Below, piece after piece: positions 1 through 64,000 of a stretch of DNA of 64,000 nucleotides. The stretch is from the NCBI GenBank assembly GCA_000092065.1, contig CP000582.1; one strand, given 5' to 3'. This DNA is from Ostreococcus lucimarinus. Its lineage: Eukaryota. A program made the position numbers and the translations under genes. Each line of letters opens with the position of its first letter. Position 1 is the stretch's first letter. Under the pieces are notes generated by a model, which worked only from the letters and a program-made list of their open reading frames with translations, did no database searches and was not told the origin of the DNA.

Positions 1-545
1 TCGTCGCCATTTGCTCCTCGGGCATCATCCACGCGTTCATGTCCTTCCAAGATCCGCAAAACTTTGACTTCAGCACGCTGAACGATCGCATTCAACTCAT
101 CGACGACAAGCTTCCGGAATTCGAACAAGATGAAGATTCCAATCCGAAGCAGCTCGAGGCCGCGCTCGCGTGGATCAAGAAGTGGGGCATTGGCTTCACC
201 TTCGTCATGATTGTCCTCTGGCCGGTCTTCTCGCTCCCGGCGGGTTGCGGCACCTCCGCAGGCTGCGGTGTCTTCAACAAGGGTTACTTCAACCTTTGGG
301 TTGGCATCGCCCTCGCGTGGGGCACCGTCGCCACCGCGGTGATCATCCTCCTGCCTGTGTACGAATCTTGGGATTCCATCTCCGTCGTCTTGAAGGGCAT
401 GTTCACCAACGACGACGTGCACATGCGCATGGATGTCCTCGAAAGCAAGATCGACGCGCTTCTCGCGCCGGGCTCCACGAAGTCTACCGAGAAGTTGTCT
501 CAGCAACCGGGTTACCGTGCGAAGCTCATCGCCGGCCACCTGTAA
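1..545 (+). CDS. C-terminal part of a DUR3-like urea/solute symporter (SSS family); 5' end lies outside the window
   Basis: The frame is open from base 3 and the ORF-track Met at 39 is internal. The last two hydrophobic helices (GIGFTFVMIVLWPVFSLP, LWVGIALAWGTVATAVIILLPVY) plus a hydrophilic tail fit the C-terminus of Na/solute symporters. Position immediately beside urease, UreG and UreD supports a urea transporter call. Confidence 0.5.
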   Translation, partial: VAICSSGIIHAFMSFQDPQNFDFSTLNDRIQLIDDKLPEFEQDEDSNPKQLEAALAWIKKWGIGFTFVMIVLWPVFSLPAGCGTSAGCGVFNKGYFNLWVGIALAWGTVATAVIILLPVYESWDSISVVLKGMFTNDDVHMRMDVLESKIDALLAPGSTKSTEKLSQQPGYRAKLIAGHL

Positions 546-716
546 GTCGTGACCCGACTGACGCGGCGAACGCCACGAGCGAACCGCGCAAAGCTACATT
601 TATTCACTTTACAGCAGTACGAAGTCATCCGTTGTTGCTTCAGATAGATTTAGTGATCGAAATTCTTCATTCAGTATTGTAATTTTTTACATTAATATCT
701 TTCCTGCAACCGTCGT

Positions 717-3239
717 TCACACGATAAAGTATCTTCTCGCGAGGGGCAGCTCTTGCGCAGGCTGACTTTTCAACACGACACCGTCTGCTCGAACCTCATA
801 TGTTTCTGGATCGACTTCTATCCTCGGGCACGCGTTATTCAAAACCATATCGTCTTTGCTAAGGCCTCTGCATTTGACCACAGCCTCGACGCGTTTATTG
901 AGACCGTACTCGGCGCCAACATCCGCGGCGGCGGCCGCGGCGCTCACGAACGCTATGCAAGTCTTCCCCGGTTTGAGAGCACCGAACATTCCTCGCATGA
1001 TGACAGGCTCAGGAGTCGGAATACTTGCATTTGGATCACCCATCTGCGCCCACGCGATTTGTCCGCCTTTAACGACGATTTCTGGCTTGGCGCCGAAGAA
1101 AGCTGGCTTCCAAATGACGACGTCGGCGAATTTTCCCACTTCTAGGCTGCCGACCTTGTGCGACATGCCATGAGCTATGGCAGGATTGATGGTATACTTC
1201 GCTACATACCGTTTCACCCGAACGTTATCCGCACCCGAGTTTGCATCTTCTTCAAGAAAACCTCGTTGTTCTTTATTAGAGTGTGCGGTTTGCCACGTGC
1301 GGCGAATGACTTCTCCGACCCGTCCCATGGCTTGCGAGTCGCTCGCCATGATACTAAGCGCACCCATATCGTGAAGAACATCTTCGGCCGCGATAGTTTC
1401 TGCACGAATGCGTGATTCAGCAAACGCAACGTCTTCCGGGATCTCGGGATCGAGATGATGGCACACCATGAGCATATCCAGATGCTCGTCCACGGTATTT
1501 TTTGTGTATGGTCGTGTTGGGTTCGTGGATGAAGGAAGGACCATTTTTTCACCACAAACCTTGATGATATCCGGCGCATGGCCACCACCAGCACCTTCAG
1601 AGTGATACGTATGAATAGTGCGACCTTTGAAAGCCTCAATGGATTTTTCGACGCAGCATGATTCGTTGAGCGTATCCGTGTGAATGGTGACGGCGACGTC
1701 GTACTCTTCTGCAATGGTGAGACAGTTGTCGATCGCAGCCGGTGTTGTGCCCCAATCCTCGTGTAGTTTCATACCGACAGCACCAGCTTTTATGATTTCG
1801 TGCAAGCCTTCGGGCGACGCCGTGTTTCCCTTGCCAGTGAACGCGAAATTGAGTGGTAGCGCATCCGTCGTCTCAAGCATGAACTGCATGTGCGCAGCAG
1901 AGGGCGTACACGTGGTCGCGCACGTTCCCGACGCTGGTCCTGTACCGCCGCCAAGGAGGGTTGTGATGCCGCTAGCGACAGCCTCAGTGCACAGTTGCGG
2001 ACAAATGTAGTGAATGTGCGTGTCCAGTGCTCCCGCGGTGACGATACATCCTTCCGCGGCAATGGCTTCGGTATTCACGCCGACAACCATCCCAGGGGTC
2101 ACGTCAGCGACGTCTGGATTACCACCGTGACCTATACCAACGATGTGACCATCTTTAATGCCGATATCAGCCTTATAAATACCACTATGATCGACTATCA
2201 GTGCGTTCGTGATGATTGTGTCGAGAGAATCAGCGTCGCCGACACCCGCCTGCTGCGACATTCCCTCGCGAAGCGTCTTACCGCCGCCAAATTTGGATTC
2301 TTCACCTTTCATCGTCAAGTCGCGCTCGGGGGTGATGTAAAGGTTCGTATCTCCCAGTCGTACGCGATCACCGATTGTGGGTCCGTACATGTGCGCGTAC
2401 TTGTGTCTCGGAATCATCAACGGCTCACCTTCGCCCAAATCGTCAGCGTCGACGTGCCCGAAGCCGCCGTCGATCACCCGCTTCATGACTTCGTCCAACC
2501 GATCCGCGGTCGCGGGTCCATTCACCAAATTGTTCCCACCTTTGACCACCCGGTTACCAGCGATATTCACCATATTCACAGTTTTCGACTCTCCAGGCTC
2601 GAATCGCACCGCCGTGCCGCTCGGAATGGCCAAACGCGCTCCGTACGCTCGCCGGCGATCAAACGTCAGAAACCGATTCGCCTCGATGAGGTGAAAGTGG
2701 CTTCCCACTTGAATCGGTCGATCACACGTGTTCGTTACCTTCAGTTTTCGTTTCGGTCTTCCCGCCAGGAGCTCTAAAGAATCCTTCGACGTACGAACCT
2801 CCCCCGGCGCCGGTGTCTTCTCCTTTGTCGCCGGAGGAAACGCCTTCTCGCTCGGTTTCGGTAAAAACGATCCCAGCAGCGCGAGTTCGAGATCGACGTC
2901 ATCCGCACATATCGCATCGTGAATCGTGATCAACTTCGTCCCATCGTCGAACGTCGTCTCTATCTGCACGTCGCCCACGAGTTCCGGGACGCCGTCGAGC
3001 ACGTGTCGTCGTCCGAGCACGCGCTTTCCCAAATCCTGCACCTCCACCGACGTCAGCGCGCGCCGTTCCCCGTCCTTATCGAACTTTGGATCTCTCACGA
3101 GCTCGACGCACTGCATCGCGATCAACGCCACGGCCTCCGGGTGGTTCAAACGCATTCCACGCGCGAGTCTTCGCTGCGCCACGCGTCCCGCGGCGAAGAG
3201 AATGTTCAGTTTATCGATCTCACACGGCGTGAGACGCAT
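717..3239 (-). CDS. URE: Urease, single-chain eukaryotic type (gamma-beta-alpha fused), 841 aa
   Basis: Continuous ORF with N-terminus [18 protein letters not shown] (gamma-like). Alpha-subunit motifs present: [51 protein letters not shown]. Start trimmed from the ORF-track 3869 to the ATG at 3239, where homology begins. Confidence 0.93.
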
Positions 3240-3485
3240 CGTTCGCGCGCCTTCTTTCGCCGACGACGCCGCGAGCTTTGATATGTTCGTCCGCGTTGGC
3301 GCCCGCGACCCGGCGACGCTTCCGCGCGCGAGAAAGTGCCGCGCGACGCGCGATGCGAAAAGCGCACTTTTCCGCGACCTTTCGCGACGCGTCACCGCGC
3401 GACGCCCCTGGGCGCTTCGACGGCCCGCGCGCGCGACGGCGGCGCGACGGTGGCTCAAAAATCGATCGCGCGACGGCTCGGCGCG

Positions 3486-4286
3486 ATGTCCGGCGACGCG
3501 CACGCGCACGCGCACTCGCACGGGAGCGATGAGGTGGAATTCGGCGAATTGCACGCGCACGACGGCTTGAAGCCGCACCGACACGAGCGGTTGTACGGAC
3601 CGGGATCGTTCGCGAAGCGCCGGAAGGGCGCGAAAGTTCGAGCGCAAACGTTCGCCGATCGCGCGTACACGGTCGGGATCGGAGGACCCGTGGGCACGGG
3701 GAAGACGGCGCTGACGCTGGCGCTGTGTCGAGCGCTGCGGGACGCGTACGACGTCACGGCGGTGACGAACGACATCTTCACCAGGGAGGATGGAGAGTTT
3801 TTGATCGCGAACGATGCGTTGGGAGATGCGAATCGCATTCGAGCGGTTGAGACGGGAGGGTGCCCGCACGCGGCGATCCGGGAGGATATATCGAGTAATC
3901 TGAACGCCGTCGAAGACCTCACGGCGGCGTATCCGGATTGCGATTTATGTTTGATGGAGAGCGGCGGCGATAATTTAGCGGCGAATTATTCGCGCGAGCT
4001 CGCGGATTACATCGTGTACGTCATCGATGTGTGTGGCGGGGATAAGATTCCGCGAAAAGGTGGACCAGGGGTGACGCAGGCGGATTTATTAGTCGTCAAC
4101 AAGTGCGAGCTCGCCGACGCCGTCGGCGCGTCGCTCGAAGTCATGGAACGCGACGCCAAGATCCAGCGCGAGGACGGCCCGGTGGTCATGGCGCAGGTCA
4201 AGAAAGGCGTCGGCGTGCGAGAGATCGCTCAGCACATCCTCGACGATTGGGCCGCGCAGACCGGGCGCGAGAAGAAACCGTTCTAG
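3486..4286 (+). CDS. UREG: Urease accessory GTPase UreG with His-rich N-terminal extension
   Basis: P-loop [33 protein letters not shown]-terminus [14 protein letters not shown]...[12 protein letters not shown] is a His-rich nickel-binding-like tract. Start set to the ATG at 3486 in the 3336 ORF. Confidence 0.9.
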
Positions 4287-4315
4287 TTTTAGTTTCGGTT
4301 TAGGGTTTAGGGTTT
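4284..4315. repeat. Interstitial telomere-like repeat: degenerate units then 2 perfect TTTAGGG plus TTT
   Basis: tagttttagtttcggTTTAGGGTTTAGGGTTT, between the UreG stop and the UreD start. Reverse complement gives tandem AAACCCTA telo-box-like motifs. Confidence 0.7.
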
Positions 4316-4474
4316 CCCGAAGAGACCTTTGCACTTTTTCACTTTTTCGCCGCATTAAAACTCTTCACTCTTCGTCGTCGAGCGCGCCGCTCGCCGACGT
4401 CGAGCCTCGCGGCTGAGCGTGATCACGCGTCTGTCCTCGCGCGCGCGGCGCGCGCGGCGCGCGAGACGGCGCAG

Positions 4475-5485
4475 ATGCGTCGCGCGTTCGCCGGTGACTC
4501 TTCAGCGCGGCGCGCGTGTTCCATCGCCGCGCTCGACGTCACGCGCGCCAACGGCCGTTCCGCGGTGACGCGATGCTACGCGGAGTACCCGGTAAAGTAT
4601 CTCACGCCCAAGCGCGGGATCGATGGCGATTGCGATTGCGCGTGGGCGTACGCGGTGAACATGGGCGGCGGTTTGGTGAGCGGCGACGCGAGCGGGACGA
4701 CGATTCGCGTGGACGACGGATGCGCTTTGGCGTTGGCGACGCAAGGCACGCAAAAGGTGTATAAACATAATAAACGACGATGGAATGACGATGCGAAGGC
4801 GGGCGAGGGTGATGGACGATCGAATGTGGGGGAGACCACGTCGGCGCTGTACGCGAGCGTCGGCGACGGCGGGTTGTTGGCGTTGCTACCAGATCCTACG
4901 CAAATATTCGCCGATGCCGTGTTTCGACAGACGCAAACGATCGATATGCACGAACATGGGTCGTGCGTGTGCGTGGATTGGATAACGGCGGGAAGGGTCG
5001 GGTACGGAAACGAGCGATGGGCGTTCAAGAGGGCGGACGTGCGCACGCGCGTGACGTCAAACGGCGAACCCGTCGTCGTCGAAGCCACGCGTCTAGAGGC
5101 GTCTTCGCGCGATTCACTGAACGCCGAAATCTCGCTCGCGATGAGAATGGGTGCGGTGAACGTGGTCGCGTCGCTCATCATCGTCGGTCCCCGCGTGCGG
5201 GAACTCGCGAAATCGTGCGGCGATTGGGCCCGCGATTCGGCGACGCGCAGTATGGCTCACGGCGGCGCTTCCTGGGTGCGCGCTTCCCCTGGCAGCGTCA
5301 CACAAACCGACCCACAATCAAAATTTTTCGTTTCTGCGAGCGATTTACCCCTCCCACACTCCGGCATCGTCCTCCGTTTCTTCGCCGCGGATTCCGAATC
5401 CGTGCAAGACGTCCTCCGCTCGCTTCTCGCCCCGCTCGCGTCTCAGCTCGGCGCTCCTCCCTACGACGAGCGCGGCGGTTCCTGA
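4475..5485 (+). CDS. URED: Urease accessory protein UreD/UreH
   Basis: YPVKYLTP, NMGGGLVSGD, ALATQGTQKVYK and a C-terminal region typical of the UreD family. ATG at 4475. Confidence 0.8.
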   Translation: MRRAFAGDSSARRACSIAALDVTRANGRSAVTRCYAEYPVKYLTPKRGIDGDCDCAWAYAVNMGGGLVSGDASGTTIRVDDGCALALATQGTQKVYKHNKRRWNDDAKAGEGDGRSNVGETTSALYASVGDGGLLALLPDPTQIFADAVFRQTQTIDMHEHGSCVCVDWITAGRVGYGNERWAFKRADVRTRVTSNGEPVVVEATRLEASSRDSLNAEISLAMRMGAVNVVASLIIVGPRVRELAKSCGDWARDSATRSMAHGGASWVRASPGSVTQTDPQSKFFVSASDLPLPHSGIVLRFFAADSESVQDVLRSLLAPLASQLGAPPYDERGGS

Positions 5486-5524
5486 TTACATTCTCCATCA
5501 TTTGTACACTACACTTCTAGTTTT

Positions 5525-5935
5525 CTAGTCATTCTTCGGCGTCCCCATTCCCGCCGCGGCCTCCGCGTCTCGCTCGTCGTGCGGCCGCTCGCCCGTCTTC
5601 AGTCGCTTCACCGCGCGCTTGTAATCCTTCGTCTTCATGTGGCTCTCCAGCCCCTCGCGCGTGCTGAACCTTCGACCCGTGGCGACGGCAAAGTACGTCC
5701 CGACGTCCTCATCGATCGCCGTCTGATTCGCGCCCTCGATCAGGTCGAGCGCGGTCGCGCCGCGTTTCAGCGGTGTCCCGTTCGCGGCGGCGGCGGCGGC
5801 GTGAAACGCCTCGAAACGCACGTCCGCGTGCGTCGAACTGGCGTACCCGACGCGGCGAGCGGTTTTACATAAATGCGTCTTCGTCGCGCGACCGGCGGTC
5901 TTGCGCTTGACCTTGCTGCCCTTCTTTTGACCCAT
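5525..5935 (-). CDS. Bud20 / ZNF593-like ribosome-biogenesis protein with degenerate C2H2 finger
   Basis: Basic N-terminus MGQKKGSKVKRK. ESHMKTKDYKRAVKRLK aligns with the ZNF593 KTHFRSKDHKKRLKQL. C-terminal EAAAGMGTP matches the ZNF593 ERAAGMGSY. Cys/His ligands replaced (YFAVATGRRF, DYKR). Confidence 0.6.
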   Translation of the reverse strand: MGQKKGSKVKRKTAGRATKTHLCKTARRVGYASSTHADVRFEAFHAAAAAANGTPLKRGATALDLIEGANQTAIDEDVGTYFAVATGRRFSTREGLESHMKTKDYKRAVKRLKTGERPHDERDAEAAAGMGTPKND

Positions 5936-6007
5936 GGGACAGAGGCGAGGTGTGCGGGACGGCGAGAGACGCGAATTCGCGATGATGCATATTGATTGAT
6001 GAGCGCG

Positions 6008-6592
6008 CTAAGACGCGGGCGTGGTGAGGAGATGACCGTCTGGATGCATCGTGCGCAGGGTGAGGCTGACGCGATGGGCGCGAGGCACGGCGATGGCGTC
6101 GAAGACGTCTTCGTAACGCGCCGGGATGGCGTGGGTGAACCGGCGACGCGCGTCGCCGCGGATGAAGAGCAAATCACCGTGATCGAGACGCACCGCGGTC
6201 GTCGCGATTGAACTATGTTCGCGCTCGACGGGCTCGAATTCCATGGTGATGGTCGATCGGAGGCTGAGAGAGACGACGACTTCGCCGAAGGCGGCCAAAT
6301 CGACGTGCTTCGACAACCCGCCTGGCGGAACGTACTGGTTCACGATGCACTGGGAAAATGCGAATAAATCGCCCTCGTGCGTGTCGATGAATTTCGTCTC
6401 CAGAGCGATGCCGCGCAGTCTGCGGGCGAATGCGTTGAGCCAGTCGGGTAGAGGCGAGAATCGCATCGCCTGCTCGTTTTCAAGCCATCCCTCGTGCGCC
6501 AGCGCGGCGTCTATGGAGGCTAACTCATTCGCCGTGAACGCGTGCTTGATGTGCATCAACCCTTGGGGGACATCATAGGCTTTATAAATCAT
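6008..6592 (-). CDS. AlkB-like 2OG/Fe(II) dioxygenase (ALKBH6-like)
   Basis: CIVNQYVPPGGLSKHVD, VVSLSL, a second His in RFTHAI, and a C-terminal Arg-containing strand give the HxD...H double-stranded beta-helix signature. Confidence 0.6.
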   Translation of the reverse strand: MIYKAYDVPQGLMHIKHAFTANELASIDAALAHEGWLENEQAMRFSPLPDWLNAFARRLRGIALETKFIDTHEGDLFAFSQCIVNQYVPPGGLSKHVDLAAFGEVVVSLSLRSTITMEFEPVEREHSSIATTAVRLDHGDLLFIRGDARRRFTHAIPARYEDVFDAIAVPRAHRVSLTLRTMHPDGHLLTTPAS

Positions 6593-6619
6593 CTCATGGG
6601 GCGCACCATGCCCTCGCGG

Positions 6620-7450
6620 TCAGTTTCCCGCGAACATCGCGTCGAGCGCGTCGAGCGCCACCTTGGTCTCGGCGTTGGCGCTGGCGTCGCCCTCGTCCGT
6701 CATCGCCGCGATCATCTCCCGAGTCTTGGCGATGCGAGCGATCGTCGCTGGGTTTCGAAAATCGTCCACCGCCTTGGGATTCTTTTCGAAGTCCACGCAT
6801 CGAGCTATGTCGAGGAGCACGCGCGCCGCGGCTTCTCTGCAGTTGATGTCGGCTGATTCGAGACACTTGGCCGCATTCGCGATCGCCCCGAACTCCACCG
6901 CCGACGCCATGTTCCCCTCGCTTTGCGTAAAGACGTGTTTGCCCAGAACCAAAGCCTTCACTCGCACGCGCTCAGCGCCGTCGTGCCCGATCAATTTCGC
7001 GCACGCGGCCGCGCCGCCTCCCAACGAAAACGCTCGCTGCGCGTCGTCGCAACCGCGTGTCAGGGAACTCAACGCAAACAGCGCCTTGCCTCGCACCTCG
7101 TCGTCCGCATCGGATATCGCGGCTTCGATCAATACCCCCATCGCGCCCTCCTCCAGCGCGTGTTTCTGCGCCTTGGGATGATTTTGCGTCGTCGTCGCCA
7201 GCGCCTCCGCCGCGAGCGCTCGCACGCTCGCCCGAGAGCACTTCATCGTTCCAATCAGCGCTTCCATCCCCCCGATCGTGTGTAAATCCCCCGCGTTATC
7301 TACATTCTCCACGCGTTCGATCAAATCCTCCAGAACCATCTCCAATCGCTCCCCATCCTCCTCGCTCGTCGTCTCTCCGCGCGCCGCGTTCCGCAGCGCC
7401 TCCACGTCCTCCTTCATCTTCTTCACCTCATCCACGAGCCCACTCGCCAT
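6620..7450 (-). CDS. Hsp70 nucleotide-exchange factor Fes1 / HspBP1-like (armadillo repeats)
   Basis: VENVDNAGDLHTIGG, RALAAEALATTTQNHPKAQ and VRGKALFALSSLTRG match the Fes1/HspBP1 family pattern. Confidence 0.7.
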   Translation of the reverse strand: MASGLVDEVKKMKEDVEALRNAARGETTSEEDGERLEMVLEDLIERVENVDNAGDLHTIGGMEALIGTMKCSRASVRALAAEALATTTQNHPKAQKHALEEGAMGVLIEAAISDADDEVRGKALFALSSLTRGCDDAQRAFSLGGGAAACAKLIGHDGAERVRVKALVLGKHVFTQSEGNMASAVEFGAIANAAKCLESADINCREAAARVLLDIARCVDFEKNPKAVDDFRNPATIARIAKTREMIAAMTDEGDASANAETKVALDALDAMFAGN

Positions 7451-7780
7451 GGCGTCGTAGAACCATTTGCGCTCCTCGTCCGTGAACTTTCGCGCCTTCG
7501 GCGCGTCTTTCGCGTCCTCGGCGTCGTGTTTGCCCTGCTGCGAGAGCGACCTGCGCGGATTCGTGTGTCACTCAGTCTGCAGTCAAATTTCGTCAAATAT
7601 CTGTCCGTCCCGCGCGACGCGCGTGTCACCGTCTTCGTTCGTCGTCGTCGTCCCTCGCGTCGCGCGTCGCGCGTCGCGCGCTCGCGCGCACCATTTCAAA
7701 AGCGCGCTCCACGTCGAGTTATCCGGCGCGTCGTCGCGCGCGCTCGCGCCGTCGTTCGACATTTCGCGACGCGTCGCGCA

Positions 7781-8119
7781 ATGCCGGCCGCGCTGTCCCG
7801 AGCCGTGTTTCGCGCACCGCGCGTCGCGCGCGCGCCGCGCCGCGCGCCGCGCGCGCGCGCGCGACGCGCGCGGACGTTCGCCGAACCGGAGAAGTCGTCC
7901 GAGGGCGAATACGGGCTGAATCCGCTCACGGGGGAGCCGCTGGAAGCGAAAGGGCAACTCACCGCCATCGTCACGGGCGTCGTGAGCGTCGCGCTGGCGC
8001 TCGGGTACTTGGCGTTGGTGCAGGTGATGGACTCGAGGGAGATGGTGGCGCCGCCCGAGGAGGCCTTCGGCGACGGGAGCGTGCGGCCGGCGGATGAGCG
8101 GGCGCGTAGGGGGGAGTGA
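7781..8119 (+). CDS. Hypothetical small single-pass membrane protein with Ala/Arg-rich organellar presequence
   Basis: ATG at 7781 (MPAALSRAVFRAPRVARAPRRAPRA...) followed by one TM helix LTAIVTGVVSVALALGYLALVQV. Sits divergent from the Fes1-like gene. No family assignment. Confidence 0.35.
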   Translation: MPAALSRAVFRAPRVARAPRRAPRARARRARTFAEPEKSSEGEYGLNPLTGEPLEAKGQLTAIVTGVVSVALALGYLALVQVMDSREMVAPPEEAFGDGSVRPADERARRGE

Positions 8120-8330
8120 GACGCGCGAGCGGGACGCGAGGGCGAGCGGAGCGACGCGCGAGGCGAAAAAAAATGTTTTGTGTAGTAGAGATGTTGAATA
8201 TGAAAGAATGGCGCGCTGTCTGCGTGATGTTCTATCGTCGTTCGTTCGCGCGAGACGCTGTGGACGGATCGGTGTGGATGGACCGGCGTCGACGACTCGA
8301 CGCGACGCGAGACGCGGAGGACGCGCGGTT

Positions 8331-9932
8331 TCAGTCTCGCGAGGCGGGCAAGATTTCAACCTTGCAGTTCTCCTTTAACCACTTGAACGCGAGCTTACCC
8401 TCCAAAGCATCTTGCGCTTGGAGGTAAAGCTGATTCTCGTTGTACTCCGTACCGAACTCCTCGAATTCTAGCTTGGCTTTTTCGACCTCTTCGTAGAGCG
8501 CCTCGCCGGTGACTTCGAGGTTTTCGAGCTTGGCCAAGTGCTCGCACGCGATGGTGCGTCGGCACACGCGCTCGATTTCGTCCTTTTGCTTGGTGAGGTA
8601 CTCGTTCACCATTTTCGCCGACGCTAATTGCTCGAGCTGCTTGGGGGCTAATTTCTGCTTGACTTGCATGGCGAGAAGTTGCTCCGAGTACATGTTCCTG
8701 CCTTGCTCTTCGATGAGCGACTTGGGAATTTTGACATCGCAAATATCAGCCAAAGCGTCGACACACGCCTCGTCGATCGCTCGTTCCAAATCATACTCAT
8801 ACTTTGCGGTGATGCTATCCAAAATTTTCGCCTTAGCGTCGGCGATGGAGGTGGAGCCGGGGAAAATCTTCTCCGCCAAAGCGTCCGTCTCCTTCGGGAA
8901 CTCGCGCCCGAAGAGCTCGCTCACGGTGACGGTGAATTTTGCCTTTACGTTTCGCACGTACTCCTGCGGCCAATCGCCCGGGAACACGATCTCGAACGAC
9001 TTCTTGTCGCCGACTTCCATACCTACGATATTCTCGAGCAAACCGGGAAGCTTGATGTTGCCGCCGTCAGTGTCGAGTTGGAACGCCTTTTGTTGCATCC
9101 CTTGCAACGCGGCGCCGTCGGTGCCGTCGTCGTTGACGCGCACGGCGTCGATATCAACCACCGCAGCGTCTCCAGAGACGAGGCCACGATCGGTCACGAC
9201 ACGCAAGGTAGATTGATCCTTGAGCGCGTCGTTCCAAAACTTATCCGCATCGTACTGGGCGGTGGCATCATCCCCCGGGCTCTGCACCTTGACGCTCAAG
9301 CTCTTGTGATCCCCCGTAAACGCGACGGTCGGTTCCATCTCGACCATGACTTCATACTTCATGTCCTCGCACGGCGCCGAGTGCACGCCCGCGAAAGACG
9401 AAAACATATCCATAAAGTGCGTCGTAATTCGCTCGGAATCCTGCAACGCCGTCGCGGCGACGAGTTCCATCGCCTCCGGCAACGAGTTTTGCAACGCCTC
9501 CTCCACGCACGCGCTCTGGAATTCCTTCTTCCCCACGTGATTTATCAACAACTGCATCGGGATCTTCGTCGACGCCTTCGACCCTTTCTTCGACGCGTTA
9601 AATCCCGGCACCGTGACCGTATCGTTGAATCCATCGACGACGTTATCGTAGCACTTTTGCAGCAACGCCTCCGGGACGCGCACCGTGAGCTTCACCGCGC
9701 CGTCGCCCGCGTCCTCCTTATCCACCACGCATCCGCTCTTCGTCGTCACCGTCTCCGCGCCGCTCACCGCGCGCGTGAGAACGCTTCTCCGCGCCCTTCT
9801 CGTCGTCGCCGCGCCCTTCGTCGCGCGTTCGGCGACGCGCGACGAAGATTTTCGCGCGTTTGAGGTTTTAGGTCGGCTTCGCGCGTTCGTCCCGAGCGGC
9901 GTCGCGCGCGGCGCCGCGGTCGCCGCGAGCAT
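8331..9932 (-). CDS. TIG: Trigger factor, plastid-type (Tig) with N-terminal transit peptide
   Basis: Three-domain trigger-factor layout. FKBP-type PPIase core GMEVGDKKSFEIVFPGDWP...VKAKFTVTVSEL. Ser/Thr/Arg-rich presequence. Confidence 0.75.
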   Translation of the reverse strand: MLAATAAPRATPLGTNARSRPKTSNARKSSSRVAERATKGAATTRRARRSVLTRAVSGAETVTTKSGCVVDKEDAGDGAVKLTVRVPEALLQKCYDNVVDGFNDTVTVPGFNASKKGSKASTKIPMQLLINHVGKKEFQSACVEEALQNSLPEAMELVAATALQDSERITTHFMDMFSSFAGVHSAPCEDMKYEVMVEMEPTVAFTGDHKSLSVKVQSPGDDATAQYDADKFWNDALKDQSTLRVVTDRGLVSGDAAVVDIDAVRVNDDGTDGAALQGMQQKAFQLDTDGGNIKLPGLLENIVGMEVGDKKSFEIVFPGDWPQEYVRNVKAKFTVTVSELFGREFPKETDALAEKIFPGSTSIADAKAKILDSITAKYEYDLERAIDEACVDALADICDVKIPKSLIEEQGRNMYSEQLLAMQVKQKLAPKQLEQLASAKMVNEYLTKQKDEIERVCRRTIACEHLAKLENLEVTGEALYEEVEKAKLEFEEFGTEYNENQLYLQAQDALEGKLAFKWLKENCKVEILPASRD

Positions 9933-10184
9933 CGCGCGCGCGTGCGAGCGCGGCGCGAGAGAGCGCGGAGGCGTTCGGCGGTTCGGCGGGCGCGCGGATG
10001 GCGCGCGTCGTCGTCTGCGGCGCGCGCGGCGGCGCGCGGAAGCCCCCTTCGCGATAAGGTTTATACCTCATATTATGAGTGTCATATACGGTATGTAGTA
10101 CGTACACTGCACACACACCTAGGGTTCAGGCTCGCGCGGCAGAATCCAACCGACGACAGACGACGACGCGCGGCGCGCGCGCGC

Positions 10185-12341
10185 ATGGCGTCCGACGTCG
10201 CCGCCGCCTCGCGCGCGCGCGAGGACGCCCGCGTCGCGTTCTTCGACGCCGTCCGACGCGCCGTCGTCGCGCTCGGGACCGCGGACGACGACGAACCATC
10301 CGCGAACGATGCGCGCGCGGCGTCGACGGAACGCGACGACGCGGCGACGCTCTCGCGCGCGGCGTCCGCCGCGCGCGCGCTCGCGGCGACGGCGAATGCG
10401 CTGGCCGTCGCGGACGACGTCGCGGGGTCGGTGAGCGAGCTGGAGGACGAGGACGGGGCGATGGCGAAGCTGGAGCGCGCGAGCGCGAGCGCGGCGAGCG
10501 CGGCGGAGACGTTTCGGACGCTCGCGAGCGAGGACGGGGCGCGCGCGCGGGCGATGATCGGTGAGCGTGGACAGCTGACGTGCGATGCGGTGCGAGACGC
10601 CGCGTGGGGGGGGCTTCGAGCGAGGCTGGCGGCGAGCGGGTGGCCGCCCGGTTTGCGGCCGACGGAGCTGCGCGCGTACGGGTGGTCGTTGGCGCGAGAC
10701 GGCGGCGAGGACGACGACGCGGACGCGGCGTTGAGGGAATTGCGCGCCGTGCGAGCGTTTCACGTGCTGCGAACGACGTCGGAGGCGAGAGCGGCGTTCG
10801 CGGGGGAGGCGTCGTTCGCGCACGACGACGTCGCGTTGGCGTTTGTGGAGGATTTAGCCGAAGCCTTGCGCGTGACGTTTGCCACGCGCGGATCGTTGAG
10901 CGATCCGAGGAAACCCGAGCGCTTATTCGCGTGCGCGAAGGAGTTGACGATCAAGACGCCGATGTTGGTGCGCGCCGAGCTCGATCGCGCGGTTTTCGTC
11001 GACGAGCCAAAAATCGCCGTGGCGACGACTCGACACTACTTGTCGCTGTTGCTTCACGCCGTTTCGGACGTCATTCGAACGCACGTGTGCGTCGCGTGCG
11101 CGGCAAGCGAAGAACCGTGGTGGTTGCACGTCGCCGACGAGTGTCGCGCGTTTGACGATCACGTGTCTCGTAATCCGTACGCGGACGTCGAGGAGACGCC
11201 GAAGGTCCTCGACGCTTTGGTGTGCGAGCAGGCGCACGCCGAGGCATGGCTCGACGCCGAGTGCGAGCACGCGAGAGTGCGGGCGAGCAAGTCATGGAAC
11301 GAGGCGAAGAATTGGGCCGCGAGCGCGGAAGACGGGGACGTGGAATACAAGGCGCCGTACGTCGCCCAAGTCGTCGTGGAGGAAACAAAGAACGCGTTCG
11401 AGAGCGCCAAGGGGCTGTCGAGGGCAGACTGGCGGTTATATTTCGTAAACAGAGTGGCGATACCAGTCTTAGATGAGTTTATAGACGAGTGTGAGTGTCG
11501 TGCGGTGGGTTCGAAAGGATTAGGTTCGCTCGTCGCGGCGACGGGGAGCTGGCGCTCCGGCACGGAGGGCACCGCAGTCATCGGCGCCGCCGTGAACGCA
11601 TCCACTTTCGTCGCTCGAGCGTTGCGCGTGTTGGCAGAAGACACGTTTGTTTTAGAGTTTGGTGGAGAAAAGTGTTTGGAGACGTACGCGAGCAAGTTCG
11701 AAAAGTTCACCGCGCGTTGGATCGACGCCGTCGCGGACGCCGCCGCGTCGCAATTCACGGATAAAGTACTCGGCGACGCCTACGTCGGTTCGACGCACTT
11801 GCAGGCGTACGAAACGCTCGGTGACGAAGATGCACGTGATGCTAGCGATGATGGATCGTCCCGGAACGTATCGGCGAGCGGGTACATGCTCGCCGCTCTC
11901 GCGCCTCTTCGCGACCGCGTCGACGACGCTCGAGCGGCGTTCGGCGTCGCGGCGTTTGAAAAGTGTTGGCGCGCGATCGCGAGCAAGACGACGCGCGTGA
12001 TCGTCGATCGCATCGTGTGCGTCGCGACGTTCTCTCGCGCGGGCGCGAAGCAACTCGAGCGCGATCGCGACGCCCACGCGAACGTCTTCGTCGAGTGCGC
12101 CAAGCGGCCGTCGGCGCTTCGAGCCAAAACAAAGACTCTCGCCGAATGCGTCTCCGCGCTTTCGTGCGACGGTCCCACGGCGCGCGAGCTCATCGAGGCT
12201 CTTCGTAGCGACGGTATGAAGGGCCTAGCCGTGGTCAACGCCCGTAAGTCATCGCTCGACGTCACCGCGCTCGACGACGCCTCGCTTCTCCGAGTCCTTC
12301 GCCGCCGCCGCGACGTCGTCGACGGCGACGCCGTCGCCTAG
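10185..12341 (+). CDS. Conserved hypothetical protein, possibly a RINT1/TIP20-like tethering factor
   Basis: 718-aa ORF from the ATG at 10185 (MASDVAAASRARED). Ala-rich coiled N-terminus and a helical C-terminal domain. No diagnostic motif recognised, so the family call is tentative. Confidence 0.4.
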   Translation: MASDVAAASRAREDARVAFFDAVRRAVVALGTADDDEPSANDARAASTERDDAATLSRAASAARALAATANALAVADDVAGSVSELEDEDGAMAKLERASASAASAAETFRTLASEDGARARAMIGERGQLTCDAVRDAAWGGLRARLAASGWPPGLRPTELRAYGWSLARDGGEDDDADAALRELRAVRAFHVLRTTSEARAAFAGEASFAHDDVALAFVEDLAEALRVTFATRGSLSDPRKPERLFACAKELTIKTPMLVRAELDRAVFVDEPKIAVATTRHYLSLLLHAVSDVIRTHVCVACAASEEPWWLHVADECRAFDDHVSRNPYADVEETPKVLDALVCEQAHAEAWLDAECEHARVRASKSWNEAKNWAASAEDGDVEYKAPYVAQVVVEETKNAFESAKGLSRADWRLYFVNRVAIPVLDEFIDECECRAVGSKGLGSLVAATGSWRSGTEGTAVIGAAVNASTFVARALRVLAEDTFVLEFGGEKCLETYASKFEKFTARWIDAVADAAASQFTDKVLGDAYVGSTHLQAYETLGDEDARDASDDGSSRNVSASGYMLAALAPLRDRVDDARAAFGVAAFEKCWRAIASKTTRVIVDRIVCVATFSRAGAKQLERDRDAHANVFVECAKRPSALRAKTKTLAECVSALSCDGPTARELIEALRSDGMKGLAVVNARKSSLDVTALDDASLLRVLRRRRDVVDGDAVA

Positions 12342-12471
12342 CCCCCACGACCGCGCGCGCGTCGCCCCTCGCGATTAGAACACACTCAAACAAGCACAAC
12401 CATAGTCAAAAATCATTCACGCTATTCGGATTACAACCGCGCCGCGACGCCGCTCGACCCTCGACCGCGGT

Positions 12472-12918
12472 CTACGTCCGCCTCTGGTCCGGGTCGTGCA
12501 CGATCAACTCGTCGATCCCCCAATCCTCGTAACTCCCGTCCGGCATGTACCGCCGCACCACAAACGGCACTCTTTTCTCCCTCAACTCCTTCCCGGCGAT
12601 CTCCAGCGGATCCGTCTCTCCCTCGAGCTGCACCAACACCGGCGCGTTCATCGAAATCTGCAGCGCCCTCGTCCCCAGGATGCGCGCCCGCTCGTACTTT
12701 GTCATGTACGGCGTCGTCGTCCGCTCGTGCCTCGGCACCGCCCCACCGCCGCCTCGCCGCGTCGACCCTCGCCGCGCCCCTCCCGCGCGCTCGTCGCTGT
12801 CCACGATCGTCGGCGCGTCGTCCGCGTCGTCGTCGTCGGCGATCGCGTCCGCGTCCGCGAGATCGTCATCGATCGCGACGTCCTCGTCGCCGTAATCGCG
12901 CTCCTCCGCGTCCTCCAT
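12472..12918 (-). CDS. RPB6: RNA polymerase I/II/III common subunit RPB6 (RPABC2)
   Basis: Acidic N-terminus [19 protein letters not shown]. Core [72 protein letters not shown] is near-identical to eukaryotic Rpb6. Start trimmed to the ATG at 12918. Confidence 0.9.
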
Positions 12919-13081
12919 GGCGCGCGCGCGATCGAGCGCTCTTCGCCGCGTCCGTTCGCGCGTCGAGCGACGCTCGCGCGCTCGCGCGCGGCGCGGAGTG
13001 CGGCGACGCGCGCGCGCGGGACGCGCCGCACTGTCGGCGGCGCGACGATTCATCGGCGCCGCGCGCGCCGCGCGGCGTCGC

Positions 13082-14125
13082 ATGGCGCTTCGACGCGCCT
13101 CGAAGGTCGCGACGGCGGTCTCGCGCGCGCGCGCCGCGTCGGCGGCGCACCGCGGCGCGCGCGCGACGCGCGAGGGGACGTCGCGCGCGTCGAGGGCGGG
13201 CGGCGTCGACGCGGCGTCGTCGTCGACGCGTCGCGCGGGCGCGCCGACGCGCGCGCTCGCGAGCGCGAGCGCGCCGTGGTACGCGGCGTCGCCGAGCGGG
13301 CGCGCGGTGACGCTGCTGTGCGCGTTCGCGTCGGCGACGGACCGAGGGCGATGGGACGTCTTCGGCGATTTCGAGCACGGCGGCGCGAGCGCGTGCGAGC
13401 TCGTCGCGGGACGCGACGACGATGAGGATTCAGACGACGCGGGCGAAGATAACGGCGGTGCGACGATGGAAAGAATGGACGACGCGCGACGCGAGGCGCT
13501 GCGAAGGCGATACAGCACGCTGCGAGGGCGCGTCGACTGCGCGCCGCCGCCGAGCGGGACGAAGTCGCGGTTGAAGCGAAGCGGCTTCGCGGGCGCGCGC
13601 ACGAAACCGCTGACGCGAACGCTCGTGAATCCAGATCCCACGCTCGATTTCGACGCGTACGACGCGCTGAGTTATCGCGTGCGCGGCGACGGTCGGATGT
13701 ACGTGGCGAGCGTGCGAACGGAGAACTGGATGACGGGCGACTCCGCGGAGGACGTGTGGCAGGCGGCGTTTCGACCGCCGAAGGACGAGTGGGTGGACGT
13801 CGTCGTCCCCATCGAAGCGTTCGTGCAGACGCATCGCGGACGCGCCGTGCGCGATCACTCGCGCATGAGCGCCAATCGCGTGGTGTTTCTCGGCTTGGCC
13901 GTCGCCGGGAGCGCCGAGAAGAGCCTCGAGGCGCGTCGCGCCGAAGCCGACGGCCCGTTCCGTCTCGACGTGCACTCCATCTCGGGCCTGCGCATGACGG
14001 AAGAAGAGCTCGAAGCGCACGCCGCGGCTCGCGAGGGCACGCGCGAAAACTACCCGTGCGGCGGTTTCGCCGCGCGCGCCGTCGAAGCCCTCGACGCGCG
14101 CGACGATTTCGTCAATCCCTTCTAG
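13082..14125 (+). CDS. CIA30 (NDUFAF1)-like complex I assembly factor domain protein
   Basis: CIA30-like beta-sandwich region [13 protein letters not shown]...[19 protein letters not shown]...RVVFLGLAV...[11 protein letters not shown]. Start could also be the ATG at 12917, which would add an Arg-rich presequence. Confidence 0.55.
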
Positions 14126-14334
14126 CCTCCTCGCGCCGTCGCGCGAGGCGTGTACACCGTTGCAGTTGTCGATTTTTAGATTTATCGCGTCGTTCCTCGC
14201 GCGCGGCGTCGCTCGCGCGTCGCTCGCGCGTCGCGCGCGTCGTCTCGCGTCGCCGTCGCTCGACGCCCGCGCCGCTCGTCCGCGCGTCGACCGCACTCCT
14301 CGACGCCCGCGCCCCTCGATCGCGCCCGCGCGCG

Positions 14335-15186
14335 ATGACGACCACCACGCGCACCGCGCGCGCGCTCAGCGCGCGATGCCTGCCGCGCGCGATGCGCCGC
14401 GCCGTCGCCTCGCCGATCCCTCGACCGACGTCCCGACCGCGTCGCGCGCGCCTCCACGAGCTCGCGCGCGCGGGCTGGAACGATTTCGCCTGGTCCAAGG
14501 CATCCGTCGTCGCGAACGATCGCCGCGCGCGCGCGGGCGAGGCCGAGCTGCGGGCGATCGGGGTGGAGATCGGGGCGGCGGCGCGCGCGGCGTACGCGAC
14601 GCCGGGACAATTTTTGCAGATACGCACGCGAGAGGACGGTAAAGCGGCGTTCATCGCCATCGCGAGCGCGCCGGGTGAGTGCGCGTTCGGTGAGGGGGCG
14701 GTGGAGCTGCTGGTGAAGGCGCAGAGCGGGGCGACGGCGGGAGAGATTTGCGCGCTCGACGTCGGCGCCGAGGTGGAGGTTTCGCCGGTGATGGGGAAAG
14801 GATTCGATCTGACGGCGGTGCGCGGACGATCGAAGGCGGTGCTGTTCGCCACGGGATCGGGAATTTCGCCCATTCGCGCGCTGCTGCGAAGTGGGACGCT
14901 GAAGACGGACGCGGGCGCGACGACGCTGTATTACGGGACGCGCGACGCCGAGGCGACGGCGTTTTTGGAGGAATCCGCGTCGTGGCCGTGCGACGTCGTG
15001 CGCGTGTATTCCGAAGATTCGGGCAAACACGTGCAGGATGTGTTGCGCGAAGACATCGCGAGCGGGAAGATCGACGCGAACGACACGTTTGCGGTGTTGT
15101 GTGGTCAAAAGGAAATGGCGGACGAAGTCATCGAGATGCTCACCTCCGCCGGTTTGCCGCGCGAGGCGTGCGTGATGAACTTTTAA
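14335..15186 (+). CDS. FNR-like FAD/NAD(P)-binding oxidoreductase with transit peptide
   Basis: ATG at 14335 (MTTTTRTARALSARCLP...). Motifs QFLQIRTRE, GKGF, LFATGSGISPIRA and VLCGQKEM typify the ferredoxin-reductase-type superfamily. Confidence 0.6.
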   Translation: MTTTTRTARALSARCLPRAMRRAVASPIPRPTSRPRRARLHELARAGWNDFAWSKASVVANDRRARAGEAELRAIGVEIGAAARAAYATPGQFLQIRTREDGKAAFIAIASAPGECAFGEGAVELLVKAQSGATAGEICALDVGAEVEVSPVMGKGFDLTAVRGRSKAVLFATGSGISPIRALLRSGTLKTDAGATTLYYGTRDAEATAFLEESASWPCDVVRVYSEDSGKHVQDVLREDIASGKIDANDTFAVLCGQKEMADEVIEMLTSAGLPREACVMNF

Positions 15187-15266
15187 TTTTATTCGTGCGT
15201 GAAGAATTATTTTATACAATACATTTGAAGGCTCTACTGTGCGTCTTTCTATCGTGTGCCTTCTTT

Positions 15267-18200
15267 TCACGGTGAGCCCGAGCCCCCGGACGTTCGCTTG
15301 CGCGCCTCGCGCGCTCTCTTGATGGCCTCCTCTAGAGCGCTCATGTCCGTGACGGACGTCGAGCGGTTCACCGCGCCCACGCGTCGCATGGGCACGCCGC
15401 CGTCTTCCTCGGAGATAAGATCCGATCTCGACGGCGATCGTCCGAATGCATTGCGCGAGAATGGGATGTCGCGAATGTCGCGTTCACCCTCGGCGTTCGT
15501 TCGATACGACGGGCCCGACAAGTTGCTGACGCTACTCGATCGCGGTAGGCCCACCGAGCTCGATCGCTGTAAGTTCGAACCAGCTTTTGCACTGTTCGGC
15601 TCGGACGCGCCGTTGGCTTGCGGTCGCTGAGTGAACATATCGAAGAATTGCTGCCCGTAGGAGTCTCGTCGTCGCAATGAATTTTGCGTGTGGTATCGAG
15701 GCGAGTCCGGAATCGTCGAGCTTGGTCGCTCATCGAGCACTTGATCGTAAATTTCAATTGGGCTCTGCGCTTTCCAAGCCGGAAGCTCACCCTTGGTGGT
15801 CGACGCCGGCGCCGACGACGATAAACTCGATGCATCGGACATCCGACCCGTTCGTAACGGCGACAAGTAGGACGAAGGGTTCACCGGCGCGCGCGAATTC
15901 GCCGTCTCTGAAACCGCATCCATCGCAGCTTGCAACGCGCTCTTTCCTCGAGGGGGCGTCATCGGTGCCGTAGGCGTCGATGGACGCGAAGGCACGCCTT
16001 CACCGTCTCGGGTCTCTACCTTTGGTGACGGGGGCTGCGGCTGTTTCGCCGGCTCAGCAGAACTCGTTGCAGGCTCGTTCGATGTGAACGCGAACGGACT
16101 CTCCTTGCTCAGCGCCGCGACGGAAGCGGCATCTAAGCGATCGCTCGAAAACGAGACTGTGTTGTCCTTGCGCGCCGTCGGAATAACGACGGATGACTCC
16201 GAAATCGGCGGCGCCGCCGCCGCCTTGAGCGCAGCCGCAGAAGGCGCGGGCGTGACGAAAGCGGCCGGCGGCGGCGGTGGTGGCGTCGGCGGTTCAGACG
16301 TCTTCAACGTCTGTGGCAACGTCTTCGCCGACATCGCCTCCTTCGACGGCGTTGAGCCTTCTGGAATGAACGGCATCTTCACCCCGTTTACGAAGCCCGT
16401 CATTCCGATCACCTTTTCGCTCGTCTGCTCGAGGTCTCGCGAGTTGCTATTCATCAGCGCGCGCACGGGCAAATCGTACGGTCTGTTGCCAAACGGCTGC
16501 TCGATTTGCTCAGCCGCAGCCTCAATCCCGAACAGGGCGAGAGAAAGAATGGTGGTGACGGGGACGACGCCCCATACTCCGACTTCATGCACTAAAATCA
16601 TCGGTAACGAGCACACGTACACCATGAGCGTAGACTTCAAGTGGGTGATGATGCAACCCGGAGGCGGTTGGTTGACGACTTTTTCGCAACTCCCGTAGTT
16701 ATCCATGATCATCGCCACCTCGCTGTGGATCGTGCTCGCGATGGCGGGAGGGACGTAACCTTTGTTGAATGCTTCTTGGACGCAGCCGCGAATCTTTTCG
16801 AGGCAGTACAACACCTTATTCTCGGCGAGAAATAATCCTTCCAAGTCTCCCGCGTCAAGCGGTGTGGTGAGCTGACTCAAAATCGCTCCGTCGTTCAGCA
16901 CTGTACCATTCAATCGATCAGCCACGGTTTCTTTCAAAGCACCAATCAGACCCAGCGTTCGCGCGGCGAGTATCGGGTCGTCCGGCGCGACCCACGTGCA
17001 GAACGTGCCGCCAAGATTTTTGCAGTAAAACAAAATGTTTCCGAGACACGTGCGGCCGTACCACCAGCGCTCGTGCGCGTTGTTCCATCTAAAGACTAAC
17101 ATGAAACCCATGGGGAGGCCCAGGACGCCGTGCATGAAGGGTGAGAGCTTGAACATGTTCGCACCGAGACGAACCTTGGCGAAAGCCACGGCACACGCGC
17201 ACGTTGTGCTCAACAACGTCGGCTGCACAGGACCGAGTTCACGATTGATCACCCAGCGAGGGTTACGACCGAACACAGAGCTAAACAATCCATTATCGCT
17301 AAACTCGAGAGGATTCTCGGGGTAAAGTAGCAGCGAAGCTAAGAATAAACCGGTACCCATGACGGAGAACAAAACGAGTCGCGTCGTCTTGCTCGGGTCG
17401 CGCGTGATCCAAATATTGAGCAACCTTTGCATGATGCGAACAATCTCGCGCTCGGTTTCTTCCCACGCGAGTTTGTACCAGGGATCGGGAAGCACGACCT
17501 CGTCGTCGTCATCTTCCTCTTCGTCCTCGTCGTCTCCGTCATTCTTATCGTCTCCTCCTCCTCCTCCCCCGCCGCCGCCGGACCGCGCGTCGTCGCCATC
17601 ATCGCCACCGCCCACGCCCGCTAACACGGGATCAGCACCAGATTCTGCGGCCATTCCCGCCGCGGACCTTATCGCGCCTCCGCTCACCACCGGCGCGCTC
17701 TTCGGCGTCGCCAGCTTCTTCTCCCCCGTCTCCTTCTCTCCGTCAGTTTTCGGTTTCGTCTTCGTCGTCGCGCCTCCCTTCGTCGCGCTTCCGCTCGGTC
17801 CTTTCCCATCACCGTCTGCGGCGTCCCCCCCTTCCTTATCTCCACCGTCTTCTTTGTACTCTTTCCCTCTCGGTTCCCGCTTCGACGGCGGCAACAGTTC
17901 TTCCTCGCTCAACACCGGCCGCGTCGTCGACTCCGCGCGCGCGGGCGTCGATTTCGTCGGCTCATCCCGCGCCACCGCCGGCGTCTGCGCCACCGGTCCC
18001 GTGCCCACGATCGCCGTCGTGTTCGCGCGCCGCTTTTCGATGGCGTACGAGTCGTTCGGCTTGGAGGCGCCGCTGACGACGCCGGCGCCGTCGTCGCCGT
18101 CGCACGGCTCCACCATCGCGTCGCTCGCGCGCGGCGCCGGCGCCGCGTCGTCGACGGCATCGGAACGAATCGCCTCGCTCGACGATCGCGCGTCGTCGTC

Positions 18201-18389
18201 GTCGCTCGAGAGCGCGCGCGGCGGCGTGATTTGCACACCTCGTGGAATCGCGACACGGCGAACGAAAACGCGCGCGCGCGGGCTCGCGTGACGCGCGATG
18301 CGAGCGGCGCGCGGTGGAACGCGCCGTGGAACGCGCGCCGAAGCGCTCGACGCGCTCGACGCGCGAACGGTAGGCGCGAGGCGCAGCAT
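15267..18389 (-). CDS. Bestrophin / UPF0187-like anion-channel domain protein with long disordered N- and C-terminal tails
   Basis: Central domain LLNIWITRD...GFMLVFRWNNAHERWWYGRTCLGNI matches the L.FR.N.AY.RWWEGR signature. N-terminal poly-Gly/Asp/Glu tract and a C-terminal ~400 aa Ser/Pro/Ala-rich tail. Start chosen at the ATG at 18389 (MLRLAPTVRASSASSA); the ORF track extends to 18638. Confidence 0.55.
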   Translation of the reverse strand: MLRLAPTVRASSASSASARVPRRVPPRAARIARHASPRARVFVRRVAIPRGVQITPPRALSSDDDDARSSSEAIRSDAVDDAAPAPRASDAMVEPCDGDDGAGVVSGASKPNDSYAIEKRRANTTAIVGTGPVAQTPAVARDEPTKSTPARAESTTRPVLSEEELLPPSKREPRGKEYKEDGGDKEGGDAADGDGKGPSGSATKGGATTKTKPKTDGEKETGEKKLATPKSAPVVSGGAIRSAAGMAAESGADPVLAGVGGGDDGDDARSGGGGGGGGGDDKNDGDDEDEEEDDDDEVVLPDPWYKLAWEETEREIVRIMQRLLNIWITRDPSKTTRLVLFSVMGTGLFLASLLLYPENPLEFSDNGLFSSVFGRNPRWVINRELGPVQPTLLSTTCACAVAFAKVRLGANMFKLSPFMHGVLGLPMGFMLVFRWNNAHERWWYGRTCLGNILFYCKNLGGTFCTWVAPDDPILAARTLGLIGALKETVADRLNGTVLNDGAILSQLTTPLDAGDLEGLFLAENKVLYCLEKIRGCVQEAFNKGYVPPAIASTIHSEVAMIMDNYGSCEKVVNQPPPGCIITHLKSTLMVYVCSLPMILVHEVGVWGVVPVTTILSLALFGIEAAAEQIEQPFGNRPYDLPVRALMNSNSRDLEQTSEKVIGMTGFVNGVKMPFIPEGSTPSKEAMSAKTLPQTLKTSEPPTPPPPPPAAFVTPAPSAAALKAAAAPPISESSVVIPTARKDNTVSFSSDRLDAASVAALSKESPFAFTSNEPATSSAEPAKQPQPPSPKVETRDGEGVPSRPSTPTAPMTPPRGKSALQAAMDAVSETANSRAPVNPSSYLSPLRTGRMSDASSLSSSAPASTTKGELPAWKAQSPIEIYDQVLDERPSSTIPDSPRYHTQNSLRRRDSYGQQFFDMFTQRPQANGASEPNSAKAGSNLQRSSSVGLPRSSSVSNLSGPSYRTNAEGERDIRDIPFSRNAFGRSPSRSDLISEEDGGVPMRRVGAVNRSTSVTDMSALEEAIKRAREARKRTSGGSGSP

Positions 18390-18544
18390 GATGCGCGCGA
18401 GTCGCGGTCTGGGGACGCGCGCGCGAGAGCGCGGCGGCGCGCTCGACGACGTTCGAGCGACGCGCGCGGTGAAGCGCGAGACGGGGTGTACAGATGGTGC
18501 GCGATGGTATTGAATCGAGAGCGACGCGCGCTGGAGCGGCGATG

Positions 18545-18632
18545 GGACGACGGATGGAATCGCGTCGCGCTCGCCGAGAACCGCTTCGGTTCGTCGGTTT
18601 GAGAACGCGTCGGTCATAATTTTCCGTCGTCC
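18545..18632 (-). promoter_or_regulatory. Candidate SECIS element (form 2) in the glutathione peroxidase 3' UTR
   Basis: Minus strand reads GGACGACGG-AAAATT-ATGA-C-CGACGCG-TT-CTC-AAA-[CCGA C GAACCG aag CGGTTC TCGG]-C-GAG-CGCGACG-CGAT-TCCAT-CCGTCGTCC. It has a 9-bp helix I, an AUGA...GA quartet, a ~10-bp helix II, unpaired AAA and an apical mini-hairpin. It lies about 40 nt after the stop. Confidence 0.55.
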
Positions 18633-18671
18633 TCTCATCGTCGTCGAAGCCGTCGTCGTCGTAAACTAAGG

Positions 18672-19391
18672 CTAAAGTTCATCTCGAATGTCTCGCGCGA
18701 TCGCCTGGGCGTCCATCTTCGGCGGATACCGACGAACCACGCGCCCGCGATCGTCTACTAAAAATTTCGCAAAATTCCACTCCGCCGGCGCGCCGCCCGC
18801 GGTGAGCTGCGCGAACATCGGATTGTGCGCCAAATCCAGCGCGGGTTCGAATAACACATCCATGACGTCCGCGAAATCGCGTTTGATTTCCTCATTCGTT
18901 CCTTGCTGATGTCCGAAGTCGTCGCTCGGAAATCCCAATATGCGCAACCCGTCGCCGAATTCTTCGCGAAGCGCGCGAAAGCCCTCGACGTTGGATTGCT
19001 TGTATCCTCAGTGCGATGCGACGTTGGTGACGAGCGTGAACGCGCCTCGCGAAGACTCGCGTTTGGCGACTGGAAATCCCAGGAGCGCTTCGTCGCGCAC
19101 GACGCCGCCGTCGATGTCGTGAAGCACGCCGCTCAACACCGCTTCAAAAACCCCCAGCGCGTCTCGCGCCGCCAGCGCGTCCGCGGAGACGAACGACGCG
19201 GTTTGCAGCGCGCGCGCGTGCGCGCGAGCGTCCGTGAACGGGCGCACGACGACGTGAAGGAAGAAACCACCCAGAACGGTGGTTAGAAGAATCAAAACGA
19301 GTGGGCCGTGACGCGCGCGATTCGCGCGCGCCGTTCCGGGATAGGCGGCGGCGAACGGCGCGGTGCCGCTTGATTCGACGTCCGGAGGCAT
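18672..19391 (-). CDS. GPX: Glutathione peroxidase selenoprotein (in-frame UGA = Sec at 19008-19010)
   Basis: Joining ORFs 19008..19391 and 18672..18947 through the TGA gives AFTLVTNVASH-U-GYKQSNVEGFRALREEFGDGLRILGFPSDDFGHQQGTNEEIK...WNFAKFLVDDRGRVVRRYPP. The TGA sits exactly at the catalytic Sec/Cys of the NVAS(U/C)G motif, and the frame is conserved on both sides. There is no GT-AG alternative. Confidence 0.8.
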
Positions 19392-19465
19392 GGCGACGCG
19401 CGACGCGCGAGAGCGCGGCGTCGCGATGTGGCGCGGTCTACTTATGGTACACTTGCGTTACACAG

Positions 19466-20791
19466 CTACAGGCTCCGACCCGCCTTTGCGGACGCGAGCT
19501 GACCTTCCCAGTTGTTTCTAAATTTCCTATAAATCGCGAGCGCGGCCAAGGCGTCTTCGGCGGGATCGTGAGCATCTCCACACTGAATGCTTAGCGCGCA
19601 AAAGTCACGCGCCAGATGCCGCAAGCGACGAGGCTTGCGGAAGTGCGGCGGACGCAACAGCGGCCGCCATTTCGCGGTATCTCGCGTGTCTTCCCGTGGA
19701 TGGTGGAGCTGTAAAGCCGAAAAGTCGTTCTCCAGGGCGTGGCCGACGACGATGCGACCTTTTATGAGTTCAGCAACGTCGCGCTTGACGTCGGCGAATT
19801 CGCGCGCGCTCGACCCTTCGACGTGACGAGGAAGGATGCCGGAGACGTGCGTGCGATAGTCCGTGACTGTTTTGTACGCGCGTGAATAACTCAAATACAC
19901 TGTGTTTCCGTATTCGTTGATCACGCAGACCTGCGCGAGCATGGATTCCACGCCTCCTTCGCCGACGCCGACCATCTCGCAATCGAGCGCCAACACGTCG
20001 GTGACGGAGCAATCGTCGCTGAATGGCCTCGGTCGTTCGAGTTTGGTGCGATTCTCTAACCGTTGCACGTTTTCGTAAACGTCCCTGTGCGACTTTTTCC
20101 GCGCCTCACTCACGCCCGTGCCATCCAAACATCCGTTTCCGAACGGGTCTTCGCGCGCCGTGTAAAATCGCGCGACTTCTGCGACGACTTCGCGTCTCCA
20201 AAGCGCCTTTAAAACGCGCGAAAAATTCTGAAAAAATCCAGCGCTCTCAAACGTTGCTCGCGGAATAAATCCCACCATCGACGCTTCTTCGCTCGCTCTC
20301 GAACCGACCAAAGCGAGCTGATCCGCGCGCGCGTTCGCCGTGTGCGCTCCGCCTTTATGCGCCGCCACCTTCGCGATCAAAGTCTTCTCCCGCCTCTTAC
20401 TCAGCACGAACGCCGTCAGCACCGTCACCGCGTTCACAGCGATTTCGTCCACGTCTCCCCTCGCTATTATCTCCACGCACTTGCACACGTATCGCGAATC
20501 CGACATCACCGCCAACTTTTCGTCTCTCGGATGTCGAACGAGCGCCGCGAAAACCGCGCACATCTCCACCGCGTTGATATCGCACGATTTCCTCGCGCAC
20601 GACCCCGCGAAATTCAAATGATGTCCAAACTTATACCACACGCCCACGCCGCTCGCCGCGCCGCTCGCGTCGACGCTTCCGTCGACGTAACACGCGTCGT
20701 CGCCCGCGCTCGCGCCCCGTCGACGCCCCACCCCTCCGCCTCCGCGCCCGCCGCTCGCGGACGCCCGCGCGTCGCACCGTCGAAACCGCAT
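19466..20791 (-). CDS. Fusion protein: RNase H-like domain plus DEDDh 3'-5' exonuclease (REX4/ISG20-like)
   Basis: N-terminal DDACYVDGSV...INAVEMCAVFAAL...VMSDSRYV...AAHKGGAHTANARADQLA (RNase H DEDD fold). C-terminal LALDCEMVGV...GHALENDFSAL...HDPAEDALAALAIY (DEDDh). Start trimmed to the ATG at 20791; the upstream part of ORF 19466..22006 is antisense to the exosome gene. Confidence 0.65.
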   Translation of the reverse strand: MRFRRCDARASASGGRGGGGVGRRRGASAGDDACYVDGSVDASGAASGVGVWYKFGHHLNFAGSCARKSCDINAVEMCAVFAALVRHPRDEKLAVMSDSRYVCKCVEIIARGDVDEIAVNAVTVLTAFVLSKRREKTLIAKVAAHKGGAHTANARADQLALVGSRASEEASMVGFIPRATFESAGFFQNFSRVLKALWRREVVAEVARFYTAREDPFGNGCLDGTGVSEARKKSHRDVYENVQRLENRTKLERPRPFSDDCSVTDVLALDCEMVGVGEGGVESMLAQVCVINEYGNTVYLSYSRAYKTVTDYRTHVSGILPRHVEGSSAREFADVKRDVAELIKGRIVVGHALENDFSALQLHHPREDTRDTAKWRPLLRPPHFRKPRRLRHLARDFCALSIQCGDAHDPAEDALAALAIYRKFRNNWEGQLASAKAGRSL

Positions 20792-21140
20792 CGCGAACGC
20801 CGCGCGGACGCGCGGTATCGCGCGTCCGACGGCGCGACACGCGAAGAACTCGACGACGAACCAAAAGATGCGCAGTCGCATCGCGAGCCGTTCGAGGCGC
20901 GTCGTCGCGCGCGTCGCGCGCGGCGTCGCGTCCATCGCGCGCGCGACGCTCGAACCTCGCGCGCGTCGCGTCGCGTCGCGTCGCGGCTCGCCGGCGCGCC
21001 GGCGCGCCGCGCGCGCGCGAGGTGCGAGCGCGCGAGTGCGGCGGCGGCGCGTCACTCCGCGCCGCGACGCGCCGCGACGCGCGCCGGCGACCGCGCGGCG
21101 CGACGCGGACGCCGCCGAGACGCGCGACGCGTCGATCGCG

Positions 21141-21953
21141 ATGGAGTACGTCAGCTTCGAGGGCTTGCGCGCGGACGGACGACGGGCGAACGAGTGTCGA
21201 CGCGTCCGGCACGAATTCGCCGTCGACGCCGACGCCGACGGGAGCGCGCGGTTCGAGATCGGGAACACGGTCGTGCAGGCCACGGTGCGAGGACCGCGCG
21301 AACGGCGCGGCGGACGCGCGGAGGAGGGCGCGAGCGACGCGTGCGCGGTGACGGCGACGTACGCCGCGAGCGGGGCGGCGGCGGACGGCGCGAACGGACG
21401 ACGAAAGGGGGATCGAAAGGCGCTCTCGCACGCGGAGACGCTGACGAAAATACTGGATAGGGTGGTGATGACGGAATTGATGCCGCGGAGCGCGATCGCG
21501 GTGACGTGCACGGTGCTGTGCGACGACGGAGGGGCGAAGGCGGCGAGCGTCAACGCGGCGACGTTGGCGCTGGCGGACGCGGGAGTGCCGCTGAGGGACA
21601 CGGTGGGCGCGGTGACGTGCGGATACCTCGATGGAGAGGTGTTGATCGATCTCAATCGCGAGGAAGAGCGCGGACGAGGGCCGGAGCTGTTGATGTGTTC
21701 GACCGGCGCGGGCGCGACGAGCCGCGCGGCGGCGGCGAGCGACGACGAGGAGGAAGAGGACGAGGGCGTGGATATCTCGGGCAGAGAAATCATCGCCGAG
21801 GAGCTCGATCGAGGGAAAACGACGATGGAAACGTACGATGCGATGCACGATCTCGCGCTCGCGGCTTCGGCGGTGATATCGGCGCGCATGCGCGAGGCGA
21901 CGCTGGAGCGCACGCGTTCGCTCGCCGCGACGCGCGCCCTGGAGAAGTTTTGA
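21141..21953 (+). CDS. Exosome complex RNase PH-like subunit (Rrp41/Rrp46/Mtr3 class)
   Basis: GLRADGRRANECRRV...ADGSARFEIGNTVVQATVRGPRE matches RNase PH domain 1. ATG at 21141 (MEYVSFEG). Confidence 0.7.
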   Translation: MEYVSFEGLRADGRRANECRRVRHEFAVDADADGSARFEIGNTVVQATVRGPRERRGGRAEEGASDACAVTATYAASGAAADGANGRRKGDRKALSHAETLTKILDRVVMTELMPRSAIAVTCTVLCDDGGAKAASVNAATLALADAGVPLRDTVGAVTCGYLDGEVLIDLNREEERGRGPELLMCSTGAGATSRAAAASDDEEEEDEGVDISGREIIAEELDRGKTTMETYDAMHDLALAASAVISARMREATLERTRSLAATRALEKF

Positions 21954-22136
21954 CTCCGCGCGTCGACTCGTCTCGACCCGACCGCCGCGTCGTCATCAAA
22001 TATCATATTAGTTCAATCAGCGCGCGCGAGCCTCGAAATCATCACCGCGACGCGAGCCGTCGATCGCCGCCGCCGCGTCCCGAACCCGAACCGTCCCGAG
22101 CGTCGCCTCGACCGCACACCGCGCCGTTCCGGCCCG

Positions 22137-22346
22137 ATGCCCGAATCCAGCGCGCGCTCCCGCGACGCCGTCTCCGGCTCGTCCGACGTGTTGTCGAGCA
22201 GCAATCGCGGTCGACGCAAGCGCGCGCGCGCGGCGGACGACGTCACGGGACCGAGTTTGTTGGGCTTCGTGCAGGTGGACGTGCGGTCGCTCGACGCCGC
22301 CGCGGTGCGCGCGCCCAAGTACGAGGAGCCGTTGGAGTGCGGACAG
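22137..22346 (+). CDS. Rai1/DXO decapping exoribonuclease, exon 1
   Basis: Exon ends ...PKYEEPLECGQ and is followed by the GTGCGTGAG donor. It joins exon 2 in frame, giving YEEPLECGQVSKRRDERLTTYDATNLRRL, similar to the DXO N-terminal motif. Confidence 0.65.
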
Positions 22347-22563
22347 GTGCGTGAGACGATTTCGCGCGCGCGGGCGCGCGGGCGACGCGCGCGGAGGCGT
22401 GCGACGACGGCGTGAGGAAGATTGCGTAGAATTCGGCCCGGGCGCGAGCTAACTGTCGCCGCGGCGCGCGACGGCGCGATTCGTGGGCGCGTTCGCGAGC
22501 GCGCGCGAGGTGCGCGCGAATGACTGAAATGCATCGACGCGGAATGTCGAGTCGCGCGCGCAG
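22347..22563 (+). other. Spliceosomal intron (GT-AG, 217 nt) of the Rai1/DXO gene
   Basis: Donor GTGCGTG at 22347 and acceptor gcgcgcgCAG at 22561-22563. Phase 0. Conserved protein sequence on both sides. Confidence 0.65.
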
Positions 22564-23997
22564 GTGAGCAAGAGACGGGACGAACGATTGACGACGTACG
22601 ACGCGACGAATTTGCGGCGGCTGCGCGGCGTCAACGCCGGCGCGGGCGCGGATCTCAATCAAGGATTCGGCACGTTTCGAGATCGCGATCGGCGAGAGAT
22701 TTATCCGGCGCCCGTGCACGTGATATTTGGTGCGATCGAGGCGAGCGGGCAGACTAAAGTGTTAGAAGACGTGGACGTGATCACGTGGCGAGGAAACATG
22801 AGCAAGTTGCTGACGACGGCGTGGAACGTCTCCGAGGCTTGGACGATGGAGGCCGAATTGGTCAACAACAGGACGATCGTTTTGAACGTCAAAGAAACGG
22901 AGGAAGGGTTGCGAAAGGCGCTCACTCGCGACGGGAGAGACGAGCGGATGTGTTACTGGGGATACGCTTTCGAGGAGGCCGCGTGCTCGGAGAAGCCGTT
23001 CGAGGAACCGGTGGATTGCATGGAATGTTTTTGCTGCGTCGTCAAGACGAAAATGGGTGATTTAAACGTCTTAATGGCTGGAGAAGTCGATTGTTTCGAA
23101 GGTGACGCCGAGCTGGCGAATTACGTCGAGTTAAAGACGTCGAGGGTGATGAACGACGAGCGACAGGTGAAACGTTTTGAAAAAGAAAAGCTCTTGAAGT
23201 GGTGGGCGCAGTCGTTCGCGCTGGGTGTAAGGAGAATAATGGTTGGATTTCGCGACGACCACGGGCGCGTGGTGAAAACGCAAATGTTAGAGACGCTCAA
23301 GTTACCGGGATACGTCGTCAAGCATGCGAACTCGTGGACGCCCAAGGACGCTCTTCGATGCGCGTCAGCGGTGCTGACGAAGCTCAAAGAGTTACTCGCC
23401 GACGAACCCAGCGGGACGCGAGTGCGAGTTGAGTACGAACCGAAAAAGGCGAAGCATCGCGTGAATTTCATTCGAGATGATTCGATCCCTGACTTTTTAC
23501 CCGCCGACGCGCGCGCGAAACTCATGAACGACGGGTCCTGGCGCGAGAGAGGACCGCAGCCTACCGCGAGGCCAACTTCCGCTTCGGAGCCGCCGCGAGA
23601 TGCGCCAGCGCCCGAACTTTCGGAAACTGCGTCCGCGATGAGCATTCGGGCGCGAACAGAGGGCAGAACGAACAGAATAGAGTACATCCGCTCGCTCGGA
23701 CCGGCGGCGCTTTTGTACATGCAAGGCAAAGACCCTCGAAGAACGTTGCGAGGACGCGTGGACGACGACACGATGGGTGGTATCGGCATCGACCCTTCGA
23801 TTTGGATACAACAAAAAGCCAACTACACCGGTATCGACGCCCAAACGAGCCCACAGATGATGAATTATGATCACAAAGCGGCGCCGGCGTCGTCGGCGAA
23901 ATCGAGCGGCGCGCGGCGCGCAAGTTCTTCCGGTGTCGGCGACGCGCACGATCGCGCGTCAACGGAAAATAGCGATCGCGAAAACTCACAAAATTGA
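22564..23997 (+). CDS. Rai1/DXO decapping exoribonuclease, exon 2
   Basis: ITWRGNMSKLLTT, GYAFEEAAC, AGEVDCFEGD...YVELKTSRV, KLLKWWAQSF. The ORF-track 'M' at 22564 is a GTG codon immediately after the acceptor. Confidence 0.8.
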   Translation: MSKRRDERLTTYDATNLRRLRGVNAGAGADLNQGFGTFRDRDRREIYPAPVHVIFGAIEASGQTKVLEDVDVITWRGNMSKLLTTAWNVSEAWTMEAELVNNRTIVLNVKETEEGLRKALTRDGRDERMCYWGYAFEEAACSEKPFEEPVDCMECFCCVVKTKMGDLNVLMAGEVDCFEGDAELANYVELKTSRVMNDERQVKRFEKEKLLKWWAQSFALGVRRIMVGFRDDHGRVVKTQMLETLKLPGYVVKHANSWTPKDALRCASAVLTKLKELLADEPSGTRVRVEYEPKKAKHRVNFIRDDSIPDFLPADARAKLMNDGSWRERGPQPTARPTSASEPPRDAPAPELSETASAMSIRARTEGRTNRIEYIRSLGPAALLYMQGKDPRRTLRGRVDDDTMGGIGIDPSIWIQQKANYTGIDAQTSPQMMNYDHKAAPASSAKSSGARRASSSGVGDAHDRASTENSDRENSQN

Positions 23998-24106
23998 TTC
24001 AGATTGATTACACTGTAGAACAGAATACTGTAGCATCGGCGCTCAAAGATATGTCGTACAGAGACGCTCAAAGGAGAACACGCCCGTCCGCGTCCTCGTT
24101 TACTCC

Positions 24107-24205
24107 TCCGCATCCGCATCCGCATCCGCATCCTCCTCCTCCTCCTCTTCCTCCTCTTTCTCCTCTTCCTCCTCTTTCTTTTCCTCCTCTTTCTCTTTCT
24201 TCTTG
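24107..24205. repeat. Compound microsatellite: (CCGCAT)4 then (CCT)n and CT-rich tract
   Basis: ccgcatccgcatccgcatccgcatcctcctcctcctcct... read directly from the sequence. It encodes an acidic poly-Glu tail in minus-strand ORF 24100..24573. Confidence 0.8.
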
Positions 24206-24984
24206 CCGCACTCCGATTCCTCGTCCTCCTCGTCGCATTCGTCGTCGTCGCCGCCGCCGCCGCTCGCCCGGCCGATGCGCGCGCGCGACCCACCACTTCG
24301 TCGCATGTACCGCGCCCGCGATTTATCCACCGCCGCCTTGCGATCGTACAACAACGAGCGTCGCGCGCCCGGCGTCGGCCTCGCGACGTCCGCGTCGTCC
24401 GCGTCCGTCGCCCGCGCCTCCGTCACCGCCTCCGCGTTCGCCAGCGCGATCGCGTTCGCGAGCGACGACGCGCCCGTGAGCGCGACGCACGCGACGCCGG
24501 CCGTCGTGGCGAGCGCGAACAGGCGCGCGCGCGCGCGGCGTCCGCGCGAATGGTGTTCGCGAGGTCGAGACATTCTTCGACGATTCGCGTCGCTTCGGCG
24601 CGCGTTCGACCGCGCGGTTCGTTCGGCGCGCGCCGCGAGACGTCGAGCGTCCCGGGTCGTCGAGCGCGGGGCGTCGAGCGCGCGCCGCGCGTCGGCGTGC
24701 GGTCGCGCGTCGCGTCGATCCGAGGCGTCCGCGGTGTGGTCGCCGCGCGGAAAAATTTATATATCGCCCCTTTAGAGAGTACCTACACACATGACGAGTC
24801 ATGAACCGTGGATATATACGTATTTTACACCGTTTAGTTCTAAAAGTTTGATTCTACAACATCTACGAGAGGTAGTTCCTAATGCTAATTTGCTCGCCTT
24901 TGCTTGCCTTGCGTTTGTGTTCATCGACCATCTTCTCGTGCAGAGATGATTTCAAGTGCGATTAAATGATTGGATGACGTGTTA

Positions 24985-26301
24985 TCAAAAGGACCCGTGT
25001 CGGGCGACGATTTCTGATACTGATGAACCATTAAGTATGTCTTGACGTATACTGCTCTCAGAAAATACTCGCTTTAAAGCTTCTTCAATCACGATATTTC
25101 CAAACCGTCTTGGGATAATCAGTGTTCCTTCTTGATCACTGAAAATCAAATCTCCCGGACAGCACGAGACGCCATCCAAGCTAATACACTGATTTGTTGA
25201 CTCTACTGTAGCAACACCTCTCACATCAGAGCAGGTTGAACCGGCTGCGTAGACGGGAAAGTTCGAACATTTCACTTCCACTGTATCGCGTGTAAAACCA
25301 TTCGTGACGAAACCGGCGGCTCCCCTCGTTATGGCAATGTGAGCATTAAGATCGCCAAAATATGCTCGTCCCTTCATCGGATTTTCTACTACGATAACGT
25401 CACCGAAGCCGACGTAGTTGTATGATTTTAGAGCACCATAGATTCCCCTGAGATCTTCACTTTCACGAAGAGGCCTTAACTTAAGTGTGCAAGCACGACC
25501 GAAGACCTTGCTCAGTGCGCCTTGTGGTTTTAAGCCGAAGACCACTCGTCCACTTACGCCCATATCATCCAGCGTGTCTGATAAAATGGCACTGGTGAGA
25601 TGTAGTTTGGCGCACCTCAAGCGAGATAGACCAGCGACGCGGTGCGCTAAAGCGATATTGTTTGCAAGAGCGAAGTCAACTTCGTAGTTGATATCAACTG
25701 CTTCTTCTGGCGTAACATGCAGCATGTGTGGTTTGTTCCCTATCCTTCGCCGAGTCAGCTTCGCCGCATCTCTCGTAATGTTGTACAGCCCCATGGTCTC
25801 CACGGTAGTCGTTGGCAAATCAACTGAGTTGGGAATATTTTGGATATCATAGCTCGGCCCTGCCTTTGTCCACGTATACAGTTTATCATCGCGAACAGTG
25901 CACGCGGAGTCATAAACACCGGACATCACGCTCTCGACACCTTTCTTAATCGTTTCTGGATGTATGAACGGGCTTGTGCACAGCGCCTGCACATAGATTT
26001 CGGCATCGAATCGCTCAACTTCGTTCATGAACAGAGTGTTACCGTCCGTCTTGTTCGTGGCCAACGCCTCGTCCCGCTTTAGGAAAACTAACTTTGGATT
26101 ATCGCTCGCAAGAAATTCCGCCACCTTGAAAACATCATCGGACTCAGAGTCCAAGACAACTTTGTCAATAAAAGGACACTCGAAGAGCAACTTTTCCAAA
26201 GTGTGCAGGAAGAGTGGTTTGGAATCCAGCAGTTTCGTGTTCTTGCTCTCTACGCGACTCGATGTACCTTTGCACGGCACAAACGCAACGATCCGCGCCA
26301 T
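24985..26301 (-). CDS. Fusion of NeuA/KdsB-type sugar-acid cytidylyltransferase with an RraA-like domain, in a lower-GC island
   Basis: N-terminal MARIVAFVPCKGTSSRVESKNTKLLDSKPLFLHTLEKL (CMP-NeuAc/CMP-Kdo synthetase family). C-terminal GDVIVVEN...YFGDLNAHIAITRGAAGFVTNGFTRDTVEV...PVYAAG...CCPGDLIFSDQEGTLIIPRR (RraA/aldolase family). GC of the gene and its 3' flank is clearly below the neighbouring genes. Confidence 0.7.
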   Translation of the reverse strand: MARIVAFVPCKGTSSRVESKNTKLLDSKPLFLHTLEKLLFECPFIDKVVLDSESDDVFKVAEFLASDNPKLVFLKRDEALATNKTDGNTLFMNEVERFDAEIYVQALCTSPFIHPETIKKGVESVMSGVYDSACTVRDDKLYTWTKAGPSYDIQNIPNSVDLPTTTVETMGLYNITRDAAKLTRRRIGNKPHMLHVTPEEAVDINYEVDFALANNIALAHRVAGLSRLRCAKLHLTSAILSDTLDDMGVSGRVVFGLKPQGALSKVFGRACTLKLRPLRESEDLRGIYGALKSYNYVGFGDVIVVENPMKGRAYFGDLNAHIAITRGAAGFVTNGFTRDTVEVKCSNFPVYAAGSTCSDVRGVATVESTNQCISLDGVSCCPGDLIFSDQEGTLIIPRRFGNIVIEEALKRVFSESSIRQDILNGSSVSEIVARHGSF

Positions 26302-26640
26302 GAGAACGCAACACGATCGCCGGTGTCTCGAGAACGATCGTTTGAAGCGTCACAGCCGGGATGGGACCGCCCGGAGCGCGCGGCGTGATTAACTCTGGAA
26401 TCAGACGTCGGCGCTCGTGACTTCGAGCCGAAAGCGCGGCGAAGCCGCGAGTGTGGACAGCCGGTTTGGACGTCGGAGAACACATTCGTCGGCCAAAGTT
26501 TTTTTTAAATCGCCACTCGCGCGAATGGCCGCGTGACTCGACGACCGCGTGAACTGCGGTGACATCGCGACCGCGCGGCGCGACGCCCGCGCGCGCGCGC
26601 GACCGCGCGGCGACCGCGACCGCGCGACCGCGCGCGCGCC

Positions 26641-27207
26641 ATGTCCGCGACGCACGGCGCGTGCGCGCGCGCGCACGACGCCGCGAACGTCCCGGTGCTG
26701 ACGCTCATCGCCCTCGCCTGCGTCGCCGGCATCGCCGGCGCGCTCGACCCGCTCGTCGTCACGAAGGGGTTCCTGGCGTACATCGTCCTCGACGGGCTGT
26801 GGATCGCGCTCTGGCCGCGGTGCGTGCCGAGCGCGGCGGCGGTGGTGGTGGCGCACCACGTCGTCACGGCGGCGCTCTTGGCGTACCCGCTGCGACATCC
26901 GGAGCGCGCGATCGAAACGTGTAGGAACGGATTGGTGGAGGCGAACACGTTGTTTTTGATACTGCGGCGCCGGGTGCGGCGCGGGAGCGCGATGCACGCG
27001 GTGTGGAATGGGTTGTACGTCGCGACGCTGGCGCCGGTGCGATTCGCGTGGCAACCGTATTTGTTGTGGCACTTTTATGCGAACGTCACGAAGGACGACG
27101 TTTGGTGGGAGAAGGTGCAGGTGTGCGGGGCGCAGATGTTTTTGATCGGGTTTAACGTGTTTCTCGTCGCGCGACGACGCGTCGCGCCGGCGAAGAAGGA
27201 GGCGTAG
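26641..27207 (+). CDS. Hypothetical multi-pass membrane protein (TLC/TMEM-like)
   Basis: Five or six hydrophobic helices (VLTLIALACVAGIAG, FLAYIVLDGLWIALW, AVVVAHHVVTAALLAY...). No diagnostic motif. Confidence 0.35.
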   Translation: MSATHGACARAHDAANVPVLTLIALACVAGIAGALDPLVVTKGFLAYIVLDGLWIALWPRCVPSAAAVVVAHHVVTAALLAYPLRHPERAIETCRNGLVEANTLFLILRRRVRRGSAMHAVWNGLYVATLAPVRFAWQPYLLWHFYANVTKDDVWWEKVQVCGAQMFLIGFNVFLVARRRVAPAKKEA

Positions 27208-27251
27208 GGAACGCTAATGTTACAACAGTTTAATATCAATACCGGTAGAAT

Positions 27252-29015
27252 CTATCGCGCGTCTTCCTTCAGATCTTTTGGTTTGTCGTAGCCCCCGTCG
27301 CGCCAATCGCCCTGACACGCGCGGCACGACATCGCGCACGACTTGAGCATGAAGCCGGGATTTTTGTCGCACTCGCCCGATTCAGCCCATCCTCGACACG
27401 CGTCGTCCGTGTCTTTGCACGATTCCGTCGCCTGCGGTCCGCCTTCGTAAAAAATCTTGTGCACGTCATCGCCATGTTTTCCGATCGCGTTGACGTGCAT
27501 CCATTTCGTCGCCGTCCACTTCACGCCTTTGATCACGGGGCACCCGGCGTGCGAGCTCCCGGGATCGAGCTCGCCGCCCGGCTTCATGCTCCAAAACAAC
27601 AACGCGTCGCCCTTGCGCGCTTTGACGCTCTTACCACCGTTGCCACACTCTGAGTATTGCGATCTGTCGCGATCTGTCGGGACGTCAGTGTTCGGAAACA
27701 CGGTCTCCCCACCCTCCTCGACGTCGGAGAGGTAGAGCAAAACCGTGGCGATGCGATTGTTCCGCTTGCCTCCCTTGTGAAAGAAGTAATCGAAGTGTGC
27801 CTTATATTCCTGGCCGTTTTCGTAGCGCAACACCTGAAGGGCCTCACCGTGATCGACTGGAATTTGCGACCACAGTTCGATGCGCTCTTCGATCGCGGTG
27901 ATCGTGGGGTCATGCGCGCGACTGATGAACGTCCCCGTCGACGTGCGAATGTCGCTCGTGGTGGATCCGCCCGTCTTGGCGTCCACAACGCCTGACTTGT
28001 GTAAGTGCCCTTTCGATAGCGCGAGTATGTGGTCACACTCCTCATCCGTCAAGAATCCTTCGTACACGAACGCGCGCGGCGCGTTCAACGAAATCGTTCG
28101 TATGCGCGTCGGATCGATGGCGTTCTTCGGAACGACCTCGTTCACGAACGGCGACTCTAATTCCGGATGCGGTGCCGAACGAATGGCGCGCAACTCATCT
28201 TCCAAAGAACCTATCACCACATCCTTCGCCGGTTCCCGCGACACTTCCACGTGACCGCTAAACATTCCGGTTTTGGAAGTCGCGTCGTCGTCGTCGTCGT
28301 CTCGCGTCTCCCCGTTCTCATTCTCCGTCGTCGTCGTCGTCTCCGGTGGAAACACCACGCCCATCTCCGCCTTCTCCATTCGATTCTCTTCGACCGCTTT
28401 CTCAGCGCTCTCCAGCACGCGCTCGACGTCCAGCCCCGCGCTCGCGTCGCCCAGATGTTCGTCTCGCAACGTCTCCAACTCCAGACTCGCCCGCGCCGCC
28501 TCCGCCCGCACGTCCTCCCGCGCGCGCTCCATCGCCGCCGCCACCCGCGGTTCATTCTTCGCCTCCCTCTCCACCTCTCCATCGATCGTCCCGCGAGATT
28601 CGCGCGTCACCGTCGTCCTCGGCGCCTCGCGTCTCGCGTCCGCCGCCGCCGCGAACCGCCGCGCCGCGCCGCGCGCGCGCCCCCTCTCCTCGCCCTCTCT
28701 TCGCCCTCCCAGCGCGAGCCACGCGCACAGGCACATCGCGCAGACGCGCGCGAGCCAGGCGCGGTAGACGCGTCGATCTCGGCCGCGCGCGCCGTCGTCG
28801 CGCGTTCGCGCGCGCGCGGTCGCGCGTCGGTGGTGCGTCGGTAATCGCTCGTCGCGGTCGCGTCGCCGCGCGTCTCGACCGCTCGCGCTCGAGCCGTCGC
28901 GCGCGGACGCCAGGGCGAGCGCGACGCGTCGGAGCGCGCCGGCGCCGAGCGCCATGGCGCGCGCGCCGCGTCGCGGACTCCGGCGTCGGCGCGATGCGCG
29001 CTCGAAAATGTCCAT
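27252..29015 (-). CDS. Prolyl 4-hydroxylase alpha-like (2OG oxygenase) with C-terminal ShK-like domain; type II membrane anchor
   Basis: RAFVYEGFLTDEECDHILALSKG...HFDYF...ATVLLYLSDVEEGGETVFP...KGDALLFW...HAGCPVIKGVKWTATKWMH. C-terminal CKDTDDACRGWAESGECDKNPGFMLKSCAMSCRAC. N-terminal TM VCAMCLCAWLAL. Confidence 0.7.
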   Translation of the reverse strand: MDIFERASRRRRSPRRGARAMALGAGALRRVALALASARDGSSASGRDARRRDRDERLPTHHRRATARARTRDDGARGRDRRVYRAWLARVCAMCLCAWLALGGRREGEERGRARGAARRFAAAADARREAPRTTVTRESRGTIDGEVEREAKNEPRVAAAMERAREDVRAEAARASLELETLRDEHLGDASAGLDVERVLESAEKAVEENRMEKAEMGVVFPPETTTTTENENGETRDDDDDDATSKTGMFSGHVEVSREPAKDVVIGSLEDELRAIRSAPHPELESPFVNEVVPKNAIDPTRIRTISLNAPRAFVYEGFLTDEECDHILALSKGHLHKSGVVDAKTGGSTTSDIRTSTGTFISRAHDPTITAIEERIELWSQIPVDHGEALQVLRYENGQEYKAHFDYFFHKGGKRNNRIATVLLYLSDVEEGGETVFPNTDVPTDRDRSQYSECGNGGKSVKARKGDALLFWSMKPGGELDPGSSHAGCPVIKGVKWTATKWMHVNAIGKHGDDVHKIFYEGGPQATESCKDTDDACRGWAESGECDKNPGFMLKSCAMSCRACQGDWRDGGYDKPKDLKEDAR

Positions 29016-29204
29016 CGCACTGATTGCGCGTACACATCTACGTTAACATCGTTCGGACTGAATGCGTCATACACAATTCGGACATTCGGAGCCAGAAACG
29101 ACCGCGATCGCGCGCCGACCCTCATACATAAACAGATCGAACACCGAACGCGAGAGCGAATCTGATTCGCGCGCGCCCGCACTCCACGCCTCGATCGCAC
29201 GACG

Positions 29205-29353
29205 ATGTTCGCCGCCGCTCGCACGTTCACCACCGCCGTCGCCCCGCGCGCGGCGCCGACGCACCGCGGACGCGCCGTGAGCGCGCGCGCGGAGAAGCCG
29301 TCCTGGGCGCCCGGGTTCGACACGCCCAAGTACCTCGACGGAAGCATGCCGTG
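29205..29353 (+). CDS. Light-harvesting complex (LHC) protein, exon 1 (transit peptide plus N-terminal motif)
   Basis: MFAAARTFTTAVAPRAAPTHRGRAVSARAEKPSWAPGFDTPKYLDGSMP, followed by the GTGCGTG donor at 29354. Phase 2 (the exon ends in TG). Confidence 0.65.
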
Positions 29354-29678
29354 GTGCGTGAAAGATACGCTCGAAAATGTCGACGCGATGACGCCGCGCG
29401 ACGGCCGCGCGAGGACGCTCGCGAGCGCGCGACGCGCGAGAGGGGCGATGAAGTGATCGGTCGTCGATGGACGCGCGCGAGACGGGCGTCGGAAGCGCGC
29501 GCGGGACGGGGGGGGAGGGGAGACGCGCGCGAAGACGCGATCATATCGGGACGACGCGGCGAAGACGCGAAGACGCGAGGACGCGGGCGACGCGCGCGGA
29601 CGCGACGAGAGGGTGGATGCGGAGAAGAGCGAGCGCGAGGGGAGACTGACGGTGAAGCGGTTCGACGACGCGCGATAG
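29354..29678 (+). other. Spliceosomal intron (GT-AG, ~325 nt) of the LHC gene
   Basis: Donor GTGCGTGAAAG and acceptor cgcgatAG at 29677-29678. An alternative acceptor at 29656-29657 is in the same phase. Joining gives YLDGSMPCDYGFDPLKLG, matching the LHC consensus YLDGSLPGDYGFDPLGL. Confidence 0.6.
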
Positions 29679-30318
29679 CGACTACGGGTTCGACCCGCTC
29701 AAGCTCGGCGAAAAGCCGGAGAACCTCGCGCGCTACCGCGAGGCGGAGCTCATGCACGCGCGATGGGCCATGCTCGGCGTCGCCGGTGTGATCGCGGTTG
29801 AAGTGGCCGGTCAAGGTGACTGGGTCAGCGCGCAACCGACGACGTGGGATGGTACGGCGAAGTACCTCGGTAACGAGACGCACGCGCCGTTGTTCGCCGT
29901 CATCGGCGTCAACACGCTCCTCATGGCGTTCGCCGAATCCCGACGCGGTGCCGCCTCGGCGGAAGAGCGCTTGTACCCGGGCGGCAAGTTCGACCCCATG
30001 GGCATGTCCAAGGGCAAGGACTTTGAAACCTTGAAGCGCAAGGAACTCGCCAACGGTCGCGTCGCCATGATGGCCTTCTTCGGCGTCATGGCCCAACACC
30101 AAGCGGCCGGTCCGGGCGGTCCGGGCCCCGTCGCGGCGCTCTTGGCGCACATCGCGGACCCGTGGCACGTGAACGTCGGCACCAACGCGGCTGCCATCCC
30201 GTGGTTGTCCACCGCCGGCGCCCCGCTCGGCTTCTGGTGCGTCTTCGAGCCGTCTCGCCGCGACGCGCTCGACCGACTCGACGTCCGCGACGCCGCTTTC
30301 CCGCCGCTCAAACTTTGA
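29679..30318 (+). CDS. Light-harvesting complex (LHC) protein, exon 2
   Basis: DYGFDPLKLG...YREAELMHARWAMLGVAGVIAVE...KELANGRVAMMAFFG...ADPWHVN are the helix 1 and helix 3 chlorophyll-binding signatures. Unusual ~35-aa C-terminal extension. Confidence 0.7.
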
Positions 30319-30512
30319 CTGACCCTCATTTTTCTTCCCACTCCTCGCAGAGCGACGATTTTGCGTTCTCCCTAGTCGCGTTTTAATCGGAACGTTCCAA
30401 CAAAATAAAATATCCGCGTCGCCGCGCTCGCCCGCCCGCGCGCGGCGACGTTCGCCGCACTCGACCGCGCGCCGAGCCTCGCCGCGCGTCGCCGCGCGAC
30501 GCGCGCCCGTCG

Positions 30513-32882
30513 ATGTCCCTCGCGCGTCGCGCCGCGCCCTCGCGCGCGGTACCGTCGACGTCGACCGCGCACCGTTCGAAACCACCGCGCGCGTCGAGCC
30601 GATGCCGCGCGCGCGCCGACGCGGACCACGCGCCGCGAGGCACGATCGCCGACGCCGCGCGCATGGTCTTGCACACGAAGCGCGGCCGCGCGATCGCGAT
30701 CGCGGTGTCGAAGACGCCGCGGGAGACGTTCGCGGTGACGGCGACGCTCGAGCGGGACGGGACGCGGGCGACGACGCCGACGCGGGAAAGCTTGGCGGCG
30801 CTGAAGATGCACTTTGGACTGACGAGAGAGTCCGTGCGGGAGTGGATGTGCTTGGAAGATTTGCCGGAGGGCGCGGTGTACGATGAGAAGACGGAGGCGA
30901 CGAGGATTGGGTTCGACGCGGAGACGCGGTCGGCGACGGTGGAGGTGCCCGAGTACGCGGCGCCGGCGAGTCTAGATTTCGTGCTTTACGACGAACGCAC
31001 GCGCACGTACGACGAACCGAGCGGTGGGTGGGGTGGATCGGCGTTTTCGGTGCCGATCGGGATCGGGTGTGGACACGCACGCGAGCTCGGGGCGTCGGTG
31101 CTGACGCGAGACGAAGCCGCGGGATCGGGCGAGTTCAACGTCGCCGTGCTTTCGCGTCACGCCACCGCGTGCACGCTCGTGCTTCAGTACGGGGAGAACA
31201 CGCTAGAGCTGGCGTTGAATTCGATCTCACATCGCACCGGGAACGTGTGGCACGTGAGTGTGCCTTTCGGTGGACCGAGCGACGTTTTACACGCGCCGAC
31301 TCGGGAGGACGACGTGACGTACGGCTTTCGGTTTGAGGGCGACCCCGAAGGGCGCGCGGGGTCGCGTTTTTTTCCGGCGCAAGTCCTTTTTGATCCACGC
31401 GCGCTCGAAGTTGTGCGTCCTCTGAACGAGATGGACGAGCCAACGCCGACGCCGCGCTACATGGGATCGCTCGCCGCCGTTTTAGAGCGACGCGCCGTGG
31501 GCGACGCGAACCTCGCGCCCGCGGCCTCGGATGCGCAAGCGATCGCGTTGAACGTCGACTTGGCGTCATTAACCGCGGAAGGGACGCTTCAAGCGGCGGC
31601 AGCTGAGCTTCAGCGCTTGCGATCGACCATGCACTTCACCGCCGTCGCGCTCGCGCCGATTCAGACGCGCTCGGCGGATGGAGACGCAAACGCGCCGGTG
31701 AGCTTTTTCGCCATCGATCCGAAGTTTGGCACGCGCGCCGATCTTCGTGCTTTTGTGGCGACGATGAAGTCTATCGGCGTGGATGTGTGGATGCGATTCG
31801 TGCTGACGCAGACGGGTGAGGGCACGGATGCGTCGCCGCGTAGCGAAAGTCTTCGTGGCATCGACGCCGCGACGTACTTCCAGCTCGGTTCTAGCGGTGG
31901 CTTAGACTCTGCTGGTGTGCCCATGACGACGGCACTGAACCCTTGCTCGGCACCGACGATCTCTCTACTAGTCGACGCGCTTCGAACGTTCACATTATAC
32001 GACGGTGTGTCGAGTTTCATAATAGAAACTGGCGGCGGCATCGTGCGAGGACCGCTCGGCCGCTCGCCACTTTTGGAAACGCTCGCGTACGACGCCGTGA
32101 TCGGGAACGCCCCAAAAAAGCTGTATCTCACGCCGAGCGCAGATGAATGTGGAGCGATGCCTTCGTGGGGTGTCATCGGCGAGATCAATGCAAAATACTC
32201 TCAAGGCGTCGAAAACTTTTTCCGCGGCGCGCCAGGTATGTTGAACGAAATGGCGCTCCGTCTCGGTGGCTCACCGGACATTTTCCGGAGTAATCGTGAC
32301 GCGCGATACGGATTGAACAATTTTTTAAGGCCCGCGCCGAGCTGTTCGATTCCGCCGACGTGTGCGATTCCAAAAACCACCACCGCGGATCCGACGGAGA
32401 CGAGCGATCCGATCGCTCGAGCCGAGCTCGCCGCACTGTTCACCTCCACCGGCGGCATCCTCATCAACGTCCACGCCCTCAACCCTACGCTTCAGCCGCT
32501 TGCGTCACAGCTCTCGCAATTCCGCGCGAGCCGAATCGACCTCTTCACCGACGAATTCGCCTTTGACGGCGTACGATGGATCGACCCGTTCACCGGCGCC
32601 GCGCCGTCTTTCGACGACGTTTCCGCCGCGCCGTGCTTAACCTGTCTCCGTCGCGATCTCACCGGCCGCAATCGCGACGTTTGGATCGCTTACAACGGTT
32701 CCATCGCCGCCTTCTCCACCAACCTCCCGTCTCCATCGCCGGGCTTCCGATGGATTCGCCGTTTCGACACCTCCCTCGCCGCGAGCGACGCCGCCGAGCC
32801 GACGCCGCTCGTCGCGCAGTCGTACTCCGTCGCTCCCGCGTCGGTATCCGTGTGCGAGCTCGTCGAGCTCGCCAAGGCTTAG
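30513..32882 (+). CDS. Isoamylase-type (GH13) debranching-enzyme-like protein, probably non-catalytic (ISA2-like)
   Basis: CBM48-like N-domain (NVAVLSRHATACTLVLQ...VTYGFRFEGD...FFPAQVLFDPRA) then a GH13 barrel. Region I reads GVDVWMRFVLTQTGEG where active enzymes have G.EV..DVV.NHT.EG, so Asp and Asn-His are replaced. Confidence 0.5.
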   Translation: MSLARRAAPSRAVPSTSTAHRSKPPRASSRCRARADADHAPRGTIADAARMVLHTKRGRAIAIAVSKTPRETFAVTATLERDGTRATTPTRESLAALKMHFGLTRESVREWMCLEDLPEGAVYDEKTEATRIGFDAETRSATVEVPEYAAPASLDFVLYDERTRTYDEPSGGWGGSAFSVPIGIGCGHARELGASVLTRDEAAGSGEFNVAVLSRHATACTLVLQYGENTLELALNSISHRTGNVWHVSVPFGGPSDVLHAPTREDDVTYGFRFEGDPEGRAGSRFFPAQVLFDPRALEVVRPLNEMDEPTPTPRYMGSLAAVLERRAVGDANLAPAASDAQAIALNVDLASLTAEGTLQAAAAELQRLRSTMHFTAVALAPIQTRSADGDANAPVSFFAIDPKFGTRADLRAFVATMKSIGVDVWMRFVLTQTGEGTDASPRSESLRGIDAATYFQLGSSGGLDSAGVPMTTALNPCSAPTISLLVDALRTFTLYDGVSSFIIETGGGIVRGPLGRSPLLETLAYDAVIGNAPKKLYLTPSADECGAMPSWGVIGEINAKYSQGVENFFRGAPGMLNEMALRLGGSPDIFRSNRDARYGLNNFLRPAPSCSIPPTCAIPKTTTADPTETSDPIARAELAALFTSTGGILINVHALNPTLQPLASQLSQFRASRIDLFTDEFAFDGVRWIDPFTGAAPSFDDVSAAPCLTCLRRDLTGRNRDVWIAYNGSIAAFSTNLPSPSPGFRWIRRFDTSLAASDAAEPTPLVAQSYSVAPASVSVCELVELAKA

Positions 32883-33195
32883 CCGCGCGCCGCGCGCGCG
32901 CGCGTCACCGCCTCTTCGCGCGAGGTTTTGTTTTAGTAACGCCCGCTCGCGCCCCAGCCATCAAAAAAATCTCAGCGAAAGAAAGATCTCTTCGAGTGAC
33001 GACGACGCATCAAAAGACGACGCGCCGCGCGCGCCGTCGACGCCCGCGGTCGAGCGCGCGAGAGAAAAACAAACCCGCCTCGTCGCGGTGCGAACCGCGC
33101 GCGCGCGCCCGCTCGCGCGCGCGCTCGACGTCGTCGAGGACATCGCGCCGCCGCCATCGACGCCGTCGACGCGAACGCTCGAACGCGCGCGCGCG

Positions 33196-36100
33196 ATGTC
33201 CATCACGCTCGAAAACAAGGGCTCGCTCCGCGCGTTCCCGTCCGTGGCGAGCATGTCCAACATGTCGGAGATGTCCGCGGCGAGTGTGGAGACGCAGGAC
33301 GAGCGGTCGGCGGATGAGGTGCGCGAGGCGAAGGAGGCGACGCTCGCGAGCGACCGCGGCGAGTTCATCGAGGGCGTCGAACAAGGGAAATTCGTCGGGA
33401 CGAAGATCGCGAGCGCACTGGGGGACGTGGCGGGGGAGGTGCGGGAGGCGGCGCTGTCGGTGGGACGAGCGGCGCTGTCGGATTTGACGGATAAGGCGCG
33501 GGGAGCGGCGTGCGCGGAGGCGCTTTTGGGGTATTTGACCGGACAAGGGGCGTGCGAACCGATGAGTCACGGCGAGGATAACACGCACGGAGCGGCGATT
33601 GCGTTGTACGCACACGCGGCGCAGCTGTTTTACGACGATGCGGGGAAGGTTGAGGCGATTAAGAGAATCGTGGAGGCGCTGCGAAGCGTGCGGGACGCGG
33701 GCGCGTTCATCGGCGCCCGAGCGATCGGTAACTTGGCTGCGGACGTCCGTGAAGCCGCGATCGCGATGCTCGGCGAATTGAAGTCCAAGGCGTTGACCGG
33801 GGTAGACATCGCCGAGCGAAGGCAAGGCGCGGCGGCCATGGCTGGGATTTGCAAGGGGGTCGGCGTCGCCGCGCTCGCGGACTTACACGTCGTGGATGAG
33901 ATTAAAAAGGCTATCGAGGATAAAAAGGATCCCGTCGCTCGCGCAGGGGCGTTGTTGACGTACGCGCACATGTGTCGAACCGCTGGTCGTGGATTTGAGC
34001 CGTACGCCATCGGTGAAGCTCCCATCGTTTTCACGTTGCTCGGTGATAGAAATGCCGATGTTCGCGAGGCGGCGAATTTGGCGCAGGCTGCCGTCGTCAA
34101 GGCGTTGCCTTTGACGGCGATGAAGCTTTTATCTCCGGCATTAAATGCTGGCATGCAGCACAAGGACTGGCAGAGTAAGCTCGGCTCGTTACACATCATG
34201 GGCGACCTCGCGAACAGAGTGCCGCAATCGTTCATGCGAGCCATTCCGGATCTGTTCCCGTCGTTTTTGGACACTCTATTCGATACGCACCCGAAAGTTT
34301 CTGCGCTTTGTGAAGAAATTCTTCCCAGTATTTGCTGTTGCGTAAAAAATGCGGAGGTTTTGGGCATGATGGACCTCGTATTGAGTGCGATTCGCACACC
34401 GCAAAAAGCCACCGAGGACTGCTTGGACAAGCTTATGGAGACGACATTCGTGAACTCCATGGACGCCCCGTCCTTGGCTGTGATTTTGCCCGTCATCTTG
34501 CGCGGCCTGCGTGAGCGAACGAAAGAGCTCAAGCAAAAGGCTGCAACGACTTTCGGAAACATTTGCGCTTTGGTCGACGACCCTCGCGATCTGCTCCCGT
34601 TTATTCCGGTGTTGTTGCCCGAGTTGGAAAAGGCTGAAGAGCACTCGCATCCAGACTTGCGCGAAGCCGCGACGCGCGCAAAAACGAGTTTGATGAAAGG
34701 TATCGACGCGAGCCAGTCCGAGGAGCGCAAGGTTGCGTCGAATATCGTGAAGGAGGCCATCAATGGCGCCGGCGTCAACGTTGACGTCGAGACGCAGTCG
34801 TATGCGGCCGCGCTCGGCGGTTGGGTCATGGATTCCGCCCCGTTGCGCATTCCTCCCTCCATCTTATCGAATGACATCAAGCGTGAGCTCACTCCGGTGC
34901 TCGAAAGCGCGTTCGAAGGGAACATTCAAGCCATTGAAAAGATTGCCAATGTATCCGTGATGGCATACAAGGGCCTCGACGAATCAGCCCTGCTCGACGA
35001 AAGCACGAAGGATTACATCGTCGATCTTCAAGGCATTATTTTAGCCTTTGCCGGTCGCGTGTTACTTCAACGCACGAATTTCACGCTCGAACGTGGTCGC
35101 ACGTACGGCATCGTAGGTCAAAATGGTACCGGTAAGACGACACTTTTGAATCGCGTCGCGGCGAAGGATATCGCTGGTTTCCCGGAGGACGTCTCTGTAT
35201 ACTACATTCAGCACGAAATTATGAGTGATAAGGAAGAAACGATCGTCGACTTCATGGTTCAAATGGTACCTGAAGGTGTCACACGAGACACCGTCGTCAA
35301 CACTCTCAAAGAGGTTGGTTTCGACGACGAAAAGATGGCTGCCACTATTCAATCCCTCTCTGGCGGGTGGCGTATGAAACTCGCCATCGCGCGCGCCATG
35401 TTGTGGGACGCCGATGTTCTCTTGTTGGATGAGCCAACAAACCACTTGGACACGAGTGCTATCGCGTGGTTGACCAACTATTTGAAGTCCTTAACGAACA
35501 CCACCATCTGCCTCGTGTCGCACGACTACGACTTCCTGGCCGAGGTGCTGACGGACGTCATTCACTTGAGTGAAAAGACGCTCACATACTATCCCATGAG
35601 CTTCCGCGATTTCCAGTCGTTGAAACCTGAAATCGTCGCCGCGTTGCCGAGCAACGACAATGCGATCGCTAAGCAGTCAAACATCGAAGGTGGCTCTGCC
35701 GACGGAGCGAAAGAGGCGAAAAAAGAGAGCGGCTTTGCCATCGACCAAATCGGCGACGACCAGCCGTCGCACATCAAACCGATTCGATTCCCCGAACCGG
35801 GTGATTTGGAGGGCGTCAAGTCTCGCGCAAAATGTGTCATGTACATGAAAGAGGTATCGTTCGGCTATCCAGGAACTTCAAAGAAGATTCTCAACGGTGC
35901 TACCGTGAAAATTACGCAAAACTCTCGAGCGGCGCTCGTGGGCCTCAACGGCGCCGGTAAGACGACGCTTTTGAAGTTACTCATCGGCGCACTTCAAATC
36001 GATGAAGGTGTCGGGGAAGTCTGGCGCCACCACAACTTGCGACTGTCCTACATCGCGCAACACTCCATGCAGCACTTGGAAGAGTCTTTGGAGAACACGC

Positions 36101-36918
36101 CGTTGGAGTACTTGCAAAACCGCTTCTACAATGGTCGCGATAAAGAAATCGCCAAGCGCGCCTCGCACAACTTGAGCAAGGACGAGCTCGCAACATCGCA
36201 AGAGCGTGGTAACATCATGGATGTCATTGGTCGCGTGATGCGAGGTAAACATCTGTTTTACGAAGTGCGCCGCGCCGGACGCGAAGAAAACGACACCGAT
36301 TGGGAAATGATGAGTTCGTTAGAGCGCAAGGATCCGTACGTGATGAAGATGGTGCGTAACTTTGACGAAAAGCTCAAGGCGATGCAATCGGGTATGGATT
36401 TACGACCGCTCACCAAAGAAGAAGTGCGCATTCACTTGGAAAACTTTGGTATTGATCAAGATTTGGCCATGGGGAAAATCAAGCGCATGTCCGGCGGGCA
36501 AAAGAGTCGACTCGTCCTCGCCGCGGCCATGTGGACGAATCCACACATCATCGCTCTTGATGAGCCGACAAACTACTTAGATAACGATACCTTAGCTGCG
36601 TTGACCAAGGCGCTCATTGATTTCAAGGGTGGGGTGATTACGATTTCCCACAACGAGCCGTTCGTGAACGCCGTGTGTGACGAATTGTGGCGAGTCGGCG
36701 ACGGAGTCGTCGTGACGGAGCCTGTAGCGGGTAAGGCGCCGAAGAAACTTTCTGTGGCTGAACGACGGGCTCTCAAAGCCGGCATCGACGCCGAGGAGGC
36801 GACGATGAAAGAAGCACAGAACAACAAAAAACTCACCGCCAAGGAAAAGAAGGAAGCGGCGGCGGCGAAGAAGGCGGCTGCTGGTCCGGTCAAGGATCTG
36901 TACGGTCGCGGCAAATAA
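33196..36918 (+). CDS. Elongation factor 3 (eEF3)-like ABCF ATPase with N-terminal HEAT repeats
   Basis: HEAT-like N-terminus. ABC1 GIVGQNGTGKTTLL / LSGGWRMKLAIARAML / LLLDEPTNHLD. ABC2 ALVGLNGAGKTTLLKLL / MSGGQKSRLVLAAAMW / IALDEPTNYLD. Chromo-like insert and Lys-rich C-terminal tail. Start at the ATG at 33196. Confidence 0.8.
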   Translation: MSITLENKGSLRAFPSVASMSNMSEMSAASVETQDERSADEVREAKEATLASDRGEFIEGVEQGKFVGTKIASALGDVAGEVREAALSVGRAALSDLTDKARGAACAEALLGYLTGQGACEPMSHGEDNTHGAAIALYAHAAQLFYDDAGKVEAIKRIVEALRSVRDAGAFIGARAIGNLAADVREAAIAMLGELKSKALTGVDIAERRQGAAAMAGICKGVGVAALADLHVVDEIKKAIEDKKDPVARAGALLTYAHMCRTAGRGFEPYAIGEAPIVFTLLGDRNADVREAANLAQAAVVKALPLTAMKLLSPALNAGMQHKDWQSKLGSLHIMGDLANRVPQSFMRAIPDLFPSFLDTLFDTHPKVSALCEEILPSICCCVKNAEVLGMMDLVLSAIRTPQKATEDCLDKLMETTFVNSMDAPSLAVILPVILRGLRERTKELKQKAATTFGNICALVDDPRDLLPFIPVLLPELEKAEEHSHPDLREAATRAKTSLMKGIDASQSEERKVASNIVKEAINGAGVNVDVETQSYAAALGGWVMDSAPLRIPPSILSNDIKRELTPVLESAFEGNIQAIEKIANVSVMAYKGLDESALLDESTKDYIVDLQGIILAFAGRVLLQRTNFTLERGRTYGIVGQNGTGKTTLLNRVAAKDIAGFPEDVSVYYIQHEIMSDKEETIVDFMVQMVPEGVTRDTVVNTLKEVGFDDEKMAATIQSLSGGWRMKLAIARAMLWDADVLLLDEPTNHLDTSAIAWLTNYLKSLTNTTICLVSHDYDFLAEVLTDVIHLSEKTLTYYPMSFRDFQSLKPEIVAALPSNDNAIAKQSNIEGGSADGAKEAKKESGFAIDQIGDDQPSHIKPIRFPEPGDLEGVKSRAKCVMYMKEVSFGYPGTSKKILNGATVKITQNSRAALVGLNGAGKTTLLKLLIGALQIDEGVGEVWRHHNLRLSYIAQHSMQHLEESLENTPLEYLQNRFYNGRDKEIAKRASHNLSKDELATSQERGNIMDVIGRVMRGKHLFYEVRRAGREENDTDWEMMSSLERKDPYVMKMVRNFDEKLKAMQSGMDLRPLTKEEVRIHLENFGIDQDLAMGKIKRMSGGQKSRLVLAAAMWTNPHIIALDEPTNYLDNDTLAALTKALIDFKGGVITISHNEPFVNAVCDELWRVGDGVVVTEPVAGKAPKKLSVAERRALKAGIDAEEATMKEAQNNKKLTAKEKKEAAAAKKAAAGPVKDLYGRGK

Positions 36919-36965
36919 CATTCTTTCAGCTTTTAATTCGAATTGCACTCTCAACAAACTATTTT

Positions 36966-38849
36966 CTACACAGTCGTCGCTCCCTCGTTGGTGACGACCT
37001 CTTTTTCTACAAACTCAAGGATATCGTTCGACGTGATGTTGTCCTGAATTGATTTCCACGTCTTTTCGTAAGTGGTGATGAAATTCGGCGTATCTTTATC
37101 CGACCTCGTACGCAAGAAAACCCACGTTTTTTCATTCATATCCCACGTGCACTCGACGATTTTACCATCCAAGCTTTCGAGTGGATCCGTGCGTGTGACA
37201 AAATCGTCCTCGAGGCGGGCGAGCGCGCCGCCTTTTTGACCCACAAAGAGCAAACCTTTATCTCGCGATACGCGCAAGAGAAAGTCGACCGAGTTCAACC
37301 CTGGAAACTTCCACTTGAGCAGTGCTTCGTACGTTTGCGGGACGTACGGCACATTTGAGGGTTGGAAAATCAATCCATCGCTTTCGTGCGACAGGGCGGG
37401 AATGAACTTTTCGATGAATGAGCGCGCAAAATTCAGCGGGAAAAATTCCTTTGTGCGAACAGAAAACGGTTCTTTATGCGCGGCGTAAGCTCCACTCGGA
37501 CCCGCCTGCGCGAGAAACGCCTTTCTCGGTTCGACGACGAACTCACGCACAATGTTCAATCGCTCCAAGAACGGACGTTGCGTCACGCGTTCGCCGTTGA
37601 TGGCCATCAAATCGTACGCTAGATACCGGCGCGTCTGCTTCTTCGTCTGAGGATCGGTGTCGACGACCATCTCGCCATCCATCAACGTACAGTGGTGTAC
37701 GTTGGTTCCAAACTTTTTGTGCGGTAAAGGAAATCGCATTTGCACGCGGCGAATAGCGAATTTTCTATCGATCAAGTACGTGCCATCGCGCATAAGCATT
37801 AATAAATAACGCGTCCCGTCCGCCTTCCACGTCACGCTGTATGGTTCACGTTTCAAGAGCTCCATGTTGTTGCGACTCAGACTCACCGGCTGTGATCCAG
37901 GAAAGTTATCAACGCGTCCTGAGGCCCCATCGTCTGACATGACCGCCCACACGCAAAGCTTTCGAATCTCGTGCGCCATTTCCTCGTACACCTCCTCGCC
38001 GACGACGTCTTCGTGATGCATCGATCCCGCATCACTCTCGACCTCCGCAATCTCCATCGCGCGCTGCAACGCTCTGCGCGTCCCCGGTATCGGTGCTCGA
38101 CTGTGCGCTAACGTCTTCTTATACGTCAAATTCACCCTCGGATCGAACAGATCTCCCGCCGGTATCTTGTCGTCCGTCAACGGCGGCGCGTCGCTCAAAT
38201 CGTCGCTCTTCCACGCCGGCACTTTCGGATCCTTCGTCGTGCTAAACCTCCGTTCGAGATAATAATCAAACAAGCTCTCCAAGTACTCGCTCTTGTATAT
38301 CCCCGGCGGTCGCACTTTCGCGAACTCCGTCACCCACTTATTCAACTCGGGCCAGCCTCGCGCGCGCTGACAATAATGCGTCAACATCGCGCCCGTTCGA
38401 TTAAACCCGTGCGTACAGTGCACCAATATCGTCGGCGCATACCCTTGTCTCGCCTTTTCCTGCCATCCCGGATCGCTCGCCATCTCCGCCGCGCATCTTT
38501 GCACCGCGTACACGAATTCGCTCACCTCCCGCGGCGCCGGCGCGCCGTCCCGTCCCGCGCACCGAATCTTATACACCCTCACCCCGTACTTTTCGAAGTC
38601 GCTCGCGTCGTAATACCTCGACGTGTTCGTGAGATCGATCACCATCGCCACCGCGCGTCCTTTGCTCTGCGCCAGCGCCAGCGCGTCGTCGGGCGTGTAC
38701 CAATCCTCTCTCGGGACGTCGGCGTAGAATTGCTCCCTCAGCGGCGCCTTGGACGCGAGAAACATCCCCGCGAACGGTTCGGACATGCGCGGGCACGCCG
38801 TCCATCCCTCGGGCGTCGCCCACGCGCCGCGCGGGCCGTCGTCGGGCAT
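36966..38849 (-). CDS. Bifunctional mRNA capping enzyme (Cys-phosphatase-type RNA triphosphatase plus guanylyltransferase)
   Basis: TPEGWTACPRMSEPFAGMFL, MVIDLTNTSRYYD, the VHCTHGFNRTG P-loop, and GTase KADGTRYLLML, DGLIFQP, LLKWKF. Confidence 0.85.
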   Translation of the reverse strand: MPDDGPRGAWATPEGWTACPRMSEPFAGMFLASKAPLREQFYADVPREDWYTPDDALALAQSKGRAVAMVIDLTNTSRYYDASDFEKYGVRVYKIRCAGRDGAPAPREVSEFVYAVQRCAAEMASDPGWQEKARQGYAPTILVHCTHGFNRTGAMLTHYCQRARGWPELNKWVTEFAKVRPPGIYKSEYLESLFDYYLERRFSTTKDPKVPAWKSDDLSDAPPLTDDKIPAGDLFDPRVNLTYKKTLAHSRAPIPGTRRALQRAMEIAEVESDAGSMHHEDVVGEEVYEEMAHEIRKLCVWAVMSDDGASGRVDNFPGSQPVSLSRNNMELLKREPYSVTWKADGTRYLLMLMRDGTYLIDRKFAIRRVQMRFPLPHKKFGTNVHHCTLMDGEMVVDTDPQTKKQTRRYLAYDLMAINGERVTQRPFLERLNIVREFVVEPRKAFLAQAGPSGAYAAHKEPFSVRTKEFFPLNFARSFIEKFIPALSHESDGLIFQPSNVPYVPQTYEALLKWKFPGLNSVDFLLRVSRDKGLLFVGQKGGALARLEDDFVTRTDPLESLDGKIVECTWDMNEKTWVFLRTRSDKDTPNFITTYEKTWKSIQDNITSNDILEFVEKEVVTNEGATTV

Positions 38850-38905
38850 TCGTGAGGCGCGAAGTGACGCGCGGACCGTCGCCGCGCCAGTCCGCGACGC
38901 TCGCG

Positions 38906-40210
38906 ATGACGTTCGCGTTCGCGCCGAGCGCCGCGAACGCCTCGCGCGCGCGCGCGCGGTGCGGGACGATCGCGCACGGCGACGGCGCGCGCACGCCGAC
39001 GCCGACGGCGCTCGCGCCGACGTCCAAGGGCGAACACGCGACGCTCACGAAGGATGTTTTGGACGACGTCGAGACGCGACTGCGCGCCGCGCTGCGCGCG
39101 CGGCGACGCGCGAACGACGACGGGACGAGCGATGAGGGGTGTTTATTCGGATGCGCGCTCGTCGGCGCGCACTTCGCGAGGAAGACGAAGCGCGGGACGA
39201 AGCGGAAGCGCGACGGCGACGAAGCCGAAGGCGAAGAAGCCGAGGGCGACGAGGCGGCGTGTCCGCCGCCGCGGCGATTAACGCTCGGACACTACAGGGA
39301 TTCGATGTACTTTGGTATGAATGCGCAGAATCGCTCGGGTGCGGACGCGTTGGCGTGCGAGACGCCGTATGGGCAGAGGAGTTTGGACGCGCGCGAGTAC
39401 GCGAGGATTTGGCGGTCGGGCGCGGCGCACGCGGCGGTTTCGTTGGCGGATGAACACGGAGGGTGGGAGAGCGCGAAGAAGAGTAAGACAGCGGCGATAC
39501 GTACGTGTGCATGGCTGGATGCGTGCGCGAAAGAGGCGAAAACATTGAGGTTGCCGTTGTTTGGGGCGTTGACGGGGGGCGAACACGCAGAGGTGCGCGA
39601 AGAGTGTTCGCGTCGAGTGGCGGAACGGGATGATGACGTCGTGGGGTACGCGCTGAGCGGGTTCTTCGCCGGTGAAGACGTCAGTACGCGAGGAGCGTGC
39701 GTAGAGGCGTCGTTGAAGCACATCCCGAGCGAGAAACCGCGCTATTTGTCGGGGACGACGACGGTGGAAGACATCGTGGACAACATCGACAGAGGCGTCG
39801 ACGTGTTCGACGCGAGTTGGGCGAGCGAAACTGCGCAACGCGGGCGCGCGTTTTGTTTCCCAGTCGATGAAGAAGATGATGAGATGGAAGCAGAAGACGC
39901 CGAATCGCGCGCGACGTCGGGGAGCGACGCGTATTCCATCAACATTTGGTCGACGTCGTACAAGACGGATTTCACCCCGTTCATTCGCGGAGACCGCTGT
40001 CGCTGCCCCGCGTGCGCCGAGCACACTCGGGCCTACGTGCATCACTTATTACAAGCGCACGAGATGACCGCGGACGTCTTGCTCGAGGCGCATAACCTAT
40101 ATCACATCGCCGCGTTCTTTGCCGCGGCGAGACGCGCGATTCGGTGCGGTCGGTGGCAAGAATTTGCCGCCTTCCACCGCGCGTACGCCCAGCGCGCGCG
40201 CGAAACGTAG
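38906..40210 (+). CDS. Queuine tRNA-ribosyltransferase accessory subunit (QTRT2/QTRTD1-like)
   Basis: C-terminal Zn-site CRCPACAEHTRAYVHHLLQAHEMTADVLLEAHNL is typical of the TGT family. The ORF-track start at 38852 is a GTG; the first ATG is 38906. Confidence 0.55.
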   Translation: MTFAFAPSAANASRARARCGTIAHGDGARTPTPTALAPTSKGEHATLTKDVLDDVETRLRAALRARRRANDDGTSDEGCLFGCALVGAHFARKTKRGTKRKRDGDEAEGEEAEGDEAACPPPRRLTLGHYRDSMYFGMNAQNRSGADALACETPYGQRSLDAREYARIWRSGAAHAAVSLADEHGGWESAKKSKTAAIRTCAWLDACAKEAKTLRLPLFGALTGGEHAEVREECSRRVAERDDDVVGYALSGFFAGEDVSTRGACVEASLKHIPSEKPRYLSGTTTVEDIVDNIDRGVDVFDASWASETAQRGRAFCFPVDEEDDEMEAEDAESRATSGSDAYSINIWSTSYKTDFTPFIRGDRCRCPACAEHTRAYVHHLLQAHEMTADVLLEAHNLYHIAAFFAAARRAIRCGRWQEFAAFHRAYAQRARET

Positions 40211-40231
40211 TGTTAGACATAGTTATAGCAT

Positions 40232-42451
40232 ATGATTCTTCGCGTTTGCTCGAAGCGCGCGCGCGCGACTCCGATGAAAACATTCAAAGCGCTCGCGCGT
40301 CCCGGTCGCCATCCGCAGTCCTCGATGCCCCTGATGCGCACCGTCGACGCCAAACCCGCCGTTCTCGCGCGTTGGCGCCGCCCATCGCCTCGAACGTCGT
40401 CGCGCGCCGCGTCATCGCGCGATCCGAGCGACGCGCGACCTGCAATTTTGGGTTTCGGCAGCGCCGGCGTGGACTACATAGCCAAACTCGACGGCGCTTT
40501 CCCGACGCCTGACGCCAAAACGCGCGCGTCCGAGCTCGAAATCGTGGGCGGAGGGAACTGCGCGAACGCGCTCGTCGCCGCTTCGCGCCTTGGCGCGCGC
40601 ACGGCGCTGGTCTCGAAAGTGGGAACCGACGGGGTGGGGACGCAGATTTTGACAGAGCTGGGCGAACGCGAAGGCGTCGACGTGTCTCATGTCGTACGAC
40701 GCGGGAACAGGTCGCCTTTCACGTACATCATGGTCACATCGTCGTCAAACGGAGATGGAGAGTCCACGCGAACGTGCGTGCACACGCCTGGGGAGACGTT
40801 GGAGGTGGAAGAGTTGGGCGACGTCGCCGCGCTGCTGGAAGCGGTTCATCCGGATGTCGTCTTCTTCGATGGACGACTCACAGAGAGCGCTATCGCGCTC
40901 GCGCGCGTCGCGGAAACGCGTGGAATTAGGGTGCTCGTCGAGTGTGAACGATTGAGAGATGGACTAGACGAACTTGTGCGGCTTGCGGACGTCGTGGTGA
41001 CGTCGAAGAATTACCCGCTTGATAGATTTACGGAGACGAAGACGCTAGGAGACGCGATGACAGAAATGTTTGCGTGTTTGCCGAAGGCAAAAGTGATGGT
41101 GACGACGCTCGGCGCGCGAGGGGCGGTAGCTTTGGTACGAGATGGTGTCGAAACTCCGGAAGTGGGGGAAGGGACGGCGTTGGATGACGTCGTGTCGAGA
41201 TTGGAGAACGCGGCCCTCCGCGGCGATGACGAGACGCCCGGACCGAGCGTGGAGACGGAATCCTTGGTAATCCGAGACGCAAGCGGCGAACGACGTTTCA
41301 AGGCAAAAGTTGTGTTCACGCCGGCGAAACGTTTGACGGACAACCAAGTGGTCGACACCACCGGGGCAGGCGACGCGTTCATAGGCACGCTCGCAATGTC
41401 GGCGTGCTCGGAGGATTTCAACGTCGCCAGCGCGATGCGCCTTGGCGCATACGTTGCGGCGACGAAATGCGGTGGCATTGGAGCGCGAAGCGCATTGCCG
41501 CATCGCAAAGATATTCCAGAATCATTATTTGAAGAATATCCGCTCAAATCGGCGTCGTCGCGCCGAGCGGCAATTTTCTCACTCGTCCTCGCTGGCCTAT
41601 CCTCGCTCGCCGAACCCGCGACTGCGGCGGACGAAGTGGACACGAAGAAACTTACCGAACTCTTCAACCGAGCCATGCAAGCGACGACGTATGAAGAGAG
41701 TGAAGCGATCTGGACCAAGGCGATAGAGCTCTCGCCCGAGGGTTCGCGCGCGCGGAGTGCGGCGTTTTCGAACCGTGGCACGCTTCGACTGCAGTATCAG
41801 GAATGGCAGGGCGCGGTGGACGATCTCCAAGCAAGCGTAGACCTCGACGGGAATAATCCCGATCCGCTGTCGTTGAATAATCTCGGCAACGCCAAGGGCG
41901 CGCTCAATCAGTGGGACTCCGCGATGGCAGATTTTCTGGAAGCGTCGAGGACGGAGGACATGCGAGCCATCGCGCTGGCAAACTACGCGTTGGCGGCGTT
42001 TCAGACCGAGCGCGATGATTTGGCGATAACCACGGCTCGAAAGCTTTTGAGAAGAGATCCAGAATTTTTAGACATGCGCGCCGCTTTATCGGCGTTCCTT
42101 TGGAGTGAAGGTCGTTTCGACGACGCCGAGGCGGAGTGGACTTTTCTGTGTAAGAGTGGACGCGGTTTCGGCGCCAAGCGTTCAGCGGAAGAGAAACGCG
42201 ATGCCGGCGCCATCGCGTACGGCTTCGAGCTCTTCACGCAGTCTGCAAATCAAATCGTCGCCGAACTAGACGGTGGTGTCAAAGACGCCGGTTTAGACAC
42301 GCCGTGTCGGCTGTACAAGACGACCGACACGGTGGCCAACCGCTGGCCTCCGCGCGCCACCGCCGCGTTGGATGCCTTCTTACGCGTCCGAGGCGACGGC
42401 CAAGCACTCGATTACGACGGTCGCGTGAAGACGTTCAATTTTAGGCATTAA
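40232..42451 (+). CDS. pfkB-family carbohydrate kinase fused to a C-terminal TPR-repeat domain, with transit-peptide-like N-terminus
   Basis: GGGNCANALVAASRLG and DTTGAGDAFIGTLA (pfkB motifs). C-terminal ~300 aa of TPR-like repeats (SNRGTLRLQYQEWQGAVDDLQASVDLD...). Confidence 0.6.
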   Translation: MILRVCSKRARATPMKTFKALARPGRHPQSSMPLMRTVDAKPAVLARWRRPSPRTSSRAASSRDPSDARPAILGFGSAGVDYIAKLDGAFPTPDAKTRASELEIVGGGNCANALVAASRLGARTALVSKVGTDGVGTQILTELGEREGVDVSHVVRRGNRSPFTYIMVTSSSNGDGESTRTCVHTPGETLEVEELGDVAALLEAVHPDVVFFDGRLTESAIALARVAETRGIRVLVECERLRDGLDELVRLADVVVTSKNYPLDRFTETKTLGDAMTEMFACLPKAKVMVTTLGARGAVALVRDGVETPEVGEGTALDDVVSRLENAALRGDDETPGPSVETESLVIRDASGERRFKAKVVFTPAKRLTDNQVVDTTGAGDAFIGTLAMSACSEDFNVASAMRLGAYVAATKCGGIGARSALPHRKDIPESLFEEYPLKSASSRRAAIFSLVLAGLSSLAEPATAADEVDTKKLTELFNRAMQATTYEESEAIWTKAIELSPEGSRARSAAFSNRGTLRLQYQEWQGAVDDLQASVDLDGNNPDPLSLNNLGNAKGALNQWDSAMADFLEASRTEDMRAIALANYALAAFQTERDDLAITTARKLLRRDPEFLDMRAALSAFLWSEGRFDDAEAEWTFLCKSGRGFGAKRSAEEKRDAGAIAYGFELFTQSANQIVAELDGGVKDAGLDTPCRLYKTTDTVANRWPPRATAALDAFLRVRGDGQALDYDGRVKTFNFRH

Positions 42452-42572
42452 TTTACGAATTTCATAGACGCGCTCGTGAACGCAGTTCATTCTCGACGAC
42501 TCGTCGTCGCGCTCGCGTCCCGCGCGGCGCGGCGTCCCGCGCCTCAGTGTCCCGCGCGCCTCCGTCCCCATC

Positions 42573-42983
42573 ATGCGCGCGCTCCGCGCGCTCTCGCGCG
42601 CCGTGGACCCCACGCGCGCGTTCGCGTCGCTCGAATCGTGTTCGACGTCCCGCGCGCGCGCGCGCGCGACGCAAAGCGACGCGAACCTTCCCGTCAAGAC
42701 GCCCAAGCCCAAACGAGACATGACCAACGCCGTCGTCGTCGAGTCCATCCGCCGCAAGAAACTCGCCAAAGGCATCGTCGACGCGCGCTTACCTCCGCCC
42801 GCGCTGTGCCCGACGTGCGAGCGGCGGTTTTGCCGATGCGAGGACCGCGCGCCGGAGCCTCCGCGCGCGCCGCTGGAGAGCGACTGCTGCGCGAGCGAAC
42901 CGGCGTGTAAATTCTGCGTCAAGGTCGTCTACGAGGAGTTATTAGCGGAGTACGAGGCGGTGATGACGAAACGTCACGCGTGA
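42573..42983 (+). CDS. Hypothetical small Cys-rich protein
   Basis: ORF with CPTCERRFCRCEDR...CCASEPACKFC. No family recognised. Confidence 0.3.
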   Translation: MRALRALSRAVDPTRAFASLESCSTSRARARATQSDANLPVKTPKPKRDMTNAVVVESIRRKKLAKGIVDARLPPPALCPTCERRFCRCEDRAPEPPRAPLESDCCASEPACKFCVKVVYEELLAEYEAVMTKRHA

Positions 42984-43095
42984 GCGTCGTCTCGAGGCGC
43001 CGTTCCGCGGCGGCGCGTAGGTAGCGTTGTACATGTACACTATAGTAATTTCTAGCGCTCGCGCCGTCGAGTCGGCGAAATCGAGCGCGCGTTCG

Positions 43096-43587
43096 TCACG
43101 CGCGCGCCACGCGCGCGCTCGCGTGCGCCTCGTCCGCCCCGATCGGTTTCAATCGCACGCTGATTCGCAACGAACACCCACCGCACTCCAACACGCACTC
43201 GTCGTGCAACTCGCGACGCAATCGTTGTAACTCCGCCACCGGTATCTCGTACGCGTCGCCGCACCGACACGCGCGCGCGTACGCGTCCACGCCTCCCGAC
43301 GCCCCGCGCTCGCCCTCGCGCCCCATCATCACGCACACCACGTCCATCTCCTCCGCGTCGATCGTCTCCGCGAGCGGTCGCGCGCGCCTCGACGCGAGCG
43401 CGGCGTCGTATCGCTTCCGCGCCGTCGCGTCCACGAGGCAGTCGTACGCGCGTTTGAGCTCGAGAAACGCGCGCGCGTCGCCGCGCGCGCGATCGGGGTG
43501 CGCGCGGAGCGCCGCGCGCTTGTACGCGTCGCGCACCTGCGCGGCGTCGGCGGACGAGGGGACGCCGAGGGTGGCGTAGTGATCCAT
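43096..43587 (-). CDS. DPH4: DPH4 / DnaJC24-like (J domain plus CSL zinc finger)
   Basis: J domain DHYATLGV...AYKRAALRAHPDR. CSL-type finger YARACRCGDAYEIPVAELQ...CGGCSLRI. Confidence 0.7.
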   Translation of the reverse strand: MDHYATLGVPSSADAAQVRDAYKRAALRAHPDRARGDARAFLELKRAYDCLVDATARKRYDAALASRRARPLAETIDAEEMDVVCVMMGREGERGASGGVDAYARACRCGDAYEIPVAELQRLRRELHDECVLECGGCSLRISVRLKPIGADEAHASARVARA

Positions 43588-43773
43588 GAAGTGCGGCGAC
43601 GCGACGCCGAGCGGCGAAGGCGACGCGGCGAGCGGCGAACGCGGCGACGCGGCGCGGGCGAGCGCGCGCGCGGCGAGCGCGCGAATGATTTACATGGATA
43701 ATTTACAACGATCGCGGCGATGGAAACGTCACGGCTCGATGTCCTCGCGCGAGGCCGTCGTCGACGCGACGAC

Positions 43774-46521
43774 CTAACTCGGCGTCGATCGAAGCGTCGA
43801 GGTGACGGCGACGATCAAACGTTCGAGGGAATCCACGGTTTGATCGCTCGCGGCGTCGTCGCCGCTCTTCATCGCGGCGCACGCGTCCGTCATCGTCGTG
43901 GTGTGTCGTCGCGCGATGTCGAGAACTGGGGATTTCAATTCGACCTCGGCGTCGCCGGCGAAGAGCGTTCTGACGGCGTCGGCGGTGCGAAGCATGAATT
44001 CGGCGGCGACGTCCACGTCGACTTCTTCGGGAGATTGTCGAAGAGGCATGTCGTTCCAATCTTCGATCAACGTTCGAAACGACTTACTCATCAATTCGAA
44101 CGCTTCTGCGGCGAATTTACGAGCATCATCGATAGAATCTCTTCGGCGCTCGATTTCGGCTTCGACGATTTCGTGCGCGAGTACCCATCCTGTGAGTGTC
44201 GTCTTCCCGCGCTGCGCGAGCGTTCTCGTCGGCGAAGACGCGCTTCTGTCAAAGAGTCCGCCAAACGTTAACGCGATATAGACTCCGCTCCTCGTAAGGT
44301 CTGCCGCACACAAAGTTTCCGCGACGGCGCGTACGAGAGCGTCGGCGGCGGCGCCGTCGGCGAAACGTCCCAAATGCGCGCTCGGCGACTCGATCGTCGT
44401 TAACGCGCGTTTCGCCAAAGCCACGCGCGTCGCTCCAGGTGTTACTGCGCACGTTGCGTCTATGAACGCAACAGCACATTGGGGTGCGATGCGATATAGC
44501 AAGTGCGTGGTGGCTTCAAACGGGGCGAACGCGACGGTCGCCGGCGCCGGCGTCTCTGACGCGTCGACTCGCGACGCCATGGCGGTGACGAGCTCTTCAA
44601 TCGCGACCTTTGCATCCGATTCATCTTCTTGCGGAAACAATAATGGTTTATCGCCCCACACCGCATCTATCAAGGTTGCGAGCGCGGCGCCGTCGCGAAA
44701 CGCCAGCAACGCGCGCGCGCCGACCCAAGCGTACGCGGGTAAATTCTCTCCGCGCGAAGATTCGAGCTCGCGCACGAGCCCTGAGAGATGAACGTCGTCG
44801 CTGATGACACCGTCCCTTTGAGACGCGCCGCCCGTTGCGCGCAATGCGTCCCAGTCCGTGAGAAGAATATCCCGCGCTTCGTGGACGCTCGCGCTAGCTT
44901 GACGCGAGAACGCTTCGCAATCCGCCGACGCTCGCTCGAGCGTCTCTAAAGCTTCGCGCACGGCAAAGTTCCATCTCGCCGCGGCGACTTCATCAAATCG
45001 ACCGTCGAGCCTCGCCTTGAGAAGGAGCGCCGGCGCGATCGCACACGATGCTCTGACGTCTCTGGAACGCGTCGCCAATCGCGCGTCTCTCTTTGTCCTA
45101 AACGCCTCCGTCGCCGTCTCCACCTCGCGTCGCGCGGTGATTAAAGCGCGAGCGAGAGCCTCCTTCGACGCGCCGTACATCTCTACGTCGGCTAGAACCT
45201 TGTCGATATGCTCCAGGTCGTACAGAGTCGTCGACATCAGTATGGGTTCCACCACTTTCGACAACGCGCTCGGGACGTGCAGCGAACACCGGAACACGGG
45301 CGCGAGCGCGCCCGGCGAGTACGCTCGCGCATACATACCGGCGACGCCTCCGTTGACGAGTTCAAACGCGTGCTCTTGCGAAGAAATCGTCGCGTGCGAT
45401 TCGCTCGCGGCGCGCGGCAATTCAGGCAGCGTCGCGGAATCGACCAACGCGCCCGTGCTCGCGTGAAACACGCGAATCAACCGTCGCTCCGACGCGGCGT
45501 CGAACGAGGCGACCCACAAAAACGCACCGTGTCGCGCGATGCTCATCGCGCGCTCACCCGCGCGCATCTCTTGACCGTCTTCATCCTCCTTCGTCGCCGA
45601 AACGCGCCCGAACGCGCACACCTCCTCCACCGCGTGCGCGACGTCGTCGTCGTCGCGTCGCTCGCCCGGCGCGCCGAGCGCCGGCAGCACCACGAACGCC
45701 CTTTCCGCGTCGACGTCCGCGCACACGAGCGCGCGATCCGGAAACGACACGCTCGTCAACAGCGCCCTCGACGGTCCACTCCCACCATCCATCCCGCCGT
45801 CGCGCGTCGCCCCTCGCGCGTCGACGCGCGCCGTCGCTCGCCGCAATCGACAATTCCACCTATAAAGCACCCCACTTCGCGTCGTCACCCAAAAATCCTC
45901 CCCTCCCGCGCTCACCACCCCCACCAACCCCTCATACGTCGCGCTCGCCACCGTTTCTCCCGCGTTCGCGCTCGCCGCCCCCCCCACCACTCGCACCGCC
46001 ACCCGTCCCGCGTCGCCGTCGCCCGCCGCGCTCGCCGTCGCCGCGTACGTCGTCCCATCGCTCCCCTCGCACGCGCACATCCCGAAGCAGTCCCCGACCC
46101 GCGCGCCGCTTCCCCCCGTCCCATCTCGCGCCGATTTCGTCCCCTCCGCGACGATCGGCGGCGCGCCCGCGTACGGCGGCGTCGTCGTCCCGCGCAGCGC
46201 GCCGCCGCCGTCGCGTCGCCACGCCGCGATCGCGCCGTCCCGCCTCGCCGCGATCGCGCCGTCGCGCGTGCTCGCCAAGCGCGCGCACGGCGACGCACCG
46301 AAAAGCGCGACGTGTCGCGTCGTCCACCCGTCGTCGTCGTCGTCGTCGTCGTCGAGCGTCGCGCGTCGCGTCGATTCGACGCGCCTTTCGAGCGTCGCGA
46401 CGACGCGTCCGCCGTCGCCGGCGCAGACGAGCGCGCGGGCGTCGGCGAGCGCGACGAGGGCGTCGCCGCAGTCCGGCGGCGGGCGACGGCGCGACGCGAC
46501 GGCGTCGACGACGAGCGGCAT
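43774..46521 (-). CDS. Large conserved hypothetical protein (beta-propeller-like N-region plus alpha-helical C-region)
   Basis: 915-aa uninterrupted ORF with ordinary, not Arg/Ala-biased, composition. No diagnostic motif. Confidence 0.4.
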   Translation of the reverse strand: MPLVVDAVASRRRPPPDCGDALVALADARALVCAGDGGRVVATLERRVESTRRATLDDDDDDDDGWTTRHVALFGASPCARLASTRDGAIAARRDGAIAAWRRDGGGALRGTTTPPYAGAPPIVAEGTKSARDGTGGSGARVGDCFGMCACEGSDGTTYAATASAAGDGDAGRVAVRVVGGAASANAGETVASATYEGLVGVVSAGGEDFWVTTRSGVLYRWNCRLRRATARVDARGATRDGGMDGGSGPSRALLTSVSFPDRALVCADVDAERAFVVLPALGAPGERRDDDDVAHAVEEVCAFGRVSATKEDEDGQEMRAGERAMSIARHGAFLWVASFDAASERRLIRVFHASTGALVDSATLPELPRAASESHATISSQEHAFELVNGGVAGMYARAYSPGALAPVFRCSLHVPSALSKVVEPILMSTTLYDLEHIDKVLADVEMYGASKEALARALITARREVETATEAFRTKRDARLATRSRDVRASCAIAPALLLKARLDGRFDEVAAARWNFAVREALETLERASADCEAFSRQASASVHEARDILLTDWDALRATGGASQRDGVISDDVHLSGLVRELESSRGENLPAYAWVGARALLAFRDGAALATLIDAVWGDKPLLFPQEDESDAKVAIEELVTAMASRVDASETPAPATVAFAPFEATTHLLYRIAPQCAVAFIDATCAVTPGATRVALAKRALTTIESPSAHLGRFADGAAADALVRAVAETLCAADLTRSGVYIALTFGGLFDRSASSPTRTLAQRGKTTLTGWVLAHEIVEAEIERRRDSIDDARKFAAEAFELMSKSFRTLIEDWNDMPLRQSPEEVDVDVAAEFMLRTADAVRTLFAGDAEVELKSPVLDIARRHTTTMTDACAAMKSGDDAASDQTVDSLERLIVAVTSTLRSTPS

Positions 46522-46560
46522 TCGCGTCGCGCGGTGGCGTCGGGGCGAAATATCTTTCGT

Positions 46561-47029
46561 CAGACTGTTTGCGCATACGAGGTGGTTTGGTACGTGTCGT
46601 CACACTGTTTGCGCATACGAGGTGGTTTGGTACGTGTCGTCACACTGTTTGCGCATACGAGGTGGTTTGGTACGTGTCGTCACACTGTTTGCGCATACGA
46701 GGTGGTTTGGTACGTGTCGTCACACTGTTTGCGCATACGAGGTGGTTTGGTACGTGTCGTCATACTGTTTGCGCATACGAGGTGGTTTGGTACATGTCGT
46801 CACACTGTTTGCGCATACGAGGTGGTTTGGTACGTGTCGTCACACTGTTTGCGCATACGAGGTGGTTTGGTACGTGTCGTCACACTGTTTGCGCATACGA
46901 GGTGGTTTGGTACGTGTCGTCATACTGTTTGCGCATACGAGGTGGTTTGGTACATGTCGTCACACTGTTTGCGCATACGAGGTGGTTTGGTACATGTCAT
47001 CACACTGTTTGCGCATACGAGGTGGTTTG
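46561..47029. repeat. Minisatellite: 40-bp unit x ~11.7 (cacactgtttgcgcatacgaggtggtttggtacgtgtcgt)
   Basis: Head-to-tail copies at 46561, 46601, ... 47001 with point variants (cagactg, catactg, tacatgtcgt, tacatgtcat). Lies between divergent start codons at 46521 and 47306. Confidence 0.95.
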
Positions 47030-47305
47030 AAACGGACGCGCGATCGACGTCGCGGCGGCACAGCGCGCGCGCGACGCGGAGGACGACGCGCGACGCCGAG
47101 GATACGCGCGCGATAAATCGCGCGCGCGTCGAGCGTCGACGCGCGATCGTCGCGGCGTCCGCGGCGAGAGGAATCGCGCTTCGAAGGTTTGATTTAATTA
47201 ATTCAAACGAAGAAACGGTTCGAACGACGCGACGAAAAGAGGACGCGACGACGCGCGAACGCGCGAACGCGCGAACGCGAGGACGCGAGGACGACGACGA
47301 CGCGG

Positions 47306-48172
47306 ATGTCGACGCGCGCGCGCGCGGCGGGACGAGCGAGCGCGGCGCGGCGGGACGACGCGGGGACGACGCGCGCGGCGACGACGCTCGCGCGCTTCGT
47401 CGTTCGCGACGACGGCGCGCGGCGCGCGGAGGAGGAACGCGCGCGGAAACGGGCGGAGATGGTGCGGTATAGACGCGCGCTGGACGCGCAGATGGCGGAG
47501 ATGGCGCGAGGACGGGCGCGGGAGGCGGCGCGGGAGGCGAGCGAGCGGGACGCGCGGCGGCGGCGAGACGGCGGCGAGACGGCGAACCGGGAGACGGCGG
47601 AGGAGCTGGCGCGGCGGCGGGACGAGTACGTCGCCGCGCTGGATAGACAGGTGGCGGAGCGGCGCGAACGCGAGAGGAAAAGGCGCGAGGAGGAGGAGAG
47701 ACGGGACAGAGAGGAAAACGAGCGCATTCGGCGACACGTCGAAGAGGAGCGAGCGATTTTACGCGAGAAACGCGCGATGATGGCCGCGCGGGCGGCCGCG
47801 CTCGGTGACGATGAGGGCGATGACGACGATAAGACGCGAAGAAGACGAGCGAATAGGATCACGCACTCGCCGCCGGCGTCGCCGCGACCGGCTTCGACTT
47901 CGGCGTCTCCGCGCGCGCCGCCGTCCTTCGTCGCGCCGCGCGCGGCCAGCGTCGACGCCGACGCTGGATACGTCCCGATTCCCGAATTTCCCGAGTTTCC
48001 CGAGTTTTCGCAACCGGCGACGACGACGGCGTCGTCGAACGAGCGAACACCGCTGACCGACGCCGCGGTGGCGGATTTGACCAACGTCATTCGCGAGCTC
48101 GTCGTCGAGCAGCGCGAACTGAAATCTCGCCTCGCGCGCGCCGAAGCCGCGCTGCGCGCGCGAATCGAGTGA
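47306..48172 (+). CDS. Hypothetical Arg/Glu-rich coiled-coil protein
   Basis: Charged ER-rich heptad-like region (RERERKRREEEERRDREENERIRRHVEEE) plus repeats EFPEFPEF. Confidence 0.35.
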   Translation: MSTRARAAGRASAARRDDAGTTRAATTLARFVVRDDGARRAEEERARKRAEMVRYRRALDAQMAEMARGRAREAAREASERDARRRRDGGETANRETAEELARRRDEYVAALDRQVAERRERERKRREEEERRDREENERIRRHVEEERAILREKRAMMAARAAALGDDEGDDDDKTRRRRANRITHSPPASPRPASTSASPRAPPSFVAPRAASVDADAGYVPIPEFPEFPEFSQPATTTASSNERTPLTDAAVADLTNVIRELVVEQRELKSRLARAEAALRARIE

Positions 48173-48332
48173 CCGACTCGAGCGAGCGGTGAGTAATACC
48201 GAAGCATTTCTCGCTCGAATTCGCGACATTAAACTCGCCGTCTCGCGTCGCCCGCGCGTCACACCTCGCCTCGGCGGAACGTCCACACCGCGCGCGCGCG
48301 TCGGGCCCGATCCCGCGCGCGCGCGGTCGACG

Positions 48333-50804
48333 ATGTCCCGTCGAACGCCCGCACACTATTACGAGAGCATAGACTACGAACTCCCCGCGAACGCGGTCGA
48401 AACGCGGAGGATTCGGAATCAGAATGCGCGCGACAATCCAACCACCGGGACACAAAATCAGCCACCGTCGCGCCGCGCGCGCGATAATCCCTACGCGCAC
48501 GTGGTGTTCTCGAAGTACGCGTTGACGCTCGTCATCGGCGCCGCGGTCGGGGTGACGGCGTGGGCGATCGAGGGAACGACGGGGGAAATCATCTCGATGC
48601 AGGCGGCGCTCGTGAGTCGATACTACGGCGACGCGCCGCGGACGACGATGTCGCTGTTTATGATCACGGCGGCGGTGTTGGGGACGCTCGGGGGATGGGT
48701 CGCGACGTATTACGCGCCGTTAGCGAGCGGAGGGGGCGTGACGCAGGTGATGGCGAGTTTAAACGGCGCAAACGTGCCGGGATTATTGAGCGGGCGGACG
48801 CTCGCGGCGAAAATCGTGGGCACGTGCGGCGGCGTGGGGAGCGCGTTGGCGGTCGGACCCGAAGGGCCGATGGTGCACATCGGCGCTGGGATCGCCAGTG
48901 TGTGCGCGTTGTATTGGCCCAGGAAGTTCTTGTGTGGAGATGGATTCTTGGGGGCGAGAGAGGGCGAGGCGGACGCGTCGGCGGCGAGCGAGGACGAGGA
49001 TTCCGAAGACGAGGATTCCGAGCGATATTCTACGGATGGCGAAGATTCAGACGGTAGTGAATTGCAGTCGACGTTACGGCGGCGAAGGCGGCAACGTCGT
49101 CGTGCGTTCGTGCGGTTCGGCGAGTCGGCGAAATTAGACGCCGTGCTGCTCGAGTTGGCGTCGCCGTCGACGCATAGAGAATTCGTCTCCGCTGGCGCCG
49201 CCGCCGGATTAGCCGCGGCTTTCGGTGCACCCATCGGAGGAGTTTTGTTTTCTTTTGAAGAAGCGAGCACGTTTTGGAGTCAACGCACGATGTGGCGGTG
49301 CTTGATGTGCGCTGCCATCGCGTCCTTCGTGCTCGCGTTGCTCGATTTGCGAGGCAACCCAGGCATGGTGTTCATCACCGGTGACTCGCTTCGACCGACT
49401 ACGCCGAGGGACTACTTCCACCAACTACCATTCTTTGTTTTAGTAGCTGCCATAGCGGGACTCATGGGGGTGTTGTTCAACCAAATTCAGGCGTGGACGT
49501 CGAGGTTTCGTCCGTCTGCGAAGAATAAAGTCGCACGAATGTTTGAGTGCGCCGTCGTCGTTCTCGCCACGGTGGCGCTTCGGTTCGCGGCGGCGGAGTT
49601 CGCGGGACACTGCATGGTGCCTCCCGATACCTGGGTGAAAGACGATTTCGGTGTACGATTCAACTGCGCCGAGGGAGAAATTAACGACATCGCTACTGTA
49701 TTTTTCATTTATCCAGGCCGTTCAATCGGCTGGATGTTCGGCATGGCTGAGCACGTGTGGGGCGAGGCGTACGGGTTCACGGCGCAAGGTTTAGCCATAT
49801 CCGCGGTGTGTTATCTCGTTATGATGGCGCTAGCGTTCGGCATCGCCGTTCCTGGTGGCTTATTTATGCCGTCGTTGTTCATGGGCGCGTGCACGGGAGG
49901 ATGCGCGGGGTTAATGCTCAAGGCGTCGTTGCCCGAAGCGTGGGACATCCAACCAGGGCTCTACGCGCTCATCGGTGCCACCTCCGCGCTCGGTGGCGTT
50001 TTCCGTTCCTCCGTGTCTCTGGTCGTTATCATGGTCGAGAGCACCAACGGACAGGCTTTCGTGTTCGCCATCATCGTCGCCGTCATCGTGAGTAACGTGG
50101 TAGGAAATTACTTCGCGCACGGCATTTACCACGCCGAGTTGTCGCGAAGTAAAACTGTGGCCTACCTACCTCGAGATCCTTCGAGAACGCTCGAGGGGAA
50201 GACTGCGCGCGATATCATGGCGGTTCCACCCGCGTTTTTACCCGAAGTTGCTTTTAGAGACGACGTCAAGTCGTTGCTCGAGCACACGACTCACAACGGA
50301 TTCCCAGTCGTCGACGACCGCGGGAAACTCGCCGGTCTCATCTTGCGTTCGCAGCTCGACGTTCTTCTCGCGGCGCCGCCCGAGGAAGCCGCGCCCGGTG
50401 CTGACGCTACCAAGCAGGCAAAATTGGACCTTAAAATGCGCACTGCGCATATTCAGCGCGTCACCAAGGGCGCGACGCCCGGCGTCGCCGCTGGACTTCT
50501 CGACGAAACCGTCGACGCCATCGAAGTCGAGCGCTTAATGCGCACCAACGCCACGCCGCGCCGCGGCGCGCTGACAGACCCCGAAAACGATTCCAACGAC
50601 ATCGCGAGCGCATTCGCATCGCCGCAGATCGACATCAAGACGTACATGAACCCGTCGCCGCTCGCCGTGCCTTTGGATTTCCCCGCCGCGCGCGCGCACG
50701 GCGTCTTTCTCTCACTCGCGTTGCGCCACCTCATCGTCGTCGACGACGACTACGCCGTGCGCGGCGTCATCACTCGCAAAGATCTAATCGGTTTAAACGC
50801 TTGA
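48333..50804 (+). CDS. CLC-type chloride channel / H+-Cl- exchanger with C-terminal CBS domains
   Basis: GPEGPMVHIGAGIA (G.EGP), GAPIGGVLFSFEE, GLFMPSLFMGA, and two CBS-like modules at the C-terminus. The ORF-track start at 48189 is a GTG; the first ATG is 48333. Confidence 0.8.
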   Translation: MSRRTPAHYYESIDYELPANAVETRRIRNQNARDNPTTGTQNQPPSRRARDNPYAHVVFSKYALTLVIGAAVGVTAWAIEGTTGEIISMQAALVSRYYGDAPRTTMSLFMITAAVLGTLGGWVATYYAPLASGGGVTQVMASLNGANVPGLLSGRTLAAKIVGTCGGVGSALAVGPEGPMVHIGAGIASVCALYWPRKFLCGDGFLGAREGEADASAASEDEDSEDEDSERYSTDGEDSDGSELQSTLRRRRRQRRRAFVRFGESAKLDAVLLELASPSTHREFVSAGAAAGLAAAFGAPIGGVLFSFEEASTFWSQRTMWRCLMCAAIASFVLALLDLRGNPGMVFITGDSLRPTTPRDYFHQLPFFVLVAAIAGLMGVLFNQIQAWTSRFRPSAKNKVARMFECAVVVLATVALRFAAAEFAGHCMVPPDTWVKDDFGVRFNCAEGEINDIATVFFIYPGRSIGWMFGMAEHVWGEAYGFTAQGLAISAVCYLVMMALAFGIAVPGGLFMPSLFMGACTGGCAGLMLKASLPEAWDIQPGLYALIGATSALGGVFRSSVSLVVIMVESTNGQAFVFAIIVAVIVSNVVGNYFAHGIYHAELSRSKTVAYLPRDPSRTLEGKTARDIMAVPPAFLPEVAFRDDVKSLLEHTTHNGFPVVDDRGKLAGLILRSQLDVLLAAPPEEAAPGADATKQAKLDLKMRTAHIQRVTKGATPGVAAGLLDETVDAIEVERLMRTNATPRRGALTDPENDSNDIASAFASPQIDIKTYMNPSPLAVPLDFPAARAHGVFLSLALRHLIVVDDDYAVRGVITRKDLIGLNA

Positions 50805-50883
50805 TGGACTAAATTTGTAATTTTAACGCGTTGCCGCGACGTCGCCGCCGCAGTCGCCGCCTCGCGCTCAACCGCCGTTCGGC

Positions 50884-51867
50884 ATGCCGCCGCGACCGGC
50901 GTGGACCGACCCCGACGAACGCCCCCAGGACGACGTCTCCGACTCGGACAAACCATCGACGTCGATACACGACGCGCCGAGCGCTCCGGAACCGATCGCG
51001 CGCGACGTAAACGACGCGTTTACCACGACAAAAAGTGCAAAGCAAAAGCGTCCCAATTCGGAAGAGAAACCGACGCCGCACGCGCGCCGTAAGCGCCGCA
51101 AGGGCCGGCGAGCGACGGATGGGCGAGAAAAGTCGTATAGGTACGGCAACTACGATCGATACTACGGCTACCGCGTCGGGGAGACGATGGAGGATCACAG
51201 GCTGGAGGCGCTCCGGGACGAGTGGTTTCGAGGGAAGCGCGCGTGCGACGTCGGATGCAACGATGGATTGTTCTCCCTGTCCCTCGTCGGCGCGTTCGCC
51301 CCGGCGTCGTGCGTGTGCTTAGACATAGATAGTGATCTCGTGCGAGCGGCGCAGCGAAAACTGGAGGCGTTGCGGAGACACAGCGCGGCGCAGGCGGGCG
51401 CGGCGGAGCGCGGCGAAGGCGAAGGCGCGTTGGCGGACGCGGGTCAAGCGTTCGGTGGGGTCGAATTCCGACGAGCGAACGCCGTGGAGTTTGATTTCGG
51501 AAACGAAAAGTTCGACGTCATTCTCTTGCTCAGCGTCACGAAGTGGATTCACTTGAATTTCGGCGACGACGGCGTGAAAACCGTCCTTCGCAAGTGTCGC
51601 GACGCCCTCGTCCCCGGCGGTTCCCTCATCATCGAACCGCAACCGTGGAAATCGTACAAATCCACGCTGCGCAAAAAGATCAACGGCGTTCCGGTGCTTC
51701 CGGACGAGTGCAAGGCGAACTTAGCCGCGATCGAGTTCCGCCCCGACGCGTTCGAGGCGCACCTCCTCGGCCGCGACGGCGGTTTCGCCTCCGCCGAGCG
51801 CCTTCGCCCCGCGGGCACCGCCGCGTTCGACCGCGAGATCTTCCGATTCATCAAGCACCACCATTAA
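50884..51867 (+). CDS. Bin3/MePCE-type RNA methylphosphate-capping methyltransferase
   Basis: YRYGNYDRYYGYR, DVGCNDG, VILLLSVTKWIHLNFGDDG. Confidence 0.75.
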   Translation: MPPRPAWTDPDERPQDDVSDSDKPSTSIHDAPSAPEPIARDVNDAFTTTKSAKQKRPNSEEKPTPHARRKRRKGRRATDGREKSYRYGNYDRYYGYRVGETMEDHRLEALRDEWFRGKRACDVGCNDGLFSLSLVGAFAPASCVCLDIDSDLVRAAQRKLEALRRHSAAQAGAAERGEGEGALADAGQAFGGVEFRRANAVEFDFGNEKFDVILLLSVTKWIHLNFGDDGVKTVLRKCRDALVPGGSLIIEPQPWKSYKSTLRKKINGVPVLPDECKANLAAIEFRPDAFEAHLLGRDGGFASAERLRPAGTAAFDREIFRFIKHHH

Positions 51868-51890
51868 TCGCGCGCAATTGTCGATCGCAT

Positions 51891-51930
51891 CGCTCCTTCG
51901 CTCCTTCGCTCCTTCGCTCCTTCGCTTCTC
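51891..51930. repeat. Microsatellite (CGCTCCTT)4-5
   Basis: cgctccttcgctccttcgctccttcgctccttcgcttctc read directly from the sequence. Sits downstream of the methyltransferase stop and upstream of PEX12. Confidence 0.8.
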
Positions 51931-52683
51931 GAGCGCATCCCTCCGCGTCCCTCGCGCGCCCCGTCCCCGTCCCGCCTCGCGTCCGCACTCCGCGCCTCGG
52001 TCTCGTCCGAGTCGCCATGTCCGCCATGTCCGCCGCCGAGTACGACGCGCTCATCTATCCCGGCTTCCTCCGTCGCAACGTCGCGCGCTGGAACGACGAC
52101 GGCAGCGCCGCGCCGCTCAGCCGCAGCAAGGGCCCGCGCAACGAAACCTTCGTCCTGCAGCTGCGCAGCGGCGAGATCGATCAGGACGTCAGCGCGATCG
52201 AGGGCGAGGTGCGTCGACGCGATCGTCCGCGACCGCGCGCGACGACGACGACGCGACGCGACGCGACGCGAAAGGTTCTCGGCGCGCGCTCGACGAAGAC
52301 ACTGACCGGGACGCGCGTCCCTCGCGAGCGTCGACGCGCAGCTCGGATTAGCGCTCAAAGGGTTGAAGGGCGCGCGCAAGGGACGCGCGAGCGTGAACGC
52401 GGAGTGATGGCGCGCGCGACGTCGGCTTCGGCGCGCGAACGGACGACGCGCGAAGCCAGCCGCGAAGCCGCGAGACGCGCGAAGACGTTTGAGTTTGAGA
52501 TCGCGCGCCGACGCCGGAGATTCGAGGACGCGCGCGACGATCGACGCGACGAAATCGCGCGTTCCGTGGATTTTGTAAATTATTTTAGAGGTTTTGAGAC
52601 GTGCGGCGCGCGCGCGCGGCGCGCGGCGTCGAGCGGGCCGCGGCGGCGCGGGTCCGCGCGGCGTCAGAGCGCGCCTCGGCGGC

Positions 52684-53985
52684 ATGCTCCCGCTCGTCGC
52701 GCGTCACGCGCGCGTCGCGCGTTCGCTCGAGTCCGACGCGGCCTCGGCGTCGTCGGTCGACGACGACGGCGCGCTCGAGCGCTCGATCGCGCGGAATCGT
52801 CGCGAGAGACGCTCGAGGCGGTTGGATGCGGCGATTCGACCGACGTTTTTTGAGCTCATCGCCGCCGAACGGCTCGCTCCGAGCCTCAAGGGCGCGCTGG
52901 CGTACGCGTTGGGCACGCTGGCGAACGCCGGCGCGCCCGGGTTCGCGCACTACGCGCTCGACCGCGGCGATGAGGTGTTCGCGGCGTTGACGTTTTTGGC
53001 CGAGCTCAAGTCGTTCGCGAGCGGCGACGGGTCGCTCGCGGAGAGCGTGTACGGACTGCAGCGCGTGCCGAGAACGCTGACGGATGCGAGGGTGAGACGC
53101 GATGGAAGGTATAGGATCGATGCGTGGCAGCGAATCATGAGCGCGGCGTTGCTGGCGCTCGGGCCGTACGCGCGGAGCAAGGCGGCGGCGCTGCACGAAA
53201 CGCTCGCGCCCGAGTGTTACTTGGACGCGCGACGACGCGCGCCGCGAGTGTTTGACTCGAATGCGGACGATATGGGGGTGCGTGAGGGCGCGGAGGCGAA
53301 CGCGGCCGCGGTGGTGGCGGCGAGAAACGCGGAGGGAGGCGCGCGGGGCGTCGCGAAGCGGGCGTTCGTCGCGGCGTATCCGGTGGCGAACGCGTTGGTG
53401 GAGGCGGCGACGTTCGTGACTTGGACGGGGTACTTACTCGGACGATGGAACATAAACGATCCAACGTTGATGCTCGTCGATTGTTACGTCGTACGGGCGT
53501 TGCCCTCGGAGCTGGAGGCCAACGCGCGAGAACTCGAGGGGAGTCGACAGCGACAACTCGCCGGCGCGCACGCGTCGAAGAACGCCGCGACGCGCGCGTT
53601 GAGCGTCGGCGCGCTCAAGACGAAGAACTTCGTCATGGACTACGCACAATCAGCGCTCATCGCAGCCGTGATCGGGTTTAAACTCACCGAATGGTGGTAC
53701 GGCGCGGCGGAGGAGCGCGTAGTCAACGCGACAACGCTTCCGGTGCCGCCGCCGCCGCCGCGACCGCCACCGCACCCGAACGGCATTGCACTGCCCGAAA
53801 ACACCGATTTGTGTCCGCTGTGTCGGAAAGTCATTCGTAATCCGGCGGTATTGACGTCTTCTGGATACGTGTTCTGCTACGCCTGTCTCTACGCGCACGT
53901 CGATAGATACGGCGACTGCCCTGTGTCGTGTCATCGCGCCTTCAACGGCGTCGACGACATTCGCCGCATTTACGTGGGCAATTAA
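52684..53985 (+). CDS. PEX12: Peroxin PEX12 (RING peroxin)
   Basis: N-terminus RPTFFELIAAERLAPSLKGALAYALG parallels the plant PEX12 RPTFFEMAAAQQLPASLRAALTYSLG. C-terminal degenerate RING CPLCRKVIRNPAVLTSSGYVFCYACLYAHVDRYGDCPVS. 5' end uncertain: the ORF-track start is TTG, the first ATG is 52684, and an upstream exon is possible. Confidence 0.75.
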   Translation: MLPLVARHARVARSLESDAASASSVDDDGALERSIARNRRERRSRRLDAAIRPTFFELIAAERLAPSLKGALAYALGTLANAGAPGFAHYALDRGDEVFAALTFLAELKSFASGDGSLAESVYGLQRVPRTLTDARVRRDGRYRIDAWQRIMSAALLALGPYARSKAAALHETLAPECYLDARRRAPRVFDSNADDMGVREGAEANAAAVVAARNAEGGARGVAKRAFVAAYPVANALVEAATFVTWTGYLLGRWNINDPTLMLVDCYVVRALPSELEANARELEGSRQRQLAGAHASKNAATRALSVGALKTKNFVMDYAQSALIAAVIGFKLTEWWYGAAEERVVNATTLPVPPPPPRPPPHPNGIALPENTDLCPLCRKVIRNPAVLTSSGYVFCYACLYAHVDRYGDCPVSCHRAFNGVDDIRRIYVGN

Positions 53986-54237
53986 TATCGCACGCACGTC
54001 GTCGCGCCTTAGCACTAGATGTAAAAACGAAACCGAGCGACGTCGAAGACGAAAACGACTCAACCGCGCGCGCGGATAAACGTGAAATCCAACCGCAAAC
54101 CACACGCTCACATTGAAACCAAAGTTCTTCTCGCCATTAAAACACGCTATTCATCGTTCCTCTCTTCTGCGTCGCTTCGCTACGCGAGAGGATCGACTCT
54201 ACTATACACATCGTCGTCGCGACTGCCCGACGCCCCC

Positions 54238-54345
54238 TTACTTCTTGTTCTTCTTCGCCAGCGCGGCGTAGTACTCCTGCTGCGCGCTTCGATGCTGCCA
54301 GTGATTCCACTTCCAGCCCGCCCCCGCGATTAATCCGAGCGTCAT
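54238..54345 (-). CDS. Tiny ORF (35 aa), possible small membrane subunit or terminal exon
   Basis: MTLGLIAGAGWKWNHWQHRSAQQEYYAALAKKNKK. The open frame continues upstream (…RPFLIPAQRIYFNKEVAIG-M…). Resembles small mitochondrial respiratory-complex accessory subunits, but this is unproven. Confidence 0.25.
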   Translation of the reverse strand: MTLGLIAGAGWKWNHWQHRSAQQEYYAALAKKNKK

Positions 54346-54701
54346 CCCGATCGCGACTTCCTTGTTGAAGTAAATGCGTTGCGCTGGGATGAGGAAAGGT
54401 CGATCGCGTTCGTCAGTCTCTGTGTTTGGATCGTTTAGGTTTGATCGACGGTCGCGCGAGGTTCACGACGCGCGTACGCCGCCGCGACGCGTCTCGCGGG
54501 CGTCAGACGACGATGCGATGTCGCGGTGATCGTTTCGAGACGTACCGATGCCGTGATAGACCGTGTGTGCCATCGTGTGCGCGTCGAGATGTGAGGCTGG
54601 CTCGGCGGGTGGTCGGCGGACGCGGCGCTCGCGACAAAGTCGAAGTCAATTTTGTACAACTAAATCATCTCTACACGCGCCAGACGCTCGAAGCGCGTGA
54701 T

Positions 54702-55310
54702 TTATAGCATGCGCAACTTCTTCAGCTTCGCTCGCTCCTTGGCTGACTTCTTGGCGATCGTCTTCGGGTTGGTTATCTCGCTCACGATGCCGACGCCCGT
54801 GCGTCGCGTATTCTCCTCCTTTAATAATTTCTTCGCCTCCCGTCGCTCGCGTTCGGCGCGAATCTTCGCCCCTCGCGCCGCCTTCGCGTTCGATTTCGCC
54901 TCCTGGAACCGCTTTTTCTCCTCCTTCTCTCGCATGCGGTCGTCCCAGGTTTTCGTCGACGGCGCCGCGCCAAGCGCCGACGCTCGCTTCGCCGGTTGTT
55001 TCCACATTCGTCCCGATTTCCGTCCAGCGATCGAGTCGTACGTCGCTTTCGGCGCCTTGTAGTTTCGATACAGTTCTCCGTCGACCATCTCTTCGTCCTC
55101 GCCGCCCTCGTTCGTCGCGGCGTCGTCGCTTTCGCGTTTTCTTTTCCCGTGTTTGACCGTCTTCGTGATGCCGCGATGGTCGACGCCGCTGCGGAAGACT
55201 TCCTGCGCGGGGACGTTCGCGCTCGCGTCCGCGTCGCCATCGGCGCGTTTTCTCGCGTCCGCGAGCTCGACGTCGACGACGACGCGACGCGCGCGTCGGG
55301 CGCCGGCCAT
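54702..55310 (-). CDS. Cgr1 / CCDC86-like nucleolar rRNA-processing protein
   Basis: GRKSGRMWKQPAKRAS...WDDRMREKEEKKRFQEAK...EENTRRTGVGIVSEITNPKTIAKKSAKERAKLKKL. Confidence 0.6.
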   Translation of the reverse strand: MAGARRARRVVVDVELADARKRADGDADASANVPAQEVFRSGVDHRGITKTVKHGKRKRESDDAATNEGGEDEEMVDGELYRNYKAPKATYDSIAGRKSGRMWKQPAKRASALGAAPSTKTWDDRMREKEEKKRFQEAKSNAKAARGAKIRAERERREAKKLLKEENTRRTGVGIVSEITNPKTIAKKSAKERAKLKKLRML

Positions 55311-55385
55311 CGCGTCTGGATGTGCGGCGGCGGCTGCGAGTGTTTCACACTTTCACACTGTTTACACATGTGGATCCATTCGACG

Positions 55386-56378
55386 CTAGCAATCGACGTT
55401 AAACGCGACGGAGACGCGCAGGACGGCGTCCGACGGGTGCTCGTCCGCGTCGTTCGACGGTTTTATCGCGCCGTCGGGGCGAGGAAACGCGCTCACGGCG
55501 TGAAGCGCGGCGCCGGAAAATAGAACGAGGTCGCCGACGCGCGGCGAGTGCGCAAAGTATCGCGACGGAGACGGCGACGAAGACGACGCCGACGCGCGGA
55601 CGCCGAGACATCCCGCGTCGATGGGGACATCGGTGGTGTTGGATAGATCGGGCACGGCGAGGTAAAGCACGCCGCTCCAACGATCGGCGCTGTCGTGCGC
55701 GTGGAGTTTGTTGAAGTCGCCCGGCGCGTTGACGTTGAGCCAACCGTACACGTCTCGCGAACACACGTCCTCGCGTTGCGCGCTCGTGCGCACGCGTGCG
55801 TACGCTTCGAGCGCGATGGCAGTAACGCTCGTCCACGTGGTGGGTCGCAGACGCGCGCGCGTCGGCGCGCCGGCGGCGGTATCGCTCGCGCCGGCGGCGG
55901 AACGGGAAGCGCCGGCGTCGTCGCCGCCACCGCCGCCAGCCGCGTCGTCGTTCTCTGAATCTGAATCTGATGAATCTAATAAATCCGCGTAGCTCTGATA
56001 GCCCCCACGGTTCGAGCGCACGACGGACACGTCGCTCCCCGGGCCCGGCACCGGGTCGCCGAGCGACCGCGCGGCGTCCTCGCGTCCGCGACGAAACTTG
56101 CGCAGCCCGAGCGGCACCAGATCACGCACCAACGCCTCGCGCGCGTCGTTCGTCAGCGTGAATACGTGCACGACGTCTGCGTCGGCCGCCGGGCTCGACG
56201 TCGACGCCTCGGCGATGTCGTAGGCGTCGTGCGTTTGGAAAAAGCTGTCCCGGTCGAACACTTTTTGGCCGTCGTTGAGCGGCCGTGGACGCGCCGTGGA
56301 TGCGTCGATGCGCGCGAGGGTGGCGATGTCGACCGCGTGTACGCCGTCGGCGGCCGCTATCAGCGTCGGGAGGTTCAT
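55386..56378 (-). CDS. Hypothetical protein, possibly 2OG/Fe(II) oxygenase fold
   Basis: LHAHDSADRWSGVLYL ... LVLFSGAALHAV suggests an HxD...H facial triad. Otherwise low complexity (Asp/Ser-rich). Confidence 0.3.
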   Translation of the reverse strand: MNLPTLIAAADGVHAVDIATLARIDASTARPRPLNDGQKVFDRDSFFQTHDAYDIAEASTSSPAADADVVHVFTLTNDAREALVRDLVPLGLRKFRRGREDAARSLGDPVPGPGSDVSVVRSNRGGYQSYADLLDSSDSDSENDDAAGGGGGDDAGASRSAAGASDTAAGAPTRARLRPTTWTSVTAIALEAYARVRTSAQREDVCSRDVYGWLNVNAPGDFNKLHAHDSADRWSGVLYLAVPDLSNTTDVPIDAGCLGVRASASSSSPSPSRYFAHSPRVGDLVLFSGAALHAVSAFPRPDGAIKPSNDADEHPSDAVLRVSVAFNVDC

Positions 56379-56468
56379 GACGCGCGCGCGAGACGACGAC
56401 GACGACGACTGCAGCGCTCGAGCTTTCGTTGTTGGTTATTAAAGTCGCGACTTACGACGACGGTAATT

Positions 56469-57821
56469 TTAGCCTTGGAACCCGACCAAACCTCGACCCT
56501 CGACCGAGGGCGTGTACGCTTGACCACCCTTACTTTTGTTTTTGGCGACTTTGCCCACGAGCTGACGAACGCGACGCTGGTCGGCGGTTTGCGTGCGAGC
56601 TTTGATTTCGCTCGGGTCGATTTCGAGACGCGGCTGCTTGACGTACTGCGTCGACGAACGCTCGGGAACCATGGCGTGGTGGCGGTAACCGCGCTCACCA
56701 TACTTTGGTTCGTCGCTCGCCGCGTCCGCGTTCGTACCGACGTCGGCGGAATGGTCGACAGCGCTCGTCTTGCTCTTTTTCGGGCGACGTTCGTCCGTAT
56801 CGACGGTTTCCCGGCCGACGTGAATATCGCCGTAGTGCGACGAAAGTTCGTACACCGGACGCGACCACTTCTCCACGAGCTTCTTGCACACAGTTCTGTT
56901 TTTTGGCGTCTCTTCCTCGAGCGTGGACAGGAATAGGATGTTTCTACCCAGTCCCGATCGCTTGAGCTCATCCTTGCGTTCGTGCGAATCCGTCGACACG
57001 GGTAACTGCTCGATGAGCTTGATTAAGCTCGTACGTATGGTCAAGTTGGGCAAGTTTCCATCGGGCAACAAGTCTAACCACGCTCGAAGGACGCTCAAGA
57101 GCCCGTGGCGCAAAAATGCTTCGTGCAATTCCACCATTTTCAACTTGCGTTCCACCTCCGGCAAGAGCTTCAACTTCTTCACCGCCGGCTTCCCCGCGGC
57201 GTACGCCCGCGCGTCTTCCTCCACCGCGATCTCCATCTTGGACAAAAAGTCTAACACCTCCATTCTCGCCGTCTCATCGCTCTTCTTTCTGCGCTTCCCC
57301 TTCCCGCCCGGCGCGAACAACTTTTCCAATTCGTCGTCGCTCTCCTCCGCCTCGCTCGCGTACCCAACCTTCCCATCCTCATCGTCCGACATATTCGCCC
57401 ATTTATCCTTATCCGCCACTCCATCGTCATCGATGAACGCGTCGTCCTCCGCCGTTCGCGGCGCGACGTACTCCTCGTTCTGTATGGCGTCGAAATCGAC
57501 GCCGCCGTCGTCCCGTCCCCGGCTCTTACCCTCGCGTCCCCCCTTTCCTCGTTCCTTCTCTTTCCGCCCTCGCTGTTTCTTCGCCTTCAACCGTCGCAGC
57601 GCCGCGTCGTCCTCGTCGTCGTCGTCCTCGTCGTCCGCGACGCGTCCGCGCGCCTTCCCCGCGTCGTTCGCGTCGTCATCGTCTTCGTCGTCCGATCCAA
57701 ACAGATTCGCCAGCACCTCCTTCTTCGCGTCCTCGCTCGCGCGTTCGCCGTCGCTCGCGCGCGGCGCGTTCGCGTCGTCGCTCGCGCCGTCGCGCGGCGC
57801 GTTCGCGTCGCTCGCCGCCAT
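56469..57821 (-). CDS. IWS1: Transcription elongation factor IWS1/Spn1
   Basis: MEVLDFLSKMEIAVEEDARAYAAGKPAVKKLKLLPEV...FLRHGLLSVLRAWLDLLPDGNLPNLTIRTSLIKLIEQLPV...LKRSGLGRNILFLS...KKLVEKWSRPVY. Start trimmed to the ATG at 57821. Confidence 0.85.
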   Translation of the reverse strand: MAASDANAPRDGASDDANAPRASDGERASEDAKKEVLANLFGSDDEDDDDANDAGKARGRVADDEDDDDEDDAALRRLKAKKQRGRKEKERGKGGREGKSRGRDDGGVDFDAIQNEEYVAPRTAEDDAFIDDDGVADKDKWANMSDDEDGKVGYASEAEESDDELEKLFAPGGKGKRRKKSDETARMEVLDFLSKMEIAVEEDARAYAAGKPAVKKLKLLPEVERKLKMVELHEAFLRHGLLSVLRAWLDLLPDGNLPNLTIRTSLIKLIEQLPVSTDSHERKDELKRSGLGRNILFLSTLEEETPKNRTVCKKLVEKWSRPVYELSSHYGDIHVGRETVDTDERRPKKSKTSAVDHSADVGTNADAASDEPKYGERGYRHHAMVPERSSTQYVKQPRLEIDPSEIKARTQTADQRRVRQLVGKVAKNKSKGGQAYTPSVEGRGLVGFQG

Positions 57822-57860
57822 CGCGCGCGTCGCGCGTCGACGTGTGCCGACGCGCGCCAG

Positions 57861-58694
57861 ATGCCGCCGCGCGTCGTCTCGCTCGCGCGCGCGCGCGGCG
57901 TCGCGCGACGCGCGCGTCGACCGAGCCCGCGAGCGACGACGATCGCGCGGCGCGCGGCGCGCGCGGGAGGCGCGCCGCGCGCGGCGATGAGAGACTCGGC
58001 GACGTCGACGCGCGCGCACTGGGCGAGCCCAGAGATTCGAAGATTTCGACGCCTGGACGCCGAGACGCGCGCGTCGGAGGCGAGCGAACCCGCGGTGGTG
58101 TTCGTCGGATCGAGCATCTTCCGCGAGTGGCGCGAGGTGCGAGATTTCGAGGAGGATTGGCGAGGGCGGATGGGCGACGCGCGGCGCGCGGTCAACAGAG
58201 CCTTCGGCGGCGCGGAGACGACGGATTTGTTGACGTTTTTCGACGACGTCCTGCCGAGGGGGCGCGCGGACGTGAGGGCGATCGTGTATTACTGTGGCTC
58301 GAACGACGTGAGCGTCGGGAGGTCGGCGCGGGAGGTGTTTGAAAATTTTAAGCGATTCGCGGAGTCGGCGAGACGCGAACGATCGGCGAGACTGGGCGTC
58401 GTCTTCGTCGGAATGATCGACTCGCCGCAGAAGAGGGCGTTTGCGTTGAGTCACGTGGTGCGCGAGACGAACGCGTTGTGTGAGGCGTGGTGTGCGAAAA
58501 CGCCGGGGGCGGTGTACGCGGACGTGACGGAAACGTTCGCGGACGCGTCGTCGTTTCGAGAAGACGGCACGCATTTGCGACCCGAGGCGTACGACGGCTT
58601 TCGCGACGCCATCGCGAGGGCGGTCGTCGAAGCCGTGGCGCACGCGTCGCCGCCGCCGGACGACGCGTTTCTCCCACCCGCGATGCGGCGATAG
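57861..58694 (+). CDS. SGNH/GDSL-family hydrolase
   Basis: VVFVGSSIF (GDS-like block I), YYCGSNDV (block III), DGTHL (block V). An alternative ATG at 57987 would remove an Arg/Ala-rich leader. Confidence 0.6.
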   Translation: MPPRVVSLARARGVARRARRPSPRATTIARRAARAGGAPRAAMRDSATSTRAHWASPEIRRFRRLDAETRASEASEPAVVFVGSSIFREWREVRDFEEDWRGRMGDARRAVNRAFGGAETTDLLTFFDDVLPRGRADVRAIVYYCGSNDVSVGRSAREVFENFKRFAESARRERSARLGVVFVGMIDSPQKRAFALSHVVRETNALCEAWCAKTPGAVYADVTETFADASSFREDGTHLRPEAYDGFRDAIARAVVEAVAHASPPPDDAFLPPAMRR

Positions 58695-58742
58695 CGACGG
58701 GCACGCGCAGTCATAAAAGCGTTGTATAACAGTGTAGTTTGT

Positions 58743-59318
58743 TCACCACGAGCCGACGTTGGGCATCGACGCCCACGGTTCGCGCGCCTCGAGCGGCTCG
58801 CCTTTTTGCAAAATCTCCACCGAGATCCCGTCCGGCGATTTCACGAACATCATCTTCCCGTCGTGCGGCGGCCGTAAAATCTCAATCCCGGCGTCTCGAA
58901 GCTCCGTCGCCTTCGCGAAAATATCGTCGACCGCGTAGGCCAAATGCCCCATCGAACGCGAAGGCGGCGCGAACTCCTCGGGGTCCCAATTATGCGTGAT
59001 CTCGATCTCCGGCGCCCCCGGCGCGGACGCCATGAACACCAACGTGAACCGACCGTTCTCCGAAGACTTTCTTCGCGTCTCTCGAAGCCCGATCGCGCGG
59101 AAAAACCGCATCGTTCGCTCCAAATCGCTCGCTCGAACCATGGCGTGCAAAAACGTCACGTCGCCATCCTTGGGAAGCGAGTTATACGTGTCCGGCGGTA
59201 GGTACGACGAGATCGACGCCTCGGCGGTGGGCATGATTCGTTTTCGAGCGCGCGCGCGTCGCGCGGCGGCGAGAGAAGGCGCGATGAAGTCGGGCAGACG
59301 CGTCCCGCACCGCGCCAT
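58743..59318 (-). CDS. Glyoxalase I / VOC-family lactoylglutathione lyase
   Basis: FLHAMVRASDLERTMRFF...RFTLVFMA...EIEITHNW...GHLAYAVDDI...FVKSPDGISVEILQ. Alternative start at 59234. Confidence 0.75.
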   Translation of the reverse strand: MARCGTRLPDFIAPSLAAARRARARKRIMPTAEASISSYLPPDTYNSLPKDGDVTFLHAMVRASDLERTMRFFRAIGLRETRRKSSENGRFTLVFMASAPGAPEIEITHNWDPEEFAPPSRSMGHLAYAVDDIFAKATELRDAGIEILRPPHDGKMMFVKSPDGISVEILQKGEPLEAREPWASMPNVGSW

Positions 59319-59350
59319 CGCGCGCCGCGCAGTGACGCGCGCGCGCCGCC

Positions 59351-60139
59351 ATGACGCGCGCGGTCGGCGCGCGAGCGCCCGTGCGCGTCGTCGCGTCGGG
59401 ACGAAGGACCGCGCCGTCGACGCGCCGCGTCGCGATCGGCGTCGGCGCGAGCGCGGCGCTGGCGCTCGGCGCGAATTTCTTAGGCGTGACCTCGAGGACG
59501 CTCACGGCGTTCGCGCCGGAGTTCGCGCGAGCGAAGCGGCTGGACGCGCTGTTTCCCGTCGACGGCTTCGCGCGGTGCTACGCGCCGCGCGCGGGGTACG
59601 AATTCGTGGTCCCGATGGACTGGTTGGTGGACCAGACGGTGACGCTGCGAAACGCGCGGCGAGGGGTCGAGTCGCTGGACCCGCCGGAGTTGCGCAAGGG
59701 ACGGGCGAGGGAGGTGAGCGAACCGGACGCGGCGTACGGACCGCGAGGGACGTCGGGCGAGGAGAACGTGTCCGTGATTCGATCATCCGTGCCGAGAGGA
59801 TTCGATTTGAGCGTGTTCGGCGACGCGAATCGACAGGCGGAGTGGTTGCTGGCGAACGTGCTGGCGAAACCGGGGAGCGGGAAGACGGGAGAATTGTTAT
59901 CTGCGAGTCAGCGAAAAGGATCGAACGGAACGGTGTACTATACGTTTGAGTACACGATTCGAAAGGGCGACGGCGCGGCGCCGGATGGGTGGTTCAGACA
60001 CAACATCGGCGTGTTCGCGGTTCGCGGGGATCAGTTGTACACGTTCGTGGCGCAGATTCCCGAAGAGCGATGGCCTAAGATGAAGGAAACGTTTTTCGCC
60101 ATGGCCGAGTCGTTTCGCGTCTTCGTCCCGAGCGGATGA
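59351..60139 (+). CDS. PsbP-domain protein (thylakoid lumen PPD/PsbP-like) with twin-Arg-type presequence
   Basis: RRVAIGVGASAALALGANFLG (RR lumen-targeting motif), KRLDALFPVDGF, YTFEYTIRKG, GDQLYTFVAQIPEERWPK. Confidence 0.7.
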   Translation: MTRAVGARAPVRVVASGRRTAPSTRRVAIGVGASAALALGANFLGVTSRTLTAFAPEFARAKRLDALFPVDGFARCYAPRAGYEFVVPMDWLVDQTVTLRNARRGVESLDPPELRKGRAREVSEPDAAYGPRGTSGEENVSVIRSSVPRGFDLSVFGDANRQAEWLLANVLAKPGSGKTGELLSASQRKGSNGTVYYTFEYTIRKGDGAAPDGWFRHNIGVFAVRGDQLYTFVAQIPEERWPKMKETFFAMAESFRVFVPSG

Positions 60140-60190
60140 GAGGACGACGCGCCGTGTATCGTAATAGTAGAATGTTTGATAAAAAATCAG

Positions 60191-61210
60191 CTATGTTGTG
60201 CTACGCACGGCTTCGGCGACCTCGGACGCGAAATCTTTCTCCTCCACGTCGATGCCTTCGCCGACTTTCATCCGAGTGAAGGCGATGAGTTCACCGCCCT
60301 CAGCCTTGACCGCTTTGCCCACGGTGACGGAGTCGTCCAGGACAAACTTTTGATTCTCCAGGCACACTTCTTCGTAAAACTTATTCATGCGACCGGCGAG
60401 AATTTTTTCCACGATATTCGCGGGCTTTCCGCTGCCTTCGGTCTGCGAGCGATACACCGCCATCTCGCGCTCGTACACGTCGTTCGGCACGCAATCGCCG
60501 CGCAAATACGCCGGCGCGCTCGCGACGACGTGCATCGCGAGCTTATTCGCGAAATCCACGCTCACGCCCTTCGCGACGACGCACGCCGCCTGTCGTCCGA
60601 CGCCCGGCGCCAGCGCACCGTGCACGTACGTCCCGATCACCTCCTCCGATCCCGCCGTCGCCGCGTACGCCGCCGCCCTCCGCACCCGCACGTTCTCCCG
60701 CACGCTCACCGCCGTCTCCCTCGCCATCTCCCCCAGCGTCTTCCCGCTCGTCGTTCGCATCGCTCCCAACCGTTCCTCGCTCAACTCCGTCACCCGTCCA
60801 TCGACGATCGTCCCGCATTCGCTCGCGAACGCCGCGTCCTCGTCCAGCCGCGTCGCCGTCGCCGTCGCCGCCGCTCGCGCCAACGCCCGAAACGTCTCGT
60901 TCCTCGCCACGAAATCCGTCTCCGAGTTCACCTCCGCGATCGCGCACGTCCACGCGCCGTTCGCGCGCGCCGTCGTCGCGCACACGACGCCGTCCGCGGA
61001 CGCGCGGTGCGCTTTTTTCGCCGCCGCCGCGAGTCCGCTCGCGCGAAGATGATCGAGCGCGGCTTCGGCGTCGTAATCGTGCGCGGCGAGCGCGTTTTTG
61101 ACGTCCACGATCGGCGCGCCCGTGCGCTCGCGAAGGCGTTTGACGGCGCCGAGCTTATCGGCGCCCGCGGCGGACGCGAACGCGCGGCGAAGCGGGACGA
61201 GCGCGCGCAT
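60191..61210 (-). CDS. TSF: Elongation factor Ts, organellar
   Basis: AVKRLRERTGAPIVDVKNALAAHDYDAEAALDHLRASG (UBA-like N-terminal domain) and NSETDFVARNETF. Confidence 0.8.
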   Translation of the reverse strand: MRALVPLRRAFASAAGADKLGAVKRLRERTGAPIVDVKNALAAHDYDAEAALDHLRASGLAAAAKKAHRASADGVVCATTARANGAWTCAIAEVNSETDFVARNETFRALARAAATATATRLDEDAAFASECGTIVDGRVTELSEERLGAMRTTSGKTLGEMARETAVSVRENVRVRRAAAYAATAGSEEVIGTYVHGALAPGVGRQAACVVAKGVSVDFANKLAMHVVASAPAYLRGDCVPNDVYEREMAVYRSQTEGSGKPANIVEKILAGRMNKFYEEVCLENQKFVLDDSVTVGKAVKAEGGELIAFTRMKVGEGIDVEEKDFASEVAEAVRSTT

Positions 61211-61555
61211 GGGACGCGCGACCGGGTGTGCGGTGAGGCCAAAGATTCAAACGTTACAATTTCGCTACATCGACGTCGCTCGCGTCGTCCGTCGACGCGC
61301 GTCGTCGGCCGGGTCGTTTTTGTCGACCGCGCGACCCGTCCTGGGCGGTGAGACTGGTGAGACGGTTCGACTGATGAGACTGGTTGTGATGTGCATACCA
61401 ATCGTCGCCGACGAGACCGATTCGCGCGATCGGCGAAGAGGGTTAATTACGAATAGTATTGGACGAGTTCGATGTGCTCATCGAGTGAAGGCGGCGGATT
61501 CCTCGCCGGCGAGTTCCTCGGCGCGCGGCGCGCTCGAGCGCGCGCGCGCGGTGGG

Positions 61556-63154
61556 TCACGACGACGACGCGCGGGACGCCGCGAGGACGCGAGCGACGAA
61601 ATCGCCGAGCGCGCGCCAGGAGGTTTGGTCGAAGGCGGCGACGTCACCGACGCGGAGAAGCTCGGCGAGGGCGTTCAAGTACGCCCAGTACACGACACGC
61701 GCGCCGTCGGCGCGAGCGAGACGGTCGGTGACGATGGATTCGGCTTTGACCCAATCGCTCGAGGCGTCGCCGGGCTCGTTTCGGGCGTCGCGGCGACGCC
61801 AGATTAAATGCGCCTCGATGGCGCTCGCGGCGCGCGGAGGGATCTCGTCCGTCGGCTCGATGTTGATGAGCGAGACGCTGGGTTGCGCGCCCGAACTTCT
61901 GAGCGCCTCGACTTCTTGTCGAAGCGCCACCGAGAGTTCCATCGACGCGTCGCTCGCGAGCTTGAGATCCGTCAGAGCTTCCTCCAAATCGCCGCGCTTC
62001 GCTCGTTCGTTTGCGAGCTCGATCCTGAGATTTTCGTTCATGACCGCGCCGTCCACGACGCCATCTCGCTCCAGCGCGTCCATGCGCTCTAAAAGTCTCG
62101 CCCTCTCGTGCATCGCGTCCGCCTTTTCCCCCTCGAGCGCCGCGACGGCTTCCGCGAGCTCGCGCGTCGTCTGAATCTTTTCCCCGAACGCCGCCGTCGT
62201 CGAATCTCGCGCGCGCGCCAGCGCCGCGTCGAGCTCGGCGCATCTCTTGCGCTCGCGCTCGAGCTCCTCGTGCGTCGCGCGCAGCGTCGTCGTCGCCGAG
62301 CGTAACCTATCCTCTAATTCTTCCAACCTCCGCGTCGCCTCCGACGCGTTCGCCCGCGCCCGCTCGCCGTCCGACGACGACGACCCAGTCTCGCGCTCTC
62401 GCGCGCGCCTCGCGCGCGCCTCAAGCGCTTCGAACGCCATCGCCATCCTCGCCTCCATCCTCGCCGCGATGCGCTCGTACTCGTCCTCCGCGTCGCGCGC
62501 GTCCCGCTCGCGCGCGTCCTCGTCGTCGCCCGCGTCGCGTCCTCGTTCCCACGCCTCCGCCGCGCCCGTCGTCGCCGATTCGAACGCCAGTTCGAGCTCG
62601 CGACCGCGACGCGTCCTCGCGTCGCCTTCGTCGTCGAACCGCGCGCGCGCGTCGCGCGCGGCGTCGCCGACCGCGCGCCTCGGCGTGCCCACTCGCCTGA
62701 ATGCGCGCGCATTCGCGCGTCTCCCGCGCGCGCGGCGCGTCCTCGCGCCGCACCGCGCCGCGGTGACGCGCGACGATATGTTTCCCACCGCTCGCGTCAT
62801 CGCGCGGACGCGCGCGGACGTCCGCGCGGCGCTAACGCGACGCGATGTGACCAATGCCCAATGCGCTTTTTGTCCCGACGCAGTGGATAAACCTTCGCGC
62901 GCTTCAAACGCGCGCGCGCGACCGCTCGAAGCGACGGCGACGCCATGAGCGCGGCGGGAGGAAACTCGCGCGACCGCGTGGCGAGCCAGCAGCTGTCGAT
63001 GGGCGGCGCGCCGGGCGGACGGCGGCGACCGCCGCAGAAAACCTTCGCGGGGTACAGGGAGGGCGACGAGCTCGCGACGACGGGGAGCGGCGCGAGCGCC
63101 AGAGCGGCGCCGCTCGGCGCGGGCGCGACGACGGGACGGCGACGGAGGTCGCAC
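61556..63154 (-). CDS. Hypothetical coiled-coil protein
   Basis: Long heptad-rich middle region (ELERERKRCAELDAALARARD...LEGEKADAMHERARLLERMDALE). The N-terminal ~130 aa of the ORF are Arg-rich and may not be coding. Confidence 0.35.
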   Translation of the reverse strand: MRPPSPSRRRARAERRRSGARAAPRRRELVALPVPREGFLRRSPPSARRAAHRQLLARHAVARVSSRRAHGVAVASSGRARAFEAREGLSTASGQKAHWALVTSRRVSAARTSARVRAMTRAVGNISSRVTAARCGARTRRARGRRANARAFRRVGTPRRAVGDAARDARARFDDEGDARTRRGRELELAFESATTGAAEAWERGRDAGDDEDARERDARDAEDEYERIAARMEARMAMAFEALEARARRARERETGSSSSDGERARANASEATRRLEELEDRLRSATTTLRATHEELERERKRCAELDAALARARDSTTAAFGEKIQTTRELAEAVAALEGEKADAMHERARLLERMDALERDGVVDGAVMNENLRIELANERAKRGDLEEALTDLKLASDASMELSVALRQEVEALRSSGAQPSVSLINIEPTDEIPPRAASAIEAHLIWRRRDARNEPGDASSDWVKAESIVTDRLARADGARVVYWAYLNALAELLRVGDVAAFDQTSWRALGDFVARVLAASRASSS

Positions 63155-63370
63155 CCGTGGTTGGACTACCCGCCGGACTTCGAACGAAAGGTCGGGGCCG
63201 CGCTGGGGGGGCTGGCGAGGGCGCCGGCGCTGCTGCTCTCGCCGCTGCCGCCGGCGGTGCGGTTTTCGTTGGCTCGTAATTTTGGGTTCGTGACGAAGAC
63301 GTTCACGCAGTTTTTCGATAAGGATGGCGTGCAGTCGGTGCAGGAGTCGATCGGGTTGGGGTCGAAGTGA
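62945..63370 (+). CDS. Hypothetical small protein
   Basis: C-terminal non-biased segment HPWLDYPPDFERKVGAALGG...RFSLARNFGFVTKTFTQFFDKDG. Partly overlaps the upstream end of the minus-strand ORF, so one of the two is mis-delimited. Confidence 0.25.
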   Translation: MSAAGGNSRDRVASQQLSMGGAPGGRRRPPQKTFAGYREGDELATTGSGASARAAPLGAGATTGRRRRSHPWLDYPPDFERKVGAALGGLARAPALLLSPLPPAVRFSLARNFGFVTKTFTQFFDKDGVQSVQESIGLGSK

Positions 63371-63468
63371 GAGGATGGACGCGCCGATGGATGGACGCGC
63401 GACGCGAGCGAGGAGACGATTAGCCAGCCTAAAGAATTTTTCATTGAAATATCGAGGGTTTTTTTGTT

Positions 63469-63954
63469 CTACCAGCGACCGAGCGCCATGCCCATGACGC
63501 CGACGAGACCTGCGGCGTAGGATGCGACGGCGGCGGTCTTTTGTTGGCGATCGTAAAAGTTCGCCCCGCGCTTACTCACGGCGACGACGAGTTCTCTCGT
63601 CGTGTTGTTCGGCTCGATGCCGCGCTGCAAGAGTTCGTCGTACACCTCCACCGCCTTGTCGTAATTACCGGCGATGTCCGCGGCTTGGATGAGCGTGTTG
63701 TACGTGTGCACGGTGTGCTCGACGTCGTACAACTCCTTCATCTCGGTCGCGATTTTTGAGCACTCTCGAAAGTTGCCCTCGCTCGCGGGACCGAGCATCA
63801 AGCCGACAAAGGTGTAGTCGTCTGGCGGAATACGCCGCGCGAGCATTTGCTCGAACACCTTGCGCGCTAGATCAGTTTTCCCACTTCGTCCGTACGCCGA
63901 AATCAGCGTGCTATACGTCACGCGAGAGGGCTGAATGTTGTACAACTCTCGCAT
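63469..63954 (-). CDS. Pentatricopeptide-repeat (PPR) protein, possibly continuing beyond the window
   Basis: VTYSTLISAYGRSGKTDLARKVFEQMLARRIPPDDYTFVGLM and HTYNTLIQAADIAGNYDKAVEVYDELLQRGIEPN are canonical 35-aa PPR units. C-terminal hydrophobic helix. Confidence 0.6.
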   Translation of the reverse strand: MRELYNIQPSRVTYSTLISAYGRSGKTDLARKVFEQMLARRIPPDDYTFVGLMLGPASEGNFRECSKIATEMKELYDVEHTVHTYNTLIQAADIAGNYDKAVEVYDELLQRGIEPNNTTRELVVAVSKRGANFYDRQQKTAAVASYAAGLVGVMGMALGRW

Positions 63955-64000
63955 GTCTCTAAATAAAACCTCCGCGCGCTGCCACTGCGTGCACTTGCCC

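What the first reader, a model, noticed from the sequence alone, without database searches (positions are those of the whole stretch)
24780..26320. Lower-GC island with a cytidylyltransferase (NeuA/KdsB-type) fused to an RraA-like domain
Minus-strand gene 24985..26301 joins a CMP-sugar-acid synthetase N-domain to an RraA/aldolase-family C-domain, a combination I do not recognise as standard. The gene and its 3' flank (24800..24985, AT-rich) have markedly lower GC and different codon usage from every neighbour. That compositional anomaly is compatible with a horizontally acquired bacterial or viral gene; prasinoviruses, for example, are low-GC and sugar-enzyme-rich. A host gene with relaxed codon bias is the alternative explanation. 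Keto-deoxy sugar acids such as Kdo are prominent in prasinophyte cell coverings, so a CMP-Kdo-type activity is biologically plausible.
Basis: partly seen in the sequence, partly recalled or inferred. Interest (0 to 1): 0.6.

Follow-up and report, generated by a model that had tools for sequence, protein, structure and literature searches.

The report
Bacterial-type sugar-acid enzyme in alga
An intact Ostreococcus nuclear gene encodes a two-domain enzyme that is common in bacterial capsule gene clusters and most likely activates the surface sugar acid Kdo; the gene and its odd composition are real, but the fusion is an old bacterial design acquired long ago, not an algal or viral invention.

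Summary
Window 24985..26301 (-) is one intact 438-aa ORF with an N-terminal CTP_transf_3 cytidylyltransferase domain and a C-terminal RraA-like domain. Its GC3 is 0.494, against 0.60-0.90 for 39 other window ORFs (z = -4.6). Its codon adaptation is the lowest in the window (z = -3.9).

The interpretation needs revising. The fusion is a highly conserved family found across many bacterial phyla, a few archaea and T4-like phages. In bacteria it usually lies in capsule or O-antigen loci beside true KpsF/KdsD, KdsA and KdsC genes, in the position of the CMP-Kdo synthetase.

Algal copies form one clade (NJ bootstrap 100) in three lineages. In two of them the gene sits beside the alga's own vertically inherited KdsA and GT29 genes. 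GT29 is the family of plant Kdo transferases. No algal-virus relative was found.

GC3 is about 0.50 in all three algal lineages whatever the genomic background. It therefore does not mark a recent transfer.

The RraA-like half keeps the catalytic Arg and the metal ligands of HMG/CHA aldolase, so it is probably an enzyme. Its reaction is unknown.

Best reading: an anciently acquired bifunctional Kdo-pathway enzyme of an uncharacterised family.

The parts
24985..26301 (-). Complete single-exon CDS (438 aa plus stop) of the cytidylyltransferase/RraA-like fusion protein
   Evidence: ORF list; Pfam; full-length alignment to fused homologs; confident AF2 model. RefSeq XP_001416485.1 (133 aa, partial) equals aa 301-433 only.
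25654..26301 (-). N-terminal CMP-ulosonic-acid synthetase domain (aa 1-216), NeuA/PseF-like rather than KdsB-like; no N-terminal targeting extension
   Evidence: PF02348. Sequence match to the CMP-Kdn synthetase PpNeuA, 9t4z, over aa 2-216. Foldseek matches to CMP-Neu5Ac and CMP-Kdn synthetases, then to KdsB. The start aligns with the bacterial start.
26239..26277 (-). Nucleotide-binding loop PCKGTSSRVESKN (aa 9-21); P9, K11, G12, S14, R16, K20 and N21 are invariant in the family
   Evidence: Translation; invariant columns. Assigning this loop to CTP binding rests on general knowledge of NeuA/KdsB enzymes.
25606..25683 (-). Long inter-domain helix (aa 207-232)
   Evidence: DSSP on the AF2 model, H207-232.
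24988..25602 (-). C-terminal 'long' RraA-like / HMG-CHA-aldolase-like domain (aa 234-438)
   Evidence: PF03737. Best solved relatives are 3k4i, 5x15, 3noj and 2c5q by sequence and by fold.
25276..25356 (-). Catalytic segment GDLNAHIAITRGAAGFVTNGFTRDTVE (aa 316-342). G316, D317, R338 and D339 align with Gly101, Asp102, Arg123 and Asp124 of HMG/CHA aldolase
   Evidence: Translation; phmmer alignment to 3NOJ; roles of Arg-123 (enolate stabilisation) and Asp-124 (metal ligand) from PMC5065237. G316, R338 and D339 are invariant in the family; position 317 is Asp here and Glu in most other members.
25057..25059 (-). E415, invariant in the family; by register it corresponds to the metal ligand Glu-199 of HMG/CHA aldolase
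   Evidence: Translation; invariant column. The alignment to 3NOJ ends at chain residue 197 = query 413, so the E415/E199 match is extrapolated by two residues. Role of Glu-199 from PMC5065237.
24780..24984 (-). AT-rich 3' flank (GC 0.40). Four independent SRA-run assemblies all end at 24912, 73 nt past the stop, which may mark a transcript 3' end
   Evidence: The poly(A)-site reading is an inference; the nature of the runs was not checked.
26302..26640 (.). GC-normal (0.68) intergenic region shared with the divergent TLC-domain gene 26641..27207 (+); presumed promoter region
   Evidence: The promoter function is inferred only.

Best explanation
The gene encodes a bifunctional enzyme of a Kdo-type (3-deoxy-2-ulosonic acid) pathway. 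It belongs to a conserved but biochemically uncharacterised family that is mainly bacterial.

(1) The N-terminal NeuA-like domain uses CTP to make the CMP-activated sugar acid. The substrate is most likely Kdo or a close Kdo derivative such as an O-methyl form. The product would feed GT29-type transferases in the alga. Function is inferred from context, fold and motifs.

(2) The C-terminal RraA-like domain is a catalytically competent, metal-dependent class II pyruvate-aldolase-type domain. It would carry out enolate chemistry at C3/C4 of the open-chain 2-keto-3-deoxy acid: aldol formation or cleavage, C4 epimerisation, or dehydration. Residue conservation is shown; the reaction is inferred and unresolved.

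(3) The gene entered an ancestor of the Ostreococcus/Bathycoccus-like lineages already fused, from a bacterial-type donor, long ago. It has since been kept under purifying selection.

(4) Its GC3 of about 0.50 is a maintained, gene-specific property, for example weak codon selection or weak biased gene conversion on a weakly expressed gene. It is not the mark of a recent transfer.

(5) The protein has no targeting extension, so it probably acts in the cytosol alongside the canonical plant-type CMP-Kdo synthetase.
For: Family and architecture:
- 465 hits were found; of the 120 listed, nearly all are full-length fusions at 47-60% identity. Named ones include Vibrio, Photobacterium, Aliarcobacter, Stutzerimonas, Pseudoalteromonas, Solidesulfovibrio and Marinitoga.
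- 80 genome loci span many phyla and include archaea.
- The mean column identity of the alignment is 66%, and conservation runs through the linker.

Context:
- In V. vulnificus the order is wza-wzb-wzc, KdsA, KpsF, fusion, polysialyltransferase-family gene.
- Profile scans of the 80 loci find KpsF in about 40, KdsA in about 28 and KdsC in 15.
- These partners score above NCBIfam cut-offs as Kdo8P synthase, KpsF/GutQ isomerase and KdsC phosphatase.
- In the nearest bacterial relative (Azonexaceae) the fusion lies in a kpsM/T-kpsF-kpsC-kpsD-kpsS locus that has no kpsU.

Algae:
- In the sister Ostreococcus lineage the fusion lies beside KpsF-like, KdsA and GT29 genes.
- In the GC-0.48 lineage it lies beside GT29, GT64, KdsA, FkbM methyltransferases and GT34.
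- That KdsA is the green-lineage gene: 84-88% identical to O. lucimarinus KdsA, 64-70% to other green algae and plants, and about 43% to the bacterial neighbours. The same partnership was therefore rebuilt inside the eukaryote.
- GT29 enzymes are Kdo transferases in plants, and Kdo is the main scale sugar of prasinophytes (PMC13213038; PMC3355719).

Catalytic competence:
- G316, D317, R338, D339 and E415 match Gly101, Asp102, Arg123, Asp124 and Glu199 of HMG/CHA aldolase.
- An RraA-family enzyme, FlDet, acts on a 2-keto-3-deoxy sugar acid (PMC8563752).

Origin:
- The algal sequences are monophyletic with bootstrap 100/100 and sit among bacterial sequences.
- Both halves have the same fused relatives.
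- No other green-lineage hits appear in the top 120.

GC3: 0.494, 0.507 and 0.506 in the three lineages.

Canonical CKS: a genomic homolog is reported in Ostreococcus (PMC3355719, Table 1).
Against: - No member of the family has been characterised, so both activities are inferred.
- In the window itself the gene has no pathway partner nearby. O. lucimarinus KdsA lies among housekeeping genes on another contig.
- The N-domain fails the KdsB and PseF equivalog cut-offs. It also carries Asn (N205, invariant) where I recall a second metal-binding Asp in NeuA-type enzymes.
- With KdsA, KdsC and KpsF already supplying free Kdo, the need for an aldolase-type step is unexplained.
- The window copy has lost a few residues that are invariant elsewhere (K271C, R363V, E401G, N321H).
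- The phylogeny is neighbour-joining only, and the sister group is unresolved (support 31-82%).
- The apparent absence from O. tauri, Micromonas and B. prasinos rests on the top 120 hits of a word-seeded search.
- I have no expression data. The shared contig end at 24912 is only suggestive.
Confidence: 0.6

Rival explanations
1. The enzyme makes and activates a different ulosonic acid, not Kdo. The RraA-like domain would be the condensing aldolase (pyruvate plus an aldose or uronic aldehyde) and the N-domain would activate its product. Candidates are Dha (3-deoxy-lyxo-heptulosaric acid), a C4 epimer of Kdo, or Kdo made from D-arabinose plus pyruvate (the reaction of Kdo aldolase, EC 4.1.2.23).
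For: - The catalytic residues of a class II pyruvate aldolase are conserved.
- RraA-family enzymes are known to handle 2-keto-3-deoxy dicarboxylic sugar acids (FlDet).
- The N-domain is NeuA/PseF-like, not KdsB-like.
- Ostreococcus already has a canonical CKS homolog, so a second activating enzyme suggests a second substrate.
- The same algal cluster holds a second cytidylyltransferase fused to a different pyruvate-aldolase-type fold (HMGL-like). Its relatives include HMGL + phosphatase + cytidylyltransferase triple fusions.
- The activated form of Dha is unknown, and prasinophyte walls contain Dha (PMC3355719).
Against: - The dominant bacterial partners are exactly the three enzymes that make free Kdo. 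A self-sufficient aldolase route would make them unnecessary.
- The Azonexaceae locus pairs the fusion with KpsC/KpsS-family (Capsule_synth) genes; from general knowledge these are beta-Kdo transferases.
- No oxidoreductase that could convert Kdo to Dha is consistently present.
- No land-plant homolog of the fusion was seen, although land plants make Dha.
Confidence: 0.2
2. The RraA-like half is not an enzyme. It would be an oligomerisation or regulatory platform for the cytidylyltransferase, like the inactive KdsC-like C-terminal domain of vertebrate CMP-sialic acid synthetase, or like E. coli RraA, which acts by binding a protein.
For: - CTP_transf_3 enzymes are often fused to accessory C-terminal domains. 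This rests on general knowledge and on the CTP_transf_3+Hydrolase_3 gene in locus L113.
- RraA-family proteins include non-catalytic regulators such as RraA and RraAS2, which appear in the fold hits.
- The Kdo pathway is already complete without an extra catalytic step.
Against: - The enolate-stabilising Arg and both acidic metal ligands are invariant across phyla, algae and phages. PMC5065237 states that homologs with these motifs probably act as class II pyruvate aldolases.
- The match to the RraA regulator equivalog model is far below its cut-off: 33.5 bits against 136.
Confidence: 0.15
3. The low GC reflects a recent horizontal acquisition from a low-GC donor, such as a prasinovirus, a phage or a low-GC bacterium, that has not yet drifted to the host's composition.
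For: - GC3 and CAI are extreme outliers.
- The gene sits alone among ordinary nuclear genes and is not syntenic with the sister-lineage loci.
- Phage and Azonexaceae-like homologs are low-GC: the fusion gene itself is 0.31-0.43 GC there.
Against: - The closest non-algal relative is only about 55% identical.
- Algal copies are monophyletic yet only 58-60% identical to each other, so the divergence is old.
- GC3 is about 0.50 in all three algal lineages.
- In the sister Ostreococcus, the vertically inherited KdsA next to the fusion also has low GC3 (0.515), so low GC3 does not diagnose foreign origin there.
- Two scans of IMG/VR found no algal-virus relative.
Confidence: 0.07
4. The gene is an ancient, vertically inherited eukaryotic or plastid-era gene that most green lineages have lost. 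It simply has relaxed codon bias.
For: - It is conserved in three algal lineages with strong purifying constraint.
- Its pathway partner KdsA is vertical.
- The canonical plant CKS itself is thought to be an ancient bacterial gift (PMC2490706 and PMC3355719).
Against: - No homolog from any other eukaryote appears among the 120 best hits, whereas the KdsA search returned many green algae and plants.
- The family is overwhelmingly bacterial and is embedded in bacterial polysaccharide loci.
Confidence: 0.08

Closest known systems
KdsB / KpsU (CMP-Kdo synthetase, EC 2.7.7.38) and plant CKS
   Same: Same superfamily fold: Foldseek matches to 2y6p, 1vic, 3duv and 1h7e. Same position in Kdo gene modules, next to KdsA, KpsF/KdsD and KdsC, and in the kpsU slot of a kps-type locus.
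   Different: It is not a KdsB by sequence: 17.9 bits against a cut-off of 193. It is closer to NeuA/PseF-type enzymes. It carries an extra 200-aa RraA-like domain. It has no mitochondrial-type extension, whereas plant CKS is mitochondrial (PMC13213038).
CMP-sialic acid / CMP-Kdn / CMP-pseudaminic acid synthetases (NeuA, PpNeuA, PseF), including bifunctional NeuA and CMAS forms
   Same: These are the best sequence and fold matches for aa 1-216: 9t4z, 6ifd, 1qwj, 1eyr and 9ftc. There is a precedent for a C-terminal accessory domain on this enzyme class; this rests on general knowledge and on the CTP_transf_3+Hydrolase_3 gene in L113.
   Different: The equivalog cut-offs are not reached (PseF 36.5 bits against 205.7). 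The usual partners are Kdo enzymes, not NeuB/NeuC-type enzymes. The accessory domain is an aldolase-like fold, not an esterase or phosphatase.
HMG/CHA aldolase (LigK/ProA/GalC; PDB 3NOJ) and other 'long' RraA-like proteins (Yer010c, PSPTO_3204 3k4i, RraAS2 5x15)
   Same: Same fold (TM to target 0.67-0.86). The pyruvate-pocket Gly, the catalytic Arg and the acidic metal ligands are conserved.
   Different: Only 18-26% identical. Scores are far below the LigK/PcmE equivalog cut-offs (55-58 bits against 179-304). It is fused to a nucleotidyltransferase and sits in polysaccharide loci, not aromatic-degradation loci.
FlDet, an RraA-family 2-keto-3-deoxy-glucarate dehydratase/decarboxylase (PMC8563752)
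   Same: It shows that the RraA fold can process 2-keto-3-deoxy sugar acids, the chemical class of Kdo and Dha.
   Different: FlDet is catabolic, stand-alone and from an alginate pathway. I made no direct sequence comparison here.
E. coli RraA (protein inhibitor of RNase E)
   Same: Same Pfam family and core fold.
   Different: The regulator equivalog is not met (33.5 bits against 136). The fusion family keeps the aldolase-type catalytic motif. From my recollection, E. coli RraA lacks that motif; I did not check this here.

Membership tests
CTP_transf_3 cytidylyltransferases (CMP-ulosonic acid synthetases) | Pfam PF02348 match above the gathering score | tested here: met
   43.8 bits against 22.6, aa 6-129.
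CTP_transf_3 cytidylyltransferases (CMP-ulosonic acid synthetases) | Fold of CMP-Neu5Ac / CMP-Kdn / CMP-Kdo synthetases | tested here: met
   Foldseek E 1e-15 to 1e-9, probability 1.00, to 6ifd, 9t4z, 1qwj, 1eyr, 2y6p and 1vic on a pLDDT-86.8 model.
CTP_transf_3 cytidylyltransferases (CMP-ulosonic acid synthetases) | N-terminal nucleotide-binding loop with basic residues, and acidic metal ligands near the C-terminal end of the domain | tested here: inconclusive
   The loop P9-x-K11-G12-x-S14-x-R16...K20-N21 is invariant. The later motif reads D203-I-N205 with an invariant Asn where I recall a second Asp in NeuA. That comparison rests on memory and was not aligned here.
KdsB (CMP-Kdo synthetase) equivalog | NCBIfam KdsB model above its cut-off | tested here: not met
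   NF003952: 17.9 bits against 193. It is therefore not filed as KdsB, only as 'works in the KdsB position'.
KdsB (CMP-Kdo synthetase) equivalog | CTP + Kdo -> CMP-Kdo + PPi activity | not testable with these tools
   Needs an enzyme assay.
Kdo biosynthesis gene module (KdsD/KpsF - KdsA - KdsC - cytidylyltransferase) | Adjacent to true KdsA, KpsF and KdsC genes | tested here: met
   Met for the family: KpsF in about 40, KdsA in about 28 and KdsC in 15 of 80 loci, with equivalog-level scores. Also met in two algal lineages. Not met for the window copy itself: the window has no partner, and O. lucimarinus KdsA lies elsewhere.
RraA-like / HMG-CHA aldolase family (class II pyruvate aldolases) | [quoted passage not shown] | tested here: met
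   83 bits against 24.5. Foldseek matches to 3k4i, 5x15, 2c5q and 3noj.
RraA-like / HMG-CHA aldolase family (class II pyruvate aldolases) | Catalytic Arg (Arg-123), metal ligands (Asp-124, Glu-199) and pyruvate-pocket Gly-101 | tested here: met
   R338, D339 and G316 are aligned directly to 3NOJ. E415 is assigned by a two-residue extrapolation. All four are invariant in the family.
RraA-like / HMG-CHA aldolase family (class II pyruvate aldolases) | LigK/PcmE or HMG-aldolase equivalog score | tested here: not met
   TIGR02798: 55.1 bits against 304.5. NF006731: 57.6 against 179. NF009134: 37.4 against 196.
RraA (RNase E regulator) equivalog | NCBIfam RraA model above its cut-off | tested here: not met
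   NF006875: 33.5 bits against 136.
Horizontally acquired gene of bacterial type | The recipient clade is monophyletic, lies among donor-domain sequences, and other eukaryotes lack the gene | tested here: inconclusive
   Monophyly 100/100, but the sister group is unresolved (NJ only). No other eukaryote appears in the top 120 hits, but that sampling is word-seeded and truncated.
Prasinovirus / giant-virus derived gene | The closest relatives are encoded by algal viruses | tested here: not met
   The single-sequence IMG/VR scan found nothing. The profile scan found 19 contigs at 35-51% identity, and the main group carries a T4-type UvsX. L090/L091 group with Azonexaceae-like bacteria.

The most novel reading that the evidence does not exclude
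The family is a new kind of bifunctional 'make or edit, then activate' enzyme for 3-deoxy-2-ulosonic acids. The RraA-like domain would be the gene for an aldolase-type step on Kdo-class sugars: the Kdo aldolase reaction, a C4 epimerisation, or synthesis of a diacid such as Dha. The N-domain would produce the matching CMP-sugar. In Ostreococcus and Bathycoccus-like algae it would supply GT29 transferases with a non-canonical donor. If that donor were Dha, this would identify the unknown activated form and the unknown route for a sugar found in prasinophyte coverings and in plant RG-II.
Probability: 0.15. Interest if true: 0.8.

Novelty: new variant of a known kind. Interest (0 to 1): 0.5.

Why it matters
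- Kdo-rich polymers build prasinophyte scales and plant RG-II. The cytosolic supply of CMP-Kdo to Golgi GT29 enzymes is an open question (PMC13213038), and so is the route to Dha (PMC3355719).
- Ostreococcus and Bathycoccus-like algae carry a second, bacterial-type activating enzyme. Its gene has repeatedly come to lie beside the alga's own KdsA, KpsF-like and GT29 genes. This gives a concrete, testable candidate.
- The same family is widespread in capsule and O-antigen loci of bacteria, including Vibrio vulnificus, Photobacterium damselae and Aliarcobacter butzleri, and in T4-like marine phages. No member has been characterised. One enzymology study would annotate hundreds of genes.
- The reference annotation of O. 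lucimarinus holds only a 133-aa fragment of this gene, so comparative studies have probably missed it.
- The case also shows that a strong GC3 and codon-usage outlier in Ostreococcus need not mean recent transfer.

Tried and rejected
1. Algal-virus origin. Two IMG/VR scans, a PHROG check and a tblastn of sequenced phages gave only phage-type or distant hits. Rejected.

2. Plasmid-borne donor. No plasmid carries the full fusion; only single-domain hits at 25-35% identity appear.

3. The RraA-like domain replaces the missing KdsC phosphatase. Rejected as a general rule: true KdsC genes accompany the fusion in 15 loci, including most Firmicutes loci and an archaeon.

4. The algal cluster is a transferred bacterial operon. 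Rejected: the clustered KdsA is the green-lineage gene.

5. The fusion arose in the alga. Rejected: both halves have the same fused relatives at similar identity.

6. Synteny between the window and the sister-lineage loci. None was found. O. lucimarinus KdsA is not clustered either.

7. A conserved gene immediately downstream of the fusion as a universal partner. The downstream genes are diverse and mostly lack any Pfam match.

8. Literature search for a characterised member. None was found.

9. Naming the sister lineages through 90% protein clusters. Only unnamed marine-metagenome members and a mis-binned 'Acidimicrobiaceae' MAG came up.

10. Whether L109/L118 is nuclear or viral. Unresolved: it is compact and rich in glycosyltransferases, with uniform GC of 0.45-0.52.


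Full report
**Observation.** The window holds an uninterrupted 438-aa ORF on the minus strand at 24985..26301. Pfam finds a CTP_transf_3 cytidylyltransferase domain (aa 6-129, 43.8 bits) and an RraA-like domain (aa 238-394, 83 bits). NCBIfam gives only sub-threshold matches to PseF, KdsB, LigK-type aldolases and RraA. The compositional anomaly is real:
- GC is 0.40-0.51 across the gene and its 3' flank, against 0.6-0.78 on both sides.
- GC3 is 0.494, against 0.596-0.899 for 39 other ORF-level genes (mean 0.774, z = -4.6).
- Leave-one-out codon adaptation is 0.449, the lowest in the window (z = -3.9). Third-codon positions are almost equimolar.

The neighbours are ordinary nuclear genes: a Rai1-like nuclease, a TLC-domain protein, a prolyl 4-hydroxylase with a ShK domain, an LHC protein, an RNase H/exonuclease protein and a single-chain urease. 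Four independent assemblies are 100% identical to the window. One of them spans from the gene into the P4H and LHC genes, so this is not contamination. The organism is almost certainly Ostreococcus lucimarinus. RefSeq XP_001416485.1 ('predicted protein, partial', 133 aa) is identical to aa 301-433 of the ORF, and the P4H neighbour clusters with a UniRef O. 'lucimarinus' entry. The reference annotation therefore holds only a fragment of the gene.

**The fusion is a standard bacterial architecture.** A search of 5.8 billion proteins returned 465 hits. Of the 120 listed, nearly all are full-length fusions of about 430 aa at 47-60% identity. Named examples come from Vibrio vulnificus, Photobacterium damselae, Aliarcobacter butzleri, Stutzerimonas, Pseudoalteromonas, Solidesulfovibrio, Marinitoga and Burkholderiaceae. 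A 16-sequence alignment has 66% mean column identity and 107 invariant columns, and conservation runs through the linker. A scan of one genome per species found 80 loci across Proteobacteria, Bacteroidota, Firmicutes, Acidobacteriota, Planctomycetota, Cyanobacteria/Melainabacteria, Campylobacterota and archaea. The window protein keeps 106 of the 121 residues that are invariant in 13 non-algal members. Both halves have the same fused proteins as nearest relatives (N-domain 0.53-0.61 identity, C-domain 0.45-0.51), so the alga received the gene already fused.

**What travels with it in bacteria.** In V. vulnificus the order is wza-wzb-wzc, DAHP_synth_1, SIS+CBS, fusion, a polysialyltransferase-family gene, a flippase, then glycosyltransferases. 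I clustered neighbours over 90 loci and ran profile scans. Recurring neighbours are:
- KpsF-like isomerases in about 40 of 80 genome loci
- KdsA-like synthases in about 28
- KdsC-like HAD phosphatases in 15
- Maf/MptE-like putative ulosonic-acid transferases
- TylF-type O-methyltransferases
- GDP-mannose dehydratases, GT2 and Wzy

NCBIfam confirms that the partners are true Kdo8P synthases (362-388 bits against a cut-off of 314), KpsF/GutQ isomerases and KdsC-family phosphatases. In the Azonexaceae genome that holds the nearest bacterial homolog, the fusion lies in a kpsM/kpsT - kpsF - kpsC - kpsD - kpsS type locus with no kpsU. The fusion thus takes the place of the CMP-Kdo synthetase in a complete Kdo module. 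KdsC accompanies it in most Firmicutes loci and in an archaeal locus, so the RraA-like half is not a general substitute for the phosphatase. Some loci differ. In Stutzerimonas the fusion sits with NeuB, a CTP_transf_3+Hydrolase_3 gene, a TylF methyltransferase and teichoic-type genes. In one Burkholderiaceae genome it is nearly alone.

**What travels with it in algae.** Besides the O. lucimarinus cluster (99%), three 90%-identity clusters at 58-60% identity come from unnamed marine picoeukaryotes.
- Lineage 1 (P0138/P0035; contigs up to 463-491 kb; housekeeping GC3 0.71-0.79). The fusion lies beside a KpsF-like gene, KdsA, one or two GT29 genes and a second fusion, CTP_transf_3+HMGL-like (644 aa). 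FtsH, TIM and syntaxin genes are nearby.
- Lineage 2 (P0002; GC 0.48, Bathycoccus-like by composition). The fusion lies beside GT29, GT64, KdsA, two FkbM-type methyltransferases and GT34.

The clustered KdsA is the ordinary green-lineage gene. It is 88% (lineage 1) and 84% (lineage 2) identical to O. lucimarinus KdsA, 64-70% to other prasinophytes, Chlorella and land plants, and about 43% to the bacterial KdsA neighbours. The algal clusters were therefore assembled inside the eukaryote around a vertically inherited gene. This independently recreates the bacterial partnership and is the strongest contextual evidence for a role in Kdo metabolism.

In O. lucimarinus itself the genes are dispersed. 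The window has no KdsA, KpsF or GT29 homolog. KdsA sits among PsaF, RPL6 and other housekeeping genes on another contig.

The literature supports the context. GT29 enzymes of plants are Kdo transferases and are expanded in scaly prasinophytes, and Kdo is the main scale sugar (PMC13213038; PMC3491373; PMC5811610). Prasinophyte walls contain Kdo, 5-O-methyl-Kdo and Dha, and the activated form of Dha is unknown (PMC3355719). That review's Table 1 also lists a genomic homolog of the canonical CMP-Kdo synthase in O. tauri/lucimarinus, so the fusion is an additional enzyme. I found no paper that links an RraA-like domain to a cytidylyltransferase.

**Structure and active sites.** The AlphaFold2 model is confident (mean pLDDT 86.8, pTM 0.86). 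It has a disordered loop at aa 160-169 and a long connecting helix at aa 207-232. Foldseek matches the N-half to CMP-Neu5Ac, CMP-Kdn and CMP-pseudaminic acid synthetases and then to KdsB. It matches the C-half to 'long' RraA-like proteins (3k4i, RraAS2, Yer010c, HMG/CHA aldolase). No solved chain has both domains.

The phmmer alignment to HMG/CHA aldolase (3NOJ) places G316, D317, R338 and D339 on Gly101, Asp102, Arg123 and Asp124. E415 falls two residues beyond the end of that alignment, in register with Glu199. According to PMC5065237, Arg-123 stabilises the pyruvate enolate and is essential, Asp-124 and Glu-199 bind the metal, and homologs with these motifs probably act as class II pyruvate aldolases. 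G316, R338, D339 and E415 are invariant in the family; position 317 is Asp in the window protein and Glu in most other members. An RraA-family enzyme, FlDet, dehydrates and decarboxylates a 2-keto-3-deoxy sugar acid (PMC8563752), so this fold is known to work on the chemical class of Kdo.

The N-domain keeps an invariant P-x-K-G-x-S-x-R...K-N loop. The protein starts exactly where the bacterial proteins start, with no targeting extension, so I infer that it is cytosolic.

**Origin.** In a neighbour-joining tree of 124 sequences (430 columns, Kimura distances, 100 bootstraps) the four algal sequences form one clade with 100% support. Deeper placement is weak. A 27-taxon group with T4-like phage, Acidobacteriota and Planctomycetota sequences gets 82% support, and the other deeper groupings get 10-71%. 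By raw distance the nearest sequences are an Azonexaceae-like group. This may be long-branch attraction.

The viral contigs are not algal viruses. The main group (GC about 0.35, tightly packed co-directional genes) carries a UvsX-like recombinase. L090/L091 are 71-80% identical to Azonexaceae-like sequences. No GenBank phage or plasmid carries the fusion. No O. tauri, Micromonas, B. prasinos or other eukaryote name appears in the 120 best hits, whereas the KdsA search returned many green algae and plants. The simplest history is one old acquisition of a bacterial-type gene in an ancestor of these Ostreococcus and Bathycoccus-like lineages, followed by descent and relocation. I rate this as likely but not proven.

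**Composition.** The fusion has GC3 of 0.494, 0.507 and 0.506 in the three algal lineages, against backgrounds of about 0.77, 0.71-0.79 and 0.42-0.50. At 58-60% protein identity, synonymous sites are long saturated. The low GC3 in both Ostreococcus lineages must therefore be maintained rather than inherited from a recent donor. In lineage 1 the adjacent vertical KdsA (0.515) and the KpsF-like gene (0.45) are also low. KdsA in O. lucimarinus, outside any cluster, has 0.687. Low GC3 thus goes with this pathway cluster rather than with foreign origin. I did not test the cause; weak expression or a local recombination or gene-conversion regime are candidates.

**Mechanism, with status.**
- *Shown:* domain identities, conservation of catalytic residues, gene contexts, monophyly and composition.
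- *Inferred, fairly strong:* the N-domain makes a CMP-activated Kdo-class sugar for GT29 enzymes in algae, or for Maf, polysialyltransferase-family and KpsC/S-type enzymes in bacteria.
- *Inferred, moderate:* the C-domain is an active metal-dependent enzyme that uses enolate chemistry on the open-chain 4-hydroxy-2-oxo acid.
- *Unknown:* which reaction it catalyses. Candidates are aldol synthesis or cleavage, C4 epimerisation by retro-aldol and aldol steps, dehydration, or simply handing the substrate over in the right form.

The second algal fusion joins the same kind of cytidylyltransferase to a different pyruvate-aldolase-type fold (HMGL-like). Its relatives include HMGL + phosphatase + cytidylyltransferase triple fusions. 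This suggests that coupling an aldolase-type step to CMP activation is a recurring design. It keeps open the reading that the substrate is not plain Kdo.

**Limits.**
- No member of the family has been characterised.
- The tree is distance-based.
- The protein search lists only the top 120 hits.
- The sister lineages are unnamed.
- Whether L109/L118 is nuclear or viral is unresolved.
- The shared assembly end at 24912, 73 nt after the stop, is only a hint of a poly(A) site.

**Verdict.** This is a real, intact and compositionally aberrant gene. Its 'unusual combination' and viral-origin ideas do not. The gene is a eukaryotic member of an uncharacterised, widespread bacterial family that stands in for KdsB/KpsU and adds an aldolase-like domain.

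Noticed in passing
L006 1-14567; L007 1-12038; L112 1-16219 (sister Ostreococcus-like lineage): A eukaryotic Kdo gene cluster: one or two GT29 genes, the fusion, a KpsF-like isomerase, the canonical green-type KdsA and a second cytidylyltransferase fusion, within about 10 kb among FtsH, TIM and syntaxin genes. The pathway genes have GC3 of 0.45-0.61, against 0.71-0.79 for the housekeeping neighbours. I found no description of this cluster in the literature searched.
   Followed up: partly
L006 4369-6303 (+); also L112 14359-16219 (-): A 644-aa CTP_transf_3 + HMGL-like (DmpG/isopropylmalate-synthase-type) fusion. It belongs to a small, mostly eukaryotic family (Triparma columacea 48%, MMETSP transcripts). 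More distant relatives are HMGL + HAD/Hydrolase_3 + CTP_transf_3 triple fusions and MptE(Maf)+HMGL fusions. No O. lucimarinus hit was seen.
   Followed up: partly
L109 / L118 1-16927 (GC 0.48 lineage): A very compact stretch (intergenic gaps of 7-20 bp) holding the fusion, GT29, GT64, KdsA, two FkbM methyltransferases, GT34 and several ORFs of unknown function. It could be a small-outlier-chromosome-like region of a Bathycoccus-like alga or a giant-virus fragment. Its KdsA is 84% identical to that of O. lucimarinus.
   Followed up: partly
window 24988-25386 (aa 301-433 of the ORF): RefSeq XP_001416485.1 / ABO94778.1 ('predicted protein, partial', 133 aa) covers only part of the RraA-like half. 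The reference gene model is truncated and lacks the whole cytidylyltransferase domain.
   Followed up: yes
Proteins P0141, P0215 and P0245 (MAK25163.1, MAK25161.1, MAK25162.1): A GenBank MAG contig labelled 'Acidimicrobiaceae bacterium' carries the algal fusion, the green-lineage KdsA and the KpsF-like gene. It is most likely a mis-binned picoeukaryote contig.
   Followed up: partly
L093-L103, L107-L108 (IMG/VR contigs up to 256 kb, GC about 0.35): T4-like phage contigs (UvsX-like recombinase) carry the fusion inside a sugar-gene island with Maf-like, FkbM methyltransferase, GT8, a nucleotide-sugar epimerase, a mannose-phosphate isomerase/cytidylyltransferase-like gene and repeated ORFs of unknown function.
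   Followed up: partly
window 24912: Four assemblies from four different SRA runs all end at exactly this base, 73 nt downstream of the stop codon, while their other ends differ (26453, 26618, 27002, 33439). This may be a poly(A) site or a systematic assembly break.
   Followed up: no
window 717-3239 (-): A single-chain urease (gamma, beta and alpha domains fused; 840 aa) has the second-lowest GC3 (0.596) and the second-lowest codon adaptation (0.551) in the window.
   Followed up: no
window 24100-24573 (-): The gene just downstream encodes a 157-aa protein with a strongly acidic Glu/Asp/Lys-rich tail and no Pfam match. The opposite strand of the same stretch reads as a Pro/Ser/Arg-rich low-complexity ORF.
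   Followed up: no
window protein aa 271, 321, 363 and 401: The O. lucimarinus copy has replaced four C-domain residues that are invariant in the 13 non-algal members aligned (K271C, N321H, R363V, E401G). Of the three algal copies it keeps the fewest bacterial-invariant residues: 106 of 121, against 108 and 112. This may reflect relaxed constraint or changed specificity.
   Followed up: no
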